64,000 nucleotides of DNA from assembly GCA_021831565.1 (NCBI GenBank), contig JAKBMM010000001.1:80321-144320 (forward strand), in the 5' to 3' direction. The notes below the pieces were generated by a model that was not told where the DNA came from, made no database searches, and worked only from the letters and a program-made list of their open reading frames with translations. Shown here one piece after another: positions 1 to 64,000 of the stretch (its first letter is position 1; each line of letters opens with the position of its first letter). Position numbers and translations under genes: made by a program. Origin of the DNA: Planctomycetota bacterium. GTDB taxonomy: Bacteria > Planctomycetota > Phycisphaerae > WQYP01.

Positions 1-146
1 CGGCGCCTATCCCGGCGGGCCGGGATTGTGAAGAATTTTTTTGTTTGGCCATCAAGACGGGCATCATAAACGGAGCGGACTCCGATGCAAAATATGTTAT
101 AAAGAAGCTTCTCCGGCAACGTATAAAACAGCAAAGGGGATTCAAT

Positions 147-1730
147 ATGAAACGGTGTACACAACTAATGGTGGCGGCCGGTCTGGGCGGTCTGGCCTGG
201 GTCATGTCCGGTTTGTTCCGGCCCGCCATGGCGGCGAGCCAATCCCGACCCGCCGGGACCGCTCCGGTGGAACCGCATGGCGTCATTCTCACCGTTTATT
301 CTTCCGCTGATCCGGCCAGTTTCAACCCCCGCCAGTGGGCATACCAGACCGCGCATGGGTACGGCTCCAACCAGGTCAATCCCGACCAGGTTCCCGGTTT
401 CGGCGTGGTCAAGCAGTTCCGCATGATTCACCTGGCCGCCGGTCTGAACAAAGTTGATTTCACCGACGTCGCCGCATTGATCGATCCCACCTCAGTGAGC
501 TTTGAAGACCTTACCGTACCGGCCACGCAAGTACTCCAACAACAATTCAAATTCGACCTGGCGAATTCTGATTCCGTTCTGGCCAGGTACATCGGTCACA
601 AAATTTCCGTGCGACTGCCGGCGGGAAACCGGGGGTTGGAGACGGTTAGCGGAAGGCTTTTCCATGCCGGCCATTCCATGATTCTCCAGACCCAACATGG
701 CATCCGAATTCTTTATCCGAAGTTTCTCCAGCAGGTCCGCTTGCAATCGCTGCCGCGCGGCCTGATTACCCGGCCCACGCTCCAATGGCGGATCATTTCA
801 CCCAAGGCGGGCAAACAGGAGATTCTTACGTCGTACCAGACCAAGGGTCTCACCTGGATCGCCGATTACAACCTGATCCTGGGATCGGCTGATAAGCACG
901 CCAGCCTGGCCGCGTGGGTGACGTTGCTGAATCTTTCCGGTAAAACCTACCGCCATGCGCATCTGAAACTCATCGCCGGCAACGTGCATCGCGTACAGTC
1001 TCCCCAGTATTACCGCCCGGAGATGTTGGCCATGGCGCCGGCGGCAGCTCTGCAGTTCCAGGGATTCCAGCAGAAGAAATTCTTTGAATACCATCTATAC
1101 ACCCTGCCGCGCCGCACCACCATTCTCAATAACAGTACCGAACAGATCGCCCTGTTTGCCACGCGGCGGCATATCCGTGTGCACAAGGTGCTTATCTATT
1201 CCGGTCAAAGCCCCGTCAACGGCTATTGGAACGGTCCCAACCTGGACAATTCACCAGGCGTCCATTCCCGCGGGCCGGTGGCCGTGTTTATTTGTTTTCA
1301 AAATAGCAAGGCCAACGGGATGGGCATTCCGTTGCCGCGGGGTAAAATCCGTGTGTTCAAGGAAGACCCCGCCGACTCCACCCTGGAATTCGTCGGCGAG
1401 AATCTGATCCGCAATACGCCCAGGGACTCGCGTATTTCAACCAAAGTCGGCCATGCGTTCGACATCATCGGCAGCCGCACGCGTACGAACTTCCATATAG
1501 ATAATCAGGCACACATTCTGCACGAGAGTTTCCGGATTGTGATTCGCAATCACCAGAACAAGCAGGTGGACGTGCAGATACCACAATATCTGTACCGCTG
1601 GAATAATTGGAAAATCACCAGAAGCAGCGGCAAGTTCAAGAAGATTAATTCTGACACGATCCGGTTCAACGTCGCTGTGCCGAAAAATGGCCGAACCACC
1701 ATCGCCTACACCGTGCGCTATTCGTGGTGA
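147..1730 (+). CDS. Hypothetical secreted protein (N-terminal signal peptide; possibly DUF4139/MuiA-like family)
   Basis: Long ORF in frame 45..1730. The likely start is the internal MKRCTQLMVAAGLGGLAWVMSGLF...AMAASQ, which is followed by a hydrophobic signal-like segment. No catalytic motif was recognised. The family suggestion comes from the beta-rich C-terminus and is tentative. Confidence 0.5.
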   Translation: MKRCTQLMVAAGLGGLAWVMSGLFRPAMAASQSRPAGTAPVEPHGVILTVYSSADPASFNPRQWAYQTAHGYGSNQVNPDQVPGFGVVKQFRMIHLAAGLNKVDFTDVAALIDPTSVSFEDLTVPATQVLQQQFKFDLANSDSVLARYIGHKISVRLPAGNRGLETVSGRLFHAGHSMILQTQHGIRILYPKFLQQVRLQSLPRGLITRPTLQWRIISPKAGKQEILTSYQTKGLTWIADYNLILGSADKHASLAAWVTLLNLSGKTYRHAHLKLIAGNVHRVQSPQYYRPEMLAMAPAAALQFQGFQQKKFFEYHLYTLPRRTTILNNSTEQIALFATRRHIRVHKVLIYSGQSPVNGYWNGPNLDNSPGVHSRGPVAVFICFQNSKANGMGIPLPRGKIRVFKEDPADSTLEFVGENLIRNTPRDSRISTKVGHAFDIIGSRTRTNFHIDNQAHILHESFRIVIRNHQNKQVDVQIPQYLYRWNNWKITRSSGKFKKINSDTIRFNVAVPKNGRTTIAYTVRYSW

Positions 1731-1921
1731 ACGTCCAGGGCACAAGCGCCCATGGGCAAAGTGAAAACGCCCGCAGTCGGTAAGGATGAGTTTTTTTGTG
1801 GATCATTTCGCAAGGGCCTAAATGGGAGGCGGGCGTCTTGCCCGACTGTGGCGCAATCCAAATGGCGGCTGGGAAGGCCCTTCCCGGGGGATGTCAAAGG
1901 CCGCGGGACGTCGTCGCCGCA

Positions 1922-3262
1922 TTATCTTTGAAAATCGTAAATCGATCCCAGACCGATGATGCGCGTCAATTCATCCAGCGCCGTTCGGGATTCGCGCAGA
2001 AGTTGCGGGTCGGCCATATCCGCCGGATGAATCTCCGCGCGGTAATGCCTCTCGACCCATTGCACAAGGCGCCGGTAAAGCCGCGGCGAAAGCAGAACAC
2101 CCTGGTGCATGGCGGCGAGCTGCCGGGCATCTAGAACGACGCGCAACCGCAGGCATGCCGGTCCACCGCCGTTACGCATACTTTGGCGCACATCTGTAAA
2201 ATGCACCACATTCCAGACCCCGCCGGCGGTCAAATCCTCGATCAGGCGCCGCGCCGCGGCGTGGCGGCGACACTCCATCGGGGCGATCAGAGCGAAGCGG
2301 CCATCCGGCAGCGTAACCAATTGGCTGTTGAAAAAATACGTGCGCAAGGCGTCGGTCAGCGAAAGCTGTTCCGGCCCGATCTCCACCAGACGCGGCGCCT
2401 CGCCGGTTAAACGGCGGTACAGGCGTACGATATTGTTCATCGCGCGCGGTTCGTAAGCTTCGCGGTGATAAATCAACAGCGACTGGTTGCTCATCGCCAC
2501 CAGATCGTTGTGAAACGCCCCGGCGTCGATCGACCGGGGATCCCGCCCAATTGCGACAACGCAACGTGTGTTGGTTTTGTGGCGAAGCTGCACGGCCAGG
2601 CTGGCACCCAGGCTTTGCCGTGCCGGAAACCGATGCAGCCAGGGTTGTTGAACGAATGGTTCGCCGGAATCGAAAAAGAAAATCTCCAGCCCCCGCCGGC
2701 CGTGCAACGGAGCCAGACGCAGATGATTGGCGGCGCCCTCATCGCGCAGACCGATGGCCGCCGGCACGGGATCATGCACCACGAAACAATCGGCATCGTT
2801 GAAAATACGGCGCAACAGGCGCGTGGTCACCGGGGCCTCGATGCTGCGATGGAGTTGCGAAACAAGATTGGCCGGCGTGAAGTGCACGCGCCGGTCCGCC
2901 GTGTCGGCGGATGGAGAGACGGTGGCCGCATTGGCCGCCCACATCGCCGCCGCGCTGGAACAGTGGGAGAGCAGTTCTGGATCGCCACGCCAGACCTTTT
3001 CCAGAACCCGCTGATCCGATCCCTCGTAACCCAGCGCGCGCAGCAATGGCAAATAAGGCCTCTCGTGCGGCGGCAGAACCGCCTGGGGAATGCCCAATTC
3101 AATAAGCAGCCGCATTTTTTTCAATCCCTCCTGCGCTGCGCGACGCGGAAAAGACCGCCTTCCGCGGTTTCGCCGCGCGGGTATGTTTCCCCAGGCCAGA
3201 CCACCGTAGTTATGCGTTGGACCGACGATGCCGTCGAAATTCACTTCCCAGGCTTGGTTCAT
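1922..3262 (-). CDS. astB: Succinylarginine dihydrolase
   Basis: The internal start MNQAWEVNFDGIVGPTHNYGGLAWGN closely matches the AstB N-terminus. The C-terminal MRNGGGPACLRLRVVL...ADPQLLRES also matches AstB. A GGGAA Shine-Dalgarno lies 9 nt upstream, and the gene overlaps the astD stop by 4 nt (ATGA coupling). I trimmed the ORF-track start (3511) to the Met at 3262. Confidence 0.85.
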   Translation of the reverse strand: MNQAWEVNFDGIVGPTHNYGGLAWGNIPARRNRGRRSFPRRAAQEGLKKMRLLIELGIPQAVLPPHERPYLPLLRALGYEGSDQRVLEKVWRGDPELLSHCSSAAAMWAANAATVSPSADTADRRVHFTPANLVSQLHRSIEAPVTTRLLRRIFNDADCFVVHDPVPAAIGLRDEGAANHLRLAPLHGRRGLEIFFFDSGEPFVQQPWLHRFPARQSLGASLAVQLRHKTNTRCVVAIGRDPRSIDAGAFHNDLVAMSNQSLLIYHREAYEPRAMNNIVRLYRRLTGEAPRLVEIGPEQLSLTDALRTYFFNSQLVTLPDGRFALIAPMECRRHAAARRLIEDLTAGGVWNVVHFTDVRQSMRNGGGPACLRLRVVLDARQLAAMHQGVLLSPRLYRRLVQWVERHYRAEIHPADMADPQLLRESRTALDELTRIIGLGSIYDFQR

Positions 3263-4731
3263 ATCGTAATTCCCGGTAAAGGCGGCGTGGGCGTCCGCAC
3301 ACGCACGGACTCCAAGGTCGCCACCGGATAAGAACAATAATCCACCGCCCAGAAACCGCTGGGCCGATGATTTCCACTGTAGCCGACGCCGCCGAACGGC
3401 AGCGCGCCGCTGGCGCCGTTCGTAGGGCGGTTGAAGTGGAGCAATCCTGCGCGGACGCGGGCGTAAAACAGATCGAAAAGGTCCCGGCGATCGCTCAACA
3501 GAGCGGCGCAAAGGCCGAAACGGGTCTGATTCGCCTCGTCCAACCCCTGCTCAAAATCCGGCGTGCGAATCACCTGCAGGAGCGGTCCGAAAAGCTCCTC
3601 ATCGGCACGATCCGCCACGTCGGTGACATCCAAAATACCCGGCGCCAGCAGCAGACTATGGTCTGCGATACGCCGGGCGGGGGTCAACGGGCGGGCGCCG
3701 CGCGCGATAAGATCATTCTGGACAGCCAGCAGTTTCTCGACCGCCGCGGGTGTGATCACCGGTCCCATGAACGGTTCGGGTGTTTCCAACGGACCGCCGC
3801 AACGCACTCGGCCGGTCATTTCAACCAAGACGTCGATGAATCTCCGGCCGTCGGAGTTGGTGGGCACAATCAGGCGGCGGGCGCAAGTACAGCGCTGGCC
3901 CGCCGTTAAAAATGCCGACACAATGGTGTGATAGGCCGCGGCCTGCGCGTCGGCGCAATCGAACACGAGCAGCGGATTGTTTCCGCCCATTTCCAGTGCC
4001 AACAAGCGGTGGGGAAAAGGCTGATTCGCCCGCAGGATCGCCTGTCCGGCGGCAAAACTTCCGGTAAAAAAAATGGCGTCCAGACCGGGATGTTTCGCCA
4101 GAACTTCGCCAACCGATTGAGACCCTTGAACCAGGTTCATCACCCCCGGCGGCAAGCCGGCTTCCCGCCAGAGTTCGACGGTCAGTTCCGCCGTCCAGGG
4201 AGTCCTTTCGCTGGGTTTGAAAACGATGGTGTTCCCCGCCAGCAGCGCGGGCATGATGTGGCCGTTGGGCAGATGTCCGGGCATATTGAATGGTCCGAAC
4301 ACCGCCGCCACACCGTGCGGCTTGAAGCGCGTGCCTCCAACGGCGTCGGCGATTTGCCGCTGTTGGGGCGCACACCGCTGTTCAAACGCTTCCAGGGTAA
4401 GCTGCAATTTACCGATCATGGAGCTGATTTCGCCGCGGGCTTCCCACAAGGGCTTGCCGGTTTCCAGGGCGATGGCGCGGGCCAACTCTTCGCACCGCCG
4501 ATCCAGCTCGGTGGCGAATCTCGCGAGAATCCGTTGCCGCTCGAAAAAGTTTCGTCCCGCCCAGGATGGCAGCGCTTCGCGGGCGGCGAGTACCGCGGCG
4601 GAAACCTGTTCTTCATCAGCCTCCGTCCCGCGCCATAGCACGCCGCCATCCCACGGGCTAAGCGATTCAAAAATATCGCCCCGTCCCGGCGCCCAACGCC
4701 CCGCGATGAAAATGCCACGCGCGGTGCACAT
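3259..4731 (-). CDS. astD: Succinylglutamate-semialdehyde dehydrogenase (aldehyde dehydrogenase family)
   Basis: ALDH signatures are present: FTGS, ALEMGGNNP, the catalytic Cys in GQRCTCARR, and PFGGVGYSGNHR. The protein is collinear with E. coli AstD. A GGGAGA Shine-Dalgarno sits 5 nt before Met-8 (start at 4731), between astA and astB. Confidence 0.85.
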   Translation of the reverse strand: MCTARGIFIAGRWAPGRGDIFESLSPWDGGVLWRGTEADEEQVSAAVLAAREALPSWAGRNFFERQRILARFATELDRRCEELARAIALETGKPLWEARGEISSMIGKLQLTLEAFEQRCAPQQRQIADAVGGTRFKPHGVAAVFGPFNMPGHLPNGHIMPALLAGNTIVFKPSERTPWTAELTVELWREAGLPPGVMNLVQGSQSVGEVLAKHPGLDAIFFTGSFAAGQAILRANQPFPHRLLALEMGGNNPLLVFDCADAQAAAYHTIVSAFLTAGQRCTCARRLIVPTNSDGRRFIDVLVEMTGRVRCGGPLETPEPFMGPVITPAAVEKLLAVQNDLIARGARPLTPARRIADHSLLLAPGILDVTDVADRADEELFGPLLQVIRTPDFEQGLDEANQTRFGLCAALLSDRRDLFDLFYARVRAGLLHFNRPTNGASGALPFGGVGYSGNHRPSGFWAVDYCSYPVATLESVRVRTPTPPLPGITI

Positions 4732-4763
4732 AAAATTCTCCCGGTTCATCATGGGCCAGGCTC

Positions 4764-5813
4764 TCAGCTCCCTATGGTACGCCGGTCTGGCCGAACCGAC
4801 ACGAAACGAACCGCCTGGCCCGGCTCGATCCGCAAAGCCCGGGCGGTTGATGGATCGATGCAGACCCGGCCATCATCCAACACTCGCACGCCGCCCTTGC
4901 AGGCCCGAAATACCAGGTCCGTGTTCGATACCACGCAGTCCTCTCCCTGGCCAGTCCCGATAGCCATCGGGGCCAACGCCGCCACAAGCGCCTCGCGGCT
5001 TTCCCGCACCGCCCGAATTCGCGCGCGATCGCAGCCGAATACGGCGCCCGCTTCGAATATGTCGACGAGATCTTCAAAGGTAAAGCCCTCATCCTGAAGA
5101 ATTTTCAGCGCCGGCTGCGTTTCCGGATGAACTTTGCCGATCACCGCTTGTGCCGCCGCCGGCAACAGTGGTATGTACAATGGATGCTTGGGCATTAAAT
5201 CGGCGATAAAGCGTTTGTTAACCAGCGTTAAGTAATCAGCCTGGGGAAAATCAAGCTCAAAAAAATGCCGACCGACGGCATCCCAGAAGGGCGAGCGACC
5301 TTCGCGATCGATCACGCCGCGCATTTCCGCAATGACATGGGCGGCGAACCTTTGGGGAAACTGCGCCATGAAAACAAAGCGGCTCAGAGCGAGAAACCGG
5401 CCGTTGCCATCCTTGCGAAACTCCGGCAAAAGAAACAGGCTGCCGACAACCGCCGGCCCATCATGCAGCACGGTCAATTCCAGCAGTGAAATGGTCTTGT
5501 TGACCTTGAGCATTTCCGATACGCACGGTTCGCGCCGCAGACGGTATCCATAGAAGGGATCGCCCTCGCCCACCTTGGAAATAATGCCGCAAACGCCGAC
5601 AACCCGGCGGCTATCATTTTCCTGCATCACGAACAAATAGGTTTCACCACGCGGCTGGTCCGGATGGAAAGTAAAACTCTGCCGGCTTTCTTCAATTCGC
5701 CTGCTTAACACGGACCGGTTGGGCGGCAGCGTGGTCATACCATAACCAACCTGTCGGGATATCTCTAATAAGCTTTCGAGATCCGCCGTTTCAATGGGTC
5801 GAATGACAAGCAT
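4764..5813 (-). CDS. astA: Arginine N-succinyltransferase
   Basis: N-terminus MLVIRPIETADLESLLEI...GMTTLPPNRSVLSRRIEES parallels the AstA N-terminus. An AAGGA Shine-Dalgarno lies 8 nt upstream. It is the first gene of the astA-astD-astB block. Confidence 0.85.
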   Translation of the reverse strand: MLVIRPIETADLESLLEISRQVGYGMTTLPPNRSVLSRRIEESRQSFTFHPDQPRGETYLFVMQENDSRRVVGVCGIISKVGEGDPFYGYRLRREPCVSEMLKVNKTISLLELTVLHDGPAVVGSLFLLPEFRKDGNGRFLALSRFVFMAQFPQRFAAHVIAEMRGVIDREGRSPFWDAVGRHFFELDFPQADYLTLVNKRFIADLMPKHPLYIPLLPAAAQAVIGKVHPETQPALKILQDEGFTFEDLVDIFEAGAVFGCDRARIRAVRESREALVAALAPMAIGTGQGEDCVVSNTDLVFRACKGGVRVLDDGRVCIDPSTARALRIEPGQAVRFVSVRPDRRTIGS

Positions 5814-5913
5814 AAATATCCTTCATGATGTTCCGTGTGCCAGCAAAGTAGTTATCGGCTATCGGCGGAAAAAAACGGAACGAACGATTTCATCTGGAAT
5901 CAATAAATCAAAG

Positions 5914-6468
5914 TTATTGGATAGCCAGAACCATCTCGTGGTACGTGGTGCGGAATTGCGCCTGTTCGAAGAGGGCGCGCGCGGGGATATTCGCCTGGGC
6001 GACCATCAGCCGCAGTTGGGCAACGCCTTTCTTCGCCGCCCATTGCCGCGCGTACCAGAGCATGGCGCAAGCCACGCCGCGCCGCCGAAATTCCGGTTGG
6101 ACCGCCATGTCATGAATGAAGGCATATTCCTTGCAGGTATAAATCGGAATCTCCTGGGTGATGGCCGCCACCAAACCGCCGGCCAGGGTGGCAACCGCCC
6201 GCCCCGATGCTTTCCCCACCATCCGCCGTACCCGCGCCGCCAAAACCAACCAGTGCGGATTGTTCAAATTGCCGGTTAACCAGCGGACGTAGCGATCCCG
6301 AATATCAGGGCAGAGTTCCCAACGCAACGGCCAGTATTGTTCATGCTGCCGCTCCACCAGCAAGCATAATTCCACAAGCGCCGGTACGTCGCGTTCCCGG
6401 GCTGGTTCACAAACAATATCATCCTTTTGTTTCATACCGCCAATTTCACCACAAAGACCAGTTGTCAC
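5914..6468 (-). CDS. GNAT family N-acetyltransferase
   Basis: The acetyl-CoA binding motif region HDMAVQPEFRRRGVACAMLWYARQWAAKKG (Q/RxxGxG/A) is typical of GNAT enzymes. An alternative start exists at Met-12 (6435). Confidence 0.6.
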   Translation of the reverse strand: MTTGLCGEIGGMKQKDDIVCEPARERDVPALVELCLLVERQHEQYWPLRWELCPDIRDRYVRWLTGNLNNPHWLVLAARVRRMVGKASGRAVATLAGGLVAAITQEIPIYTCKEYAFIHDMAVQPEFRRRGVACAMLWYARQWAAKKGVAQLRLMVAQANIPARALFEQAQFRTTYHEMVLAIQ

Positions 6469-6712
6469 GGCGGATGGAACGCGATCCTACCTGTTCGTTG
6501 CGCCTGGAGTGCTTGCCCGATGCCGATTCCATATAGCCGTGCCGCCCAAGCGGATGAGCATAAGATCAGGAAAGCGGGAGAGCAAACGAAGAACCCGCCA
6601 AGCGGAGCATGGGATGGCGGTTTTCCGGGAGCGACTCCAAACCGGGTTCGGAAAAAGCTCCCTTAAACGCCGCACTAGCCGGGAACCTCCTTCACCGGTA
6701 TCTTTATCAAAC

Positions 6713-7582
6713 ATGCGAATAGGATTTATCGCCAATTCGGACAAGCCCGACGCCCTGGAAGCGGCGCGAAATCTGATGGAACGTATTCGCCGCCGGTCGG
6801 AGTGCGACGACATCCGGTTGATTGCCAACCCGTCGACTACGGAGCTGGCCGCTTGCAACCCCGATCTTCTGGTGCTGCTGGGCGGTGATGGAACTGTTCT
6901 TCGGACCGCCCGCTTTCTCGCGGAAACAGCAGCGGCGATCGTGGGGATTAATTTCGGTAAACTCGGTTATCTGGCCGCGTTTTCGATGGATCAGTTCCTG
7001 GAACACCTGGATTGCATTCTAATGAATCGCGCGCCGATCAGCCGGCGTCTGATGCTTCGCGGAGGCATCTACGAACGGGTCCCAGGCGCCAGGGGGAGTG
7101 CGGGAGCGGACCGGCTGATTTTTGAATGCGTCGCTCTGAACGATATCGTGCTCAACGCCGGCTGTCCGTTCCACATGGTGGAACTGGCGGTCCAGATTGA
7201 CGCCGAAGCCACCACGACTTTTCGCGGCGATGGCATCATCATATCGACATCATCCGGGTCGACGGGTTACAATCTTTCCGCCGGCGGGCCGCTGATCGCG
7301 CCGGACCTCGACGCCCTGGTGCTTACGCCAATTTGCGCCCATTCGCTCTCGTTCCGGCCGGTGGTTCTGCCGGAAAAAGCTGTCATTGGCGTGCTTCCCC
7401 GGCGTCTAAATGCCGGCTCCACGGTAAACTTCGATGGACAAGTGTCCCAGCCGCTTGCGGAAAACCAGTATGTGCTGGTAAAACGGGCATCCCAATCGCT
7501 GCGCGTGGTGGAAAATCCGTCGATGTCGCACTGGCAATTGCTGGCCAATAAACTGGCCTGGGCGCAAAGTCCGCGTCCCTGA
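6713..7582 (+). CDS. nadK: NAD(+) kinase
   Basis: GGDGT motif (LLVLLGGDGTVLRTA), NDIVLN motif, and the conserved C-terminal GSTGYNLSAGGPL. The start was trimmed to MRIGFIANSD, giving 289 aa, which is typical for NadK. Confidence 0.85.
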   Translation: MRIGFIANSDKPDALEAARNLMERIRRRSECDDIRLIANPSTTELAACNPDLLVLLGGDGTVLRTARFLAETAAAIVGINFGKLGYLAAFSMDQFLEHLDCILMNRAPISRRLMLRGGIYERVPGARGSAGADRLIFECVALNDIVLNAGCPFHMVELAVQIDAEATTTFRGDGIIISTSSGSTGYNLSAGGPLIAPDLDALVLTPICAHSLSFRPVVLPEKAVIGVLPRRLNAGSTVNFDGQVSQPLAENQYVLVKRASQSLRVVENPSMSHWQLLANKLAWAQSPRP

Positions 7583-7645
7583 GGATAAGAAACCCGTCTT
7601 CTTTTAAGATGGGTTCAAAGAGTTCTCCACCGGTTCGGAGCCATC

Positions 7646-9343
7646 ATGAATGAAAACCAGAATACCACCGGCGGATCTCCCGCGGAAACTTTTACGCTCC
7701 GCCGGGTGGATTGGTCGGCGGCATTCGAATTCAGTCTTCTGTTTCGGGCGTTTCGCCTGGCCATCGAACCTCCCTGCCTGCTGCTGGCTCTGCTGGCGAT
7801 TTTTTCCATCTACATTGCCGGCCGGGCGTTCGACGTTCTCTGGGGTCCGCAGGTTCTTCGGGGCGAAATCAGCGCCTTTCACTCCCCCGCTCCCGTGTAC
7901 CACGCCTTGCTCGTACAAGACAGAATCAATCGGCGGCGCATGTTCCGGCATTTGCTCCAGGAAAGTTCCACGGGCTTGTCCCGCGCCGCAATTGCACAGT
8001 TATGCCGGGACCCGGACAAAGCTTATGCGTTTCTTCGCAGCCGTTATAAGCGGCGGTTTCATGCGGCGATCCACGCCTTGAACGCCGCCCGTCCCGCCAC
8101 GGGCGCGGCAGCGGCGCCGACCAGCCTGTTGCGCCGCGCGGCGGCCCGTTCTCTTTTCGAACGAATGCGGACAATACGCAACGTGACGGGCCGGGGAATA
8201 TTTGACGCCCTTATGCGCTACGAAACGCGGCAGTTTGGCTTGTTGGTGAACAATACCCTGGGCTTGCTTCGCGTCGGGCGGCCGCGCGAACCGAACCGGC
8301 TATGGCGCCGCGCGGCGCGGCCGCGCGTTTCTATCGCTCTGGTTCCTCGTTCCACCAACCGGCTATGGCGCTCGCGGACGATCGCCGGCTGTTTGGCGAA
8401 CATGGCGCTCACGGGACCGTGCTGGCTGGTAACCGGCGCGGCGCCCATGCAGCGTTTTCCCGGCCAGAGCAATGCCGGGACGTGGTTGCGCCGCGGCGGG
8501 TACCTAGCCAGCGTGCTGGTTTTTTTGCTGATTGTCATCGTCTGCCTGGCCCTGACGGGCGCGTTTACCTGCCGTTTTGCCGCCCTTTCGCTGGCCGGCA
8601 AAAATCCCGACTTCAAAAATGTTCTTCTTTTTTCATGGACACATCTGCTAACATTTATCAAAGCGCCCCTGCTTCCATTTTTGACCATCATCGGCACGGG
8701 TCTGGTGCTGATTCTTCTGGCTCTCCCGGGAGCCATACCCATGTTGGGCGAAATCATGGTGGGAGCGGAATTCCTTATTTTTCTGCTCGGCGGATTCATC
8801 ATCATGCTTATGATTCTGGGGCTGATGGGCGGCGGTGCTCTGATTTACCCCACTCTGGCCGTGGAAGGATCCGATTCCTTTGATGCCATCAGCCGCAGTT
8901 TCAGTTACGTATACGCGCGGCCGTGGCGGACGCTTTTTTATTCGCTGATCGCTCTGGTCTACGGTGTATGGACGTATCTGTTTCTGACGGCGGCGCTGAC
9001 CTTGCTTCTGGCCACAACCCACCTGTGCGTCGGTTGGGGTATGAGTCTTTTCGGCCTGTTGCACGGCTGGTATTCCGGAGAGAATAAACTCGACGCATTG
9101 TGGGCGGCGCCCAAGTTCGGCCGGCTCATCGGACCGGTCAACTGGTGGGCCATGAACGGGTCGGAGTTCATCGGCGCACTGGCGATGTACTTCTGGCTTT
9201 TCCTGGGCGTGAGTCTGTTGGGCGCTTATGTGATCGTCTACTTCTTTACAAGCAATACTATTGTGTATCTGCTGTTGCGGCGTCGCGTGGACGGCCAACC
9301 AACCGATGAAATTTATCTGGAGCCGGCCCCGAGCGATGTCTAA
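7646..9343 (+). CDS. Hypothetical polytopic membrane protein (N-terminal Arg-rich soluble region followed by about 6 TM helices)
   Basis: 565-aa ORF. Hydrophobic helices are clustered in the C-terminal 300 aa. Its stop overlaps the rnd start by 8 nt. No recognisable catalytic motif. Confidence 0.5.
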   Translation: MNENQNTTGGSPAETFTLRRVDWSAAFEFSLLFRAFRLAIEPPCLLLALLAIFSIYIAGRAFDVLWGPQVLRGEISAFHSPAPVYHALLVQDRINRRRMFRHLLQESSTGLSRAAIAQLCRDPDKAYAFLRSRYKRRFHAAIHALNAARPATGAAAAPTSLLRRAAARSLFERMRTIRNVTGRGIFDALMRYETRQFGLLVNNTLGLLRVGRPREPNRLWRRAARPRVSIALVPRSTNRLWRSRTIAGCLANMALTGPCWLVTGAAPMQRFPGQSNAGTWLRRGGYLASVLVFLLIVIVCLALTGAFTCRFAALSLAGKNPDFKNVLLFSWTHLLTFIKAPLLPFLTIIGTGLVLILLALPGAIPMLGEIMVGAEFLIFLLGGFIIMLMILGLMGGGALIYPTLAVEGSDSFDAISRSFSYVYARPWRTLFYSLIALVYGVWTYLFLTAALTLLLATTHLCVGWGMSLFGLLHGWYSGENKLDALWAAPKFGRLIGPVNWWAMNGSEFIGALAMYFWLFLGVSLLGAYVIVYFFTSNTIVYLLLRRRVDGQPTDEIYLEPAPSDV

Positions 9344-10541
9344 ACCGCATACCCACCGTACCGCCGCCAAGCCAGCCGAATGGATCCATTCCCTCGGCGC
9401 TCTGGCCGAGTTGTGCACTCGCCTGCGTGCGGCGGGACGCTTCGGCATCGATACGGAATTCATCGGTGAAACCTCCTACTGGCCCATCCTTTGTCTTATC
9501 CAGATTTCCACAGATCATCATGTCGATCTGATCGATCCCCTGGCGCTGCCGAATCTGGACCCGCTGGGCGAACTGATCGCCGACCCCGGCATCGTTAAAA
9601 TCTGCCATGCCGGAGAACAGGACCTGGCGATCCTTTACCGCCATGGCGGACGTCGTCCGGCGGGCGTGTGGGATACCCAGCTTCTGGCCGGACTCATCGG
9701 CATAGGCTATCCACTTTCCTATGGCAAACTTGTTGAATATTTCTGCGGCGTAAACCTGGAAAAAGCCCATACCTACAGCGAATGGCGCCGCCGACCGCTC
9801 ACCCCGGCCCAGCTGGAATATGCCGTGGACGATGTGCTGTATCTGCCCTCCATGGAGCGGGCCATTTCGCAGCGGCTCACCGAACTTAACCGCAATAACT
9901 GGGCGACGGCGCTATGCGACGAGCTTTGCGCCTCCGCCAGCACGCCGCCCGATCCCCGGCAGATGTACTTGAAAATCAAGGTCTCCAAATCGTTTGGACC
10001 GCTGCAAATGGCCGTTTTACAGGCATTGGCCGCCTGGCGCGAGCAAATCGCTTTCGAGCACAACATGCCGGCTCGAACTCTATTACCTGATACGGTGCTG
10101 CGGGATATCGCCAAGCTCATGCCGCAAAGAATTCAGGTATTGAATCGCCTCGAGGATTTTCCCCATCGGGAACGTAAATCCTATGGGCCGGCGATCATGG
10201 AACTGATCCGGCAGGTAAAAGATTCTCCCCCCGAAAGCTATCCTCCCCCGCCGCATGAACTGGATGATTCACCCGATGGACGTTCTTTTGAAGAAACCAT
10301 CTGGGCGGCCGCCCAAGTGATTTGTCTCGGTCAATCGGTGTGTACACAGTTGGTGGAATCGCAGAGCCGGGTGATGGCGTTGGCCGACGCCCTGCGCGCC
10401 GGCGCGGACGTAAGCGGTCATCCCGTCATGCAAGGCTGGCGGTACGAGTGTCTCGGGCGCCACCTGGAGGCTTTTGCGCATGGCCGCAGCCAACTCAACC
10501 TCACCTGCTCTGGATCCAGGATGCAACTGCGGTTGCAGTAA
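9336..10541 (+). CDS. rnd: Ribonuclease D (DEDDy 3'-5' exonuclease plus HRDC domain)
   Basis: Exo I and II motifs are GIDTEFIGETSYWPILCLIQIS and ICHAGEQDLAILY. An HRDC-like C-terminal region (LLPDTVLRDIAKLMPQ) follows. The start was trimmed to MSKPHTHR. Confidence 0.75.
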   Translation: MSKPHTHRTAAKPAEWIHSLGALAELCTRLRAAGRFGIDTEFIGETSYWPILCLIQISTDHHVDLIDPLALPNLDPLGELIADPGIVKICHAGEQDLAILYRHGGRRPAGVWDTQLLAGLIGIGYPLSYGKLVEYFCGVNLEKAHTYSEWRRRPLTPAQLEYAVDDVLYLPSMERAISQRLTELNRNNWATALCDELCASASTPPDPRQMYLKIKVSKSFGPLQMAVLQALAAWREQIAFEHNMPARTLLPDTVLRDIAKLMPQRIQVLNRLEDFPHRERKSYGPAIMELIRQVKDSPPESYPPPPHELDDSPDGRSFEETIWAAAQVICLGQSVCTQLVESQSRVMALADALRAGADVSGHPVMQGWRYECLGRHLEAFAHGRSQLNLTCSGSRMQLRLQ

Positions 10542-10547
10542 AGTTTC

Positions 10548-12482
10548 ATGTGTGGAATAGCCGGCATCATTCAATGGTCGCAGACTCGAGCCGCTCGGGA
10601 CCAGCTCGGCGCGTCTCCGCCGCCCCTTGGCCCTTTTGAGAGCAATTCGCTGCGCCCAAGACTGGACGAACTGCTCCGCCACCGCGGGCCGGATGCCGCT
10701 GGAACCTGGACCACCAACGGACCGGAACAAGTTCTGCTGTTGCACCGGCGACTGGCCGTCATGGATCTGGCCGGCGGCAGCCAGCCCATGGGCAATGAAG
10801 ACGGGAACGTTCAAGTCGTATTCAACGGCGAAATTTATAATCACCGTGAACTGCGAGTTTCGCTGGAATCACGCGGCCACCGCTTTCGCAGCGATCACAG
10901 CGATACAGAAGTGCTGGTGCATGGGTGGGAAGAATGGTCCACCGCCCTGCCGGAAAAACTTCTTGGCATGTTCAGTTTCGCCATCTGGGATTCCCAAAAC
11001 CATGCGCTATTCATGGCTCGCGATCGTATGGGCCAGAAACCTTTATTTTATTCGCAGTTGCCCCGGCAAGTCGCTTTCGCCAGCACGCTACCGGCCCTTT
11101 TGGCCTGCCCCGGTGTTACGCCGCAATCTTCACCCGCCCTGATCCAGGCCTATTTAATACATGGCTATCTGCCCCCGGCGCATAGCATTTACACCGCCAT
11201 CCGACAGGTGGGTCCCGGCCGATGGCTTTGCTGGCGTCAGGGACACCGGGAAGAAGGGCAATATTGGCAGCCTGCCGCCGGTGACGAGCCAGGCCGCCAA
11301 GCCATCTCCGGCGATGACGCCGCCGCGCGTATCCGCAGGCAACTGCAAGCGGCAGTAACCTCGCAAATGGAAGCCGACGTGCCCATCGCCTGTTTTCTCT
11401 CCGGCGGAATCGATTCGGGCATTGTCGCGGCGCTCATGCAGAAAGAGCTTCGCGCCGCTGGCGGCAGGATCAAAACCATCAGCATCGGCTTCGCCGATGC
11501 GGTATTCAACGAATCCGGCCATGCCCGCACCATCGCCGCCGCCATAGGCTCGGAACACCATGAATTCCAACTGGCCCCATCCAACGGCGCGCTGGATACT
11601 CTTGCCTGGTTGATGAACTACAGCCTGGGGGAGCCATTCGCCGACTCCTCCATTTTACCGACCTATTACGCCGCCAACTGCGCTCGGATGGTGGCGCCGT
11701 GCGCCATCAGCGGCGATGGCGCCGATGAACTTTTCGGCGGTTACGATCGCTACCGAGCCATGCTGCTGCTTTCGCGTTATCGAAGGCTCATTTCCCCGGC
11801 TCTCACGGGCGCGTGGCTGGGCCGGTTATCACGGCGCGAGCGGTTATACCGGCTCCAGGCCGGGGCGGCGCAACGCCATTGGGCCGGTCAATACGCCAAT
11901 ATGCTCGCCGTGTTCAACCCTGCCCAGATTCGCGATTTATTTCCCGCGCTGCCGGCGCGCGATGTCGGCCTGGAATGGGACCGGATGGACTTGCCGCCCG
12001 GCCCGACTTTCCGGCAGGTCATGCGCCTGGATCAACGTCATTACCTGCCGGGCGACGTGCTCTGGAAGGTGGATGCGGCCTCCATGGCTTGCGCTCTGGA
12101 AGTGCGCAGTCCTTTTCTGGATCATCGAGTGGTGGAACTCGCCAACGCGCTTCCGGGGAAGCTTATTCTCAACGCCTGGCGGGGAAAACTGGCGCTGTGC
12201 CCCGCTTTTGGCGATCTGCTTCCCGCCCCGACATTCCGCCGGCGCAAACATGGCTTTGCCGTGCCGATCGGTTCGTGGTTGAAAAATGAATTAAAAGGGC
12301 CGTGGCATGATCTGGTATGCGGCGGCGATTCGTTGACAAGTCAATTCGCGCGACCGGGCGCGGCCGAACAGTTGCTCGCCGAGCACAGCGCGGATCTACG
12401 CGACCATACCCATCGGCTTTTTTCGCTGCTGATGTTGGAACTCTGGTATCGCCGTTTTCGACCGCAAATAACGGCTCATTGA
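10548..12482 (+). CDS. asnB: Asparagine synthase (glutamine-hydrolysing), AsnB family
   Basis: MCGIAGI N-terminus carrying the class-II glutamine amidotransferase catalytic Cys2. PP-loop SGGIDSG in the synthetase domain. 644 aa. Confidence 0.8.
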   Translation: MCGIAGIIQWSQTRAARDQLGASPPPLGPFESNSLRPRLDELLRHRGPDAAGTWTTNGPEQVLLLHRRLAVMDLAGGSQPMGNEDGNVQVVFNGEIYNHRELRVSLESRGHRFRSDHSDTEVLVHGWEEWSTALPEKLLGMFSFAIWDSQNHALFMARDRMGQKPLFYSQLPRQVAFASTLPALLACPGVTPQSSPALIQAYLIHGYLPPAHSIYTAIRQVGPGRWLCWRQGHREEGQYWQPAAGDEPGRQAISGDDAAARIRRQLQAAVTSQMEADVPIACFLSGGIDSGIVAALMQKELRAAGGRIKTISIGFADAVFNESGHARTIAAAIGSEHHEFQLAPSNGALDTLAWLMNYSLGEPFADSSILPTYYAANCARMVAPCAISGDGADELFGGYDRYRAMLLLSRYRRLISPALTGAWLGRLSRRERLYRLQAGAAQRHWAGQYANMLAVFNPAQIRDLFPALPARDVGLEWDRMDLPPGPTFRQVMRLDQRHYLPGDVLWKVDAASMACALEVRSPFLDHRVVELANALPGKLILNAWRGKLALCPAFGDLLPAPTFRRRKHGFAVPIGSWLKNELKGPWHDLVCGGDSLTSQFARPGAAEQLLAEHSADLRDHTHRLFSLLMLELWYRRFRPQITAH

Positions 12483-12519
12483 GTCACGAAAGGACACGGC
12501 GCGTTGCCGATGACGCAAC

Positions 12520-15075
12520 TCACCCGTCCACCGGCTCCAGTCGGGCGTGCTCCAGAAACAGCGACCGGCGCCCCGCGGATTGAAATTCCACCACCACGCG
12601 GGTCTTTTCGCCCACTGGCGTTAATTCCGCGATGCGTCCCACGCCGAATTTCTGATGACGCACCAGCGAACCTTTCCGGAATCGCGCCGGCGCGGAGGCC
12701 GGCTCCGCCGCGGCAATGGATCTCCTGGCGGAATCCCGATAGCTGGCGGGTTTCGTTCGCAAGGGCCGCGCCTGATCTATGGTTTCATCGCGATACCCAG
12801 GTGAACCGGCGAGTCTCTCCTGTGCCAACAAGTCGATCCTTACCACGCATTCATCCGGTATTTCTTTCAGGAAACGCGAGGCGACGCGTCCCTCCGAGCG
12901 CCCCATGATCATGCGATAGCAGCTATGACTGAGAATTAACTGCTGCATGGCGCGGGTCATGCCCACAAAACACAGACGCCTCTCTTCCTCCACATCCTGC
13001 GGCCGGCCTTGAAAACCGATCGCCCTTTCATGCGGCAAAATCCCTTCTTCCATAGCCACAATGGCGACCACGGGAAACTCCAGTCCCTTGGCGGCGTGGA
13101 GAGTCATCAATGTCACCGCCCCGCTTTTCTCGCCAAGCCGATCCACATCGGATACTAGAGCGACCTGCGTTAAATAATCCGACAGGCTGCCGGAGGGATT
13201 TTGCCGGCCGTCCTGGGCGTGGCGCGCAGACAGGTCATATTCCGTCGCGACGTTGATCAGTTCCTGAATATTGGATTGCCGCTGGAGCGATTCCTCATCC
13301 ATGGTCCTGGTCTTTGATTCACGGATGAATCCCGCCCGGTGAATAACTTCTTCCATGATGGCGGCGACCGGCGGGAAGCGGCGCGATCCGCCGGAGCCTT
13401 CTCCGGCGTGCGGAGATACACTCTGGTCTGTCGCGTCCCGATGGCTGGCAGGTCCTGGCGGGCTATTTTCATCGGCATCGGCGGAGAAATTGGAGAGTTC
13501 GGTGCAAGCCGTCGCTTCCGTGGCAAGGGCCGGATCATAAAGAGGGTCGAATTCATTGGTCCCGATAGCGCCTCGGTCCGCCTCTGGCGAGCCAGGGGGC
13601 AGCCTGTCTGCGTGCGACGCACAGGCGGGCGGGATCGCCAGGAGCCGCAACGAATCAATCAACGCCGCGAATTGTTGGAAAGCCTCCACGGCTCTTTTGG
13701 TCAGACCCGGTACTTCCTCCGCCCGCCGACATGCCGCCGGCAGACTGATGCCCGCATGGGCGGCGTAGTCGGCCAGGCGGGAAACACTCGTGCCGCCGAG
13801 TCCGCGGGCGGGCACGTTGATGACCCGTTGAAAGCTCAGAGTATCATCCGGATTCACCAGGAGTTTCAGATACGCCAGCACGTCCTTGACTTCCTTGCGG
13901 GCGTAAAATTCCGTGCCGCGAACAATCTGGTATGGCAGGCCGGCCTCCATCAGCGCTTCTTCGAGCACGCGCGAGATCGCATTGACGCGGTAAAAAACCG
14001 CCATTTTGTCCCAGGAAATTCCCTCCCGCTCGTGCCAGTCGCGCAGCCGTCGCACAATCTCCCGGGCCTCCTGCTTTTCATCGGCCGAGCAAATATGGAT
14101 AACCTTGGAGCCAATGGTATTTTCGGTCCATAAATCCTTGTGTTTTCGCTGACGATTGTGGGAAATCAGCGACGAAGCGGCCTGGAGAATTGTCTTCGTG
14201 CTCCGGTAGTTCTGTTCCAGAAGCACGACTTTGGCGCGGGGAAAAAACTTCTCAAACTCCAGAATATTGGAAAGATTGGCTCCCCGCCAGGCGTAAATCG
14301 ACTGATCCGGATCGCCGGTGGCGCAGATGTTTTCATGCTCCATGGCCAGCATGTGGGCAATGACGAACTGGGCGTGATTGGTATCCTGATATTCATCGAT
14401 CAGGATATAACGAAAGCGACCCTGGAGCTGGTTTCGGACTTCGGCATTGTCGCGCAGCAGCAGCGCGGTTTTCAGCAGCAGGTCATCAAAATCGACCGCT
14501 TGGCTCGCGCCGAGCAACTCTTCATACACCCGATAAACCCTGGCGACGCTGGTATCAAAATAGCCGGCAGCGGCGGCGGCGAAAGCGTCCACCCGCTGGA
14601 GCCGGTTCTTGGCGCCGCTGATTTTGTCCAACACCCGCGCCGGCGCGAAGTTTTCCGGAGAAAGCCCTATTTTTTCCAGAGCCTGCTTAATGAGCTTCAA
14701 CTGATCGGCGGTATCCAGGATACCAAAGGCGGCCGGCAGGCCGATCGCGGACGAGAATTCGCGCAGCAACCGGGCGCAAAGACTGTGGAAGGTTGAGACC
14801 GTGGGAGCACCGCCGTGGCGAAGGGATAACCCCGCCAGCAACGCCAGCGTGCGATGGCGCATCTCCGCCGCGGCTTTATTGGTAAACGTGACGGCCAAAA
14901 TGTTCATGGGCGCGATGCCTTGGGCCGCCAGGTAAGCCATGCGCCGGGTAATGGTGCGGGTTTTGCCTGAACCGGCACCGGCCAATACCAGCAGCGGACC
15001 GTCAACGTGCGTGACCGCCGCGCGCTGGGCCAGGGTCAAATCGCCAAGAATTGCATCCCCATTGTCGGCAGTCAT
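12520..15075 (-). CDS. uvrD: ATP-dependent DNA helicase, UvrD/PcrA (SF1) family
   Basis: Walker A AGAGSGKTRTITRR, motif II DEYQDTN, motif VI VGMTRA, and a C-terminal UvrD Tudor-like tail (FRKGSLVRHQKFGVGRI). The start was trimmed to MTADNGD. A low-complexity acidic insertion lies before the C-terminal domain. Confidence 0.8.
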   Translation of the reverse strand: MTADNGDAILGDLTLAQRAAVTHVDGPLLVLAGAGSGKTRTITRRMAYLAAQGIAPMNILAVTFTNKAAAEMRHRTLALLAGLSLRHGGAPTVSTFHSLCARLLREFSSAIGLPAAFGILDTADQLKLIKQALEKIGLSPENFAPARVLDKISGAKNRLQRVDAFAAAAAGYFDTSVARVYRVYEELLGASQAVDFDDLLLKTALLLRDNAEVRNQLQGRFRYILIDEYQDTNHAQFVIAHMLAMEHENICATGDPDQSIYAWRGANLSNILEFEKFFPRAKVVLLEQNYRSTKTILQAASSLISHNRQRKHKDLWTENTIGSKVIHICSADEKQEAREIVRRLRDWHEREGISWDKMAVFYRVNAISRVLEEALMEAGLPYQIVRGTEFYARKEVKDVLAYLKLLVNPDDTLSFQRVINVPARGLGGTSVSRLADYAAHAGISLPAACRRAEEVPGLTKRAVEAFQQFAALIDSLRLLAIPPACASHADRLPPGSPEADRGAIGTNEFDPLYDPALATEATACTELSNFSADADENSPPGPASHRDATDQSVSPHAGEGSGGSRRFPPVAAIMEEVIHRAGFIRESKTRTMDEESLQRQSNIQELINVATEYDLSARHAQDGRQNPSGSLSDYLTQVALVSDVDRLGEKSGAVTLMTLHAAKGLEFPVVAIVAMEEGILPHERAIGFQGRPQDVEEERRLCFVGMTRAMQQLILSHSCYRMIMGRSEGRVASRFLKEIPDECVVRIDLLAQERLAGSPGYRDETIDQARPLRTKPASYRDSARRSIAAAEPASAPARFRKGSLVRHQKFGVGRIAELTPVGEKTRVVVEFQSAGRRSLFLEHARLEPVDG

Positions 15076-15251
15076 GAATGTCACACACCCATCCAGGCGG
15101 CGTATCTTTGGTTCCGCCCCATACGCAAACTTTTCATCATATCCGATCTCGAAGACCGATGGCGTATCGTCACGGTTAAATTTGGCGGCATAGGCACGGC
15201 GGCATAAGCCATTCCCTTGACCGACAGCCGGAACCACGATATGTTAGGTAT

Positions 15252-16502
15252 TTGTACGGTATCGGGGAGTGGATGATGCTGCGTTATCTTTTTGTTGATA
15301 TGAACAGCTTTTTTGCGTCCGTCGAGCAGCAGGAATCACCGGAACTCCGCGGCCATCCGGTGGGAATCATCCCCATGCCCTGCTCCACAACCTGCTGCAT
15401 CGCCGCCAGCTACGAAGCCAAGGCCTACGGAGTCGGCACAGGCACGCCCGTGCGCCGGGCCAGGGAACTTTGTTCATCCCTCATCCTGATTGTGGCGCGC
15501 CCGCAAGTATACGTGGATTACCATCATCGCATCGTGGCGGCGGTGGAGTCATGCCTTCATGTCGATCAGATTTGTTCCATCGATGAAATGTACGGGCGGC
15601 TGCTGGGCGAGGAACAAAAGCCGGCGATGGCCGCGGCCATCGCTTACAAGGTCAAACATGCGATTCGTGACGCCGTCGGACCTTATATACGTTGTTCCGT
15701 CGGGCTTGGTCCCAATGTGTGGCTCGCCAAGGTGGCCAGCGACATGCAAAAGCCCGACGGCCTGACCATCATTCTGCCGGAGCAAATGCCCGCGGCGCTC
15801 TACCGCCTGAAACTGACCGACCTGCCGGGCATCGCCGCTCGGATGGAAAAGCGGCTGCGCCAACATGGCGTTGCGCACGTCCACCAACTCTGCCAATTGT
15901 CCGAGCCGATGCTGGCGGCGATCTGGAACAGCCAAGTGCTTGGTTCCATCTGGTGGCAACGGCTGCACGGGCAGGATCCGCCGTTCCGGCCCACCCATCG
16001 CCGCCTGGTGGGGCACTCCCACGTGCTGCCCCCGCCATGGCGCTCGGAGGATCGCTGCCACGCGGTGCTGGTGCGCATGATCCACAAAGCCGCGGCGCGC
16101 CTGCGGCGCCTGTGCTATTCGGCGGGCGATCTGCTTGTATTCGTCGACTACATGGATCGTCCGCCGTGGAGCCGGCGCGTTTTCCTGGGCCAGGCGCGCG
16201 ACACCCTTACCGCGGTGGAGGCGTTTAATTCAATCTGGCCGGCGCATCCGCCGGGCCGCCCGTTCCGTGTGGGCGTGGCATTCGAACGTTTATGCGCCGA
16301 TCACACGGGCACCCTGCCGCTGTACGCCCAGCAAGCGCAGCGTAACGTTCTGGCCGATGTGATGGACCGGATCAATCACAAGTATGGCCGCGATAAGGTC
16401 CATTGGGGAGAAATGATGGGCGCACAAGAAGCGGCGCCCACGAGAATCAGCTATACCCAAATACCCGCCTGGGAAGAGTTTGGCGGCGCGGAGTGTGGGT
16501 GA
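15252..16502 (+). CDS. dinB: Y-family DNA polymerase IV (DinB-like)
   Basis: N-terminal FVDMNSFFASVEQ and catalytic SIDEMYG (DE pair), typical of active DinB/UmuC-fold polymerases. Divergent from uvrD. Confidence 0.75.
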   Translation: MYGIGEWMMLRYLFVDMNSFFASVEQQESPELRGHPVGIIPMPCSTTCCIAASYEAKAYGVGTGTPVRRARELCSSLILIVARPQVYVDYHHRIVAAVESCLHVDQICSIDEMYGRLLGEEQKPAMAAAIAYKVKHAIRDAVGPYIRCSVGLGPNVWLAKVASDMQKPDGLTIILPEQMPAALYRLKLTDLPGIAARMEKRLRQHGVAHVHQLCQLSEPMLAAIWNSQVLGSIWWQRLHGQDPPFRPTHRRLVGHSHVLPPPWRSEDRCHAVLVRMIHKAAARLRRLCYSAGDLLVFVDYMDRPPWSRRVFLGQARDTLTAVEAFNSIWPAHPPGRPFRVGVAFERLCADHTGTLPLYAQQAQRNVLADVMDRINHKYGRDKVHWGEMMGAQEAAPTRISYTQIPAWEEFGGAECG

Positions 16503-16621
16503 GAAGATAACGACATACGCCGCGCGCCATTGCCGGCGGAGCTTTGGTTCACGGCTATTTGCCGCTAGAATACATTGTTTTGTACGCGACCTTACGCGGC
16601 AACAAATATGAGGAACCGTAT

Positions 16622-17878
16622 ATGATTTCCCGGCACAAAACCCGGCAGGTAAAAGTGGGCAATGTTCTTATCGGCGGCGGCGCTCCCGTGACGGTGCAGT
16701 CGATGACCAGCGGTTACACGCATGACATCGACAACTGCGTGCGCGAGATCAACAAGCTGGCCGCGGCCGGGGCGGACATGGTGCGCGTGGCCGTGCCGGA
16801 ACGAAAAGATACCGCGGCTCTCCCGGAAATCATCAAACAGGTAAGCGTACCCATTGTGGCCGACGTGCACTTCCATTTTCAGCGGGCGCTGGAGGCGATT
16901 GCGGCGGGCGTAAGCAAAATACGCCTGAATCCCGGCAATATCAATGACCGCAAACAGGTGGAAATGGTTATCGATGCCTGCCGCGAACGGGGCCTGCCCA
17001 TCCGTGTGGGTGTGAATGAAGGCTCCATCGTGGAGCGGCGCGACAAGCAGAAGCGCCGGCGCGAACTGGGCGCGGTATTCGGCGACAACCGGCACGGCCG
17101 GTTGCTGGCCATCATGATCAGCAAGCTCGAAGAATACCTGGATATTTTCTACGATCGGAATTTTTACGACATCGTGATTTCCGCCAAATCCATCGATCCC
17201 CTGCTGGTCATCGACGCCTACACCGAAATTTCCCGGCGATTCGATCATCCGCTGCACCTGGGCGTAACCCATGCCGGACCGCGGGAAACCGGAACCATTC
17301 GCAGCGTGGCGCCGCTGGGAACCCTGCTGGCCAACGGTATCGGCGATACCCTCCGCATCAGTTACGCCAGCGACCCGATTTACGAGGTGCAGGATGGCCT
17401 GGAACTGCTCTATGTACTGGGATTGCGCCAGCGCCGGGGCGCGGAACTGATCGCCTGTCCCACCTGCGGGCGCATCCAGGTGGACCTGTTCACACTGGTG
17501 CAGCAGGTAAACCGCAAACTCCAGCAGGAAATAACCCTGCCCATGAAGGTGGCGGTGATGGGCTGCGTGGTGAACGGTCCGGGCGAGTGCGAGGGAGCGG
17601 ACGTGGCGATTTTCGCCGGCGACAAACGCGGCATCATTTACGTGCAGGGTGAAAAGGTGGCCAATGTGCCGGAGGATCGGATCCTCGATACCCTTTTAGA
17701 GCACTGCAAGGCGTTTGAAGAAAAGGTGCGCCACGGCAAGGCTCGCCTGGGCGAGAAGGTGGTGGATATCATTCCTCCGGACCCGCTGGGGCAACTTGGT
17801 TCCGGTTACGCTAAAATATCCGCGGAAAAAAACGCCGGCGACTCCGGAGGCGTCGCCCTTCCGGTGGTCAACAAGTAA
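16622..17878 (+). CDS. ispG: 4-hydroxy-3-methylbut-2-en-1-yl diphosphate synthase (flavodoxin)
   Basis: KTRQVKVGNVLIGGGAPVTVQSMT N-terminus and the C-terminal Cys triad (CPTCGR ... GCVVNGPGE). A GAGGAA Shine-Dalgarno lies upstream of the MISRHK start. Confidence 0.9.
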   Translation: MISRHKTRQVKVGNVLIGGGAPVTVQSMTSGYTHDIDNCVREINKLAAAGADMVRVAVPERKDTAALPEIIKQVSVPIVADVHFHFQRALEAIAAGVSKIRLNPGNINDRKQVEMVIDACRERGLPIRVGVNEGSIVERRDKQKRRRELGAVFGDNRHGRLLAIMISKLEEYLDIFYDRNFYDIVISAKSIDPLLVIDAYTEISRRFDHPLHLGVTHAGPRETGTIRSVAPLGTLLANGIGDTLRISYASDPIYEVQDGLELLYVLGLRQRRGAELIACPTCGRIQVDLFTLVQQVNRKLQQEITLPMKVAVMGCVVNGPGECEGADVAIFAGDKRGIIYVQGEKVANVPEDRILDTLLEHCKAFEEKVRHGKARLGEKVVDIIPPDPLGQLGSGYAKISAEKNAGDSGGVALPVVNK

Positions 17879-17921
17879 AGTTAACGGGAGCCGGCGCCGC
17901 GATCGGGCCGGAAGAAATCTG

Positions 17922-19379
17922 ATGTTTGAGAATCTTACCGAGAGTTTTTCAACCCTGCTGCGTAACCTGTCCGGCCGCGGGCGCATCAGCGAGCAAAATG
18001 TCCGGGCGGCGATGGACGACATCCGCAACGCCCTGCTGGAGGCGGATGTTCATTATGAAGTGGTGCAGGATTTCACCCGGCGGGTGCTGGAAAAATCCAT
18101 TGGCGCACAAGTTCTCGCTTCGCTCCAGCCCGGCGAACAGATGGTCAAAATCGTCTTCGACGAGCTGGTCGCCCTCATGGGACCAGTCGATACCCGCATT
18201 TATTATGTCGATCCCCCCCCCACCATCATCATGATGTGCGGCCTGCAAGGGTCGGGAAAAACAACCACGTGCGGTAAATTGGCCCTGTACCTGAAGGGCA
18301 AGGGAAAAAATCCACTGCTGGTAGCGGCCGATACCCAGCGCCCCGCCGCTATCGATCAACTCGTTGCGCTGGGTGGACAGATTGAAACACCGGTTTATCG
18401 GGAGGATCCGCAGGCCGGTCCCGTGAGCATCTGCCGCCGGGCAATTGATTACGCCCGCCAAAACGGCCGGGACGTGGTTATTCTCGACACCGCCGGCCGC
18501 CTGCATCTGGACGCCCCCCTGATGGATCAGCTCCGGCAGATCGGCCAGGTGGTCAAGCCGCATCAAATTTATCTGGTGGTCGATTCCATGGTCGGCCAGG
18601 ACGCCGTCAATTCCGCCCGCGCGTTCAATGCCCAACTGGAACTCGACGGTGTGATTCTTACCAAATTCGATTCGGATACCCGCGGCGGCGCGGCGCTGTC
18701 GGTCAAGGCCATCACCGGAAAACCGATCAAATTTCTCGGCGTGGGCGAAAAACTTCAGATGCTCGAAGAGTTTCATCCGGATCGGATCGCCCAGCGCATG
18801 CTGGGCATGGGCGACGTCCTCACGCTGGTGGAAAAGACCCAACAGGAATTCGACCAGACCAGAATGGCCCGGATGCAGGAAAAACTGGCCAAAGCCACTT
18901 TCACGCTGGATGACTTCCTCGACCAGATGCGCTCCCTCCGGAAAATGGGACCGATGAAGCAGGTGTTGGGAATGTTGCCCGGCGCCGGCGCGGCGCTTAA
19001 GAACGCGCAGGTCCCGGAAGAAGAGCTCGACCGCGTCGAGGCGGTTATTCAAAGCATGACCCGCAAGGAACGTGAAAATCCGGATATAGTGGACGGTTCG
19101 CGCCGCCGGCGCATCGCCCGCGGCTCCGGCGCAGCGACCGAAGATGTTTCACGACTGATCAAGGGTTTCGCCGCGGCGCGCGATATGGCGAAGAAATTGG
19201 GCGGCCTTTCCATGGGCGGGCGCATGCGCCTGATGCAGAGTTTTGGCACGATGGACATGCAAGCCTTGGCCGCCGGCGAATTGCCTACTCCCCCCGCGGA
19301 TGAATTCAAGCCGCGCAGTGGGCGGTTAACGCCTCAACAGAAACGCCGCCTGCGGGATAAACGCCGACGGGGAAAATAA
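17922..19379 (+). CDS. ffh: Signal recognition particle protein
   Basis: MFENLTESF start, GTPase G1 GLQGSGKTTTCGKLA, DTAGR, TKFDSD, and a Met-rich M domain with basic tail (KRRLRDKRRRGK). Confidence 0.9.
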   Translation: MFENLTESFSTLLRNLSGRGRISEQNVRAAMDDIRNALLEADVHYEVVQDFTRRVLEKSIGAQVLASLQPGEQMVKIVFDELVALMGPVDTRIYYVDPPPTIIMMCGLQGSGKTTTCGKLALYLKGKGKNPLLVAADTQRPAAIDQLVALGGQIETPVYREDPQAGPVSICRRAIDYARQNGRDVVILDTAGRLHLDAPLMDQLRQIGQVVKPHQIYLVVDSMVGQDAVNSARAFNAQLELDGVILTKFDSDTRGGAALSVKAITGKPIKFLGVGEKLQMLEEFHPDRIAQRMLGMGDVLTLVEKTQQEFDQTRMARMQEKLAKATFTLDDFLDQMRSLRKMGPMKQVLGMLPGAGAALKNAQVPEEELDRVEAVIQSMTRKERENPDIVDGSRRRRIARGSGAATEDVSRLIKGFAAARDMAKKLGGLSMGGRMRLMQSFGTMDMQALAAGELPTPPADEFKPRSGRLTPQQKRRLRDKRRRGK

Positions 19380-19395
19380 AATTTCCTAAAAAACA

Positions 19396-19428
19396 GGGCC
19401 GCCGCTCAGAGGCCATCCGCGGCGGCCC
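19396..19428. terminator. GC-rich hairpin (10-bp perfect stem GGGCCGCCGC/GCGGCGGCCC) between convergent ffh and recombinase genes
   Basis: Perfect inverted repeat with a 13-nt loop, followed by GGTTGTTGTGTT. It is positioned between two convergent stop codons and is a likely bidirectional terminator. Confidence 0.5.
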
Positions 19429-19455
19429 GGTTGTTGTGTTATCGGGAAACTATGC

Positions 19456-20487
19456 CTACGACCCGGCTGGTTCGTGCGACTCGTTGGCCCGGGGATGGGC
19501 CTTTTCATAGGAATCCTGGAGTCGCTTGGTGGTCAAGTGCGTGTATATCTGGGTGGTGCTCAGGCTCTGGTGGCCGAGCAGTTCTTGGACCGCCCGCAGG
19601 TCCGCGCCATGGTTGAGCATGTGCGTGGCGAAGCTATGCCGCAGCGTATGAGGGCTGATATCCAGGTCCAGATGCGCCTCGATGAGGTATTTATCGAGTT
19701 TGCGGCGGACGGAACGGGTACTCAGTCGCTGGCCGTGCTTGTTGATGAACAAAGGCGCGCCGGTCGGGTCGCCGGAGTTCGCCGCGCCGCGCATCCGCAC
19801 GTATTTCTCAATCGCCGCCAGGGCGGTCGGACCTACCGGAGTCAGACGTTCCTTGCGGCCTTTTCCACGAACTTTGAGCACCGTCCCAACAAAATCCACA
19901 TCCTGTATATTCAAACCGACAAGCTCGCTCACGCGCAAACCACTGCTGTAAATTACTTCAAGCATGGCCTTGTCGCGGGCGCCGAGCAGATCGGTATCTT
20001 TGGGAGTCCCCAAAAGCTGGGTGACCTGATCTTCGGTCATGAACCGGGGCAGGCGTTTTTCCAGCTTGGGAGTCCGGATCGTCAGCATCGGGTTGTTGCC
20101 GGTCAAACCGCGTTTATTGAGAAACTTAAAGAAACTGCGAAGTGTGGCCAGCTTACGGGCAACCGTCGCCTTGGAATAATCATGCTCGCGCATGTGGCGG
20201 AGATAATTCCGCACGTCGTCGGCGTTCGAGTTCAACAGAAGCCGTTCGATATCTTCCGGCGGAGGTTCGGGAACGGCTGGAGTGTGATCATTGATGTTTG
20301 AAGTCGAAGGCGGTGTCACCGGATGGCCGCCGGGCAGCGTGAATGTATCGGGCACTCCCGCCAGGAATCGTCCGAACTGGCGTAAATCGGCGCTGTAGCA
20401 TTTGCTGGTGTAATTCGAGAAGTGCCGCTCAAATTGCAGATAATTCAGGAATTCCACAACGCGCTGGGGCAGAGTAACCGTATCCAT
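19456..20487 (-). CDS. Tyrosine site-specific recombinase, XerC/XerD family
   Basis: SAM-like core-binding N-domain (YLQFERHFSNYTSKCYSADLRQF). The catalytic C-terminal HTLRHSFATHMLNHGADLRAVQELLGHQSLSTTQIYTHL carries the R..HxxR..H..Y signature. The start is uncertain (20487 or 20589). A Pro-rich insertion lies between the two domains. Confidence 0.7.
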   Translation of the reverse strand: MDTVTLPQRVVEFLNYLQFERHFSNYTSKCYSADLRQFGRFLAGVPDTFTLPGGHPVTPPSTSNINDHTPAVPEPPPEDIERLLLNSNADDVRNYLRHMREHDYSKATVARKLATLRSFFKFLNKRGLTGNNPMLTIRTPKLEKRLPRFMTEDQVTQLLGTPKDTDLLGARDKAMLEVIYSSGLRVSELVGLNIQDVDFVGTVLKVRGKGRKERLTPVGPTALAAIEKYVRMRGAANSGDPTGAPLFINKHGQRLSTRSVRRKLDKYLIEAHLDLDISPHTLRHSFATHMLNHGADLRAVQELLGHQSLSTTQIYTHLTTKRLQDSYEKAHPRANESHEPAGS

Positions 20488-20884
20488 GAGCAATACGCCT
20501 CGTGACCGGATGCGCAAGCCCCCACCATCCTCGGCGCGGAGCCGCGGCCATACGGTCGGGTTTTCGACCAATTTACGAGCCACATCCATCTCGGCTCACT
20601 TACCCAGGTTCGCGGACGGGCGCCATGGTCAACGCGAGCGGGCGAACGGACGTCGATGCCTCCGCCCTTGCCTTCGATTGCTCGACTCGCACCGCCAAAC
20701 GCCCCCGACTAATTCAAACTATTTATCGGCTTTTTATCGTTTGAACCTGAAGTTGCGCAGATTCCCCACAACGACTTTACGTGAATATCGCGATCATCAT
20801 GAATTTTTGCGGCGCACACGGCGTCAAATATCGGACGCCCAGAGCGTATGCAAAAGATATTTTTCGGGGAAACCTAAAGAGAAA

Positions 20885-22438
20885 TCAGTTGTCGTATCCC
20901 TCGGCGCGCCGTGCGGCCCGATCCAGAAAAAACTGTTTGGCTTCGCCGATGAGATAGAACGATCCGGTTACCGCGACCAGATCTTCACGGGTGATGGCGC
21001 GCGCGGCTATTTCCATGGCCTCCCGGAAGTTCGCCGCCACCTGGGCCATTTTGCCAAATCGTTCCACGTAAACGGCGGAAAGCTCTTCCGGTGGAACACA
21101 TTTGGGATTGTTATGCGCTCGGGTAAAAATAACCTTGTCCGCTCCGAGCGACACCTGTTCGAGTATTCCGTCGATGTCCTTGTCGCTGTTGCAGCCGAAG
21201 ATAACCACCATGCTGTCATACGGAATGTACTGGCTGATACCCCGAAACAACGCCTGGATGGAGGCGGCGTTGTGGGCGCCGTCGATGATCACACGCGGAT
21301 CGCGCCACACCAGTTCAAGCCGCCCGGACAAATCCACGCGCTGCAGGCCGGCGACGGCCTGGGCGTCATCGAAGCGCAATCCCCGGGTCTTGAGTTTATC
21401 GAGCATGGCCAGCGCCAAACCGCAGTTGATCGCCTGATGTTCGCCGATCAGTGGAACCATCAAATGTTCAAACCGCGACCGCGCCGTGGCCAGCGATACG
21501 CGCACGTGCGGTCCCTGCGCACGGGTGACTTCAAAGCGATGGCTGAATTCAATGTCCCGACCGACAAACTCCAGCGGTGCGTGCACCCGCCGCGCCGCTG
21601 TTTCCAGAACGGCCTGAACCTCCGGCGGTTGAAGGCAGGAGAGCGCCGGCACATTTTGCTTGAAGATGCCGGCCTTTTCCGCGGCAATTTTCGCCAGGGT
21701 ATTGCCCAAAACCGACGCATGATCCATGCTGATGCTGGTGATGGCGGTGACTTCCGGCATAATGACATTGGTTGAATCCAGCCGGCCACCCAGGCCGGTT
21801 TCAATTACAGCGATGTCCGCACGCTGCTGGGCAAAGTAACAAAATCCGATGGCGGTGAATATTTCAAAGAAAGTCGGATGATCATATCGCATTTTGGCCA
21901 GAGCGGCTTCGACCCGCCGTACCAGGCGAATCACGTCGCCCTGTGAAATCATCTGGCCGTTGATCCGAATACGCTCGCGAATATCAATCAGATGGGGACT
22001 GGTATACAGCCCCACTTTGAATCCGGCGCTTTGGAGCATGCTGGCAAGCATGTGGCAGGTGCTGCCTTTGCCCTTGGTCCCGGCCACGTGCGCGGTCTTG
22101 AACTGCAGGTGCGGATCACCCAACAACTTGAGCAGCCGGCGCATCCGGTCCAAGTCAAACGTGGTGGTGTTGTAGCGGACGATGCGCATCCGCTCATAAT
22201 CTGTTTGTTGACGAAGAAATTCCAGGGCCTGTTGATACGCGCGATTCTCCCGTCTTGACCGCTCCGCCGCCTGGTGTTGACCCCGGTGTTCTGGAACTGG
22301 TTGGCGATGGCCGTTGGCGCCGGCGCGTCTGGTTTTTTTCAATTTAAGATGACGTTTTTTTTCAACGGCATGGCGATCGGCGGTTCGCCCATCTTTGCCG
22401 CGGAGTTTGGTTTTTTTGGATTTTCCGGATACAACCAT
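20885..22438 (-). CDS. folC: Bifunctional folylpolyglutamate synthase / dihydrofolate synthase (Mur ligase family)
   Basis: P-loop AHVAGTKGKGST, Mur-ligase middle and C domains, collinear with E. coli FolC. There is no internal ATG before the conserved core, so the ORF implies a K/R-rich N-terminal extension of about 55 aa. Confidence 0.8.
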   Translation of the reverse strand: MVVSGKSKKTKLRGKDGRTADRHAVEKKRHLKLKKTRRAGANGHRQPVPEHRGQHQAAERSRRENRAYQQALEFLRQQTDYERMRIVRYNTTTFDLDRMRRLLKLLGDPHLQFKTAHVAGTKGKGSTCHMLASMLQSAGFKVGLYTSPHLIDIRERIRINGQMISQGDVIRLVRRVEAALAKMRYDHPTFFEIFTAIGFCYFAQQRADIAVIETGLGGRLDSTNVIMPEVTAITSISMDHASVLGNTLAKIAAEKAGIFKQNVPALSCLQPPEVQAVLETAARRVHAPLEFVGRDIEFSHRFEVTRAQGPHVRVSLATARSRFEHLMVPLIGEHQAINCGLALAMLDKLKTRGLRFDDAQAVAGLQRVDLSGRLELVWRDPRVIIDGAHNAASIQALFRGISQYIPYDSMVVIFGCNSDKDIDGILEQVSLGADKVIFTRAHNNPKCVPPEELSAVYVERFGKMAQVAANFREAMEIAARAITREDLVAVTGSFYLIGEAKQFFLDRAARRAEGYDN

Positions 22439-22600
22439 AGACTATTTATACTAACATTTTCTCAAACAATCTGCAAATGACCTGCGCGCCGGTTGTGGCG
22501 TTTCAAAAGAAATGTCAGGGGTTAACGTTTCAATAGAATTGTCTGTAGCGCCGGCTTGTTGATGGTTGCGGCGAATCTTATGATGGCGGGTCAGGAAAGT

Positions 22601-22662
22601 ACCTAGGATTGCGGTTTAGAACCTATCTCGAAAGATAGCCGGAGCCGCAATCTCTTTTGTTA
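22601..22662. promoter_or_regulatory. Nested inverted repeats in the folC/dxr divergent intergenic region
   Basis: GGATTGCGG...CCGCAATC(t)C outer arms. Inner perfect hairpin ATCTcgaaAGAT. A second pair TAGAACCTAT...ATAGGTTCT ends 10 nt before the dxr start. Confidence 0.35.
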
Positions 22663-22671
22663 TAGGTTCTT

Positions 22672-23874
22672 ATGAGCACCCCCGGTTCCGGTGAACCCCA
22701 GGCAAGAAAAAGCAAAGAACCTCGCCGCATGGCACTGCTCGGCAGCACGGGTTCCATTGGCGTTGGCACGTTGGAGGTGATCCGGCACCTGGACGGCGAG
22801 TTTGAAATTACCGCCTTGGCCGCCTCCCAAAACTGGCGAAAACTCGCTCAGCAGGCGCTGGAATATCGACCCCGTGTGGTGGTGCTCAGCCAGCCGGCAA
22901 GCAAACACGATGCGGCCGCGCTCGAACACGCCTTGCGCGGCCGGCGTATTGAGGTTCGCACCGGGCCGGCGGCGATGGAAGAAGTAGCCGCGCGTGATGA
23001 TGTGGATATTGTGGCGGTGGCGGTAGTGGGCGCGGCCGGACTCAAACCGGCGCTGGCGGCGGCGCGTGCGGGTAAATGGATCGCCTTGTCCAACAAGGAA
23101 TCGCTGGTGGTGGCCGGCGGGGTGGTCATGCCGTTGGCGCGCCGGTATGGCGCCAAGATTTTGCCGGTGGATTCCGAGCATTCCGCCATTTTTCAGGCCT
23201 TACGCTGCGGCCGGCAAAAGGAAATCCGGCGGATTATCCTTACGGCCAGCGGCGGCCCTTTTCGCACCTGGCCGCGGGAAAGAATGAATCGAGCCACCGT
23301 CGCGGAGGCTCTGGACCATCCGAACTGGCGAATGGGTCCGAAAATCACCGTTGATTCGGCCACACTAATGAATAAAGCGCTGGAAATTATTGAGGCGCAC
23401 TGGCTTTTCGATCTGCCAGCCGAACGAATTGACGTGCTTATCCATCCCCAGTCCATTATTCACAGCATGATCGAATTCGTGGATGCCAGCATCATCGCCC
23501 AGCTTGGCGCACCGGACATGCGCACGGCGATTCAATATGCGTTGACCCATCCGCACCGCAGCCAAAGCTGCAGCCGACGGGTGGATTGGTCGAAGATACA
23601 GGAAATGACCTTCGAGGAACCGAAAGACCATTTTCCCGCTCTGGCTCTGGGTTACGAGGTGGTTCGCCGCGGTGGAACCAGTGGCGCCGTGCTCAACGCG
23701 GCCAACGAAACGGCCAATGCCCTGTTTCGGGAAGGTAAAATACCGTTCGGGCGGATTGTTCGGCAAGCCGCGCGAGTGTTGGAAAAGCATCTCCAGAGCG
23801 GTTTTATCGCCCAGCCGACGCTTGCCGATCTGCTGGCGGCTGATGCCTGGGCGCGGCGTGAGGCGATGCCATGA
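22672..23874 (+). CDS. dxr: 1-deoxy-D-xylulose 5-phosphate reductoisomerase
   Basis: MALLGSTGSIGVGTLEV NADPH-binding N-terminus and the conserved LANKESLV / SEHSAIFQ motifs. An alternative start exists at Met-20 (22729). Confidence 0.9.
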   Translation: MSTPGSGEPQARKSKEPRRMALLGSTGSIGVGTLEVIRHLDGEFEITALAASQNWRKLAQQALEYRPRVVVLSQPASKHDAAALEHALRGRRIEVRTGPAAMEEVAARDDVDIVAVAVVGAAGLKPALAAARAGKWIALSNKESLVVAGGVVMPLARRYGAKILPVDSEHSAIFQALRCGRQKEIRRIILTASGGPFRTWPRERMNRATVAEALDHPNWRMGPKITVDSATLMNKALEIIEAHWLFDLPAERIDVLIHPQSIIHSMIEFVDASIIAQLGAPDMRTAIQYALTHPHRSQSCSRRVDWSKIQEMTFEEPKDHFPALALGYEVVRRGGTSGAVLNAANETANALFREGKIPFGRIVRQAARVLEKHLQSGFIAQPTLADLLAADAWARREAMP

Positions 23875-25997
23875 AAACAGGTGGTGATATGCATACGGCG
23901 GCACAGCTCAGACGTCATCTGACAATGGGCCGGACAATTCTACTGACAATGGGACTGCCCCTGTTTGTGGGCGCTTCTCTTCTGGGGGTGATGGACAGCG
24001 TGCGTAAATCTCTGCTGCTGCTGGTGGGATTCGGTTCGGTGATTTTTTTCCATGAACTGGGGCATTTTCTGGCCGCTAAATCGTTCGGTATCCGTTGCGA
24101 TGTGTTTTCCCTGGGGATTGGACCGCGGCTCTGCGGCTGGAGAAGGGGCGTGGGGTTTGCCTTTGGGGCTGTGCCGATTGGACCACGCAACGAAAGTGAA
24201 CAAGAAAGTGAACAAGAAAAAATTCCGGCGACCGGAGGGAAGAAAAAAATCGGGGAAACAGACTATCGGCTGGCCTGGCTGCCGTTTGGCGGCTATGTGC
24301 GAATGCTCGGCCAGGATGACCTGGATCCGAGCAAGGCCAGCGCCGATCCGGCGTCGTTTGGGAAAAAGCCGATCTGGCAGCGGATGGTGGTGATTTCCGC
24401 CGGTGTGGTTATGAATTTGATTTTTGCCGTGATTCTTTTCGCGGCGATTTTCCGCATGGGTGTGAAGTTCCCGCCGGCGGTGGTCGGATCAGTAGCCTAT
24501 AACAGCCCCGCGCAAAAGGCCGGCCTGCACGCCGGCGACCGTATTATTTCCATCGATCACCACAAACCACGCGGATTTCTGGAATTCACGGACTTGGGTG
24601 TCGCCGCGGCGCTGGACAGCCCCGGCCGGCCGGTACGTTTGCAATACGTCCGTCCAGGAAGCGCCCGGACGCACAGCGTTCGACTGATTCCAGTGAATAA
24701 TCCCGATACCGGCCTGCTGGCGTTCGGTATCAGCGAGGCGCCCCGGTTGAAAATTCCCCAATTCACTCCCGCGGGTTTGAAAACTTTCGTCAGGGAAAAC
24801 CCCGAATTCAAAGGGCTTGTTCCCGGTGCGAAAATTGTTTCGGTCAACGGAGTAAAAATTCGCAGTTGGGCCGGCCTTCATCAGATGATTGAGCGCTCCG
24901 GTGGCAAGTCGTTGCGGGTCAAGCTGGTGCGGCCGGTCCCACCGGTGCGGACAGCGACACTGGTTCTCCCGGCGCACCTGACCTTGCGCGACTGGGTTAA
25001 TCAAACACCGGACATCCTGGGGATGCATCCCCTGACGAAAATCGCCGAGGTTCTTCCCGGAGGCGCGGCGGCCGCGGCGGGCGTCAAAAAAAATGATCTG
25101 GTTGTGCGGTTGGGAACTCTGGCCTACCCGACCATTCACCAGTTCATAAAACTGATAGAATCGAGCGCCGGCAAGCCGCTGGCCATGATTGTTCTTCGCG
25201 GCGGCAAACAAACAAAGTTATTCGTTAAACCGAAAATATCCTCCTGGTCCATTTTTTCAACGCCCCCTCGAATCGGTGTCGCCTTGACGCCCTGTTTTGA
25301 CCGGGCAATCGTCGGCCAAGTAAATAAACGGGCGCTCCAGGCCGGCGTCAAACCCGGCCAGATGCTGGTGGGAATTGCCCTGGGGTCGCACGCGACCAAA
25401 GTATTGCCCATTGGCAGTTGGGGCCAACTGGTTAATGATCTGGGAGGATACGACGGAAAGACGGTGGTTTTACATTTCGCAAACCGGGGCGCTCCAGTGA
25501 CTACCGCGTTTACCTCCGCCGAGAAACTGGGCTTGCGCCAATTCCAGTATCAAATCGGATTGCCGCTGGAACCGCTGCTGGAACTCCAGCGAAGCCGCTC
25601 CCTGGTGGGAGCGGCGATCATGGGAATCGATCACACCTGGCGGTGGATTGTCCGTACGTACCTGACACTGCGGGGACTGGGCGTGGGAACCATTTCACCG
25701 CATCAACTTCACAGCGTCATTGGAATCGCCAAGGTGGGATATGAATTTGAGAGCCGGGGTTTTACCTATCTCTTGTATTTTCTGGGACTTATTTCAGTTA
25801 ATCTGGCGGTCATCAATTTTCTGCCGTTGCCGATTCTGGACGGCGGATTGTTTGTTCTTCTGATTGTCGAAAAGTTCCGCGGAAAACCGCTTTCGGTACG
25901 CGTGCAGACGGCGATTCAGGTGGCGGGAATCGCCTTGATTGGCGCTTTATTTTTGTATATCACCATTTTCAACGATCTGCCGACACTTTTTAAATAA
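23871..25997 (+). CDS. rseP: Regulated intramembrane zinc metalloprotease (site-2 protease, M50) with PDZ domains
   Basis: HELGHFLAAKSFGI HExxH motif in TM1, multiple PDZ-like segments, and the C-terminal LDGG motif (NFLPLPILDGGLFV). ATGA overlap with dxr, which matches the conserved dxr-rseP synteny. Confidence 0.85.
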   Translation: MKTGGDMHTAAQLRRHLTMGRTILLTMGLPLFVGASLLGVMDSVRKSLLLLVGFGSVIFFHELGHFLAAKSFGIRCDVFSLGIGPRLCGWRRGVGFAFGAVPIGPRNESEQESEQEKIPATGGKKKIGETDYRLAWLPFGGYVRMLGQDDLDPSKASADPASFGKKPIWQRMVVISAGVVMNLIFAVILFAAIFRMGVKFPPAVVGSVAYNSPAQKAGLHAGDRIISIDHHKPRGFLEFTDLGVAAALDSPGRPVRLQYVRPGSARTHSVRLIPVNNPDTGLLAFGISEAPRLKIPQFTPAGLKTFVRENPEFKGLVPGAKIVSVNGVKIRSWAGLHQMIERSGGKSLRVKLVRPVPPVRTATLVLPAHLTLRDWVNQTPDILGMHPLTKIAEVLPGGAAAAAGVKKNDLVVRLGTLAYPTIHQFIKLIESSAGKPLAMIVLRGGKQTKLFVKPKISSWSIFSTPPRIGVALTPCFDRAIVGQVNKRALQAGVKPGQMLVGIALGSHATKVLPIGSWGQLVNDLGGYDGKTVVLHFANRGAPVTTAFTSAEKLGLRQFQYQIGLPLEPLLELQRSRSLVGAAIMGIDHTWRWIVRTYLTLRGLGVGTISPHQLHSVIGIAKVGYEFESRGFTYLLYFLGLISVNLAVINFLPLPILDGGLFVLLIVEKFRGKPLSVRVQTAIQVAGIALIGALFLYITIFNDLPTLFK

Positions 25998-26294
25998 GCC
26001 TCTCCCTCCATCCTGCCTCCGACGGCGCGTGGATAAGAGTGTCGCTTACGTTCTTACGTTCTTACGTTACACCGACGCATGGTTGCTTCGCCGGAGGTTA
26101 CGGAAGAGTTAAATCCGCGGACGCGTGTCGCAAGGCGACGCCGCAAAACCGAATGTGAATAGCATGCGAATATACGCGGCACAAGGGGCGGATAAGAACC
26201 GCCTATGAACCCATGCCGCTCCGGATAATTCTGGGGTACATAGTCCCCTACTGATTCTCCGTGTCCTCGCGCCATACCCGCTCTCTTGATATTT

Positions 26295-27374
26295 TTACTC
26301 CCAGTAATAGTTTCCATCATAATAATTACAATGCAAATTAGACGGGCCTTTCCACTCCACCGATCCGTCGTTATACAGAATATTCGCCCCCCGCGCGCCA
26401 CCCTGGCCCATGTGGTTGGATATGGGATAAGGTCCTGGCGAAAAAGAGGGGCCAAATCCCCAGTATGGCTTCGTCGCATTAGTAATCGTAAGATCGCTGC
26501 CCAAAATAGAATCAACCGAGCGATGGATATTGTTCTCCGATGTGAACGGATGCTGCGGATCAGGAAGATAGGTGCTTGCCGTCAGGCCCGTCCAGGGATT
26601 GGTTACATTTATGGTTGTGGATCCCGGAACCGCTCCTGTTCCTGACGGATTGGAAAACGAGCTCTGGGAAAATCCAAACCAGTAATTGTAGCTGAAGAAG
26701 ATGGCCTGTAGAAAAGCCGAACCATGCGCCGAAGTAAGGGTAGCTTGCCAAGCCGTAGGCTGTTCAAACCCATTGGCCACCCAGGTGTTGGGGTGAGTTA
26801 GATATGGCATCGGAATCCACGACATGGGAAAGGTTCGAGCTTCTTGCCCACCAGCATTGATTGGGCCGCCAACCAGACTGGTATTCCCATCAAGCGTGAA
26901 ATAACTCGACTGCGGGCAGAAAAAGACCGCCGGATTCTTGATGATGCCGGTGGTATACAACATGCCAAAACCAAATGGATAACCACCATAGTTATTCATC
27001 CCGCCACCGCCGCCGCTGCCGCTGGAGTTCATATTGCCGAACGGACCAAGGGCCTCGTGTATATATCCCCCCCCGTGATCCGCCGGAGTCCATCCCGCCG
27101 GATAAGGATAGTTTTTGTATGAAGCGTCATACTCGGCCACCCCCTGCCCGAGCGACTTCAAATTCGAAGAGCAGATCACCTGGTATGCCAGGTTTTTAGC
27201 CTTGGCCAGCGCGGGCAGCAACAGCGAGATCAGAATGGCGATGATCGAAATGACCACCAGCAGTTCAATGAGCGTGAATCCCGAGAGCCAGCGGGATCGG
27301 TTTTGGGGCTGGCGTCCGCGCCGGTCAATCGTATTGCCAGCGGATTCCTGCGTGTTGGTTGTGCGCGGCAGCAT
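26295..27374 (-). CDS. Prepilin-type N-terminal cleavage/methylation domain protein, DUF1559 (H-X9-DG) family, copy A
   Basis: [29 protein letters not shown] class-III signal / pseudopilin helix. C-terminal [21 protein letters not shown]9-DG motif. Strong AAGGAG Shine-Dalgarno. Gly-rich central insert. Confidence 0.8.
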
Positions 27375-28768
27375 GATAAGAACTCCTTCTTTACACTACT
27401 ATTGTCACAATATATCACCCTTTCTTACTGGGCGTCAAGTCAATTGCGGATTTTTTTTCTCACGAAATGGTACGGCTCGTCCGATATCCCCGACTTCTCG
27501 CCGTTCCGAGACAAATACCTAAACTCTTGCGCTCGTGAAGTTGTTACTCCCAGTAGTAGTTTCCATCATAATAATTACAATGCAAATTAGACGGGCCTTT
27601 CCACTCCACCGAGCCGTCGTTATATAGAATATTCGCCCCCCGCGCGCCACCTTGGCCCATATGGTTGGATATGGGATATGGTCCCGGCGTACCCAAACCA
27701 GCGCCGAATCCCCAGTACGGCTTTGTCGCATTAGTGATTGTAAGGTCGCTGCCCAAAATAGAATCAACCGAGCGATGAATATTGTTCTCCGATGTGAACG
27801 GATGCTGCGGATCCGGAAGATAGGTGCTTGTCGTCAGGCCCGTCCAAGGATTGGTTACATTTATGGTTGTGGATCCCGGAACCGCTCCTGTTCCTGACGG
27901 ATTGGAAAACGAGCTCTGTGAAAACCCAAACCAATAATTGTAGCTGAAATAGATAGCCTGTAAAAACGACGAACCATGCGCCGAAGTAAGGGTAGCTTGC
28001 CAGGCCGTAGGTTGTTCAAACCCATTGGCCACCCAGGTGTTGGGGTGGGTTAGATACGGCATCGGAATCCATGACATGGGAAAGGTTCGAGCTTCTTGCC
28101 CACCAGCATTGATTGGGCCGCCAACCAGACTGGTATTCCCATCAAGCGTGAAATAACTCGACTGCGGACAAAAAAAGACCGCCGGATTCTTGATGATGCC
28201 GGTGCTGTACAGCATGAAAAAACCAAATCCATAACCACCATAGGCATTCATCCCGCCACCGCCACCAGTCCCGCTCGAGTCCATACTGCCGAACGGAGCA
28301 CAGGCCTCGTGTATATACCCTCCCCCGTGATCCGCCGGACACCATCCCCCCGGGTAAGGATAGTTTTTGTATGAAGCGTTATACTCGGCCACCCCCTGCC
28401 CGAGCGACTTCAAATTCGAAGAGCAGATCACCTGGTATGCCAGATTTTTCGCCTTGGCCAGCGCGGGCAGCAACAGCGAGATCAGAATGGCGATGATCGA
28501 AATGACCACCAGCAGTTCAATGAGCGTGAATCCCGAGAGCCAACGGGATCGTTTATGGTACCTACTTCCCCGCCGGTCAATCGTATTGTTGGCGGATTCC
28601 TGCATGTTGGTTGTGCGCGTCAGCATGATAAGAACTCCTTCTCTTTACTACTATTGCCACAATGTATCACCCTTTCTTACTGGGCGTCAAGTCAATTGCG
28701 GATTTTTTTCCTCACGAATATGGTACGGCTCGTCCGATATCCCCGACTTCTCGCCGTTGCGGGAGACA
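26296..28768. repeat. Tandem direct duplication (two units of about 1.22 kb) comprising the DUF1559 gene plus its 5' UTR and promoter
   Basis: Unit 1 is about 26296-27515 and unit 2 about 27543-28768. Near-identical nucleotide stretches were visible by eye, including TACTCCCAGTA(A/G)TAGTTTCCATCATAATAATTACAATGCAAATTAGACGGGCC and the upstream TTCTTACTGGGCGTCAAGTCAATTGCGGATTTTTTT. Confidence 0.8.
27544..28626 (-). CDS. Prepilin-type N-terminal cleavage/methylation domain protein, DUF1559 (H-X9-DG) family, copy B
   Basis: About 90% identical to copy A over the whole length, with the same N-terminal pseudopilin helix and H-X9-DG C-terminus. Confidence 0.8.
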   Translation of the reverse strand: MLTRTTNMQESANNTIDRRGSRYHKRSRWLSGFTLIELLVVISIIAILISLLLPALAKAKNLAYQVICSSNLKSLGQGVAEYNASYKNYPYPGGWCPADHGGGYIHEACAPFGSMDSSGTGGGGGMNAYGGYGFGFFMLYSTGIIKNPAVFFCPQSSYFTLDGNTSLVGGPINAGGQEARTFPMSWIPMPYLTHPNTWVANGFEQPTAWQATLTSAHGSSFLQAIYFSYNYWFGFSQSSFSNPSGTGAVPGSTTINVTNPWTGLTTSTYLPDPQHPFTSENNIHRSVDSILGSDLTITNATKPYWGFGAGLGTPGPYPISNHMGQGGARGANILYNDGSVEWKGPSNLHCNYYDGNYYWE

Positions 28769-28959
28769 AAATCATGGCGCCCTTGTAATTTATGAAAAAG
28801 GTGTTAAGTTTTTCTTTCAAGAGGTACCGGGCGGAACGTTCCGCGGAACGGGGAGTATCCGAAGGCGCGGCGATTCAGCCGGATTTTGTGGTTATTTTTA
28901 CGACCGTCGCGGACGGAAAAGGGGGTATCATGATCCTTCCATACAATTGGAAAGAAAAA

Positions 28960-29454
28960 ATGAATTTTTCCAACATTCGCCAGGCGATTAACAAGAATGC
29001 GGCTGTGGCGGGCATCATTGCGGCGGTCGTTATTATTGTGATGATAGCGTATCTTATCCGGCAAATGGGTCCGCCAGCCTTTAAACCGGGGGGGGCTTAT
29101 TATTTCAATACCGCCCCGGGCAGGCATTACGGCGATATCAGCATTCATTCCGCCGCCAAATATCCGCCTTTGATCGACCCCAAGACAGGTAAGCCAACCC
29201 TTGTCTTGGCCATGTTCTATACCTGCGGAAGCTGCAAGAACAAAAAGCTGGTATATCTGCAGAAATACACCAGACAGGCTAAAGCCCTGATAAAGGAAAA
29301 AGGCTCCCGCGCCCTGCTGAAGATGGGCATTGCCGGTTTGGTGGTTCGTAAGCCGGCGAAAGGATCGCGGTGGTATCCATTGAACAGTCCGCAGGGACAA
29401 CGCATCACCACCCCGCCGAAATGCGCCAAATTGAAGCCATGTGTCCCTGGATAA
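28960..29454 (+). CDS. Hypothetical small single-pass membrane protein with Cys-containing C-terminal domain
   Basis: The ORF frame spans 28792-29454. The likely start is MNFSNIRQAINKNAAVAGIIAAVVIIVMIAYLI (one TM helix), or MILPY at 28930. The C-terminal region contains CGSCKN ... CAKLKPC. No homolog recognised. Confidence 0.4.
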   Translation: MNFSNIRQAINKNAAVAGIIAAVVIIVMIAYLIRQMGPPAFKPGGAYYFNTAPGRHYGDISIHSAAKYPPLIDPKTGKPTLVLAMFYTCGSCKNKKLVYLQKYTRQAKALIKEKGSRALLKMGIAGLVVRKPAKGSRWYPLNSPQGQRITTPPKCAKLKPCVPG

Positions 29455-29496
29455 AAATGATCCCTCCGCTGTTCTCCAAAGAGGTTAACGAGGTCG

Positions 29497-30690
29497 ATGT
29501 CTTTTGCGCCGATCGATGAAGTGCTCGCGGCGCTGCGGCGCGGGAAAATGGTGGTGCTGGTTGACGATGAAGACCGCGAAAATGAGGGAGACCTGGTTTG
29601 CAGCGCGGAGTTTGTCACACCGGAAATCGTCAATTTCATGTTGCGCGAGGCGCGGGGGGTTTTATGCGTGGCGCTGACCCCGGAAAATTGCCGGCGGCTG
29701 GAACTCTATCCCCAAGCCACCTATAACACCGCGCCGCTGGGAACCGCCTTTACCGTAAGCGTCGACGCCCACCCGCGTTTTGGCATCACCACGGGCGTAT
29801 CCGCCCGCGAGCGGGCCGCAACCATTCAGGTTCTCATTGATCCGAAATCCACACCGAATGACCTGTGCCGTCCCGGGCACGTCAATCCGCTGCAGGCCCG
29901 ACCCGGCGGTACGCTGGAACGCGCCGGTCAAACCGAAGGATCGGTCGATCTGGCGCGGTTGGCCGGGCTTTATCCCGCCGCTGTCATTATTGAAATCATG
30001 GCTGCGGACGGCAGCATGGCCCGCCTCCCGCAGTTGCGGGATTTCTGCCGGCGGCGCCATCTGCCCCTTTGCTCCATCGCCCAGGTGATTCAGCACCGGC
30101 TGCAACGCGAGGCACTGGTGCGGCGGGTGGACTTCATGCCGATCCACACTACATACGGAAAATTTGATCTTGTTGTCTACGAAACCGTGCAGGACCCTCT
30201 TTTGCACGTGGCGTTGTGCTGCGGAGGCGTGGGCCGGCTGGATCCTGTTTCCGGAAAGCCGCTCGGGCATGAGGAACCGGTGCTGGTCCGGGTTCACTCG
30301 GAGCATCTGCTGGGCGATGTGTTCCAGGCGGATTTCACCGCAAGCGGGCGCGAACTCCAGAACTCATTGCGAATGATTCACAAACAGGGAAAAGGAGCCG
30401 TTGTGTACCTTCGGCAGGAATCGCGCGGCCTGGCCCTTTTAGGCAGGCTGCAAGATCTTAAAACGCGAGATCGGCGAACCGCGCCGCTTGGGCCACAACC
30501 AACTGGTCCCATGCGCAAGTCCCATCGTGCGGCGATGACGCGACGGGATATCGGCATCGGCGCGCAGATTCTACGTGACCTGGGGCTGACCCGGTTGATT
30601 CTGTTGACCAATCGGCCTAAGAAACTTCATGGCCTGGATGGGTTTGGGCTATCGGTCGCCGAACAGCGGCCTATTCCTACCGCGATCTAA
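29497..30690 (+). CDS. ribBA: 3,4-dihydroxy-2-butanone 4-phosphate synthase fused to a GTP cyclohydrolase II-like domain
   Basis: The RibB half shows LVDDEDRENEGDLV and conserved DHBP synthase motifs. The C-terminal half aligns to RibA (PVLVRVHSE...RQE.RG..LL...GIGAQILRDLG..LLTN.PKK), but the zinc-ligand Cys positions are replaced (see findings). Confidence 0.8.
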   Translation: MSFAPIDEVLAALRRGKMVVLVDDEDRENEGDLVCSAEFVTPEIVNFMLREARGVLCVALTPENCRRLELYPQATYNTAPLGTAFTVSVDAHPRFGITTGVSARERAATIQVLIDPKSTPNDLCRPGHVNPLQARPGGTLERAGQTEGSVDLARLAGLYPAAVIIEIMAADGSMARLPQLRDFCRRRHLPLCSIAQVIQHRLQREALVRRVDFMPIHTTYGKFDLVVYETVQDPLLHVALCCGGVGRLDPVSGKPLGHEEPVLVRVHSEHLLGDVFQADFTASGRELQNSLRMIHKQGKGAVVYLRQESRGLALLGRLQDLKTRDRRTAPLGPQPTGPMRKSHRAAMTRRDIGIGAQILRDLGLTRLILLTNRPKKLHGLDGFGLSVAEQRPIPTAI

Positions 30691-30709
30691 CGCCGGGTTT
30701 TTCGGCGAC

Positions 30710-30780
30710 TGGAGACGAGGGGAATCGAACCCCCATTTGCGCATTGCGAACGCGCCGTCCTCCCATTGAACGACGTCCCC
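30710..30780 (-). tRNA. tRNA-Ala (anticodon CGC)
   Basis: Hand-folded cloverleaf GGGGACG-TC-GTTC-AATGGGA-GGAC-G-GCGCG-TTCGCAA-TGCGC-AAAT-GGGGG-TTCGATT-CCCCT-CGTCTCC-A. The G3:U70 alanine identity pair is present. No encoded CCA. Confidence 0.8.
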
Positions 30781-30851
30781 ATTTCTCAACTGTTACCATA
30801 GTCATTTCCGCAGCCGCTGGCAAGGCCCAAGGCCGCTATGGGAACGGGATT

Positions 30852-31775
30852 TTAGACCTGGTACATTTTCATGCTTGTTTCCAAAGACGCCAGCGTCAGC
30901 GGAGCGAAATCGCCCAGCAGCGGACGCACATCGCACGTGTTGTCCTGCGCGGCCATGATGACCTGATCGATCTGGAACGGCAGTCCCGGTAAGGCCAAAC
31001 GGGCCAGGATCCGGCCCAGCCAGAAGGGAATTCCCACCGCCGCGCGCGACCGGCCACGCACTATGGCGCTGGCGATGGAAAGCATTTCGGGCCAGGTCAT
31101 GGCCCGCGGCCCGCCTACGACGTAGGTTTTTCCCATCGTCCGGTCGTTTTCCAGCGAGCGGACGAATATTTCCGCCACGTCGCCGACATAGACAGGCTGA
31201 ATTTTCGTAACGGCGCGCTGTCCGAAAAAACCGCCGCCGAAAAATGGCATAAACAGAAACGGTGGAGCTTGCCCAAGGCTCCAGGCGCGGAGCATGGCCG
31301 TGAATTCACCACCCGGACCATGAATAAGACTGGGGCGGAAAATGGTCCAGGCCGGCGAGCCGGCACGAACCAGTTGCTCTCCCCCCCACTTGGTGCGATG
31401 GTACGCCGAAGGAGCCTGCGGTGCCGCCCCCAGCGCCGACATCTGAATATAACGCCGCACACCGGCCTGTTCGGCGGCATGCAACACGTTGGCCGTCGCC
31501 TGCACGTGGGCTTGCTCGAATCCCAGCTCCGGCGTGGGACGAATAATCCCGATCAGGTGAATGACCGCGTCGCAGCCCGCGACGGCGCGAATCAACGAGC
31601 CGGGATCGAGCGCGTCCGCCCTTATCCATTCGATATTGGCCAAGGTTGGATCGGATACACTCCGCCGCGCCGCCGCCCGTACGCGGTATCCGCCGGCCGC
31701 GAGTCGCGCCACGACATGCCGGCCGACAAAACCGGATGCTCCGGTGACCAGAACTGTTTTGCCAATCATACGCAA
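30852..31775 (-). CDS. NAD(P)-binding epimerase/dehydratase-family (atypical SDR) protein
   Basis: N-terminal Rossmann motif KTVLVTGASGFVGRHVVARL, 307 aa. Confidence 0.7.
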   Translation of the reverse strand: MRMIGKTVLVTGASGFVGRHVVARLAAGGYRVRAAARRSVSDPTLANIEWIRADALDPGSLIRAVAGCDAVIHLIGIIRPTPELGFEQAHVQATANVLHAAEQAGVRRYIQMSALGAAPQAPSAYHRTKWGGEQLVRAGSPAWTIFRPSLIHGPGGEFTAMLRAWSLGQAPPFLFMPFFGGGFFGQRAVTKIQPVYVGDVAEIFVRSLENDRTMGKTYVVGGPRAMTWPEMLSIASAIVRGRSRAAVGIPFWLGRILARLALPGLPFQIDQVIMAAQDNTCDVRPLLGDFAPLTLASLETSMKMYQV

Positions 31776-31896
31776 ACCCTATTCCACCGCCGGCGGCGCT
31801 ATTCCTCCTCAGACATTCATATCCGGAGTTCCGGACACACACAGAACAGGAAATCCACCAATGACTTATGGCTAAAGTTAAGGACCTTGGCGGATG

Positions 31897-33423
31897 TCAC
31901 TTTTTCTGTTCGACAACGCTTTGGAATGACCCGTCGGCCAGGCGCGTGGTAACGCGCCGGCCGGAAACCGCCTGCTGTACGCGGCTGATAATCGCGCCAT
32001 GTTCATCCATGGTAATGGAAAAACCTCTCTCCAGGACGCGGTGCGGACTGGCCAAATCCAAACGATTCGCCAAGCTGGAAAGCTCCATCCGTGCGCGTTC
32101 GAGCCGTCCGGTCGCCGCCGCCGGCAGCGCCGTTTCCAAGGGTTTCAAACGCGAGAAAAACTCCACGAATCGCCAACGCGGCGAGGCCGCCTGCATCCGG
32201 CCGGCGGTCGTATGCAAGCCGGCCAGCGCTTCTTTCACGCGCCGCAAAAGCATTTCCGCCAGCCGCCGCTGGGCATCCTCCAGTCGCCGCCAACCTTGCG
32301 CGACCGCATGTCGCGGCTCAATCCGCCGCACCTGAACGGCGCGCTGTTCGGTTCTGCGCTGGTTGATGGCCAAGGCGCGCCGCAATCCATCCACCACCCG
32401 GCCGCGGAGCATGGTCAAGAAATGATTTTTTTCCGCCAGTAGCCGGGAAACGTGCGTTTGCATCAGTTCCCGGTGCGAAGCGAGTTGATCCCGGAACACC
32501 CGCACGTCCGGGATGCTCAGCTCCGCGACGCCCGTCGGAGTCGAACCGCGCAGATCGGCCACCAGGTCGGCAATGGTGGTATCCGGCTCATGGCCGATGC
32601 CGGTGGCGATCGGAATCCGGCTCGCCGCCATGGCGCGGGCGACGACCTCTTCGTTGAAGGCCCATAGATCTTCCAGGGAACCACCGCCGCGCACCAACAG
32701 GATCAAATCCACGCCGCCGATTTGTGCGGCATGGCGATTGACCATTTCAATCGCCTGGGCGATCTGCCCCGCCGCTACCGCTCCCTGCACCTGCACCGGC
32801 AGGAGCATCGTATGGAGTCCTGGAAAACGCCGATATGCCGTGCTCAGCACGTCGTGGAGGACATCGCCGGTGAGGCTGGTAATGATGACCACGTGCCGGG
32901 GCAGCTTGGGTAAAGGCCGCTTGCGGCCCGGATCAAAAAGTCCCTGGCCCCGGAGTTTTTCGTAAAGCCGGCGAAAAGCCAGCTCCAACTCGCCCGCTCC
33001 CCGCGGCAGCAATCGATTCACGTAGAGTTGCACCTTCCCCTGCGACTCATAGACGCGAATCGTCCCTTGCGCCACCACCGCCAAACCATCCCGCGGAGAA
33101 AAGCCCAGGCGAGCAAGGGCATCGCGCCACAGCACGCAGGGCAATTCGGAGGCGGAATCCTTAAGCGTGAAAAAGGCATGTCCCTTCGAATAAACTTTGA
33201 AATTGGATATCTCCCCCTGCACCAGCAAAACCGCCGGCAACTGCGCGGCCAGCGCCTGCTGAATCATGCTGTTAACCTGACTGACGGTTCGAATCGGCCC
33301 AAGCTCGGGCACAGACGGCTCCACCGCAGGCGCCGCGGCGTTTGTCCGACGCGACGACCCCCGGTCCCGGTCGGGGGAATCGTCCGGTTCAAAAAGATTG
33401 GGAATCATGTTTGTCCGTTCCAA
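31897..33423 (-). CDS. xseA: Exodeoxyribonuclease VII large subunit
   Basis: N-terminal OB-fold region (VQGEISNFKVYSKGHAFFTLKD), central catalytic region (ITSLTGDVLHDVL, LLVRGGGSLEDLWAFN) and the long C-terminal coiled segment typical of XseA. The start is 33423 or 33408. Confidence 0.85.
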   Translation of the reverse strand: MERTNMIPNLFEPDDSPDRDRGSSRRTNAAAPAVEPSVPELGPIRTVSQVNSMIQQALAAQLPAVLLVQGEISNFKVYSKGHAFFTLKDSASELPCVLWRDALARLGFSPRDGLAVVAQGTIRVYESQGKVQLYVNRLLPRGAGELELAFRRLYEKLRGQGLFDPGRKRPLPKLPRHVVIITSLTGDVLHDVLSTAYRRFPGLHTMLLPVQVQGAVAAGQIAQAIEMVNRHAAQIGGVDLILLVRGGGSLEDLWAFNEEVVARAMAASRIPIATGIGHEPDTTIADLVADLRGSTPTGVAELSIPDVRVFRDQLASHRELMQTHVSRLLAEKNHFLTMLRGRVVDGLRRALAINQRRTEQRAVQVRRIEPRHAVAQGWRRLEDAQRRLAEMLLRRVKEALAGLHTTAGRMQAASPRWRFVEFFSRLKPLETALPAAATGRLERARMELSSLANRLDLASPHRVLERGFSITMDEHGAIISRVQQAVSGRRVTTRLADGSFQSVVEQKK

Positions 33424-33620
33424 GCGGTCAACAGCAGTCAGGAACCTTGCCCATGTTTAGGGGCCGTCAAGAAATAACCTTTCCAATCTGACTTGGTCTT
33501 ATGGCCTCTGGCTACGTTGCCCGCTCGTTACAGATCCCTGCGGATATGCTCCTCGCTGGCGCCTTGCCAGAGGCCAAAATCCCCGCGTCATATTTGTAAA
33601 CCTTATTTATTGACGGCCCC

Positions 33621-34901
33621 TTATTCTTCGCCGGCGATTAAATCCCGGTAGGTTTCACGGCGGCGGATGACGCGCCAGACTGAACCGTCCACAAGAACCT
33701 CCACGGCGCGCGGGCGGGTGTTGTACTGGCTGCTCATGGCGAAGCCGTAGGCCCCCGCCGAAAATACGGCCAGCAACGCACCGCGTTGCAAGACCGGCAG
33801 CCAGCGATCGCGCGCCAGGTAATCGCCGCTTTCGCAGATGGGGCCAACCACGTCGACTTTTTCATCGCCGGGGATGCGCAGCGAGCTGAGCCGCCGCGGC
33901 GGGACCCGCGCCGCGCCGGGATTCACCGGCCAGATAAAATGATAACTTTCGTAGAGCGTCGGGCGGATCAGATCGTTCATGGCGGCGTCGACGATAATGA
34001 ACTTTTTTTTCCCCCCCTGCTTAACGTATTGGACGCGGCTGACCAGAATTCCGGCGTTGCAGGATATGGAGCGGCCCGGTTCGAGAATGACCCGCAGGTT
34101 CCGGCCGGCGAGCAACGGAACGATGGCGGCGGCGTATTCGGCGGCGGACGGGGCTTCATTTCCTTCGTAAAAAGCGGCAAAACCTCCGCCGAGGTTGATG
34201 GTATCGATCGCCACGCCCCGGTGGGCCAGACGATCGATCAGCGCCAGCGCTTTGCCGATGGCGTTTACATAAGGCCGGGGCGATTGGATCGGCGAGCCGA
34301 TATGCAGATGCAGCGCGTGCAGGCGGGCGTGGGCGGCGCGGGAGGCCTGGCTATAAAAATCGGCGGCACGATCAATATCAATGCCGAACTTGGTTTCTTT
34401 TTTTCCGGTCAGCGTCTTGCGGTGTGTGCCGCGGCTGGACACGTCCGGATTGATACGCAGCGCGGCCTGGGCCACGACGCCGCGCCGACCAGCGAGGCGA
34501 TCAAGGTTCCAGAACTCCTCTTCGCTTTCGATGTTGAACCAGCCGATGCCGGCGGCGAGCGCTTCGTTGATTTCTCCATCGGTTTTGCCCACACCGGCAA
34601 AGACAATTGTGGCCGGATCGGCGCCGATCCGGAGCACGCGAAACAGTTCTCCGCCGGAGACCACGTCAAACCCGCTGCCGCACCGGCGAAGTTCGCGCAG
34701 GATGGACAAGTTGCCGCAGGATTTGACGGAATAGCAGATCAACGGCCGCAACGGCGCGAACGCCTCGGCGAACCGCTGAAAATGGACGCCCAGGGTGGCC
34801 TTGCTGTAAATGTATGCGGGGGTGCCGACGGATCGGACAATGTCGTCCACGGCGACGTTTTCGCAATACAGCTTCCCGCGGCGATATTGGAAATGGTCCA
34901 T
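33621..34901 (-). CDS. lysA: Diaminopimelate decarboxylase
   Basis: PLP fold III decarboxylase. TPAYIYSKATL N-terminus, the PLP-lysine region ICYSVKSC, HIGSPI, the GGGF motif (INLGGGFAA) and the C-terminal EPGRSI and CESGDYL motifs. Confidence 0.9.
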   Translation of the reverse strand: MDHFQYRRGKLYCENVAVDDIVRSVGTPAYIYSKATLGVHFQRFAEAFAPLRPLICYSVKSCGNLSILRELRRCGSGFDVVSGGELFRVLRIGADPATIVFAGVGKTDGEINEALAAGIGWFNIESEEEFWNLDRLAGRRGVVAQAALRINPDVSSRGTHRKTLTGKKETKFGIDIDRAADFYSQASRAAHARLHALHLHIGSPIQSPRPYVNAIGKALALIDRLAHRGVAIDTINLGGGFAAFYEGNEAPSAAEYAAAIVPLLAGRNLRVILEPGRSISCNAGILVSRVQYVKQGGKKKFIIVDAAMNDLIRPTLYESYHFIWPVNPGAARVPPRRLSSLRIPGDEKVDVVGPICESGDYLARDRWLPVLQRGALLAVFSAGAYGFAMSSQYNTRPRAVEVLVDGSVWRVIRRRETYRDLIAGEE

Positions 34902-34922
34902 AACGAAATCATACCCGCGGAT

Positions 34923-35747
34923 TCAGGAAAAAAATCGATGCAGATAATCGAAGGCTTCCCGGGCGGCCTGCTCGGCGGTGGTTTCATAGGGATATAGTTC
35001 GACGGTAACCCAGCCGTCGTAATCAATTTCCCCCAGGGCGGTGAACAGAGCGGAAAAGTTGATCGCGCCATGGCCCGGGATCAGGTGCTGGTGCACGCGA
35101 TTGGGGGCGATGTCCTCCAGGTGCACGTGGGCGATCCATTGCCGCTGCGCGCGGAGCACGGCGGCGGGATCTTCGCCGACGCAGAAAAAGTGACCCACGT
35201 CGCAATTCATTTTCAGATTCGGATGCGCAACGCGCTGGAGAAAATCGACGCACTGGCGGCTGTTCTGTATCAGAAGGCCCGGTTCGGGTTCGACCAGCAG
35301 CATGACGCCGGCTTGCCGGGCCGCCGGCAGAACCTGGCGCAGGCCGTCTTCGTAAAGCGCCAGGGCCTCCGGGCGATTCATATCGGAAAGCGGTCCACCC
35401 GGCTCCAGCGACATGGTACGGGCGCCGAGTTTTGCCGCCAGGCGAATGCAGTCGAGGGTATGATCGATGCGCATTTGGCGCTGGCGCGGATCTTTTTCAA
35501 TCCAGGAGGGATGGTAGGTGTCGCCCAGAGCGAAAAGCGTAAAGGCATTGATGTTGGATACGCGGAGTCGATAGTCGGCGATCGTTTTCACCAGGCCGGC
35601 TACGCGCTCGTCCGGCATGTGCGGGGGCCAGGCGTGGGGGATATCCGCCATGATTTCGACGCCGCCGTAGCCGGTCCGCGCGATCACGGCAATAGCATCC
35701 TCCAGCGAGATTCGTTTGAACGCATTGGTAGAGAAGGCGAGTTTCAT
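34923..35747 (-). CDS. Sugar phosphate isomerase/epimerase (xylose isomerase-like TIM barrel)
   Basis: MKLAFSTNAF start and 274 aa with the metal-binding His/Glu pattern typical of AP-endonuclease-2 / xylose-isomerase-like TIM barrels. Confidence 0.7.
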   Translation of the reverse strand: MKLAFSTNAFKRISLEDAIAVIARTGYGGVEIMADIPHAWPPHMPDERVAGLVKTIADYRLRVSNINAFTLFALGDTYHPSWIEKDPRQRQMRIDHTLDCIRLAAKLGARTMSLEPGGPLSDMNRPEALALYEDGLRQVLPAARQAGVMLLVEPEPGLLIQNSRQCVDFLQRVAHPNLKMNCDVGHFFCVGEDPAAVLRAQRQWIAHVHLEDIAPNRVHQHLIPGHGAINFSALFTALGEIDYDGWVTVELYPYETTAEQAAREAFDYLHRFFS

Positions 35748-35843
35748 GATGGAGGATTCTCACGGAGCGGTTGCGGCGGCGGGTGCGGATCCACGCGGGG
35801 GCGCCCCGGCTCACCGGAACGCGGCGCCCTGGCCGCGGAATCG

Positions 35844-36275
35844 TCAATCGGTGATCTCGACGCCCATGGACCGGGCGGAACCGGCGAGAATTTTTTCCGC
35901 GGCTTGCACCGAGGAGGCGTTGAGATCGGGAATTTTTTCCTGGGCTAATTTGCGAAGCTGGGCTTTGGTAAGTTTGCCCACTTTATTCTTGTTCGGTTCT
36001 CCGCTGCCTTTTTCGAGGCCGAGCAGATCTTTTATCATGACCGACGCGGGCGGCGTCTTGACGAGGAAATCAAAGGTGCGGTCGCTATAGACCGTCACTT
36101 CGACGCCAACCACCTTGCCCTTGAGTGCGGCGGTGGCGGCATTGAACCGCTGGATGAATTGACCGGGATTGACGCCGTTGGCGCCCAGCACGGGACCGAT
36201 GGGCGGAGCCGGGGTCGCGGTTCCGCCGGGGGCCTGCATTTTGAATTTTTTGACTACTTCTTTGACTTTAGCCAT
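35844..36275 (-). CDS. rplK: 50S ribosomal protein L11
   Basis: MAKVKEVVKKFKMQAPGGTATPAPPIGPVLGANGVNPGQF is near-identical to the bacterial L11 consensus. GAAGGA Shine-Dalgarno and an AT-rich promoter-like stretch lie upstream. Confidence 0.95.
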   Translation of the reverse strand: MAKVKEVVKKFKMQAPGGTATPAPPIGPVLGANGVNPGQFIQRFNAATAALKGKVVGVEVTVYSDRTFDFLVKTPPASVMIKDLLGLEKGSGEPNKNKVGKLTKAQLRKLAQEKIPDLNASSVQAAEKILAGSARSMGVEITD

Positions 36276-36720
36276 GTTTGCATCCTTCTATCACATATTT
36301 ATACTTATAAATTAAAGCATATGGTCCCGCGGGTTTCCGCAACCCGCTTCGGATCCACCGCCCTGAACCACACGCACGTTCCAGCGGCCATCGTCAGGGC
36401 GGGGCGCGCGCCATTGTCGCCAGCGGCGTTTGATCGCCATGGTTCCAGCCGCCAGGGCGGTTAGAGCCGCCGCGCCCAGGAGCAGTATGCAAAACACAAA
36501 CAACCCGGCCAGCAGCAGGGGCGCCAGCACGAGCAACGCCACAAGAATCCCAATCCCGCGCGGCGTATGCGGGAACCGACCGGGGCGGGAGGCGGGATGC
36601 GACTGGTGAAATACTATACGAACCATATTTTCAACCCGCCTCGGCCGCGATCAAGGCTTTGGCCATCCCGGCGGACCGGAACGGATCGCACGGCCGGAAC
36701 GATGGACCGCGCCGGGCTCC

Positions 36721-37308
36721 TTACTGCATTTTCTCAAGCTGCCAGTATTCCACTTCCAAAGGTGTGGCGCGGCCGAAAATGGTGACAATGACGCGCACCA
36801 CACCCTTGTCGGGAAAAATCTCGTCCACATTTCCCTCAAAATTTTCGAACGGACCTTCCCATATCTTGACCCGGTCTCCCTTCTGAAAATCGACCTTGAC
36901 GGTGGGGCCGGCCTCCGGTTTTTCGGCTTCGGCAATAATCTTTTCAACCTCCTTGGGCTTGATTGGTTCGGGGCGATTCTTCTGACCGATAAAGTCGCCG
37001 ACATCCCGGGTTTCCTTAAAAAGGTCCCAGGCCCGTTCCTCCATCTCGCCGTCGCTCTTGAGCTGCATTTCCACAAACACGTAGCCGGGATAAAGCTTGT
37101 GTTCCGCAACCTTCTGCTGACCGGACTTCACCCGCTTGATGCGTTCGCGCGGCACCAGTATCCGGCCGATGAGATCGCCGAGATTTTCCATTTTGACTTT
37201 TCGTTCGAGCGCCTCGCGCACCTGGTCTTCGCGGTTGGACGCGACGCGCAAGACGAACCACTGTTTGGTCGATTCCGTCGTCTGGACCTGCGATGGCTGG
37301 TCTGTCAT
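36721..37308 (-). CDS. nusG: Transcription termination/antitermination factor NusG
   Basis: NGN domain (WFVLRVASNREDQV) and C-terminal KOW (FQKGDRVKIWEGPFENFEGNV). The start was trimmed to MTDQPSQ with GGGAA upstream. Confidence 0.9.
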   Translation of the reverse strand: MTDQPSQVQTTESTKQWFVLRVASNREDQVREALERKVKMENLGDLIGRILVPRERIKRVKSGQQKVAEHKLYPGYVFVEMQLKSDGEMEERAWDLFKETRDVGDFIGQKNRPEPIKPKEVEKIIAEAEKPEAGPTVKVDFQKGDRVKIWEGPFENFEGNVDEIFPDKGVVRVIVTIFGRATPLEVEYWQLEKMQ

Positions 37309-37328
37309 TCGATTTTTCCCGCTGTGAA

Positions 37329-37718
37329 TCACCTGATTACATGGATGGCCTTGAAAAACTGCACGAATCCGCCATCGATAAGAAACAGCAGCAACGCCAG
37401 GCCCAGCGTAAGCATAATCACCAGCCGGGTGGCCCGAAACACGGCCGGTGGAGTCGGCCAAACCACTTTGCGCATTTCACTTTCCGCAAGGATCATAAAA
37501 TCGGCATAGCGCGGCTTGTTGACCACCCAGAAGCAGAGCCAGGCTCCCAGAAGGGCGATGATCAAGGCCACCACCGCCTTGACGTAACCGGGATCAAGAG
37601 CCATGAAAGTGTTCAAGGCCCAGCGCATCCCCAGCAGAATCACGCAACCGATTCCGATGACCGTTCCCAGGCGGACATACTTACCCTGTCCCTTTTTGTA
37701 AATACTGAATGCCGACAT
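37329..37718 (-). CDS. secE: Preprotein translocase subunit SecE (3-TM long form)
   Basis: C-terminal SecE signature EMRKVVWPT plus a terminal TM helix. It sits between tRNA-Trp and nusG, as in the canonical operon. Confidence 0.8.
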   Translation of the reverse strand: MSAFSIYKKGQGKYVRLGTVIGIGCVILLGMRWALNTFMALDPGYVKAVVALIIALLGAWLCFWVVNKPRYADFMILAESEMRKVVWPTPPAVFRATRLVIMLTLGLALLLFLIDGGFVQFFKAIHVIR

Positions 37719-37803
37719 GAGCTATCCGCCGTTCCTGTTCATTCGAGTTTCCGCGGGCGGTTTCCTATTCGCCGGAACCAACCCAAAACCGCCGATTCAG
37801 AAA

Positions 37804-37876
37804 CACGACAGGCGGGATTCGAACCTGCAACCCCCGGTTTTGGAGACCGGTGCTCTGCCAATTGAGCTACTGTCGT
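37804..37876 (-). tRNA. tRNA-Trp (anticodon CCA)
   Basis: ACGACAG-TA-GCTC-AATTGGCA-GAGC-A-CCGGT-CTCCAAA-ACCGG-GGGTT-GCAGG-TTCGAAT-CCCGC-CTGTCGT-G. The D-arm and anticodon arm are near-identical to E. coli tRNA-Trp. One A:C mismatch occurs in the T-stem. Confidence 0.8.
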
Positions 37877-38284
37877 ATGTACCGGCTCAATCCATGACGA
37901 CCATCCTGTTCGCCCGGAGATCGATCACCCTCGCCGGGACGACCAGCTAAAGTATAGCACCCGATGTTCAAACCCCGAAGCGGAATTCATCGCTCCCGGG
38001 ACGATCGCCCGGGGATTACTTACCTTTCTTCATGCGATGATCGGTATGTTTCCGCAGTCGTGGCGAAAACTTCCGAAACACCTTTTTCATATCCATCTCT
38101 TTCGGATTTATACTAATCCGGTAATTCAGGTCCTTGGTCTGACTACACTGCAACCATACCCATTCACGTGCCATGAGAGAAAACTCCAAGCATCGGCGGC
38201 CGGGTGAAACAATAAAAAATACCTCGCCCAACCCCGGCCGGCTGCGCCGCTGAGGCCAAATCATGTCGCCATGATCCGGTCCAA

Positions 38285-39496
<1,212 letters not shown>

Positions 39497-39682
39497 GGAT
39501 GCAACCTCCTGTGGTCAAGAAAATCCTTACATTACCAGCGGTGGCGCCGAAAACTTCTCGGGACCAGCGCAACATATAATCTGTTTCTCTACCCGCCGCC
39601 AGAGAACTCCCGGCCACCCGTCTGTCCCGCCGGTTATTCGGAAGGCGGAGGGGTCCGGGCTCATCGGCACAGTCCCGCGGAA

Positions 39683-39755
<73 letters not shown>

Positions 39756-40082
39756 GCTCGCCCGCGGCGAATCGAATGCCGCCATCCCGACCGTTTCCCC
39801 GCCACCAAGCCGCGATGACTCTCCACCGCAGGGAAGAACCGGCCAAGCGGAGTAAGTCTACCGGCTTAAAACGCGGTTCGCAACCCGTGCGTTAGCGGTA
39901 TCGCCCGGCTTGGCAATTTTTTCGGCCGGCAGGGAAATACCCGCCCGGGCGCTTTCGCACGCAAAGAGGCCCACGTGGAAACGGCAATCTAGTGCTCTGT
40001 CAGGACGACACCCGGTCCCGCGCCGGCTATCGGGATTCCCCGGCTGCTCCCGAAAAGAATGCCGCACCCGGTAACAGCCACG

Positions 40083-40159
40083 GGTGGATTACGGGATTCG
40101 AACCCGCGACCCCGAGGACCACAACCTCGTGCTCTAACCAACTGAGCTAAATCCACCGT
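40083..40159 (-). tRNA. tRNA-His (anticodon GUG) with encoded G-1
   Basis: G(-1)-GTGGATT-TA-GCTC-AGTTGGTTA-GAGC-A-CGAGG-TTGTGGT-CCTCG-GGGTC-GCGGG-TTCGAAT-CCCGT-AATCCAC-C. G-1 pairs with C73, the His identity element. Confidence 0.85.
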
Positions 40160-40289
40160 CCGAAATATCATAGAACCCATCTCAAAATAGATTGCGGCCG
40201 CGACGGCGAGACTATCCATTGAGAGAAGTTCCAGGCTCTGTCCGAAAAAAACGCGGCGGGATCACAAAATTCCGGTATCCTCCCGGATT

Positions 40290-40994
40290 TCAGCGCAACA
40301 CCACGATTTCCACTCGCCGATCCAACGCCAGGTCCGTAGTGGAGACCATATCGTGGTCGCCAAAACTTACCGCTTTCATGCGGCGCCGGGATATGCCATG
40401 CCGGGCCAGGAAGTTCTCCACCGACCGCGCCCGCGCCAGCCCCAGCAAATAGTTGTTGCGATAAGGATGGTGAATGGGGCGGTTATCGGTAAATCCTTCG
40501 ATGCGAATTCGCCGGCGGGCGTAACGGGTTCGTAGCAAATAGGCTACATGCAACAATACGTGGAGCGATCGTGGTTGCAACCGCGCGCTGGCGGAGGCGA
40601 ACAGCAAGTCGCTGGAAAGTACGAAGCGGTGCATTTCGCGGCGCCGGTGACGAACCAAACGGCGCGGGGCGACCCTGGCTCCGGCGGAAGTTCGATTTCT
40701 GAATGTCGGCAACATGGTCGTGTAACCGGTCGACCGGGCAGCCTGCGTGCTTGCGGCTTGTTGCGCCTGGGCCGCCTGCTGGGCCGCGGCGGCGATCTGC
40801 TGTTGCTGCGCGAGCTGCGCTCGCGTGGACGCCAGACCGGCCTTGGCCTCGCGCAACTGCTGCTGGAGCTGCTGATTCTGTTGGAGAAGCTGGTTGCGTT
40901 CCGCCTGGAGTTTGTTCTGGGCGCACCCGCCGACGAACACCGCCAACAGCAGCGCCATGGAACCGCCAAGGGACCACCGAATGAAACGTGTCAT
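40290..40994 (-). CDS. OmpA/MotB-domain lipoprotein (Pal-like) with Gln-rich coiled-coil linker
   Basis: Lipobox LLAVFVGGC after the signal peptide, a Q-rich coiled coil, and a C-terminal OmpA-like peptidoglycan-binding domain (IRIEGFTDN...LGLARARSV...RRVEIVV). Confidence 0.65.
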   Translation of the reverse strand: MTRFIRWSLGGSMALLLAVFVGGCAQNKLQAERNQLLQQNQQLQQQLREAKAGLASTRAQLAQQQQIAAAAQQAAQAQQAASTQAARSTGYTTMLPTFRNRTSAGARVAPRRLVRHRRREMHRFVLSSDLLFASASARLQPRSLHVLLHVAYLLRTRYARRRIRIEGFTDNRPIHHPYRNNYLLGLARARSVENFLARHGISRRRMKAVSFGDHDMVSTTDLALDRRVEIVVLR

Positions 40995-41264
40995 GGTGGA
41001 AAACTCCTTTATACCACTGGAAACTTTCGGCCGGTCTACCTGACCTCGGCCCGAATTTACGGTTGTTTGGTCCTTCGCCGAGCCTGGGTTGAGTCATCAA
41101 GCCACATAGACGGCATATCAAACCGTGCCTACCCGGCTTTGTCAAAAGCCCGACAACGCAGAGTATAGTCGAAAACCATCCTTCCGGAAGCTCGTGCCAC
41201 CATACTCTATATGTGCGCTCATTCTACTTGAAATGCCAGGCTTGGCAAGCATGCCCAAGCGGGG

Positions 41265-42002
41265 TCAATCGTCGATCACCACCGCGTATAAAAACTTCGG
41301 TCCATGTACGCCGGTGACCAGGTTCATTTCAATATCGGCCGTTTTACTTGGACCATTGATGATGACCACATTGGAGGGCATTTTCCCAGCGGTGTCGCGC
41401 AGGATCCGCGGCATCGCGTCGATCATATCGGCTACGATGCGACCGGCCGGAAGCAGCACGATGTGCAGCGGAACCGTCAGCGTTGTCGAACGCCCGAAGC
41501 CGGGGTCGCTCCAGACCATCATCGCACCGGTGTCGGCCAGGCCATAGCGGCAATCGGTGATCGACGCATCACACTCGAAAACGGTCCGGGAGCAGTTTTC
41601 CTCGGTCCAGCGATGCAGCCGGTAGCCTTGGTCCCGCAAGTGCGCGGCGATCTGGTCATCAGGAAGATCGGCCAAATTGAGCATGATGGACTGGATTTTC
41701 GTCACGGCCATTTCCGCCTGTGCGGCGCCCGCGGACAGGCACGCATCAATCGCCGCGGTGATTCCGGCGTTTCGCGTTCGTCGCACCTGGACGCCATTTT
41801 TAGAGGCCAGATCGATCCATCGCTCCACCCGCTTTGGATCATCCGCCCGCACCTGCCGGAGGAATCGTTCCTGACGCTGCGGTCTTTCCGACGGCGCAGG
41901 GGCCTCGCCCCGCGCCGAGTGCCCCAAGGCATGACGGATGCGGGCAAGAAACTCTTCGCGGGCGTCCTGAGGTTGGTCGGTGGCCATCGAGTCTTGCGGC
42001 AT
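41265..42002 (-). CDS. LUD-domain protein (LutC/YkgG-like)
   Basis: 245 aa. The central and C-terminal conservation pattern (GIAETGT-like LADTGAMMV, HIVLLPAGRIV, NVVIINGPSKTADIE) resembles lactate-utilization protein C / DUF162. Confidence 0.55.
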   Translation of the reverse strand: MPQDSMATDQPQDAREEFLARIRHALGHSARGEAPAPSERPQRQERFLRQVRADDPKRVERWIDLASKNGVQVRRTRNAGITAAIDACLSAGAAQAEMAVTKIQSIMLNLADLPDDQIAAHLRDQGYRLHRWTEENCSRTVFECDASITDCRYGLADTGAMMVWSDPGFGRSTTLTVPLHIVLLPAGRIVADMIDAMPRILRDTAGKMPSNVVIINGPSKTADIEMNLVTGVHGPKFLYAVVIDD

Positions 42003-42215
42003 GGGGGTGGCTCCTGGTGTGACAATTTTTCGGGGTGGTACAATTTTCCGCTATTGGAACGGTATTCGGCCGGATCGCGGTTTCCGCGACCGGCTGACCC
42101 ATGCGGACGGGGTCGTCCGCGTTCCCGGGCGCCCCCGAAAATTGTCACACCCCTGGTTCCTGGCGGAACGCTTCTTGTTTGAGCGGTTCCCCGCCGGTAC
42201 TATAAAATTTTAATT

Positions 42216-44642
42216 ATGCACAAAAAACTGCTTTCTACCAGCGTTTATTTCCTGTGGACGTGGGCGGCGGTAGTACTGGCGGCAAGCGGCCTGTCCGCCG
42301 GCGGCGCGGTGCGGGCAGTCCCGATCGGCCAGGGGGCGCGCAGACCGGCAGCCATCGGGATGGCCGCCAGGGCGGATCGGCTATTGGGCCGGCAGGTCGA
42401 TCTCCAGTGCCCGGCGCAATTCATCACGGCCCTGGCGCTGGACCGGCAAGGCAATCTCTGGGTGGGAACGGAAGATCACGGTGTGTACCGCTATGACCCG
42501 CGGCTACCGGTCCGACGGCGGTGGACGCAATTCGGCGCCGCAAGCGGCGTGGGCGACAACAACGTATACGCCATTGTGTGCGACCGGCGCGGTCGCATTT
42601 GGGTGGGCACGCTCACGCATGGCGTGGCGGTTTATAACGGGCAACACTGGCGGCGGTACAACGTGATTCCGCATCCGCGCCGGAAGGTGCTTGCCGGGCC
42701 GATCGGATCGCGCATTTTTGCCATGGCGGCTAACCCCGTGAACGGGGATGTATGGATGGCCACGGACGCCGGTATAAGCCGGTATCGGGGGCGTACCGAT
42801 CGTTGGCAATACATCACTCGCGCCGGCGGTTTGCCCGGCGCGCAAGCGATGGCGCTGGCGTTGGGGCCGCACGGCCGGCTTTATGTAGCCTTGCAGGTGG
42901 GAGGCATTGCCATCTCCACTCCGGCGCGCCATTACCGAAACTGGCGTGTAGTTACCGGCCCGCGTGATATGCCGGGGCGGGCTACAGGCACGGGCTTGCC
43001 ATGCCGGATGATTAACGCCTTGCTGGTGCTGCCGGACGGGCATGTTTATGCGGCTACCGACAACGGCCTGGCCAACAGCGCCGATCATGGCCGGACATGG
43101 CGTTTTGTGCATGGTCGCGATTTTTCTCTGGAAATAGGCGGAATGGCCAAGCCGCCGCGCAATTTCCGCCGGCCTTCCGCGGCCGAGGAAGCGCGAATGC
43201 CGCCCGATGATTATGTCACCTGCCTGGCGGCGATGCCGGGAAGCGCCGTGCAGAATCTCTGGCTGGGCTGCCGGCGCAACGGTTTTGCGGATTTGCATGT
43301 AAATACAGGCCTGATGACTCCGGAGACTCTGTGGAAGACGCCCCCCGCCACGCGGCCGGCGGGGCCGGGAGCGGCCGGCCCCAAGCGGGCGGCCCCGGCG
43401 ATCGGTGCGCCGGCGGAACTGGACGTGGGAACCAATTTTATTTCCGCGCTGCTGGCGCTGCCGGACGGGTCCGTGATTGTCGGGCGCTACGGCGGCATGT
43501 TGACGCGCTACGAGCCGCGGGGTTATGCCAAGTCGTTGGGCGATGTTCTCGCCACCGGTTCCAACGGTAACGCCAGGTCCGTCGGCGAACGATTTCCAGC
43601 GCCGGCGGCAACCTGGACGCCGGCGGAGTTCGCCCGGGCACTGACACATCTCACCCGCCTGCGACAATCACTTCCCAGGAAAAGGACTCCAGCCTTTTTC
43701 CTGGGCGACGACTGGACGACCAAAGGGGATTGGATCGAACATTATGGACTGACGTATACCGATCTGTTCGGCACCAATGGTCAGTTTCACGATGTGCGTG
43801 ATTTCCAGGTGCAGGTTTATACCGGGCCACATGTCGGCGCCCGCGGCGCGGTGTATGGGTATACGATGTGGTTGCATACGAATAAACCGAATTGCCTGTT
43901 TGATCCGCAGACTGGAACACGACGCTACTCGGAAGTCAATGACGGCGGGTGGAGGTTGCCGTGGTACTGGCAGGGGCCGAACCTGTGGATCGCGGTGAAG
44001 TTTCCGAAGGGCAACTATGTCGCCGATTGGTATTTATACAACAAGGACGGTCACAGCGGCGGCAACCGGCGTCGCGATTTTGTGATGAATGTGCGACCTC
44101 CGGCGGCGAACCGACAGGCGGCAATGCGGGAAAAACCGCTGGATACCACACGGGTCGTGCACTTCTGGGGTGGAGTGTATAAGCGGTTTCTGGTGCGCGG
44201 TCCGGGGCGATACTGGTTTCACATCCGGCGGAATCATGGCGAATGCGTGACCGTGTCGGGCTTGATGATTGATCGTTGGAAGCGGAACAGCGCCGCCGGG
44301 AAGATCAAGGCGCCGGCGGCCTTGCGGCCGGCGGTGGCGTTGTGGCGGGCATGCCGTAGAAGAGCGCCGCCGGATGCGGCCTGGGCGGATCAGGCCCATG
44401 TATGCCAGGTGGAGTGTCTGCGGGCGGCGGTGGCGGCGGCGGCCCCCTGGCAGGCGCGATGGCGAAGTGTTCTGAACATCTGGTGGCGGCGGGATCGGGA
44501 GAATCTGCGCAAACTGATTCAGAAGAAGCTCTCCCAGGCGGTCCGGGCCGATCCACAATTGTACTCGTTCATTCTCAGTCCGGCCCAGCGGCACAAATGG
44601 TGGCCGAACAATCGGGTTCGGTCCGGCTCCCAAGCACGGTGA
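42216..44642 (+). CDS. Secreted protein with two-component-regulator-propeller (Reg_prop) type repeats
   Basis: Signal peptide MHKKLLSTSVYFLWTWAAVVLAASG. Repeated GNLWVGTEDHGVYRYD / GRIWVGTLTHGVAVYNG / GDVWMATDAGISRY beta-propeller blades. Long C-terminal region without a recognised domain. Confidence 0.6.
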   Translation: MHKKLLSTSVYFLWTWAAVVLAASGLSAGGAVRAVPIGQGARRPAAIGMAARADRLLGRQVDLQCPAQFITALALDRQGNLWVGTEDHGVYRYDPRLPVRRRWTQFGAASGVGDNNVYAIVCDRRGRIWVGTLTHGVAVYNGQHWRRYNVIPHPRRKVLAGPIGSRIFAMAANPVNGDVWMATDAGISRYRGRTDRWQYITRAGGLPGAQAMALALGPHGRLYVALQVGGIAISTPARHYRNWRVVTGPRDMPGRATGTGLPCRMINALLVLPDGHVYAATDNGLANSADHGRTWRFVHGRDFSLEIGGMAKPPRNFRRPSAAEEARMPPDDYVTCLAAMPGSAVQNLWLGCRRNGFADLHVNTGLMTPETLWKTPPATRPAGPGAAGPKRAAPAIGAPAELDVGTNFISALLALPDGSVIVGRYGGMLTRYEPRGYAKSLGDVLATGSNGNARSVGERFPAPAATWTPAEFARALTHLTRLRQSLPRKRTPAFFLGDDWTTKGDWIEHYGLTYTDLFGTNGQFHDVRDFQVQVYTGPHVGARGAVYGYTMWLHTNKPNCLFDPQTGTRRYSEVNDGGWRLPWYWQGPNLWIAVKFPKGNYVADWYLYNKDGHSGGNRRRDFVMNVRPPAANRQAAMREKPLDTTRVVHFWGGVYKRFLVRGPGRYWFHIRRNHGECVTVSGLMIDRWKRNSAAGKIKAPAALRPAVALWRACRRRAPPDAAWADQAHVCQVECLRAAVAAAAPWQARWRSVLNIWWRRDRENLRKLIQKKLSQAVRADPQLYSFILSPAQRHKWWPNNRVRSGSQAR

Positions 44643-44716
44643 TCCATATCGGCCCCGGCGCTATTTTCACCCCATCGCCGCGGACATGGCTATCGGGCGG
44701 GAACGTCTGGAGCGGA

Positions 44717-45010
44717 TTACGGTTCCACGCCCACCACCACCAGCGGCACGGCCGGCGTGCCGCGGCCCTGGCGCAGAAGATCGTAGAGGCCCCCTTCGTA
44801 GTAACCGACGCCGGATGACATCCGGGATTGCAGGGATTTCATGGGCAGAATCTCGATGCCCACGTCGATCACGTCACCGACAAAAAAGGCCATGTGCTTG
44901 ACGAACATGTCGTATGCGACAAACGCATACTTGCCAAACTGTATTTCGAGCGCAATTCGATCTTTGACGAAATCAGTTTGATTGTACGAATACATCGCCT
45001 GAATTTTCAT
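44717..45010 (-). CDS. Small hypothetical protein downstream of, and overlapping, the DNA methyltransferase (possible restriction endonuclease remnant)
   Basis: 97-aa ORF. Its ATG overlaps the methyltransferase stop (ATGA). GC is about 50% versus a flank of about 65%. It contains D...EIQFGK and DVIDVGIEILPMK segments that loosely resemble PD-(D/E)xK strands, which is not conclusive. Confidence 0.35.
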   Translation of the reverse strand: MKIQAMYSYNQTDFVKDRIALEIQFGKYAFVAYDMFVKHMAFFVGDVIDVGIEILPMKSLQSRMSSGVGYYEGGLYDLLRQGRGTPAVPLVVVGVEP

Positions 45011-45954
45011 CGATGACCACCGTTCGGCAGTGTAGGATCGTAAACGGGGCGTTCCATGGGACGGGTTTGCAGCACACCGGTCCGGTAGTCCGCAATACGG
45101 GCGCGGGCAATCTTTACATATTTCTCTTCGATATCACAGCCATAACCGTCGCGATTGTTCTTAATCGCGGCGATAACGGCGGAACCGACACCCATGTAGG
45201 GGTCGAAAACACCATCCCCGGCGCGCGTCATGGAGAGGACAAGCCGTTCAACAAGCTCCACGGGAAATTGGCAGGGATGAATCGTCTTTTCAACGTGGTT
45301 GGCTTTTACATTTGGAATAACCCACACGTCGCCGGGATTTTTCCCCAGCGGATTGCACGAGAACATACCGGCTTTGGGGCCTTTGAAGTATTTCTTTCCG
45401 GGGTATTTTGGTGGGATACGGATCGGGTCAACATCGAAGACAAACTGGTCGGACTTGGTAAACCACAGGATCGTTTCGTAACGTCCCGAAAAACGCCGCG
45501 TGCAATGCAGGCCGTGTTCGAAATGCCATATAATGCGGTTCCGTAGTTTCATTCCAAGCTTTTTGAAAATCGGGTGGAACATGATGTCCAGCGGGACCAC
45601 CTCGCCGTCGATGGTGATATGGTTGCCAACCTGCCAACAAATCGATCCCGCCGGTTTGAGCAGACGTACACAGTGGCTTATCACCCGTTCCTGTGTTTCG
45701 AGATAACAAGTCAGTGAATCCCGCCGCTCGTATTCTTTACCGATGTTGTAGGGGGGAGAGGTGACGATCAACTGGAAGCTCTGATCCGGAAATTTCGCCA
45801 TGAACTCGAGGTTGTCGGCACACGCAACAGCGTGCTTGCCGACACCGGAACCTAAGCTATTCCGTTTGATTTCGCCGATCGGAAAAAGCGTCTGGCCGAT
45901 CATGATGGATACCCCGAGTTCCAAAAGCCAGTGGTTAATATACCCGAATCTCAC
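45007..45954 (-). CDS. Beta-class DNA methyltransferase (SPPY motif IV preceding FxGxG motif I; probably N4-cytosine or N6-adenine specific)
   Basis: LIVTSPPYNIGKEY (motif IV) lies N-terminal to VFDPYMGVGSAVIAA (motif I), which is the circular permutation of beta-class amino-MTases. SPPY rather than DPPY favours N4-cytosine. Locally low GC. Confidence 0.8.
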   Translation of the reverse strand: MRFGYINHWLLELGVSIMIGQTLFPIGEIKRNSLGSGVGKHAVACADNLEFMAKFPDQSFQLIVTSPPYNIGKEYERRDSLTCYLETQERVISHCVRLLKPAGSICWQVGNHITIDGEVVPLDIMFHPIFKKLGMKLRNRIIWHFEHGLHCTRRFSGRYETILWFTKSDQFVFDVDPIRIPPKYPGKKYFKGPKAGMFSCNPLGKNPGDVWVIPNVKANHVEKTIHPCQFPVELVERLVLSMTRAGDGVFDPYMGVGSAVIAAIKNNRDGYGCDIEEKYVKIARARIADYRTGVLQTRPMERPVYDPTLPNGGHR

Positions 45955-46083
45955 CCCTGGAGGGATAGGCCGACTTCGCCGACGCTTTCAATTTCATTGC
46001 CCCATTGCAACCAGCCGGGGGGCGTGCCGGGCGAAAAATTCTAGGTACGGTCCATCACTGCATCGGCGGAGGGTGGCCCCGGC

Positions 46084-47700
46084 TCACTTCCATCTCCGCC
46101 AGGGGCGGAAACCTTCGTTGACGACCACGTTGCGCACCGGGCCGAGCACCTGTGAGTTGAGCATGTCGAACATGTTGCCCATGATGTAGCGGATGGCATA
46201 GCGAACCGGTTTGGCGTCGGGGTCGTGGATGAACGGCAGGATGGCGTAATCCGCCACGCATTTAATCCCCAGCGTCAGGGCGAAAAGAACGTTGTAACGC
46301 GTCAGGTTCCGCCCCAGCACGTGCAGGATCGGATGATGGCGCTGCATCCACATGGCGAAGACTCCCGCGCCCAGTCCCGCCAGCAGACCGGCGACGTTGG
46401 CCAGGATGGCCAGCACCGCCTGGTAGGCCGCTCCGCCGCGGCGGGTAAACGCCAGCACCAGATTGAAATTGGCGATTTCAATGGCGCTCCACGCCGCGCC
46501 GCCGAAAAACGCGCCGGCGAAACCCATGTCAAACGTGCGCACGCTGATGAAAATCCAGACCAGCAGCGTCAGGCTGTGCAGCGTCGAAGAGATCATAATC
46601 ACCGGCTTGCAGCCAAGACGATCAATCAGCCGGCCCCAGAACGGATAGCCGAGAATCTGCCCGAAGTTGGTGGTAAGCATCAGCATCAGACATACGGCCA
46701 GATTCGGATTGGCGGCGAACCAGGAATGTCCCCCGCCATGGCGCACCAGGCTGAGCATCATGACCCAACTGAATGTGCCGGCGAAGGCGATGGCGAACGT
46801 GAATAACATCGAATACAGCACGTAAAGCAGAAACGGCCGATCGCGCAGGGGTAAAAGCAGATGCCGCCAGACACCCTCGGATTGAGGGTGCGGTTCCAGC
46901 GGCGGTTCCGCGACGCGGTGATAACTCTGGATGTCGATTACACCGCTGATAGTCGCCAGCAAAAACAGGCCGCTGATGGTGAAAATAAGCGGCGGCATTC
47001 CCGCCCAGCGGCTCACAGGGCCCAGCAGCCGATCCAGGCCGCCGCGATGCGCGGCATCCAGCAGCACGCCGACCACAATGGCGGTAACCGCCGAGACCAT
47101 GATGCCCAAGCGGTTGCGCCGCGAAAAATATTTGCCACGCACGCGAGCCGGAACCAGTTGGGCCATCCACTGCGTCCAGGCGGGGCTGCCGATATTGCCC
47201 GCGGCCGAGGCGACAAACAAAAGGATCACCATGGTCAGAGCGCCCGCGCGATCGGCGGCGGGAAACAGCCAGGGCAGCAGGGCCAGCGGCAAATAAAGCA
47301 CGCGCTGAGTGGTCAGGCTCCAGAGGAATATGTTCTTCACCTTTCCGGTTCGCTGGGTGTAGAGTGAGCCGGCAAGCTGGAAAATGGCGCCGAGGTAACC
47401 GGCCGCCGCCAGATAACCGAAGATCAGGTCGTTGGCGCCCAGGTATTGCGCCAGCAGGGTGGCGGTGGCGCCCGTGGTGGAAAACATCCAGAAGGCGCCG
47501 AAAAACCAGGCGAAAATGATGTAATAAAGGCTGCGGCGAAGACCCGCCCCGCCGATGCGCCCGGGCGGGTGACGCTTCCGGTGGTCCGGCGGCGATGGGG
47601 GCGAGTCTTTATTGCCATCGGGACCGGCAATTGGTCCCGGCGAAGCCGCGGCGTCCCGCGCTGACGGCGCCGCGGATCGCAGCGCCCGGTTAAGATTCAT
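46084..47700 (-). CDS. Major facilitator superfamily-type transporter (about 12 TM)
   Basis: 538 aa with a cytoplasmic N-terminal tail, then 12 predicted hydrophobic helices in a 6+6 arrangement. No specific substrate family could be recognised. Confidence 0.55.
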   Translation of the reverse strand: MNLNRALRSAAPSARDAAASPGPIAGPDGNKDSPPSPPDHRKRHPPGRIGGAGLRRSLYYIIFAWFFGAFWMFSTTGATATLLAQYLGANDLIFGYLAAAGYLGAIFQLAGSLYTQRTGKVKNIFLWSLTTQRVLYLPLALLPWLFPAADRAGALTMVILLFVASAAGNIGSPAWTQWMAQLVPARVRGKYFSRRNRLGIMVSAVTAIVVGVLLDAAHRGGLDRLLGPVSRWAGMPPLIFTISGLFLLATISGVIDIQSYHRVAEPPLEPHPQSEGVWRHLLLPLRDRPFLLYVLYSMLFTFAIAFAGTFSWVMMLSLVRHGGGHSWFAANPNLAVCLMLMLTTNFGQILGYPFWGRLIDRLGCKPVIMISSTLHSLTLLVWIFISVRTFDMGFAGAFFGGAAWSAIEIANFNLVLAFTRRGGAAYQAVLAILANVAGLLAGLGAGVFAMWMQRHHPILHVLGRNLTRYNVLFALTLGIKCVADYAILPFIHDPDAKPVRYAIRYIMGNMFDMLNSQVLGPVRNVVVNEGFRPWRRWK

Positions 47701-47814
47701 TTTTTCCCACCTGCGCGGCGGATGCCAGCCTGGCTTTTCCCGCTATTGCCATACTTGGAAGCGAAGGATTTCTGTAACACCAGACCAGCCGGCGAGCGGC
47801 GCGCTGGCGCCGCA

Positions 47815-48825
47815 TTACGGCATACACAAATATTCAAAACGCGGGCGGGCCAGATTAAAGAGCGTCTTCGGCGAGACTTCCAGCGCCGGCGATTGCAGCG
47901 ATCCTTGCGCCTTGATTAGGTTGAAGATATTTTGGGGAGGTTTGAGTTCCACGATGGTCGGATTATAAATGTTGGCCTTCTTGGCCACCCAGTGATACGC
48001 GGCCGAAAGATAACCAATGTGGTCCACGAGGCCCTTTTTGAGAGCCGCCTGGGCGGCCCATATTTTGCCGTTGGCGATTTGCGCCACCGGCTCGGCCAGA
48101 CGCGAGCCTCGTCCCTTTTGCACAATACTTTCAAAACGCCGGTGGTCGATATCCAGCAGGTGCTGGATATACGCTTTGACTTGGGGTGTAAACTGTGAAA
48201 AGGGCGAACCGGCCTCTTTCCACACCGCCGGCTTGCTGGTGATAAATTCCGGTTGCACACCGATTTTTTTCATCAGACCCGTCAATTGAAAGCCCGGCAT
48301 CATCACGCCGATGCTTCCCGTGATGGTGGTCGGCTCGGCGTATATCTCTTGAGCAGCCATGGAGATGTAATACGCCCCGCTGGCCGCGAGCGAACCCATG
48401 CTTACCACGATGGGTTTGTTCAGCATTCGCAGCTTCAAAAGCTCATGATAACACTCGTCGGCGTCGGTCACGCCGCCGCCCGGAGAATCCACCCGCAGCA
48501 CCACCGCCTTGATATTCGGATCGTGCTCAATGGCTTGCACGTCGGCGCGCACCTGCTCCACCATGGCGCCGTCAACAAGACCGGAAATGGGAATAACCGC
48601 CACCTTATCCTGCGTACCGCGGCGAATCACGATTTCGCGGACATGGCCGGTGTACATCAGCGTGGTGTTCAGAGCGCACAGTCCACCCAGCGCGAGAATC
48701 AACACAAAATTCAGAACAATCGACGCCAAAAGAATCAGGTACAGCAGACCGCGCAGGAACCAGCGGCCCGCTTTGGGCGCATTCTGATATACCACCACCG
48801 GTGAAGGTCCGCCGCTCTGAGTCAT
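47815..48825 (-). CDS. sppA: Signal peptide peptidase A (S49 family, 36K type)
   Basis: N-terminal TM anchor, AVVLRVDSPGGGVTDA, and a catalytic Ser region (SMGSLAASGAYYIS) typical of SppA / ClpP-fold S49 peptidases. Confidence 0.8.
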   Translation of the reverse strand: MTQSGGPSPVVVYQNAPKAGRWFLRGLLYLILLASIVLNFVLILALGGLCALNTTLMYTGHVREIVIRRGTQDKVAVIPISGLVDGAMVEQVRADVQAIEHDPNIKAVVLRVDSPGGGVTDADECYHELLKLRMLNKPIVVSMGSLAASGAYYISMAAQEIYAEPTTITGSIGVMMPGFQLTGLMKKIGVQPEFITSKPAVWKEAGSPFSQFTPQVKAYIQHLLDIDHRRFESIVQKGRGSRLAEPVAQIANGKIWAAQAALKKGLVDHIGYLSAAYHWVAKKANIYNPTIVELKPPQNIFNLIKAQGSLQSPALEVSPKTLFNLARPRFEYLCMP

Positions 48826-48882
48826 GGGCAGTCTCCTGATCGCGCGCGTCGCCTTTTCCCGGCAAAAGCCGTTGCTTTAGCT

Positions 48883-49647
48883 TTAGACGAGCGCCATTTT
48901 CTTGAGGTTTTCCAAACTGATACGCACGGCGTCAAGCGGCGGCGTCTCGTAACAGTTATCCTGTTCGACAATCCACCAGTGCAGATTGGCCTTTTCGGCG
49001 GCGGCGGCAAGGGCTTTCCAGTTTAAAATACCGCTGCCCACCGGTGCAAAGCGCCGCGGTGATCCAGCCGCCATATCTTTGGCGTGCAGCAGCGCGACCC
49101 GCGCCGCGTGCCGGTTAAGGTAAGCCACCGGATCCTCACCGCCGGCCTGCACCCAGAAGGTGTCGAGCTCCAGCTTGAGATTTTGCGCGTCGGAGTTGGC
49201 CAGCAGAATATCGAAACCGGATTTGCCATCGAATTTCTGGAATTCAAAATCATGATTATGGTAAGCCAGCGTCACTCCGCGCTGCCGGCACGCGGCGCCG
49301 ATGTCGGAGAGCTTGCGCGCCGCGGTGGCCCAGTCGGCGCCCGACTGGCGCCGACTTTTCGGCATTGACGGGCAGGTAATGCTGGTCAGCCCCGCCCGCG
49401 TGTAGTAATCCAGAACCGCCGGGAGGTTTGATTCGAGATTTTCAAATCCAACGTGTACGCCCACAAGGGACAGGCCCATATCCGCCGTCTTGGCGCGAAG
49501 TTCATCGGCGGGGAGGGCGGACCGCATATCAAGAAGTTCGATGCCCTGGTAGCCTATCTGAGCCACTTTCCGGCACGTTCCCAGAAAATCTTTCTCCGAC
49601 ATGGAACCCAACGTGTACATCTGAAGAGCCGCTTTCATCTTAGCCAC
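48883..49647 (-). CDS. Sugar phosphate isomerase/epimerase (xylose isomerase-like TIM barrel)
   Basis: 254 aa. The LHAKD / WWIVEQD metal-binding pattern of AP-endonuclease-2-type TIM barrels. Confidence 0.7.
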   Translation of the reverse strand: MAKMKAALQMYTLGSMSEKDFLGTCRKVAQIGYQGIELLDMRSALPADELRAKTADMGLSLVGVHVGFENLESNLPAVLDYYTRAGLTSITCPSMPKSRRQSGADWATAARKLSDIGAACRQRGVTLAYHNHDFEFQKFDGKSGFDILLANSDAQNLKLELDTFWVQAGGEDPVAYLNRHAARVALLHAKDMAAGSPRRFAPVGSGILNWKALAAAAEKANLHWWIVEQDNCYETPPLDAVRISLENLKKMALV

Positions 49648-49835
49648 GGAACCGTTCTCCTAAAAAAGAATCTCCCCGGCGTTGCAACGCCGGGGGTTAA
49701 CCTACAACAGAGCGCTATTATAGGAGACGATATCTAACTTCGCCAGCAAGCGCTCGGGCGGGTCCGCGGGTTGCTCTCCCACCGGGTTGATCTTATGCTC
49801 ACCCGCGCCTGCGGCAAGCCGCGTGGCTGGTCGTT

Positions 49836-50684
49836 TTGAGTCCAGGAGAAGCCATGCCAAGTTCTTCATCCCGGTTCCGATCCTGGCGCCGTTTCATTTT
49901 ATGGGCCGGCGCTTTTGTGTTGGCCGCCTTGGTACCGGATTCTGCGGTAATGGCCGGTGGCGCCGCCGCGGCCGGGGGAATCGCGTACTACTACCCCAAT
50001 CCTATCCTTATGGCGCTGGACATCGTGGTGATCGTGATGTTGGCGAGCGCTTCGCTGGCCAGCGTGGCGCTGATCATTGACGCCGCCATCCATCTGCGCG
50101 CGGCGAAAATCGCGCCGGTGGAAACCACCCGGCGTCTCCAAGCCCTTATCGAAGCTCGCCAATTCCGGGAGTTGATGGATTTCACCGCCACCGACGCGTC
50201 GTTCGTAAGCAAGGCCCTGCACGCCGGCGTGCGGCGCGCCCACCTTGGCTATGCGGCCATGCGCGAAGGACTGGAAAACTCAGCCACCGAACAGGCTTCC
50301 AACCTTTTCCGCCGTATTGAAATGCTTAACGTCATCGGCAATATCGGTCCGCTGATCGGGCTGCTCGGCACGGTTCTGGGAATGATCATGGCCTTCTACG
50401 CGCTGCATCATGCCGGCGGCCAGGCCCGGGTAACCGATCTATCCGCCGGCATCGCCACCGCCCTCTGGCATACCTTCGGCGGCCTGGCTGTCGCCATTCC
50501 CTCGCTGATCGCCTTTGGCTTTTTCCGCACCCGCCTGGACAAGATCGTTACGCGCGCGTCGTTAAGCGCCGATGAGCTTCTGGAAAGTCTCCGACCGTCC
50601 GAACGACCCCCGGCCGCCGCCGGCGAAGCCGATATTCCGGCGGAGCGGGTTGAAAATCGCCATAAGGAGCCGGTTGAACCATGA
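49836..50684 (+). CDS. exbB: MotA/TolQ/ExbB proton-channel family protein
   Basis: C-terminal three-TM core with conserved IGPLIGLLGTVLGMIMAF and ATALWHTFGGLAVAIPSLIAF motifs. Confidence 0.8.
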   Translation: MSPGEAMPSSSSRFRSWRRFILWAGAFVLAALVPDSAVMAGGAAAAGGIAYYYPNPILMALDIVVIVMLASASLASVALIIDAAIHLRAAKIAPVETTRRLQALIEARQFRELMDFTATDASFVSKALHAGVRRAHLGYAAMREGLENSATEQASNLFRRIEMLNVIGNIGPLIGLLGTVLGMIMAFYALHHAGGQARVTDLSAGIATALWHTFGGLAVAIPSLIAFGFFRTRLDKIVTRASLSADELLESLRPSERPPAAAGEADIPAERVENRHKEPVEP

Positions 50685-51124
50685 AACTCCGCGGCATTTC
50701 CCCCATGGAAAGCGAGCACGTCAACATTACGCCGCTGATCGACGTGGTGATGTGTCTGATCATTTTTTTTCTTCTGGTGGGTCACTTCGCCCGAAAGGCC
50801 GCCGTGAAAGGCGTAAAAATTCCCGTGGCTAAAAACGGCGGGGCGATGGGCGATAAAAGCGGCGAGTTGATCATCAACGTCGTGCCGCGACCGGGAAAAA
50901 TTCCGGGCGTCCAGCCCCGGCCCAGAATCGTGATCTGGGGCGAACCGTTGACTTATCCCGTTCTGGCCGGCGTCCTGCGGGCTTACAAGGCGAAACATCC
51001 CGACTTGAAAATCGTGATCCGCGCCGACCGCTCCATCCACTACCAGTTCATTGCGCCGATTCTCAGCGATTGCGCGCAGGCGGGCATCGCGAGCATCCAT
51101 TTTATGGCCCGTCGTCCGTCCTGA
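50681..51124 (+). CDS. exbD: ExbD/TolR biopolymer transport protein
   Basis: NITPLIDVVMCLIIFFL single TM with the conserved ExbD N-terminal pattern. ATGA overlap with exbB. Confidence 0.8.
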   Translation: MKLRGISPMESEHVNITPLIDVVMCLIIFFLLVGHFARKAAVKGVKIPVAKNGGAMGDKSGELIINVVPRPGKIPGVQPRPRIVIWGEPLTYPVLAGVLRAYKAKHPDLKIVIRADRSIHYQFIAPILSDCAQAGIASIHFMARRPS

Positions 51125-51438
51125 GTGAAAATAGGGACGCGAATTCCGGATCAATTATCAGTCGGATCAATTATCAGACCTTCGGAAATTTTTCTTCACT
51201 TGACATCTCTTGGATTATGGCTACACTTGCACATTGAGGGCTAAGTGGTATTCCTTTCTTTAATGGGCGAGAGAGAGAATCGCCACTGTTCTCACCGAGA
51301 GCGCTGTATTTCATGCGCTCATTAAGTTTTCTGACAAACGGCGGTCGGCGCCAGCGCTATGTGGTGCTGCGCGCGACGGACCGCCGCTTATAGGCAGGCT
51401 GCGCCATCCGCCGGATGCCGCGCCTTTTTTGAGGGTAC

Positions 51439-52248
51439 ATGGTTATGTCCACATTCACTGGTAAATTCCGACATCTTCTCCCTGTGATGGTCGCTGCGGT
51501 CGCGGCGGCGGGAGCGCTCGCGGCGCCGGCCGGGGCGGACACCATCCAGACCATCAGTGTGTCGGCGACCAACGTCGGCGGTTCAGACTTTGCGGCCAAC
51601 GCCGTCATTCAGTTCGATCTGAATTCGACGGCGGGTACGATATCGGTGTCCGTCGACAACACGACGGCGGATACGGTTGCGGCCAACCAGTTGCTGCGGA
51701 GCGTCTACTTCGAGATCGGCAATAATAGCGCCGACCTGACGACCGCTTCGCCTTCCATAACGGATTTCCAGAACGGGGAATTGGTACAGGTGAACTCCAC
51801 CGCCACCGGCGGCTATAGCATCACTTCCACAACCACTGATCCCTGGTCGGTCGCATCGTCGGTTTCCACATTCAACTACTCGTATGGCAGCGGGACTTAC
51901 AGTATCTCCAATGCCTACCGGCTCGGTGTTACGAGCATGCCGAAGCATTTGATTATCGGTCCGCCGAATGGCACGCCCCCAAGGTACAGCAACGCCAATG
52001 GCAGCATTGCCGGCAACGGAGCCCATAATCCTTTTCTTGGCGATACGCCCACATTTGTTTTGTCCGCTTCGGGTTTGACATCCAGCGACAAAATTGAAGC
52101 CGCGGCGGTCGGTTGGGGTACAGTGGGAGGCAGCGGTTACACACCAACGCTTGTCACAACCACCATTCCCGAACCGGCCACGATCGGTTTGCTGGCTGCG
52201 GGCGGTTTGGGGTTGCTGGTGGGCAAGCGGCGCCGGCGGGGCTCTTAA
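51439..52248 (+). CDS. PEP-CTERM sorting-domain secreted protein (Ser/Thr-rich)
   Basis: Signal peptide. S/T/N-rich body. C-terminus TIPEPATIGLLAAGGLGLLVGKRRRRGS, which is PEP motif, TM helix and Arg cluster, the exosortase recognition signal. Confidence 0.75.
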   Translation: MVMSTFTGKFRHLLPVMVAAVAAAGALAAPAGADTIQTISVSATNVGGSDFAANAVIQFDLNSTAGTISVSVDNTTADTVAANQLLRSVYFEIGNNSADLTTASPSITDFQNGELVQVNSTATGGYSITSTTTDPWSVASSVSTFNYSYGSGTYSISNAYRLGVTSMPKHLIIGPPNGTPPRYSNANGSIAGNGAHNPFLGDTPTFVLSASGLTSSDKIEAAAVGWGTVGGSGYTPTLVTTTIPEPATIGLLAAGGLGLLVGKRRRRGS

Positions 52249-52329
52249 CGTCGCAACGTTTCCTGTGGCGGCGCCGCGGATGACGGCGCCGCCACATTCC
52301 GACCACATTTATAAGAACATATATGTTAT

Positions 52330-52362
52330 AGCTCTCCATCATGGAGAGCTTTTCTTTTTTTT
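52330..52362 (+). terminator. Rho-independent terminator after the first PEP-CTERM gene
   Basis: Perfect palindrome AGCTCTCCAT-c-ATGGAGAGCT followed by TTTCTTTTTTTTC. A second GC hairpin (GGCGGCGCCG...CGGCGCCGCC) lies at 52269-52294. Confidence 0.6.
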
Positions 52363-52607
52363 CTTAACTTCTCCGCCCCGCCTGGCCGAAGAATAAGACA
52401 GTCACATTCCGTGGAGTTACACATCCTCCACAACCGCCGTCCGGGAAGGCGGCGGTCGGATAATAGGACAATATCCATCGGCGGCCGGAAGGAAGGATCG
52501 AACGGTGTCCCGCTCGCTTCGGGTTCGGTTCGGTTACAGGCCGTCACGACAAGTAAAACGCGCCGCCGGGTTGCCGGCGGGCGGAAAACATATCTGAATT
52601 ATAAGTA

Positions 52608-53360
52608 TTGTTATTGCGCAAAGGAGCGTTTATGAAAAGTTTCGCGGGTTCTAAGACTTCATGCTGTGTATATGCGGCGATTATTGCGGCGGGGCTCGCC
52701 GCGCCGGCGGCACAGGCGAGCTTTGTGGTGCAGTTCGAAGCCAACAACAAAGGCGCCATCACCAGTTTCACAGGCGTCGGCGGCGTTATTAATCAGTCGA
52801 ATGTGACGGTCGGCACATTTGACATCAGCATCTACGACGCCACATCCAATTCCGGCACATCGCGGACACCGCAAATCAGCACGGTGAGCGTGAGCATCGC
52901 CAAGAAAGGTAGTTCAAAAAAAACCGACATACTTGCGATCAATTTATGGGACACCGGCTTTTTGCCGATTGGTTCTCCGCTGACTCTGGCCGGTTCCGGA
53001 AGCGTCACGTTTAACGCCGCCACCAGCGGCGATTCCGCCACATTTGCCAGCGGCGCCGATCCGCTCGACGGCACATACTCTCTGACCACTCCGTCGCCGC
53101 CGGTGCAGACGGGTTCCTCCACCGCGACCTATTCAAGCGGGGGTTTTCCCCAAACACAGACACTGGTTGAGCAAACGGCCGTGTTCAGTCCCAATGGAAC
53201 CAATCCCTTTTCCATGGGCAACAACTTGGAACTGAGTCTCGCTGGCGGTTCGAACGTCACGCTCAGCTACACCACCACCGTTCCCGAAACAGCCTCGCTG
53301 GAGCTGCTGGCCGTGGGCGGCCTGGGATTGCTGCTCAAGCGCAGGCGGAAGGGGCAATAG
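52608..53360 (+). CDS. PEP-CTERM-like sorting-domain secreted protein (variant VPETAS motif)
   Basis: AAGGAG Shine-Dalgarno, signal peptide, S/T-rich body. C-terminus TTVPETASLELLAVGGLGLLLKRRRKGQ, with the same architecture as the upstream paralog. Confidence 0.7.
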   Translation: MLLRKGAFMKSFAGSKTSCCVYAAIIAAGLAAPAAQASFVVQFEANNKGAITSFTGVGGVINQSNVTVGTFDISIYDATSNSGTSRTPQISTVSVSIAKKGSSKKTDILAINLWDTGFLPIGSPLTLAGSGSVTFNAATSGDSATFASGADPLDGTYSLTTPSPPVQTGSSTATYSSGGFPQTQTLVEQTAVFSPNGTNPFSMGNNLELSLAGGSNVTLSYTTTVPETASLELLAVGGLGLLLKRRRKGQ

Positions 53361-53816
53361 CTTAAACGACTATGCACTTGGCCCGGCCCGTGTTTTTGCA
53401 AGGGCCGGGCTGCGGGGAAAGAGAGTAGAAAGTTGGTAACCGTTCACGCACCGGATGTTTTTGGCGCACGTCCCGGCGGGCATGGGTTTTCCCGGTGTGC
53501 CGGGACCGCCAATCACCGCGCCGCCCCAGTCACGCAGCCGAGTGGTGGAATCCCGCGGCCGTTTTGCGTCCACCTTCGGGCGGCTTTTCACGGTCGTGGA
53601 TGGTAATAGAGCGGTGGTTGGATTACGAGGCATGATGGTTTGCGGTTACGGACGGCCGTGGATTTCCATCCACGGCTGCGGGGGGGGGCGACCATGGGGC
53701 AGCCGCGAGGATCGCAATCCCGCGGCCGTTTTCCGCGCCGCCGTGAACGGTTACGGAGAAACAACAATGGCTCCTACAGTACGGCTCGGAACGAGCCTTT
53801 CTCAATAGATATACTA

Positions 53817-54929
53817 TTAAAGCTCGCGCACCAGATCATCGCGATGCACCACTTCATCGTACCACGTGTCGCATTGCAGCAACCGTGCGAATTCCCGCGA
53901 TCGATGGCCCTTGATTTTTTCGACGTCGGCGCGGCTGTAATTGCTAAGCCCGCGGGCGATGAGTTTGCCGCTTTCGTCCAGGATCGCCACCGGGTCGCCG
54001 GGCGTAAAGTCGCCGTCGGTTCCGATGATTCCTCCGGCCAGGAGCGATTTATTGTTGCGCAGCGCCGCCGCCGCGCCCGCATCCACCACCATTGTCCCGC
54101 ACACCCGCGCCGTCAGACCGATCCAGCGGCTGCGGGCGGAAAGGCGCCGCTTGCCCGGCAGCACCAGCGTACCCAACGGTTCTCCGGCCAGCAGGCGGCG
54201 GACAATCCCGGGCACTTTCCCATTGGCGATAATTACCGGTTCGCCGGCGGTTCGTACCGTTCCCGCCGCCAGCAATTTTCCGCCCATTCCGCCTGATCCC
54301 CGGCTGCTTTTGCGATCCCGCACCAACTGCGTAACCGATTCGTCCACGTCTTCCACCAGCGGTCGCACCTTCCCCGCCGCATCCAGCAGACCATCGACCA
54401 CGGAAAGCAGGATCAATAAGTCCGCCTGCAGCAGATTGGTTACATGCGCCGCAATCAGGTCGTTGTCGCCGAAACGGATTTCTTCCACCGCCACGGCATC
54501 ATTTTCGTTGATGATGGGAAGCGCCGCGCAGCGGTGCAGGGCATGGATGCAGTTTCGCAGGTTCAAATAGCGCGGGCGGTCTTCAAAATCATACCGCGTC
54601 ACGAGAATTTGCCCCACGTGCAGGCCATGCGGTTTGAAGGCCGCGGCGAAATAATTCATCAACAGGCCCTGACCGACGGCGGCGGCGGATTGCAGCATCG
54701 GCAGGTCCCGGGGACGGGTCTTGATCTCCAGCTCGGTCATTCCCGCGCCTATGGCCCCGCTGGAAACCAGCGTGATGCGAATTTGTTCCCGCCGCCACAG
54801 GCCCGCAAGGTCCGCGGCCAGCGCCACGATCACGTCATGATCCAGTCTGCCGTCCGGTCCGGTGAGCGCATTGGTGCCGATTTTGACTACCAGGCCGGAC
54901 ACCTTCGCCAGAAACGCCGCTCGGTCCAT
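53817..54929 (-). CDS. proB: Glutamate 5-kinase with C-terminal PUA domain
   Basis: VVKIGTNALT, LVSSGAIGAG, amino-acid kinase fold, and a C-terminal PUA (GDPVAILDESGKLIARGLSNYS). The start was trimmed to MDRAAFL, giving 370 aa. Confidence 0.85.
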   Translation of the reverse strand: MDRAAFLAKVSGLVVKIGTNALTGPDGRLDHDVIVALAADLAGLWRREQIRITLVSSGAIGAGMTELEIKTRPRDLPMLQSAAAVGQGLLMNYFAAAFKPHGLHVGQILVTRYDFEDRPRYLNLRNCIHALHRCAALPIINENDAVAVEEIRFGDNDLIAAHVTNLLQADLLILLSVVDGLLDAAGKVRPLVEDVDESVTQLVRDRKSSRGSGGMGGKLLAAGTVRTAGEPVIIANGKVPGIVRRLLAGEPLGTLVLPGKRRLSARSRWIGLTARVCGTMVVDAGAAAALRNNKSLLAGGIIGTDGDFTPGDPVAILDESGKLIARGLSNYSRADVEKIKGHRSREFARLLQCDTWYDEVVHRDDLVREL

Positions 54930-55096
54930 CGCATTTGCTTCGCCGGTGCTCATCGCCGATATTGGAGCATAAATCGCGCTGCGGAACCAGCGATCCGAAT
55001 GGCATGAACCGCAAGTACTGGCGGAGAATACGATAGAATCCCGATACCCGCCTGCCGGCAGGCGCGGGCTATCAAAAAGGCTTTCCAAGAGTTTCG

Positions 55097-56206
55097 ATGA
55101 GGCCGCTGAAACTTACATCGCGCACCATGGTCGGGGGGCTGTACTTTGGCCGGCCGGCATGGCGGGTCATGGCGTGGCCGGAACCACCGGATACTCCGGC
55201 GACGGAGGAAAAGAATCCGGAGATTTCGCGGCCGGAAAATCGCCGGCAGCTTGGCGATTTACTCCTGCGCGTATGCCCCGGTACAACTGGTTCCTGGACT
55301 CCCGCGCTGGTTCGGCAACTTGCGGACTTGGCGGACCGGCGCGCCCGGCTGTTGATTCTCAATATGCTGCCGGTTCAGCCGGAATCGTTGCTGCCGGCCG
55401 CCATGACGCAGTTTCAATCCCGGGATCTGGTGGCCGGCGTGGAGCTGGTCGCGCAGTGTCTCGACTCGCCGCGGGTGATGGTGGCGCTCGATCGCCATGA
55501 TCGCCCCACTTGGCGGGCGTGGCGGCGGCTGGCGGACGGGCGGCGCTTTCGCATCCATACCCTGGTCAATCGTTACCCGCAGGCGCACCCAGTGATCCTG
55601 GCGCGGTGTTTGACGGGAACGGTTCTATCACCCGCGAGTCTTCCATCCGGCAGGGACATCGTGCTGTTGGATCCCGTCACGTGCTGGGCGCTGGGAAGAT
55701 TTCTGCGGTGGGGCCGCGCGACGACGCGCCCCGTGCAGGTATTTGTCAGTGGGCGGGAACCTTGCCTGGCCGAGGCCCGTGTGGGACAGCGGGTGGCCGA
55801 TTTCCTGCGGACACTGGGCATTCCGCCGGACGCGGGAGAGTGCATCCTCAATGGCATGCTCGCCGGCGAATGGATCGATCCGGAGCGAACCGCTATCCGC
55901 TGGGATACGGAATTGATTTCCTTGCGCCCGCCGGCCGCACATGAGCCGGCCGTGGACTGCATCCGCTGCGGCTGGTGTGTGGGCGCTTGTCCCGTGGGCC
56001 TTAATCCAGTGTCATTGCTGGCGGCGGCGCGGATTCATGACGGGTTGCCGGTGGGAGATCGGCGGGAAGCGGTAGCGTGTATTGATTGCGGCTTGTGCAG
56101 TTACGTGTGCCCGTCGCGCCTGGATCTGGCCGCGACGATTCGCACGCTGCGTGTGGAGCAGTTGGGCATGGCCGCCGCGGCGGCGGAACTCGTCTCCAAG
56201 GGATGA
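55097..56206 (+). CDS. RnfC-like protein: SLBB-like domain plus two [4Fe-4S] ferredoxin motifs, lacking the NADH-binding (51K) fold
   Basis: C-terminal CIRCGWCVGACP and CIDCGLCSYVCP (2x CxxCxxCxxxCP). The preceding VFVSGREPCLAEARVGQRVADFLRTLGIPPDAGECILNGMLAGEWIDPERTAIRWDTELISL resembles the RnfC SLBB region. No GGAGFP/Rossmann motif was found. The start is ambiguous (55097, 55127 or 55169). Confidence 0.55.
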   Translation: MRPLKLTSRTMVGGLYFGRPAWRVMAWPEPPDTPATEEKNPEISRPENRRQLGDLLLRVCPGTTGSWTPALVRQLADLADRRARLLILNMLPVQPESLLPAAMTQFQSRDLVAGVELVAQCLDSPRVMVALDRHDRPTWRAWRRLADGRRFRIHTLVNRYPQAHPVILARCLTGTVLSPASLPSGRDIVLLDPVTCWALGRFLRWGRATTRPVQVFVSGREPCLAEARVGQRVADFLRTLGIPPDAGECILNGMLAGEWIDPERTAIRWDTELISLRPPAAHEPAVDCIRCGWCVGACPVGLNPVSLLAAARIHDGLPVGDRREAVACIDCGLCSYVCPSRLDLAATIRTLRVEQLGMAAAAAELVSKG

Positions 56207-57486
56207 AAACGGGAGAAACAATTCCCGATGGCTTTCGGGATGGCTTTGGCTGTTTTATAGGAGGCATCAAGCTCCTGCTTCTGGATCATCCATCCTCTAT
56301 AGACGCCGGCGTTGACCCGGCGCCCGCGACGCGAGATGAATCGCCCGGAGCTATTCTCGGACGACATCCTCCGTTTCTTCTTTGGCCGGCGGCGCGGCGC
56401 GAGTTCTATCAAACCATCGCTTATACGGCATTGCTGCCGTTGGCCTGGGGCATGGTGGTGTTTGGGCGCTGCGCCATCGCCGTGGTGGCCTGCTATGCCG
56501 CCGGCGCTATCGTCGCTTACGCGCTGCTTCAATGGCTGTTCCGGCGAAATCTCGGCAAGGCGGCATTGACATTTCACCATACCCTGGCTTGTGCATTGAT
56601 CGCCGCGGCCTTGGCCTACCCCCTGATGCCGTGGTACATAGCCTTGGGCGCGGGTGCCGGGGTAACGCTGCTGATGGCGGCGACCGGTTCCATCAGGCGC
56701 CCGTGGCTGCATGTGGGATTGCTTGCCGCCCTTCTGTTGGTGGTGCTGTATCCCACGCCGCGTCGCTGGCCGTTGTTGGCCAGAAACCACCTGGTGCTCG
56801 GCAACGCGGCGCATAATCGAAGCGGATCAATTTACCGCTGGCCGCGCTCCGGCGGGCCGGGCGGTGTCGACGCGGTGCGGTTCGAGCGCCCCGGCCTGGT
56901 CCTTCAATCGCTCTATGCGACCATCGCGGCGAATCCCCTGAGTGGCCCATCGCGTTTACGGCTGCAACGGGCATTCGCCTTGGATTTGCCGGCGCCGGGC
57001 GATCTGTTCCTCGGCGCTGTTCCGGGCCGTATTGGAACGGTCGGCCTGCTAGCGATCGTTCTGGCGGGGTTATGGTTGTCCTGCCGGCACATCCTGCTTC
57101 CCGGCGCCTGGGCGCTGTTTTTGCTCGGCGTGGTGGTGGGGCTGGTGCTTGGACCATTCTCGTCGCACGTGTTTGATCACGAATTCTGGCAGAGCCTCGG
57201 AGGTCTTTGGTACCTGCCACCGGAACGGGCGTTGACCTTGGTGGTTGATGAGTTATGCAGCGCCGATTTTCTGTTTGCATCGGTCTTCGTGCTGGCTCTG
57301 CCGGGGACGATGCCGATGGAACCGATGGCCCGGCGCGTATTTCTTCTCGCCGCGGGAATTCTGGCGGCCTTGGCGCACCGGCTGGCCGTCCCGGCGCTGC
57401 CCGCAACGCTCACGCTGCTGCTGCTCCAACCGCTGACCCCGACCTTGGACGTTCTGTTTCACCGTCGTTCGTGGGTGAGACCGTGA
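56203..57486 (+). CDS. RnfD/NqrB-family-like polytopic membrane protein
   Basis: ATGA-coupled to the upstream gene. The segment PLMPWYIALGAGAGVTLLMAATGSIRRPWLHVGLLAALLLVVLYP parallels RnfD [43 protein letters not shown]. Eight or more TM helices. The FMN-Thr region looks non-canonical (VDELCSAD instead of TDPVTAS). Confidence 0.5.
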   Translation: MKTGETIPDGFRDGFGCFIGGIKLLLLDHPSSIDAGVDPAPATRDESPGAILGRHPPFLLWPAARREFYQTIAYTALLPLAWGMVVFGRCAIAVVACYAAGAIVAYALLQWLFRRNLGKAALTFHHTLACALIAAALAYPLMPWYIALGAGAGVTLLMAATGSIRRPWLHVGLLAALLLVVLYPTPRRWPLLARNHLVLGNAAHNRSGSIYRWPRSGGPGGVDAVRFERPGLVLQSLYATIAANPLSGPSRLRLQRAFALDLPAPGDLFLGAVPGRIGTVGLLAIVLAGLWLSCRHILLPGAWALFLLGVVVGLVLGPFSSHVFDHEFWQSLGGLWYLPPERALTLVVDELCSADFLFASVFVLALPGTMPMEPMARRVFLLAAGILAALAHRLAVPALPATLTLLLLQPLTPTLDVLFHRRSWVRP

Positions 57487-57666
57487 TTTGCTGTTTCCCG
57501 CGGCGGAAGGGACAGTAGCACAGCGGAATGGAATGCAAAAGGCACCGGCGGAGGCCCGGCTCGCCGCCTGCCTGTCCCGACCGCCCGCGGGCAGGCGGGT
57601 AACTATCGGGGTAGCCAGCGAGGCGCAAACAGGCCGGGACATCGCACGACGCAATGGAAGATTCTC

Positions 57667-58953
57667 ATGCAACAAATATTTTCCGGATGGCGGCTGTGGC
57701 GCCTGGCTTGGGTGGTCCCGATAGCCATTGGGATTTTATCGGCCATGTTGTCGCCGGCGGCGCCCGCCACGAACCCGGCGATCCCCCCTCCGCTTAAAAA
57801 TCGGCAAATCCCGGCGCGTGGCAAAGGTCTGTCTCCCGATGAATCGGTACGGACCTTGTCCATCGGGAGACGAGTCCCAACACGTTTGGAGGAGGCTTTA
57901 ACGGATCTTTCTTCCGATCGTTATGCGGTGCGTCAACGCGCCAGCGCGGCGATCCGCAAGGATTTAGCCGGGCAATTGGGGGCGATCATCCAGGCGGTTG
58001 GACCGGAAAAGAAGAATCGCCTGATCAAACTGCTCCGATTCGACTCGCAACTATCGCGCTGGGCGCGGGCGGTGCTCGCTCTACCGCCGCGACAACGCAC
58101 GGCGATGTTCGCCTGGGGGCTTCAGAGCAAGGTACTGCCTTGGGCGGCGGGAGCGTTTTCATCGCGATCGACCCGGCGCGCCGCGGCGGCCCGCCGGCTG
58201 GCGAAAATACCAGGCTCCCAGGCCGATTGGCTTCTCCAGCGGCTGCTGGCCAGCGGGCATCGTCTGGTCTATCTCTCGGCGATGGCCGCGGTGTGGGATC
58301 GTCCGCCAACCCCGGCAATGGTGCGGATCGTCTGGCGGCGCGCCTTCTCGACCGGCAATCCTATGCCGCCCTACGATGCGAACCAGCGAAGCGTGTGGTT
58401 TCACGGCCGGCGGATATTCGTGCCGAAAAGTGTGAACTTCTGGCAACAGTCGCCGGACAGCGGTTTTGCCCGGCAGCTTCTGGCGCATTGGAAGCCGCCG
58501 GAGCTGGCTGAACTGCTGGTGGACTTCCTGCGCAGTGCGGCGCAAACGCGCCCTTTGGAGAATCCGTTCTCGAACCCCGGTATGATGCAGATTCCCAACT
58601 ACATCCGTTTGTTCCGACTATACAAGCCGCCGGCGGCGGCGCCATACCTGCTGCGCCTGCTGGCCACGCCCCCGTTCAACAATATTAATTTCAATTTCAA
58701 CAACACTCCCTTGCACTGGGACAATCACCTCACGCCCCTGTACCTGTTGATTCTGGCCGCCGGGCAGGATCCGGCGAAATACCATTTTTACCGGTCGAAC
58801 CTTTACGGCGGGCGATGGCTGCTGCATACCCAGAGAGAGGAAAACAAGGACATCAAAAAAATGATCTCTTGGTGGAAAAAACGGGGCGTCCTGGCGTGGA
58901 CTCCGGCGACGGACGCTCGGCCGGCGACTCGCCCGGGAACGATCCCGCCATAA
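57667..58953 (+). CDS. Hypothetical secreted protein (signal peptide, alpha-helical repeat-like)
   Basis: MQQIFSGWRLWRLAWVVPIAIGILSAMLSPAAPA signal peptide. 428 aa. No recognised catalytic motif. Confidence 0.5.
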   Translation: MQQIFSGWRLWRLAWVVPIAIGILSAMLSPAAPATNPAIPPPLKNRQIPARGKGLSPDESVRTLSIGRRVPTRLEEALTDLSSDRYAVRQRASAAIRKDLAGQLGAIIQAVGPEKKNRLIKLLRFDSQLSRWARAVLALPPRQRTAMFAWGLQSKVLPWAAGAFSSRSTRRAAAARRLAKIPGSQADWLLQRLLASGHRLVYLSAMAAVWDRPPTPAMVRIVWRRAFSTGNPMPPYDANQRSVWFHGRRIFVPKSVNFWQQSPDSGFARQLLAHWKPPELAELLVDFLRSAAQTRPLENPFSNPGMMQIPNYIRLFRLYKPPAAAPYLLRLLATPPFNNINFNFNNTPLHWDNHLTPLYLLILAAGQDPAKYHFYRSNLYGGRWLLHTQREENKDIKKMISWWKKRGVLAWTPATDARPATRPGTIPP

Positions 58954-59025
58954 GAGCTTTTCCCGGATAGGATCTAAAACCGATTCTCCCGCCCCATGAT
59001 TATCCTCCGCTTGCGGTGCGGATAT

Positions 59026-59796
59026 TCACGCATAAGCAATGATAAACAACCGGCGAAAGGGAAACAGCAGTCGGCCATCGGGGCGGCGCGGATAGGCGCC
59101 GGCAATGGCCTGAAGATAATCAGCCAGGAACCGCTCGCGATCGGCCGGCAAAGCCAGCGCATCGAGAAACGGTCGCAAACCCGTTCCCTTGTACCATTCC
59201 ACAATAGCTTCCGGACCGGGCAGAACATGCTGGTATTCGACGGCCCATAAGTCGATACGCGCCGCGTGGGCGCAAAGCGCGTCGTAGTAGAATGGCAACT
59301 CATGGACATGCCAATCTCGAATATTGCCGTTGAAGCGTGCTTTCCACTCCGGCGCTGCCGCCATCCGGCGGATCAAGCGCTGGGCCGGCGGCTGGTTATT
59401 GGCCGGCAACTGCACCGCCAGGGCGCCGCCGGGCGCAACCTGCCGCAGCAGGCGGCCCAACAGCTCGGCATGTTCGGGCAGCCATTGCAGGGCGGCGTTG
59501 GAAAATACCAGGTCATACGGGCGGTCGGTTTTCCAGGCGGTGATGTCGCCGACGATAAATTCCAGTTGCGGATAGTTGCGCCGGGCGACGGCGATCATGT
59601 CCGTTGAGCTATCCAGCCCGGTAATGGCGGCCCAGGGCCAACGTTGCGCCAGCACATGCGTGCTGTTGCCCGGTCCGCATCCCAGGTCTATGAGCCGCCG
59701 GGGATTATCCAACAGGACGCGATGGAGCAGATCACGACAGGGCTGCGTGCGTTCCTCGGCGAAGCGGAGATATTGTTCGGCGTTCCACGTCGGCAT
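59026..59796 (-). CDS. tam: Trans-aconitate 2-methyltransferase (class I SAM-dependent MTase)
   Basis: MPTWNAEQYLRFAEERTQPCRDLL is collinear with the Tam N-terminus. SAM motif I IDLGCGPGNST. Confidence 0.8.
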   Translation of the reverse strand: MPTWNAEQYLRFAEERTQPCRDLLHRVLLDNPRRLIDLGCGPGNSTHVLAQRWPWAAITGLDSSTDMIAVARRNYPQLEFIVGDITAWKTDRPYDLVFSNAALQWLPEHAELLGRLLRQVAPGGALAVQLPANNQPPAQRLIRRMAAAPEWKARFNGNIRDWHVHELPFYYDALCAHAARIDLWAVEYQHVLPGPEAIVEWYKGTGLRPFLDALALPADRERFLADYLQAIAGAYPRRPDGRLLFPFRRLFIIAYA

Positions 59797-59871
59797 GGCT
59801 CCATGGTACAGCAGTCCGCTTGGCAGGGGAACAGCGGGCGTTTAATCTACACCTGTTTTCGGGGGATTTTC

Positions 59872-61404
59872 ATGCTGGCCAAGGTGCACAGTTTCGTCCT
59901 GCAGGGCATTGACGCCCTGCGCTGCGAGGTTGAAGTCAACATCGCCAATCGCGAATATGGCGATCCGTTGATTGTTGGCCTGGCGGATAAGGCGGTGAGC
60001 GAATCGCTCGATCGTATTCACACCGCGATGGTCAACAGCGGTTTTCCGTTTCCGCAGCAGCAGTTGCTGGTCAACCTGGCGCCGGCGGACATTCGCAAGG
60101 AAGGCAGCGCCCTGGAATTGCCGATCGCCCTGGGAATTCTCCAGGCCGGACGGACCATCACCGGCGAAGGCCACAAAAAATTTCTGGTCGCGGGAGAATT
60201 GGCGCTCGACGGTTCGGTACGCCCCATCAAGGGCGCGTTATCGATGGCCATGCTTGCGGCGCAGAGCGGTTTTGCCGGCGTGCTGTTGCCGCCGGCCAAT
60301 GCCCGCGAAGCCGCCGTGGTGCCGGGTGTCGATATTTTCGCCATCGACTCTCTGACGGCCCTGGTCGGATTTTTCAACGGTCAACTGGAACTGGAGCCGG
60401 AAGCCGCCGAAGACGCCGGGAGCAACGCCGACACCATCAACTACGACGTGGATTTCGCCGACGTACGCGGCCAGGAGTTGGCCAAGCGCGCACTGACGAT
60501 CGCCGCCGCCGGCCGGCACAATGTACTGCTGCTGGGCCCGCCGGGGGCCGGCAAGACCATGCTTTGCCAGCGCCTGCCGACCATTCTGCCGCCGCTGACC
60601 CGCCAGGAAGCGCTGGAAACATCGCGGGTTTACTCGGCTTGCGGCCTCCTGCCGAAAGAAACCAGCCTGCTGCGCACGCGACCGGTGCGCACGCCCCATC
60701 ACACGGCCAGCGGCGCGGCCATGGTGGGCGGCGGAAGCATTCCGCGACCCGGTGAAGTGTCTCTGGCTCATCACGGCGTGCTGTTTCTGGATGAATTGCC
60801 GGAGTTTTCCCGCCACGTGCTGGAAATGCTGCGCCAACCGCTCGAATCGGGCACGGTCACGATCGCCCGGTCGCATTCGAGCACAAGTTTTCCGGCGCGT
60901 TTCATGCTGGTGGCCGCGATGAATCCCACCGCCGGCGGCAAGGGCACGCTGGATCGACGCAAGGCCAGGAGCACCGAACTGGCCGCGATGGACAAATACA
61001 TGGGTAGACTTTCCGGACCCCTGTTGGATCGCATCGACATTCATCTGGAAGTGCCCGCGGTCACCTATCGCGACCTGACAAGCAAGGCCGCCGGCGCCAG
61101 TTCGGCCCAGATGCGCCGGCAGGTGCAGCAGGCGCGGGACGTGCAGGCCAAACGCTTCGGACCGCAGAGCACCATGACCAACGCCGCGATGAAAACGCAA
61201 CAGATCAAGGAATTCTGTCCGTTGGATGACACCTGCCTGTTGCTGATGAAACAGGCGATGGAGGAACTCGGCTTGAGCGCCCGAGCTTTCGATAAAGTCC
61301 GCCGGCTTTCGCGAACCATCGCCGATTTGGACGGGGTGGAGCACATTGGTCCGCCACACATCACAGAGGCGATCGGCTACCGGCTGCTGGACAGGAAGTA
61401 TTGA
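59872..61404 (+). CDS. comM: Mg-chelatase-like AAA+ ATPase YifB/ComM family
   Basis: N-terminal Lon-protease-like domain, Walker A LLLGPPGAGKTML, Walker B VLFLDELPEF, and a C-terminal ChlI domain. The start was trimmed to MLAKVHSFVLQG. Confidence 0.85.
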   Translation: MLAKVHSFVLQGIDALRCEVEVNIANREYGDPLIVGLADKAVSESLDRIHTAMVNSGFPFPQQQLLVNLAPADIRKEGSALELPIALGILQAGRTITGEGHKKFLVAGELALDGSVRPIKGALSMAMLAAQSGFAGVLLPPANAREAAVVPGVDIFAIDSLTALVGFFNGQLELEPEAAEDAGSNADTINYDVDFADVRGQELAKRALTIAAAGRHNVLLLGPPGAGKTMLCQRLPTILPPLTRQEALETSRVYSACGLLPKETSLLRTRPVRTPHHTASGAAMVGGGSIPRPGEVSLAHHGVLFLDELPEFSRHVLEMLRQPLESGTVTIARSHSSTSFPARFMLVAAMNPTAGGKGTLDRRKARSTELAAMDKYMGRLSGPLLDRIDIHLEVPAVTYRDLTSKAAGASSAQMRRQVQQARDVQAKRFGPQSTMTNAAMKTQQIKEFCPLDDTCLLLMKQAMEELGLSARAFDKVRRLSRTIADLDGVEHIGPPHITEAIGYRLLDRKY

Positions 61405-61585
61405 GCCGCGGCTCATCCCATTGCAATTGGGAATTCAAACTTTATGGATGGGATAATGCCGTACCCCCATTAGAGCCTATCCTGGATAGGCTCTATGCCG
61501 GTCATAATAAACCGGCCACCCTGGTGGCCGATTACTTGTGGTCGTGAAATCGCGGCATGCGGGGACTGACCGAACTATTCATTAA

Positions 61586-61632
61586 CCCGCGGCGGGAACC
61601 CGCGGCGGGCAAGGCCCGCCCGCTAAACCGGG
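61586..61632. repeat. REP-like GC-rich palindromic element (orientation L), distal copy 3' of the RAYT gene
   Basis: CCCGCGGCGGGAACCCGCGGCGGGCAAGGCCCGCCCGCTAAACCGGG. It shares the GGCCCGCCCGCTAAACCGG core with the other copies. Confidence 0.6.
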
Positions 61633-61930
61633 ATGTACTTGATTGCGTCTATGACGATCATATATGGTCATCCACGGCGGGGCCGCGCCCCCGATGAAAT
61701 GGTTTATCCAAAGCACAAAACCGCAGGTGAGCCAGTTTCAATCCGCATCGGGGCCGCGAGCCCCTCGATCTGATGCAGCGCACAACGGCGGTTGCAGTAA
61801 AGGTGATCATTCAACGAGGAAATGGATACCGGGTCAGGATGTTCCATATTCATACCCCTGCATCATTTCCAAATCACCGCAAACTCCGTTTAGCGCCATC
61901 GCCCGGCAAGGGGTGTCCCCGTTACGACCA

Positions 61931-61963
61931 CGCGGCGGGGCCGCCCCGCCCGCTAAACCGGGG
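61931..61963. repeat. REP-like GC-rich palindromic element (orientation L), abutting the RAYT 3' end
   Basis: CGCGGCGGGGCCGCCCCGCCCGCTAAACCGGGG, the same core motif. A partial inverted copy of the GTTTAGCG tail lies at 61886-61895. Confidence 0.6.
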
Positions 61964-62531
61964 TACGCGGCCACGGCCGGACAAATTCCCAACGCTGCCG
62001 CGGCAGACCCGCCTTAACCGGGTTGGCGTTGGTGTATTGGATCGCGAGCTGGATGGCATCCACATCATTGAGAAACACATGCCATCCGCCGCGCGCCCAT
62101 ATCGGCTGATCCGGGCGGAGGCCTTGAGCGCCGAGTTGTTTGGTCGCGCGGCTCTTGAGGTGGCCGACAACTTCCTCGATCGTCCGCTGATGCCGCAATA
62201 TCACCGCGTGCACGTGATCCGGCATGATGGCGCAGGCCACCATCCGAAAATCAGCCTCATCGCACGCCACCTGAAATCCACGGCTGATGGCAGCAATCTG
62301 CGCGTTGGTAAACCGCATCGGGGTGGAGGCAAGGGCGTTTTTAGTCCGCAGCCGGTCCGCGCGGTCGTGTGGGATCGCGGCGACGGATCGCCGGGCGCCG
62401 CAGGCAGTCCCGCCGCCGGCGGCGTAAAAAAGGTCCCACGATCGCACATAATCCGACCATGATCCGCGCGGATCATTGGGCAACCAAAATCCGTAGGCAC
62501 AAAAAATGCTGTGATACGCCAGCACCGCCAT
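61953..62531 (-). mobile_element. REP-associated tyrosine transposase (RAYT; IS200/IS605-like HuH Y1 transposase, TnpA_REP)
   Basis: 192 aa. HuH motif in MPDHVHAVIL. Catalytic Tyr in the conserved AIQYTNANPVKAGL (Y..NPV.AGL). N-terminal YHSIFCAYG typical of the IS200 fold. Flanked by inverted REP clusters. Confidence 0.75.
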
Positions 62532-62540
62532 GTATGAATC

Positions 62541-62637
62541 CCCGGTTTAACGGCATCGCCCGCGATACGTCAACGCCCCGTTTGGCGGGTCCGCCATGCA
62601 CAAATCCGTGTTTAGCGGGGCCGCCCGGCGGTCCGCG
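62541..62637. repeat. Cluster of three REP-like elements (orientation R, inverted relative to the copies on the other side of the RAYT gene)
   Basis: CCCGGTTTAACGGCATCGCCCGCG, CCCCGTTTGGCGGGTCCGCC and CCGTGTTTAGCGGGGCCGCCCGGCGGTCCGCG. The core GTTTAGCGGG.GCCCGCC is the reverse complement of the left-side core. Confidence 0.6.
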
Positions 62638-62715
62638 AACGGCCCATTTATCGCGGCGTGTCGGAACCGCGAGGCGCGATCGTTCATGCCGGCGGCCCGT
62701 TTTTCACCGGCAACA

Positions 62716-62752
62716 CCCGTTTACGTTTAGCGGGCGGGCCTGCCCGCCGCGC
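62716..62752. repeat. REP-like element (orientation R), distal copy 5' of the RAYT gene
   Basis: CCCGTTTACGTTTAGCGGGCGGGCCTGCCCGCCGCG, containing the same core plus an internal GCGGGCnnGCCCGC palindrome. Confidence 0.6.
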
Positions 62753-62851
62753 CATTCCCGGCATGCCGGGATTCAACGCGCGAGATCTGGAATTTTCGGT
62801 CCATATAATAAATATCATACGATCTCCGACATGAGAGGCCCTTTCCTGGCG

Positions 62852-62874
62852 ACGCCCGAATGCGGGCGTTTTTC
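62852..62874 (+). terminator. Candidate intrinsic terminator (ACGCCC-gaatgc-GGGCGT followed by TTTTT) in a region without convincing ORFs
   Basis: 6-bp perfect GC stem, 6-nt loop and T5 run on the plus strand. No annotated plus-strand gene lies upstream, so it may end a small RNA or a read-through transcript. Confidence 0.35.
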
Positions 62875-63380
62875 ATAAGCGGCGGCGCACAGCAGCCGGA
62901 TCATTCGGTGAATTGCCTGCCGCTGGGATTTTACCGCGCGCCACGACGCCGTCACAACTGGAAATATCATCCCCTTCCGCGCTCCGCGCGGGCTTGGCAA
63001 TTTTTCCGGACTGGGCGGAATTCCCGCAAAACAAGCCCTGTTCGTCACGCCGCAGAGCCTTCCCGATGGGTACAAGCGGGTGGGGACATCCGCGTTCGTT
63101 AAGGATGCCCGGAAAAATCGCCACACCCATCCGCGCCCGGTTGCCGGTTCATGCTGGCGAGGGTGTGTAGAATCGTTTATTGTTACGCCCAGGTTCGGGA
63201 TCGGAGTTGATACCGCCGGCCGCGGCTTGCGACCGATGCCCGGCCGGGATCGCGTTCCGGGCCGAACCGTTGACGAATCGACGAAATGCCCGTCGTGGAC
63301 GACGCGGATCGACCCATGGGTATGATGGACATATAAAATTTGGTTTCGCCGTGGATCAGGCAATAGCGGGAGTGTCTCAC

Positions 63381-63926
63381 ATGAATGAACTGGAACCGGT
63401 CAGTGGCGCCCCACCGGCGGTTTTAACCCCCGAAATTCAACTGCTGGTCATGGACGTGGACGGCGTGCTGACCGATGGCGGCATTATCCGCGACGACAGC
63501 GGCCAGCAGATCAAGCGATTCCACGTGCGTGACGGAACCGGCCTGGTGATGTGGCGGCGGCTGAACCGTCAGACGGCGCTGCTCACCGGAAAGGAAAGTC
63601 TGGTGGTCCAGCACCGCGCCGAAGAACTCGGCATTCAATACGTCTACCAGAACGTAAATAACAAGCTCGAAATCTACGGCGATCTGCTTGCGCAACTTGG
63701 CTTGAACGACGCCCAGACGGCTTACATCGGCGACGATTTGCCGGACCTGCCGGTGATGCGGCGCTGCGGCTGCCCCATCGCCGTGGCCGACGCGGCGGAG
63801 GAAGTTCGCGCCGCCGCGCGGTACGTCACCAAATATCCCGGCGGCTACGGCGCCGTGCGCGACGCCGTGGAATGGCTCTGCAAGCGAATGGGCCTGTGGA
63901 ACCAGGTGCTTGCCCGCTACACTTGA
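63381..63926 (+). CDS. kdsC: 3-deoxy-D-manno-octulosonate 8-phosphate phosphatase (HAD superfamily, YrbI family)
   Basis: HAD motif I LLVMDVDGVLTDG, motif II (TGKES), and motif IV GDDLPDLPVMRRCG. 181 aa after trimming to MNELEPV. GGGAG Shine-Dalgarno upstream. Confidence 0.8.
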   Translation: MNELEPVSGAPPAVLTPEIQLLVMDVDGVLTDGGIIRDDSGQQIKRFHVRDGTGLVMWRRLNRQTALLTGKESLVVQHRAEELGIQYVYQNVNNKLEIYGDLLAQLGLNDAQTAYIGDDLPDLPVMRRCGCPIAVADAAEEVRAAARYVTKYPGGYGAVRDAVEWLCKRMGLWNQVLARYT

Positions 63927-64000
63927 ACCAGGCCATACCGCGGCTGACTTTCGGCCGTTCTTCGGCGGCGGACAGGGATGGACGGTAGTCTGTCTCAAAA

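What the first reader, a model, noticed from the sequence alone, without database searches (positions are those of the whole stretch)
61586..62752. RAYT (REP-associated HuH tyrosine transposase) flanked by inverted clusters of REP palindromes
A 192-aa IS200-fold protein with HVHAVI (HuH) and the YTNANPVKAGL tyrosine motif sits between two clusters of GC-rich REP-like elements sharing the core GGCCCGCCCGCTAAACCGG. There are two copies on one side and at least four on the other, in inverted orientation. This is the REPIN-RAYT architecture of a domesticated single-copy transposase that mobilises its flanking REPs. One REP overlaps the gene 3' end. It marks a REP family that presumably populates the rest of the genome and can be used for strain typing.
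Basis: partly seen in the sequence, partly recalled or inferred. Interest (0 to 1): 0.55.

Follow-up and report, generated by a model that had tools for sequence, protein, structure and literature searches.

The report
RAYT–REP cluster left from decayed CRISPR locus
This is a genuine REP-associated tyrosine transposase gene hemmed in by its own palindromic repeats, but the repeats are not seen elsewhere in the 64 kb, and the gene turns out to be the only intact survivor of a former type I-C CRISPR-Cas operon, belonging to a clade that in other bacteria sits inside working CRISPR-Cas loci.

Summary
ORF 61953-62531 (-) encodes a 192-aa HuH/Y1 protein with H106-V-H108, Y166 and N170-P171. Its best solved relative, by sequence profile and by fold, is E. 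coli TnpA-REP (4ER8). Seven REP-like units surround it: a 5' head CCnGTTTAG, then a GC hairpin. Four are strong and three degenerate, the nearest heads face the gene, and one head supplies the TAG stop.

Across 84 homolog loci the head octamer is about 100-fold enriched within 100 nt of the gene. In one 3.9-Mb genome the same REPs are dispersed as doublets. So this is a REPtron of a Planctomycetota RAYT clade with a non-canonical head (GTTTAG, not GT[AG]G).

No other REP copy exists in the window or in 8.5 kb beyond it, so genome-wide spread is unshown here. Just downstream of the gene lies a 32-codon cas4 fragment.

Seven of the nine distinct contexts read in this RAYT's own clade (56-71% identity; the window is one of the nine) lie inside or beside CRISPR-Cas loci of types I-C, I-G and II-C. 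The two I-G-linked genes fall in one subclade and the four I-C-linked genes in the other. The window locus is therefore a decayed I-C operon. I found no paper describing a RAYT-CRISPR link. Whether the link is functional is open.

The parts
61953..62531 (-). RAYT-type HuH/Y1 gene, 192 aa, intact. H106-V-H108, Y166, N170-P171; family-specific N-terminal motif AYGFWLPNDPRGSWS.
   Evidence: ORF. Pfam Y1_Tnp 26.1 bits, above its cut-off of 23. NCBIfam REP_Tyr_transpos 61.6 bits, below its cut-off of 80. Invariant residues in 23 homologs. The family profile's best PDB hit is 4ER8, E 1.4e-5, with Y166 aligned to Y115 and N170 to N119. AlphaFold model pLDDT 79.8; best Foldseek hit is 4ER8. 99.5% identical in four other assemblies.
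62725..62751 (+). REP R4 (strong): GTTTAGCGGGCGGGCCTGCCCGCCGCG. Outermost unit upstream of the gene; near-identical inverted copy of L1.
   Evidence: I6: 17 nt, 100% complementary to 61612-61628; hairpin -10.5 kcal/mol. 96-100% identical over 24-30 nt to REPs in other Planctomycetota loci.
62610..62637 (+). REP R3 (strong): GTTTAGCGGGGCCGCCCGGCGGTCCGCG. Same REP type as the units flanking the RAYT inside type I-C cas operons.
   Evidence: blastn gives 81-86% identity to L208 5835-5862, L210 5965-5999 and L209 6565-6596.
62580..62599 (+). REP R2 (degenerate): head GTTTGG, short hairpin.
62545..62569 (+). REP R1 (degenerate): head GTTTAAC, weak hairpin. Lies 14 nt from the RAYT start codon.
   Evidence: (D3).
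61931..61958 (-). REP L2 (strong): GTTTAGCGGGCGGGGCGGCCCCGCCGCG. Its head provides the TAG stop codon of the RAYT.
   Evidence: The same overlap of stop codon and head occurs in 11 of 84 homolog loci.
61888..61907 (+). REP L3 (degenerate): GTTTAGCGCCATCGCCCGGC. Forms an inverted doublet (REPIN-like) with L2. Aligns with the REP that precedes cas4 in I-C loci.
   Evidence: (D3); alignment A3 columns 85-105.
61758..61853 (-). cas4 pseudogene fragment: first 32 codons, MNMEHPDPVSISSLNDHLYCNRRCALHQIEGL. It then leaves homology and stops at 61704.
   Evidence: tblastn: 75% identity over 32 aa to L210 Cas4 (E 3e-14 against a 2-kb target) and 55-59% to L208 and L209 Cas4. Contiguous DNA homology between L210 6009-6756 and window 62520-61759 (68%, 768 nt, E 3e-69).
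61735..61766 (-). Hairpin GGGGCTCGCGGCCCC followed by GAT and GCGGATTGAAAC. Possibly a degenerate terminal type I-C CRISPR repeat.
   Evidence: The 12-mer equals the 3' end of the CRISPR repeats of L208, L210 and L211. A similar hairpin lies 71 nt away, which is the array period (D2). The local alignment score is not above the window-wide background, and the hairpins also resemble REP L2. Inconclusive.
61664..61693 (-). Second GC hairpin (GGGGGCGCGGCCCCGCCGTGGAT). Either a degenerate REP without a head or a degenerate CRISPR repeat.
   Evidence: D2, I9, I10.
61601..61628 (-). REP L1 (strong): GTTTAGCGGGCGGGCCTTGCCCGCCGCG. Outermost unit downstream of the gene; inverted partner of R4.
   Evidence: 96-97% identical to a REP doublet in L117, an uncultured Phycisphaeraceae bacterium.
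61584..61609 (.). 13-nt tandem duplication (AACCCGCGGCGGG x2) of the 3' arm of REP L1.
   Evidence: (D1).

Best explanation
The region is a REPtron: an intact RAYT-type HuH/Y1 single-strand DNA endonuclease gene together with its cognate REP elements. Each REP has an unpaired 5' head C(G/A)TTTAG(C), followed by a GC stem of about 7-9 bp with a CTTG-like loop.

Inferred mechanism, by analogy with E. coli TnpA-REP:
- The protein binds a REP hairpin extruded on single-stranded DNA and reads the unpaired head.
- It cleaves next to the head with Tyr166. The His106/His108 pair holds the metal ion.
- It rejoins the ends, and in this way moves or copies REPs and REP doublets.

The gene belongs to a Planctomycetota (mainly Phycisphaerae) RAYT clade. 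That clade's head, and the residues at the head-reading positions, differ from the canonical GT[AG]G families.

This particular copy is a relic. Its ancestor sat between cas7 and cas4 of a type I-C CRISPR-Cas operon, where its close relatives still sit. The cas genes and the array were lost. What remains is the RAYT, its REPs, the first 32 codons of cas4 and perhaps one or two degenerate CRISPR repeats, now lying between comM and kdsC.

In this genome the REPs appear to have multiplied only locally. There are seven units within 1.2 kb and none in the other ~71 kb available.

Shown: the fold, the motifs, the REP anatomy, the REP-gene association across homologs, the cas4 relic, and the CRISPR context of relatives. 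Inferred: the catalytic mechanism, REP mobilisation, and the order of the deletion events.
For: Protein:
- Pfam Y1_Tnp hit above its cut-off. The best NCBIfam model is REP_Tyr_transpos.
- More than 1,400 homologs; where a taxon is named it is Phycisphaerae or Planctomycetota, and JGI calls many of them RayT.
- H106, H108, Y166, N170 and P171 are invariant.
- The family profile and the predicted structure both hit 4ER8 first.

REPs:
- Seven units share CCnGTTTAGCGGG. They are clustered with P of about 1e-8.
- In 83 non-conspecific homolog loci, TTTAGC[CG]G occurs at 7.9 per kb within 100 nt of the gene, against 0.02-0.09 per kb beyond 500 nt, and never inside the gene. 59 of 84 loci have it within 500 nt.
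- The consensus hairpin is conserved across the family.
- L007, from a 3.9-Mb contig, has a REP doublet on each side of the gene and three further dispersed doublets in 20 kb.
- One Thermoguttaceae MAG carries at least 16 dispersed copies with the same head.
- L143 holds two paralogs, each flanked by its own REP type.

CRISPR relic:
- The cas4 fragment and the contiguous homology from RAYT into cas4.
- Relatives lie inside I-C operons (L208-L211), inside I-G operons (L214, L215) and next to cas9-cas1-cas2 (L212).
- The window protein nests in the I-C-linked subclade.
Against: - No REP copy lies outside the cluster in the window plus 8.5 kb. REP mobilisation across this genome is therefore not demonstrated.
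- The protein is below NCBIfam's RAYT cut-off, and the head is not GT[AG]G.
- Copy number per genome was not testable.
- Individual hairpins are no more stable than shuffled sequence.
- No remnant of cas7, cas8, cas5 or cas3 was found upstream. A move of RAYT plus the cas4 fragment to a new site cannot be told apart from in-place deletion.
- The CRISPR-repeat reading of 61735-61766 is not statistically secure.
- The tree is a neighbour-joining tree without support values.
Confidence: 0.78

Rival explanations
1. The RAYT of this clade is a recruited CRISPR-Cas accessory gene. Its HuH nuclease, or its REP hairpins, would act in or regulate the adaptation module (cas4-cas1-cas2). The window copy would then be an orphan that outlived its system. 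This reading is compatible with the anatomy described above; it differs only in what the gene is for.
For: - 7 of the 9 distinct contexts in the 56-71% identity clade are in or next to CRISPR-Cas loci of three subtypes, and the window itself carries a relic.
- None of 85 more distant loci has a Cas1.
- In type I loci the gene always lies on the cas strand, between the effector genes and cas4. Gaps are small: 19-114 nt (or a 4-nt overlap) to cas4 in I-C, and 28-69 nt from the upstream effector gene in I-G.
- The two I-G-linked genes fall in one subclade and the four I-C-linked genes in the other.
- Divergence between the L208 and L210 RAYTs (70% identity) is similar to that of Cas1, Cas4, Cas3 and Cas8c in the same two loci (68-73% identity).
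- The arrays have many unique spacers, so the systems look active.
Against: - Every CRISPR-embedded copy still carries flanking REPs, and in L210 REPs also fill the cas4-cas1 and cas1-cas2 gaps. This is what a selfish REPtron riding in the operon would look like.
- The gene persists intact without cas genes in the window and in L005/L006.
- REPs are unrelated in sequence to the CRISPR repeats.
- Only nine contexts were sampled.
- Defence loci are general hot spots for mobile DNA.
Confidence: 0.25
2. The unit bounded by the inverted REPs L1 and R4 (61601-62751) is an autonomous mobile element similar to IS200/IS605. It would have jumped from a cas operon into the comM-kdsC gap, carrying a piece of cas4 with it.
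For: - L1 and R4 are near-identical inverted copies that bracket exactly the gene plus the cas4 fragment.
- Relatives lie in unrelated neighbourhoods.
- 18 of 91 homolog loci scored show the gene inside a single REP pair with heads pointing outward.
- Several contigs break right at the gene.
Against: - The Tyr motif is Y-x3-N-P, which is the RAYT class, not the Y-x3-Q of IS200 (PMC6006769 Table 1).
- The end hairpins of IS200/IS605 lie on one strand, whereas here the REPs are inverted.
- There is no tnpB.
- No second copy of the gene exists in 72 kb.
- The locus is identical in five conspecific assemblies.
- The tree separates the I-C-linked and I-G-linked genes, which argues for long co-inheritance rather than frequent jumping.
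Confidence: 0.1
3. The repeats are chance GC-rich palindromes or ordinary terminators in a GC-rich genome and have no relation to the gene.
For: Single hairpins fold no better than shuffles. One terminator-like hairpin downstream of comM lies nearby.
Against: - The clustering statistics.
- The same head and hairpin flank homologs that are only 45-70% identical, with about 100-fold positional enrichment.
- Paralogs each carry their own REP type.
Confidence: 0.02

Closest known systems
E. coli TnpA-REP (RayT/YafM) with its REP/BIME cluster, the 'REPtron' (PDB 4ER8; PMC3333891, PMC3479197, PMC8266576)
   Same: - HuH/Y1 fold, a single Tyr, and the Y-x3-N-P motif. It is the best hit by both sequence profile and structure.
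- The gene is flanked by inverted REP hairpins that carry a conserved unpaired 5' head.
   Different: - About 13% sequence identity.
- A ~45-residue insertion after strand 1 carries the invariant WLPNDPRGSWS motif and is modelled with low confidence.
- The head is GTTTAG, not GTAG.
- Four of the five residues that PMC6006769 places in the GTAG-recognition region differ: Q95, E100, H101 and R104 align with A146, H151, V152 and N155.
- No dispersed REPs are seen in this window.
Pseudomonas REPIN-RAYT systems (Bertels and Rainey; RAYT groups 2 and 3; PMC3116915, PMC5581495)
   Same: - REP doublets in inverted orientation next to a RAYT.
- Each paralog has its own REP type (L143).
- Doublets are dispersed in at least one related genome (L007).
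   Different: - A different phylum and a different head.
- The motif triple DHVH / WA / YVNxNP matches none of the subclasses in Table 1 of PMC6006769.
- In this genome the REP population is not detectable outside the cluster.
Class 3 TnpA-Y1 of Planctomycetes, Acidobacteria and Proteobacteria (PMC6006769)
   Same: Found in Planctomycetes, of similar length (about 178 aa), with W followed by A or T, and flanked by atypical hairpins in a REPtron-like arrangement.
   Different: Class 3 has Y-x4-Q (YV[VI][AENY]EQ) and a CnGA foot. This protein has Y-x3-N-P and a GTTTAG head.
IS200/IS605 TnpA (IS608, ISDra2)
   Same: The same fold and HuH/Tyr chemistry, and the same principle of recognising a hairpin on single-stranded DNA.
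   Different: IS200 has Y-x3-Q, is dimeric, has both end hairpins on one strand, is multi-copy and is often accompanied by tnpB. None of these features is seen here.
Transposon-derived components of CRISPR-Cas (Cas1 from casposons; Tn7-like CRISPR-associated transposons)
   Same: A transposase-family gene is stably linked to cas operons.
   Different: No RAYT or other HuH/Y1 gene has been described as CRISPR-linked in the papers I could search. No functional link is shown here.

Membership tests
RAYT / TnpA-REP (class 2 TnpA-Y1) | HuH/Y1 fold with His-u-His and one catalytic Tyr in a Y-x3-N-P motif | tested here: met
   H106-V-H108 and Y166-T-N-A-N170-P171 are invariant in 23 homologs. They align with Y115 and N119 of 4ER8. 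Foldseek's best hit is 4ER8.
RAYT / TnpA-REP (class 2 TnpA-Y1) | Gene flanked by REP hairpins in inverted orientation | tested here: met
   Seven units, with the nearest heads facing the gene. The same holds in most homolog loci.
RAYT / TnpA-REP (class 2 TnpA-Y1) | The flanking REPs are over-represented elsewhere in the same genome | tested here: inconclusive
   None in the other ~62.8 kb of the window plus 8.5 kb. The genome-collection scan was truncated. The feature is met in a relative's genome: L007 has three dispersed doublets in 20 kb.
RAYT / TnpA-REP (class 2 TnpA-Y1) | Single copy, or a few divergent copies, per genome | not testable with these tools
   Only 72 kb of this genome is available, with one copy in it. 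The locus is the same in five assemblies.
RAYT / TnpA-REP (class 2 TnpA-Y1) | Canonical 5' GT[AG]G head at the foot of the hairpin | tested here: not met
   The head is C(G/A)TTTAG(C) in the window and across the family.
NCBIfam NF047646 REP_Tyr_transpos (equivalog) | Score at or above the curated cut-off of 80 bits | tested here: not met
   61.6 bits, covering residues 70-179 only.
IS200/IS605 insertion sequence | Y-x3-Q motif, multiple copies, left- and right-end hairpins on one strand | tested here: not met
   Y-x3-N-P. NCBIfam transpos_IS200 scores 25.5 bits against a cut-off of 55. REPs are inverted. Copy number was not testable.
Class 3 TnpA-Y1 (PMC6006769) | Y-x4-Q motif and a CnGA foot | tested here: not met
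Type I-C CRISPR-Cas locus (decayed) | Recognisable cas gene remnant in the order seen in intact loci | tested here: met
   32 codons of cas4 lie directly after the RAYT, and the homology is contiguous with L210.
Type I-C CRISPR-Cas locus (decayed) | CRISPR repeats | tested here: inconclusive
   A 12-nt exact match to the repeat's 3' end, plus a hairpin, plus 71-nt spacing. The score is not above background, and there is no array in the window.

The most novel reading that the evidence does not exclude
A clade of RAYT-type HuH/Y1 nucleases in Phycisphaerae is a stable component of CRISPR-Cas loci, with a possible function there. It lies between the effector genes and cas4(-cas1)-cas2 in types I-C and I-G, and next to cas9 in type II-C. 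It may act on single-stranded DNA during spacer acquisition, or its REP hairpins may set the expression of the adaptation genes. The window gene would be an orphan of that clade that outlived its cas operon.
Probability: 0.25. Interest if true: 0.8.

Novelty: new variant of a known kind. Interest (0 to 1): 0.6.

Why it matters
RAYT-REP systems are known mainly from Proteobacteria and Cyanobacteria, where the head is GT[AG]G. This locus documents a large Planctomycetota clade of more than 1,400 proteins. Its head is different but strongly conserved, its head-reading residues are different, and it has a distinctive N-terminal motif. That makes it a natural test case for how a RAYT reads its REP.

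It also shows a RAYT that is kept intact although no dispersed REP population is visible nearby. This bears on the open question of why RAYTs are maintained.

The unexpected part is that this clade lives inside CRISPR-Cas operons of three subtypes, with the I-C-linked and I-G-linked genes in separate subclades. If that link is functional, it would add a single-strand DNA HuH nuclease to the accessory genes of CRISPR adaptation. If it is not, it is a clear example of a domesticated-transposase cassette riding in, and outliving, a defence locus.

Tried and rejected
- Genome-collection scan for GTTTAGCGGGCGGGSC. This genome was not among them, so the genome-wide REP count could not be obtained.
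- Single-sequence search of the PDB. It gave only weak IS200 hits; an alignment profile was needed.
- Search for remnants of cas7, cas8, cas5, cas3, cas1 and cas2 in the window. Nothing beyond the cas4 fragment. A 12-aa cas7-like match at 63048-63083 has E of about 2 and is treated as noise.
- Alignment of the I-C CRISPR repeat to 61586-61800. The score of 25 is matched elsewhere in the window, so it is not significant on its own.
- TTTAGCSG hits at 24080 and 57963. Both lie inside coding sequence without a hairpin and are chance matches.
- Rfam scan of 61300-63400. Only two matches, both far below their families' gathering scores.
- Promoter and terminator scan. No excess over shuffled sequence.
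- PADLOC. No defence-family hit for the RAYT.
- IMG/VR viral contigs. No relatives.
- Search for cas genes in 85 more distant homolog loci. None found.
- Synteny between the window and relatives at 52-62% identity. None.
- Literature searches for a RAYT or HuH link with CRISPR. Nothing relevant found.
Full report
**1. What is in the sequence**

The ORF 61953..62531 on the minus strand encodes 192 aa with PDHVHAVIL and YTNANPVKAGL. It lies between comM (Mg-chelatase-like, ending at 61404, + strand) and a KdsC-type HAD hydrolase (63381-63926, + strand).

It occurs nowhere else in 64 kb, where 0.05 matches are expected.

Aligning all candidates gives seven units with the consensus CCnGTTTAGCGGG followed by a GC-rich hairpin.
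- Strong units: L1 61601-61628 (-), L2 61931-61958 (-), R3 62610-62637 (+), R4 62725-62751 (+).
- Degenerate units: L3 61888-61907 (+), R1 62545-62569 (+), R2 62580-62599 (+).

Seven of the 21 one-mismatch matches to CCGCTAAAC in the window fall within these 1.1 kb. About 0.25 are expected there, so P is about 1e-8.

Read along the gene's strand, the order is:
[hairpin-CTAAAC] x4, gene, [GTTTAG-hairpin], [degenerate hairpin-CTAAAC], about 300 nt, [GTTTAG-hairpin].
The nearest heads therefore face the gene. The TAG of the L2 head is the gene's stop codon.

As single-stranded DNA, R4 folds as GTTTA followed by GCG-GGCGGG-CCTG-CCCGCC-(G)-CGC. Individual hairpins are not more stable than shuffled sequence. 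The argument therefore rests on repetition and conservation.

**2. The protein**

- Pfam Y1_Tnp scores 26.1 bits against a cut-off of 23.
- The best NCBIfam model is REP_Tyr_transpos, but at 61.6 bits it is below its cut-off of 80 and covers only residues 70-179. transpos_IS200 is far weaker.
- A database search found 1,424 homologs. Where a taxon is named it is Phycisphaerae or Planctomycetota, and JGI often labels them 'REP element-mobilizing transposase RayT'.
- In an alignment of 23 homologs at 50-68% identity, H106, H108, Y166, N170 and P171 are invariant. So is an N-terminal block, Y13-G-F-W-L-P-N-D..G-S-W-S26.
- A profile of that alignment hits E. coli TnpA-REP (4ER8) first, at E 1.4e-5. 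Y166 aligns with the catalytic Y115, and N170 with N119.
- An AlphaFold model has mean pLDDT 79.8. The core, residues 70-180, is above 90; residues 19-54 are below 50. Its best Foldseek hit is again 4ER8, followed by the IS200/IS605 transposases.

Table 1 of PMC6006769 gives motif triples for each TnpA-Y1 subclass. This family has DHVH / WA / YVNxNP.
- That is the class 2 (RAYT) Tyr motif.
- The Trp motif, however, is the one otherwise listed for class 3 or IS200.
- No subclass matches all three.

PMC6006769 places W94, Q95, E100, H101 and R104 of the E. coli enzyme in the region assigned to GTAG recognition. Here they align with W145, A146, H151, V152 and N155. That fits a different head.

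**3. Are the repeats really this protein's REPs?**

I fetched 84 non-redundant homolog loci at 45-62% identity.
- The octamer TTTAGC[CG]G occurs at 7.9 per kb within 100 nt of the gene and 2.7 per kb at 100-200 nt. Beyond 500 nt the rate is 0.02-0.09 per kb, and it never occurs inside the gene. These densities are from 83 loci, leaving out the conspecific L001.
- 59 of 84 loci have it within 500 nt.
- The family-wide consensus is C-(G/A)-TTTAGC-(C/G)-G, then a GC stem, then a G-C-T-T-G-C centre.
- In 11 of 84 loci the head supplies the stop codon, as it does here.
- L143 carries two paralogs, 62% identical, each with its own REP type.
- L007, from a 3.9-Mb contig, has a strongly folding REP doublet on each side of the gene (z -4.3 and -5.2). 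It has three more doublets elsewhere in 20 kb.
- The truncated genome scan also showed at least 16 dispersed copies with the same head in one Thermoguttaceae MAG, and several in a Phycisphaeraceae MAG.
- The L1/R4 type of REP recurs at 96-100% identity over 24-30 nt in many Planctomycetota loci.

The family is therefore a bona fide RAYT-REP system with a non-canonical, conserved head.

**4. What is not shown for this genome**

- No further REP copy exists in the window. The only other TTTAGCSG matches, at 24080 and 57963, lie inside coding sequence without hairpins.
- blastn of the REP units finds nothing longer than 11-15 nt elsewhere.
- Four conspecific contigs, 99.4-99.9% identical, add 8.5 kb and contain none.
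- If the doublet density were that of L007 (0.15 per kb), about 10 would be expected in 71 kb, so P is about 3e-5 (my calculation).
- The claim that the REPs populate the rest of the genome is therefore unsupported here. It is not refuted either, because up to about 170 copies per 4 Mb remain compatible with zero in 71 kb.

**5. The unexpected context**

To test synteny I looked up the closest non-conspecific homologs.
- P0019, P0023 and P0014 (64-65% identity) all lie inside a type I-C operon, in the order cas3-cas5-cas8c-cas7-[RAYT]-cas4-cas1-cas2 on one strand.
- P0021 (69%) is followed by cas4-cas1-cas2 and a 23-repeat array.
- P0033 and P0027 (56-60%) lie in type I-G operons, between the GSU0054 gene and the cas4-cas1 fusion.
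- P0007 (70%) lies next to cas9-cas1-cas2.
- P0022 (62%) lies next to an MmeI-type restriction system.
- All of these copies keep their flanking REPs. In L210, REPs also fill the cas4-cas1 and cas1-cas2 gaps.
- The CRISPR repeats (GTTCTCCGCGGCCCAAAGCCGCGGAGCGGATTGAAAC) are unrelated to the REPs.
- None of 85 more distant loci has a Cas1 or any other of these cas genes.
- In a neighbour-joining tree of 119 homologs, all CRISPR-linked genes, the window gene and the restriction-linked gene form one clade of 36 tips. The clade has an I-G subclade and an I-C subclade. The window gene and the II-C-linked gene sit inside the I-C subclade.

**6. The relic in the window**

tblastn of the I-C proteins against the whole window gave one hit. 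Directly downstream of the RAYT, on its strand, 61853..61758 reads MNMEHPDPVSISSLNDHLYCNRRCALHQIEGL.
- This is 75% identical over 32 aa to the N-terminus of L210 Cas4, and 55-59% identical to L208 and L209 Cas4. From my own knowledge of Cas4, the match includes the N-terminal cysteine motif.
- DNA homology with L210 runs without a break from the RAYT through the intergenic REP doublet into cas4 (768 nt at 68%, E 3e-69; alignment A3).
- Homology stops at 61758.
- The next bases form a hairpin followed by GCGGATTGAAAC. That is the exact 3' end of the I-C repeat of the related arrays.
- A similar hairpin lies 71 nt further on, which is the array period.
- This looks like one or two terminal repeats of a lost array. 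However, the alignment score is not above background, and the hairpins also resemble REP L2. I leave this point open.
- No other cas remnant and no array is present in the window.

The locus is therefore best read as a decayed type I-C CRISPR-Cas locus in which only the RAYT stayed intact. The alternative is that the RAYT and a piece of cas4 were moved to the comM-kdsC gap. The near-identical inverted REPs L1 and R4 bracket exactly this remnant.

**7. Mechanism**

Most of this section is inferred.

By homology with E. coli TnpA-REP, the protein should act as follows:
- It binds a REP hairpin on single-stranded DNA.
- It reads the unpaired head.
- It cleaves with Tyr166, with the His pair holding the metal ion.
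- It rejoins the DNA, and so copies or moves REPs.

The source for this is the abstracts shown for PMC3333891, PMC3479197 and PMC8266576, together with my own knowledge.

The local pile-up of seven units and the 13-nt duplication of the L1 arm fit local activity. Nothing here shows activity directly.

**8. Comparison and novelty**

The locus works like a RAYT REPtron and meets the fold, motif and flanking-REP criteria. It fails the canonical-head criterion and the NCBIfam cut-off. REP over-representation and single-copy status could not be established. It is not IS200 and not class 3.

I file it as a new variant of a known kind. The CRISPR association of its clade is, as far as my searches reach, not described. 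I rate the association itself as real (about 0.85) and a functional link as possible (about 0.25).

**9. Caveats**

- The tree has no support values.
- Metagenome-assembled contigs can be chimeric. Against that, the same gene order recurs in independent assemblies.

Noticed in passing
L208 6001-6582, L209 6001-6633, L210 6001-6576, L211 408-1004, L214 8001-8588, L215 8001-8561, L212 5245-5820: The closest relatives of the window RAYT lie inside type I-C operons (between cas7 and cas4), inside type I-G operons (between the GSU0054 gene and cas4-cas1), or next to cas9-cas1-cas2. That is seven of nine contexts in the clade. No cas genes occur in 85 more distant homolog loci.
   Followed up: partly
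window 61758-61853 (-): A 32-codon N-terminal fragment of cas4 lies directly downstream of the RAYT. It is the only cas remnant in the 64 kb.
   Followed up: yes
window 61735-61766 and 61664-61693 (-): Two similar GC hairpins lie 71 nt apart. The first ends in GCGGATTGAAAC, which is the exact 3' end of the type I-C CRISPR repeat of related loci. They may be terminal repeats of a lost array, or degenerate REPs.
   Followed up: partly
L210 7380-7401 and 8495-8525: In one I-C operon, REP units also occupy the cas4-cas1 and cas1-cas2 intergenic gaps. The REPs have spread locally within the adaptation module.
   Followed up: no
L160, L165, L174, L177, L183, L193, L207 (and others): A second architecture exists in the wider family. 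A single REP pair with heads pointing outward encloses the gene (GTTTAG-hairpin about 50 nt upstream, hairpin-CTAAAC about 50 nt downstream), as if the gene sat inside one large REPIN. 18 loci have this form and 17 have the heads-inward form.
   Followed up: partly
L143 2221-2778 and 6757-7320: Two RAYT paralogs, 62% identical and 4 kb apart, are each flanked by a different REP type (heads GTTTCGCC/GTTTAGTGG against ATTTAGCCGCC).
   Followed up: partly
L211 1-400: Upstream of a CRISPR-linked RAYT there is a tandem array of roughly 155-nt units. Each unit contains two hairpin-CGCTAAAC REPs, all in one orientation, and the contig starts inside the array.
   Followed up: no
L099, L057, L106, L121, L037 (Thermoguttaceae MAG), L043, L117, L136, L151: REPs 96-100% identical over 24-30 nt to the window's L1/R4 type occur in genomes of different Planctomycetota classes. 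This is unusually strong conservation for a REP sequence.
   Followed up: no
window 61584-61609: Perfect 13-nt tandem duplication (AACCCGCGGCGGG x2) of the 3' arm of REP L1.
   Followed up: no
window 62760-63380: About 620 nt without a convincing gene lie between the REP cluster and kdsC. The stretch contains a + strand hairpin followed by a run of T (GACGCCCGAATGCGGGCGTTTTT, 62851-62873) just after a TATAAT-like box near 62806. A weak Rfam CcsR1 match (21 bits against a gathering score of 65) overlaps it.
   Followed up: no
window 61471-61495 and 61513-61530: A perfect 12-bp palindrome (TAGAGCCTATCC/GGATAGGCTCTA) and a GC hairpin lie just downstream of comM. They are probably its terminators and are unrelated to the REPs.
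   Followed up: no
L209 6001-6633: In this I-C locus the RAYT ORF has lost its usual stop. It runs 4 nt into cas4 and encodes a 210-aa product with an unrelated C-terminal tail.
   Followed up: no
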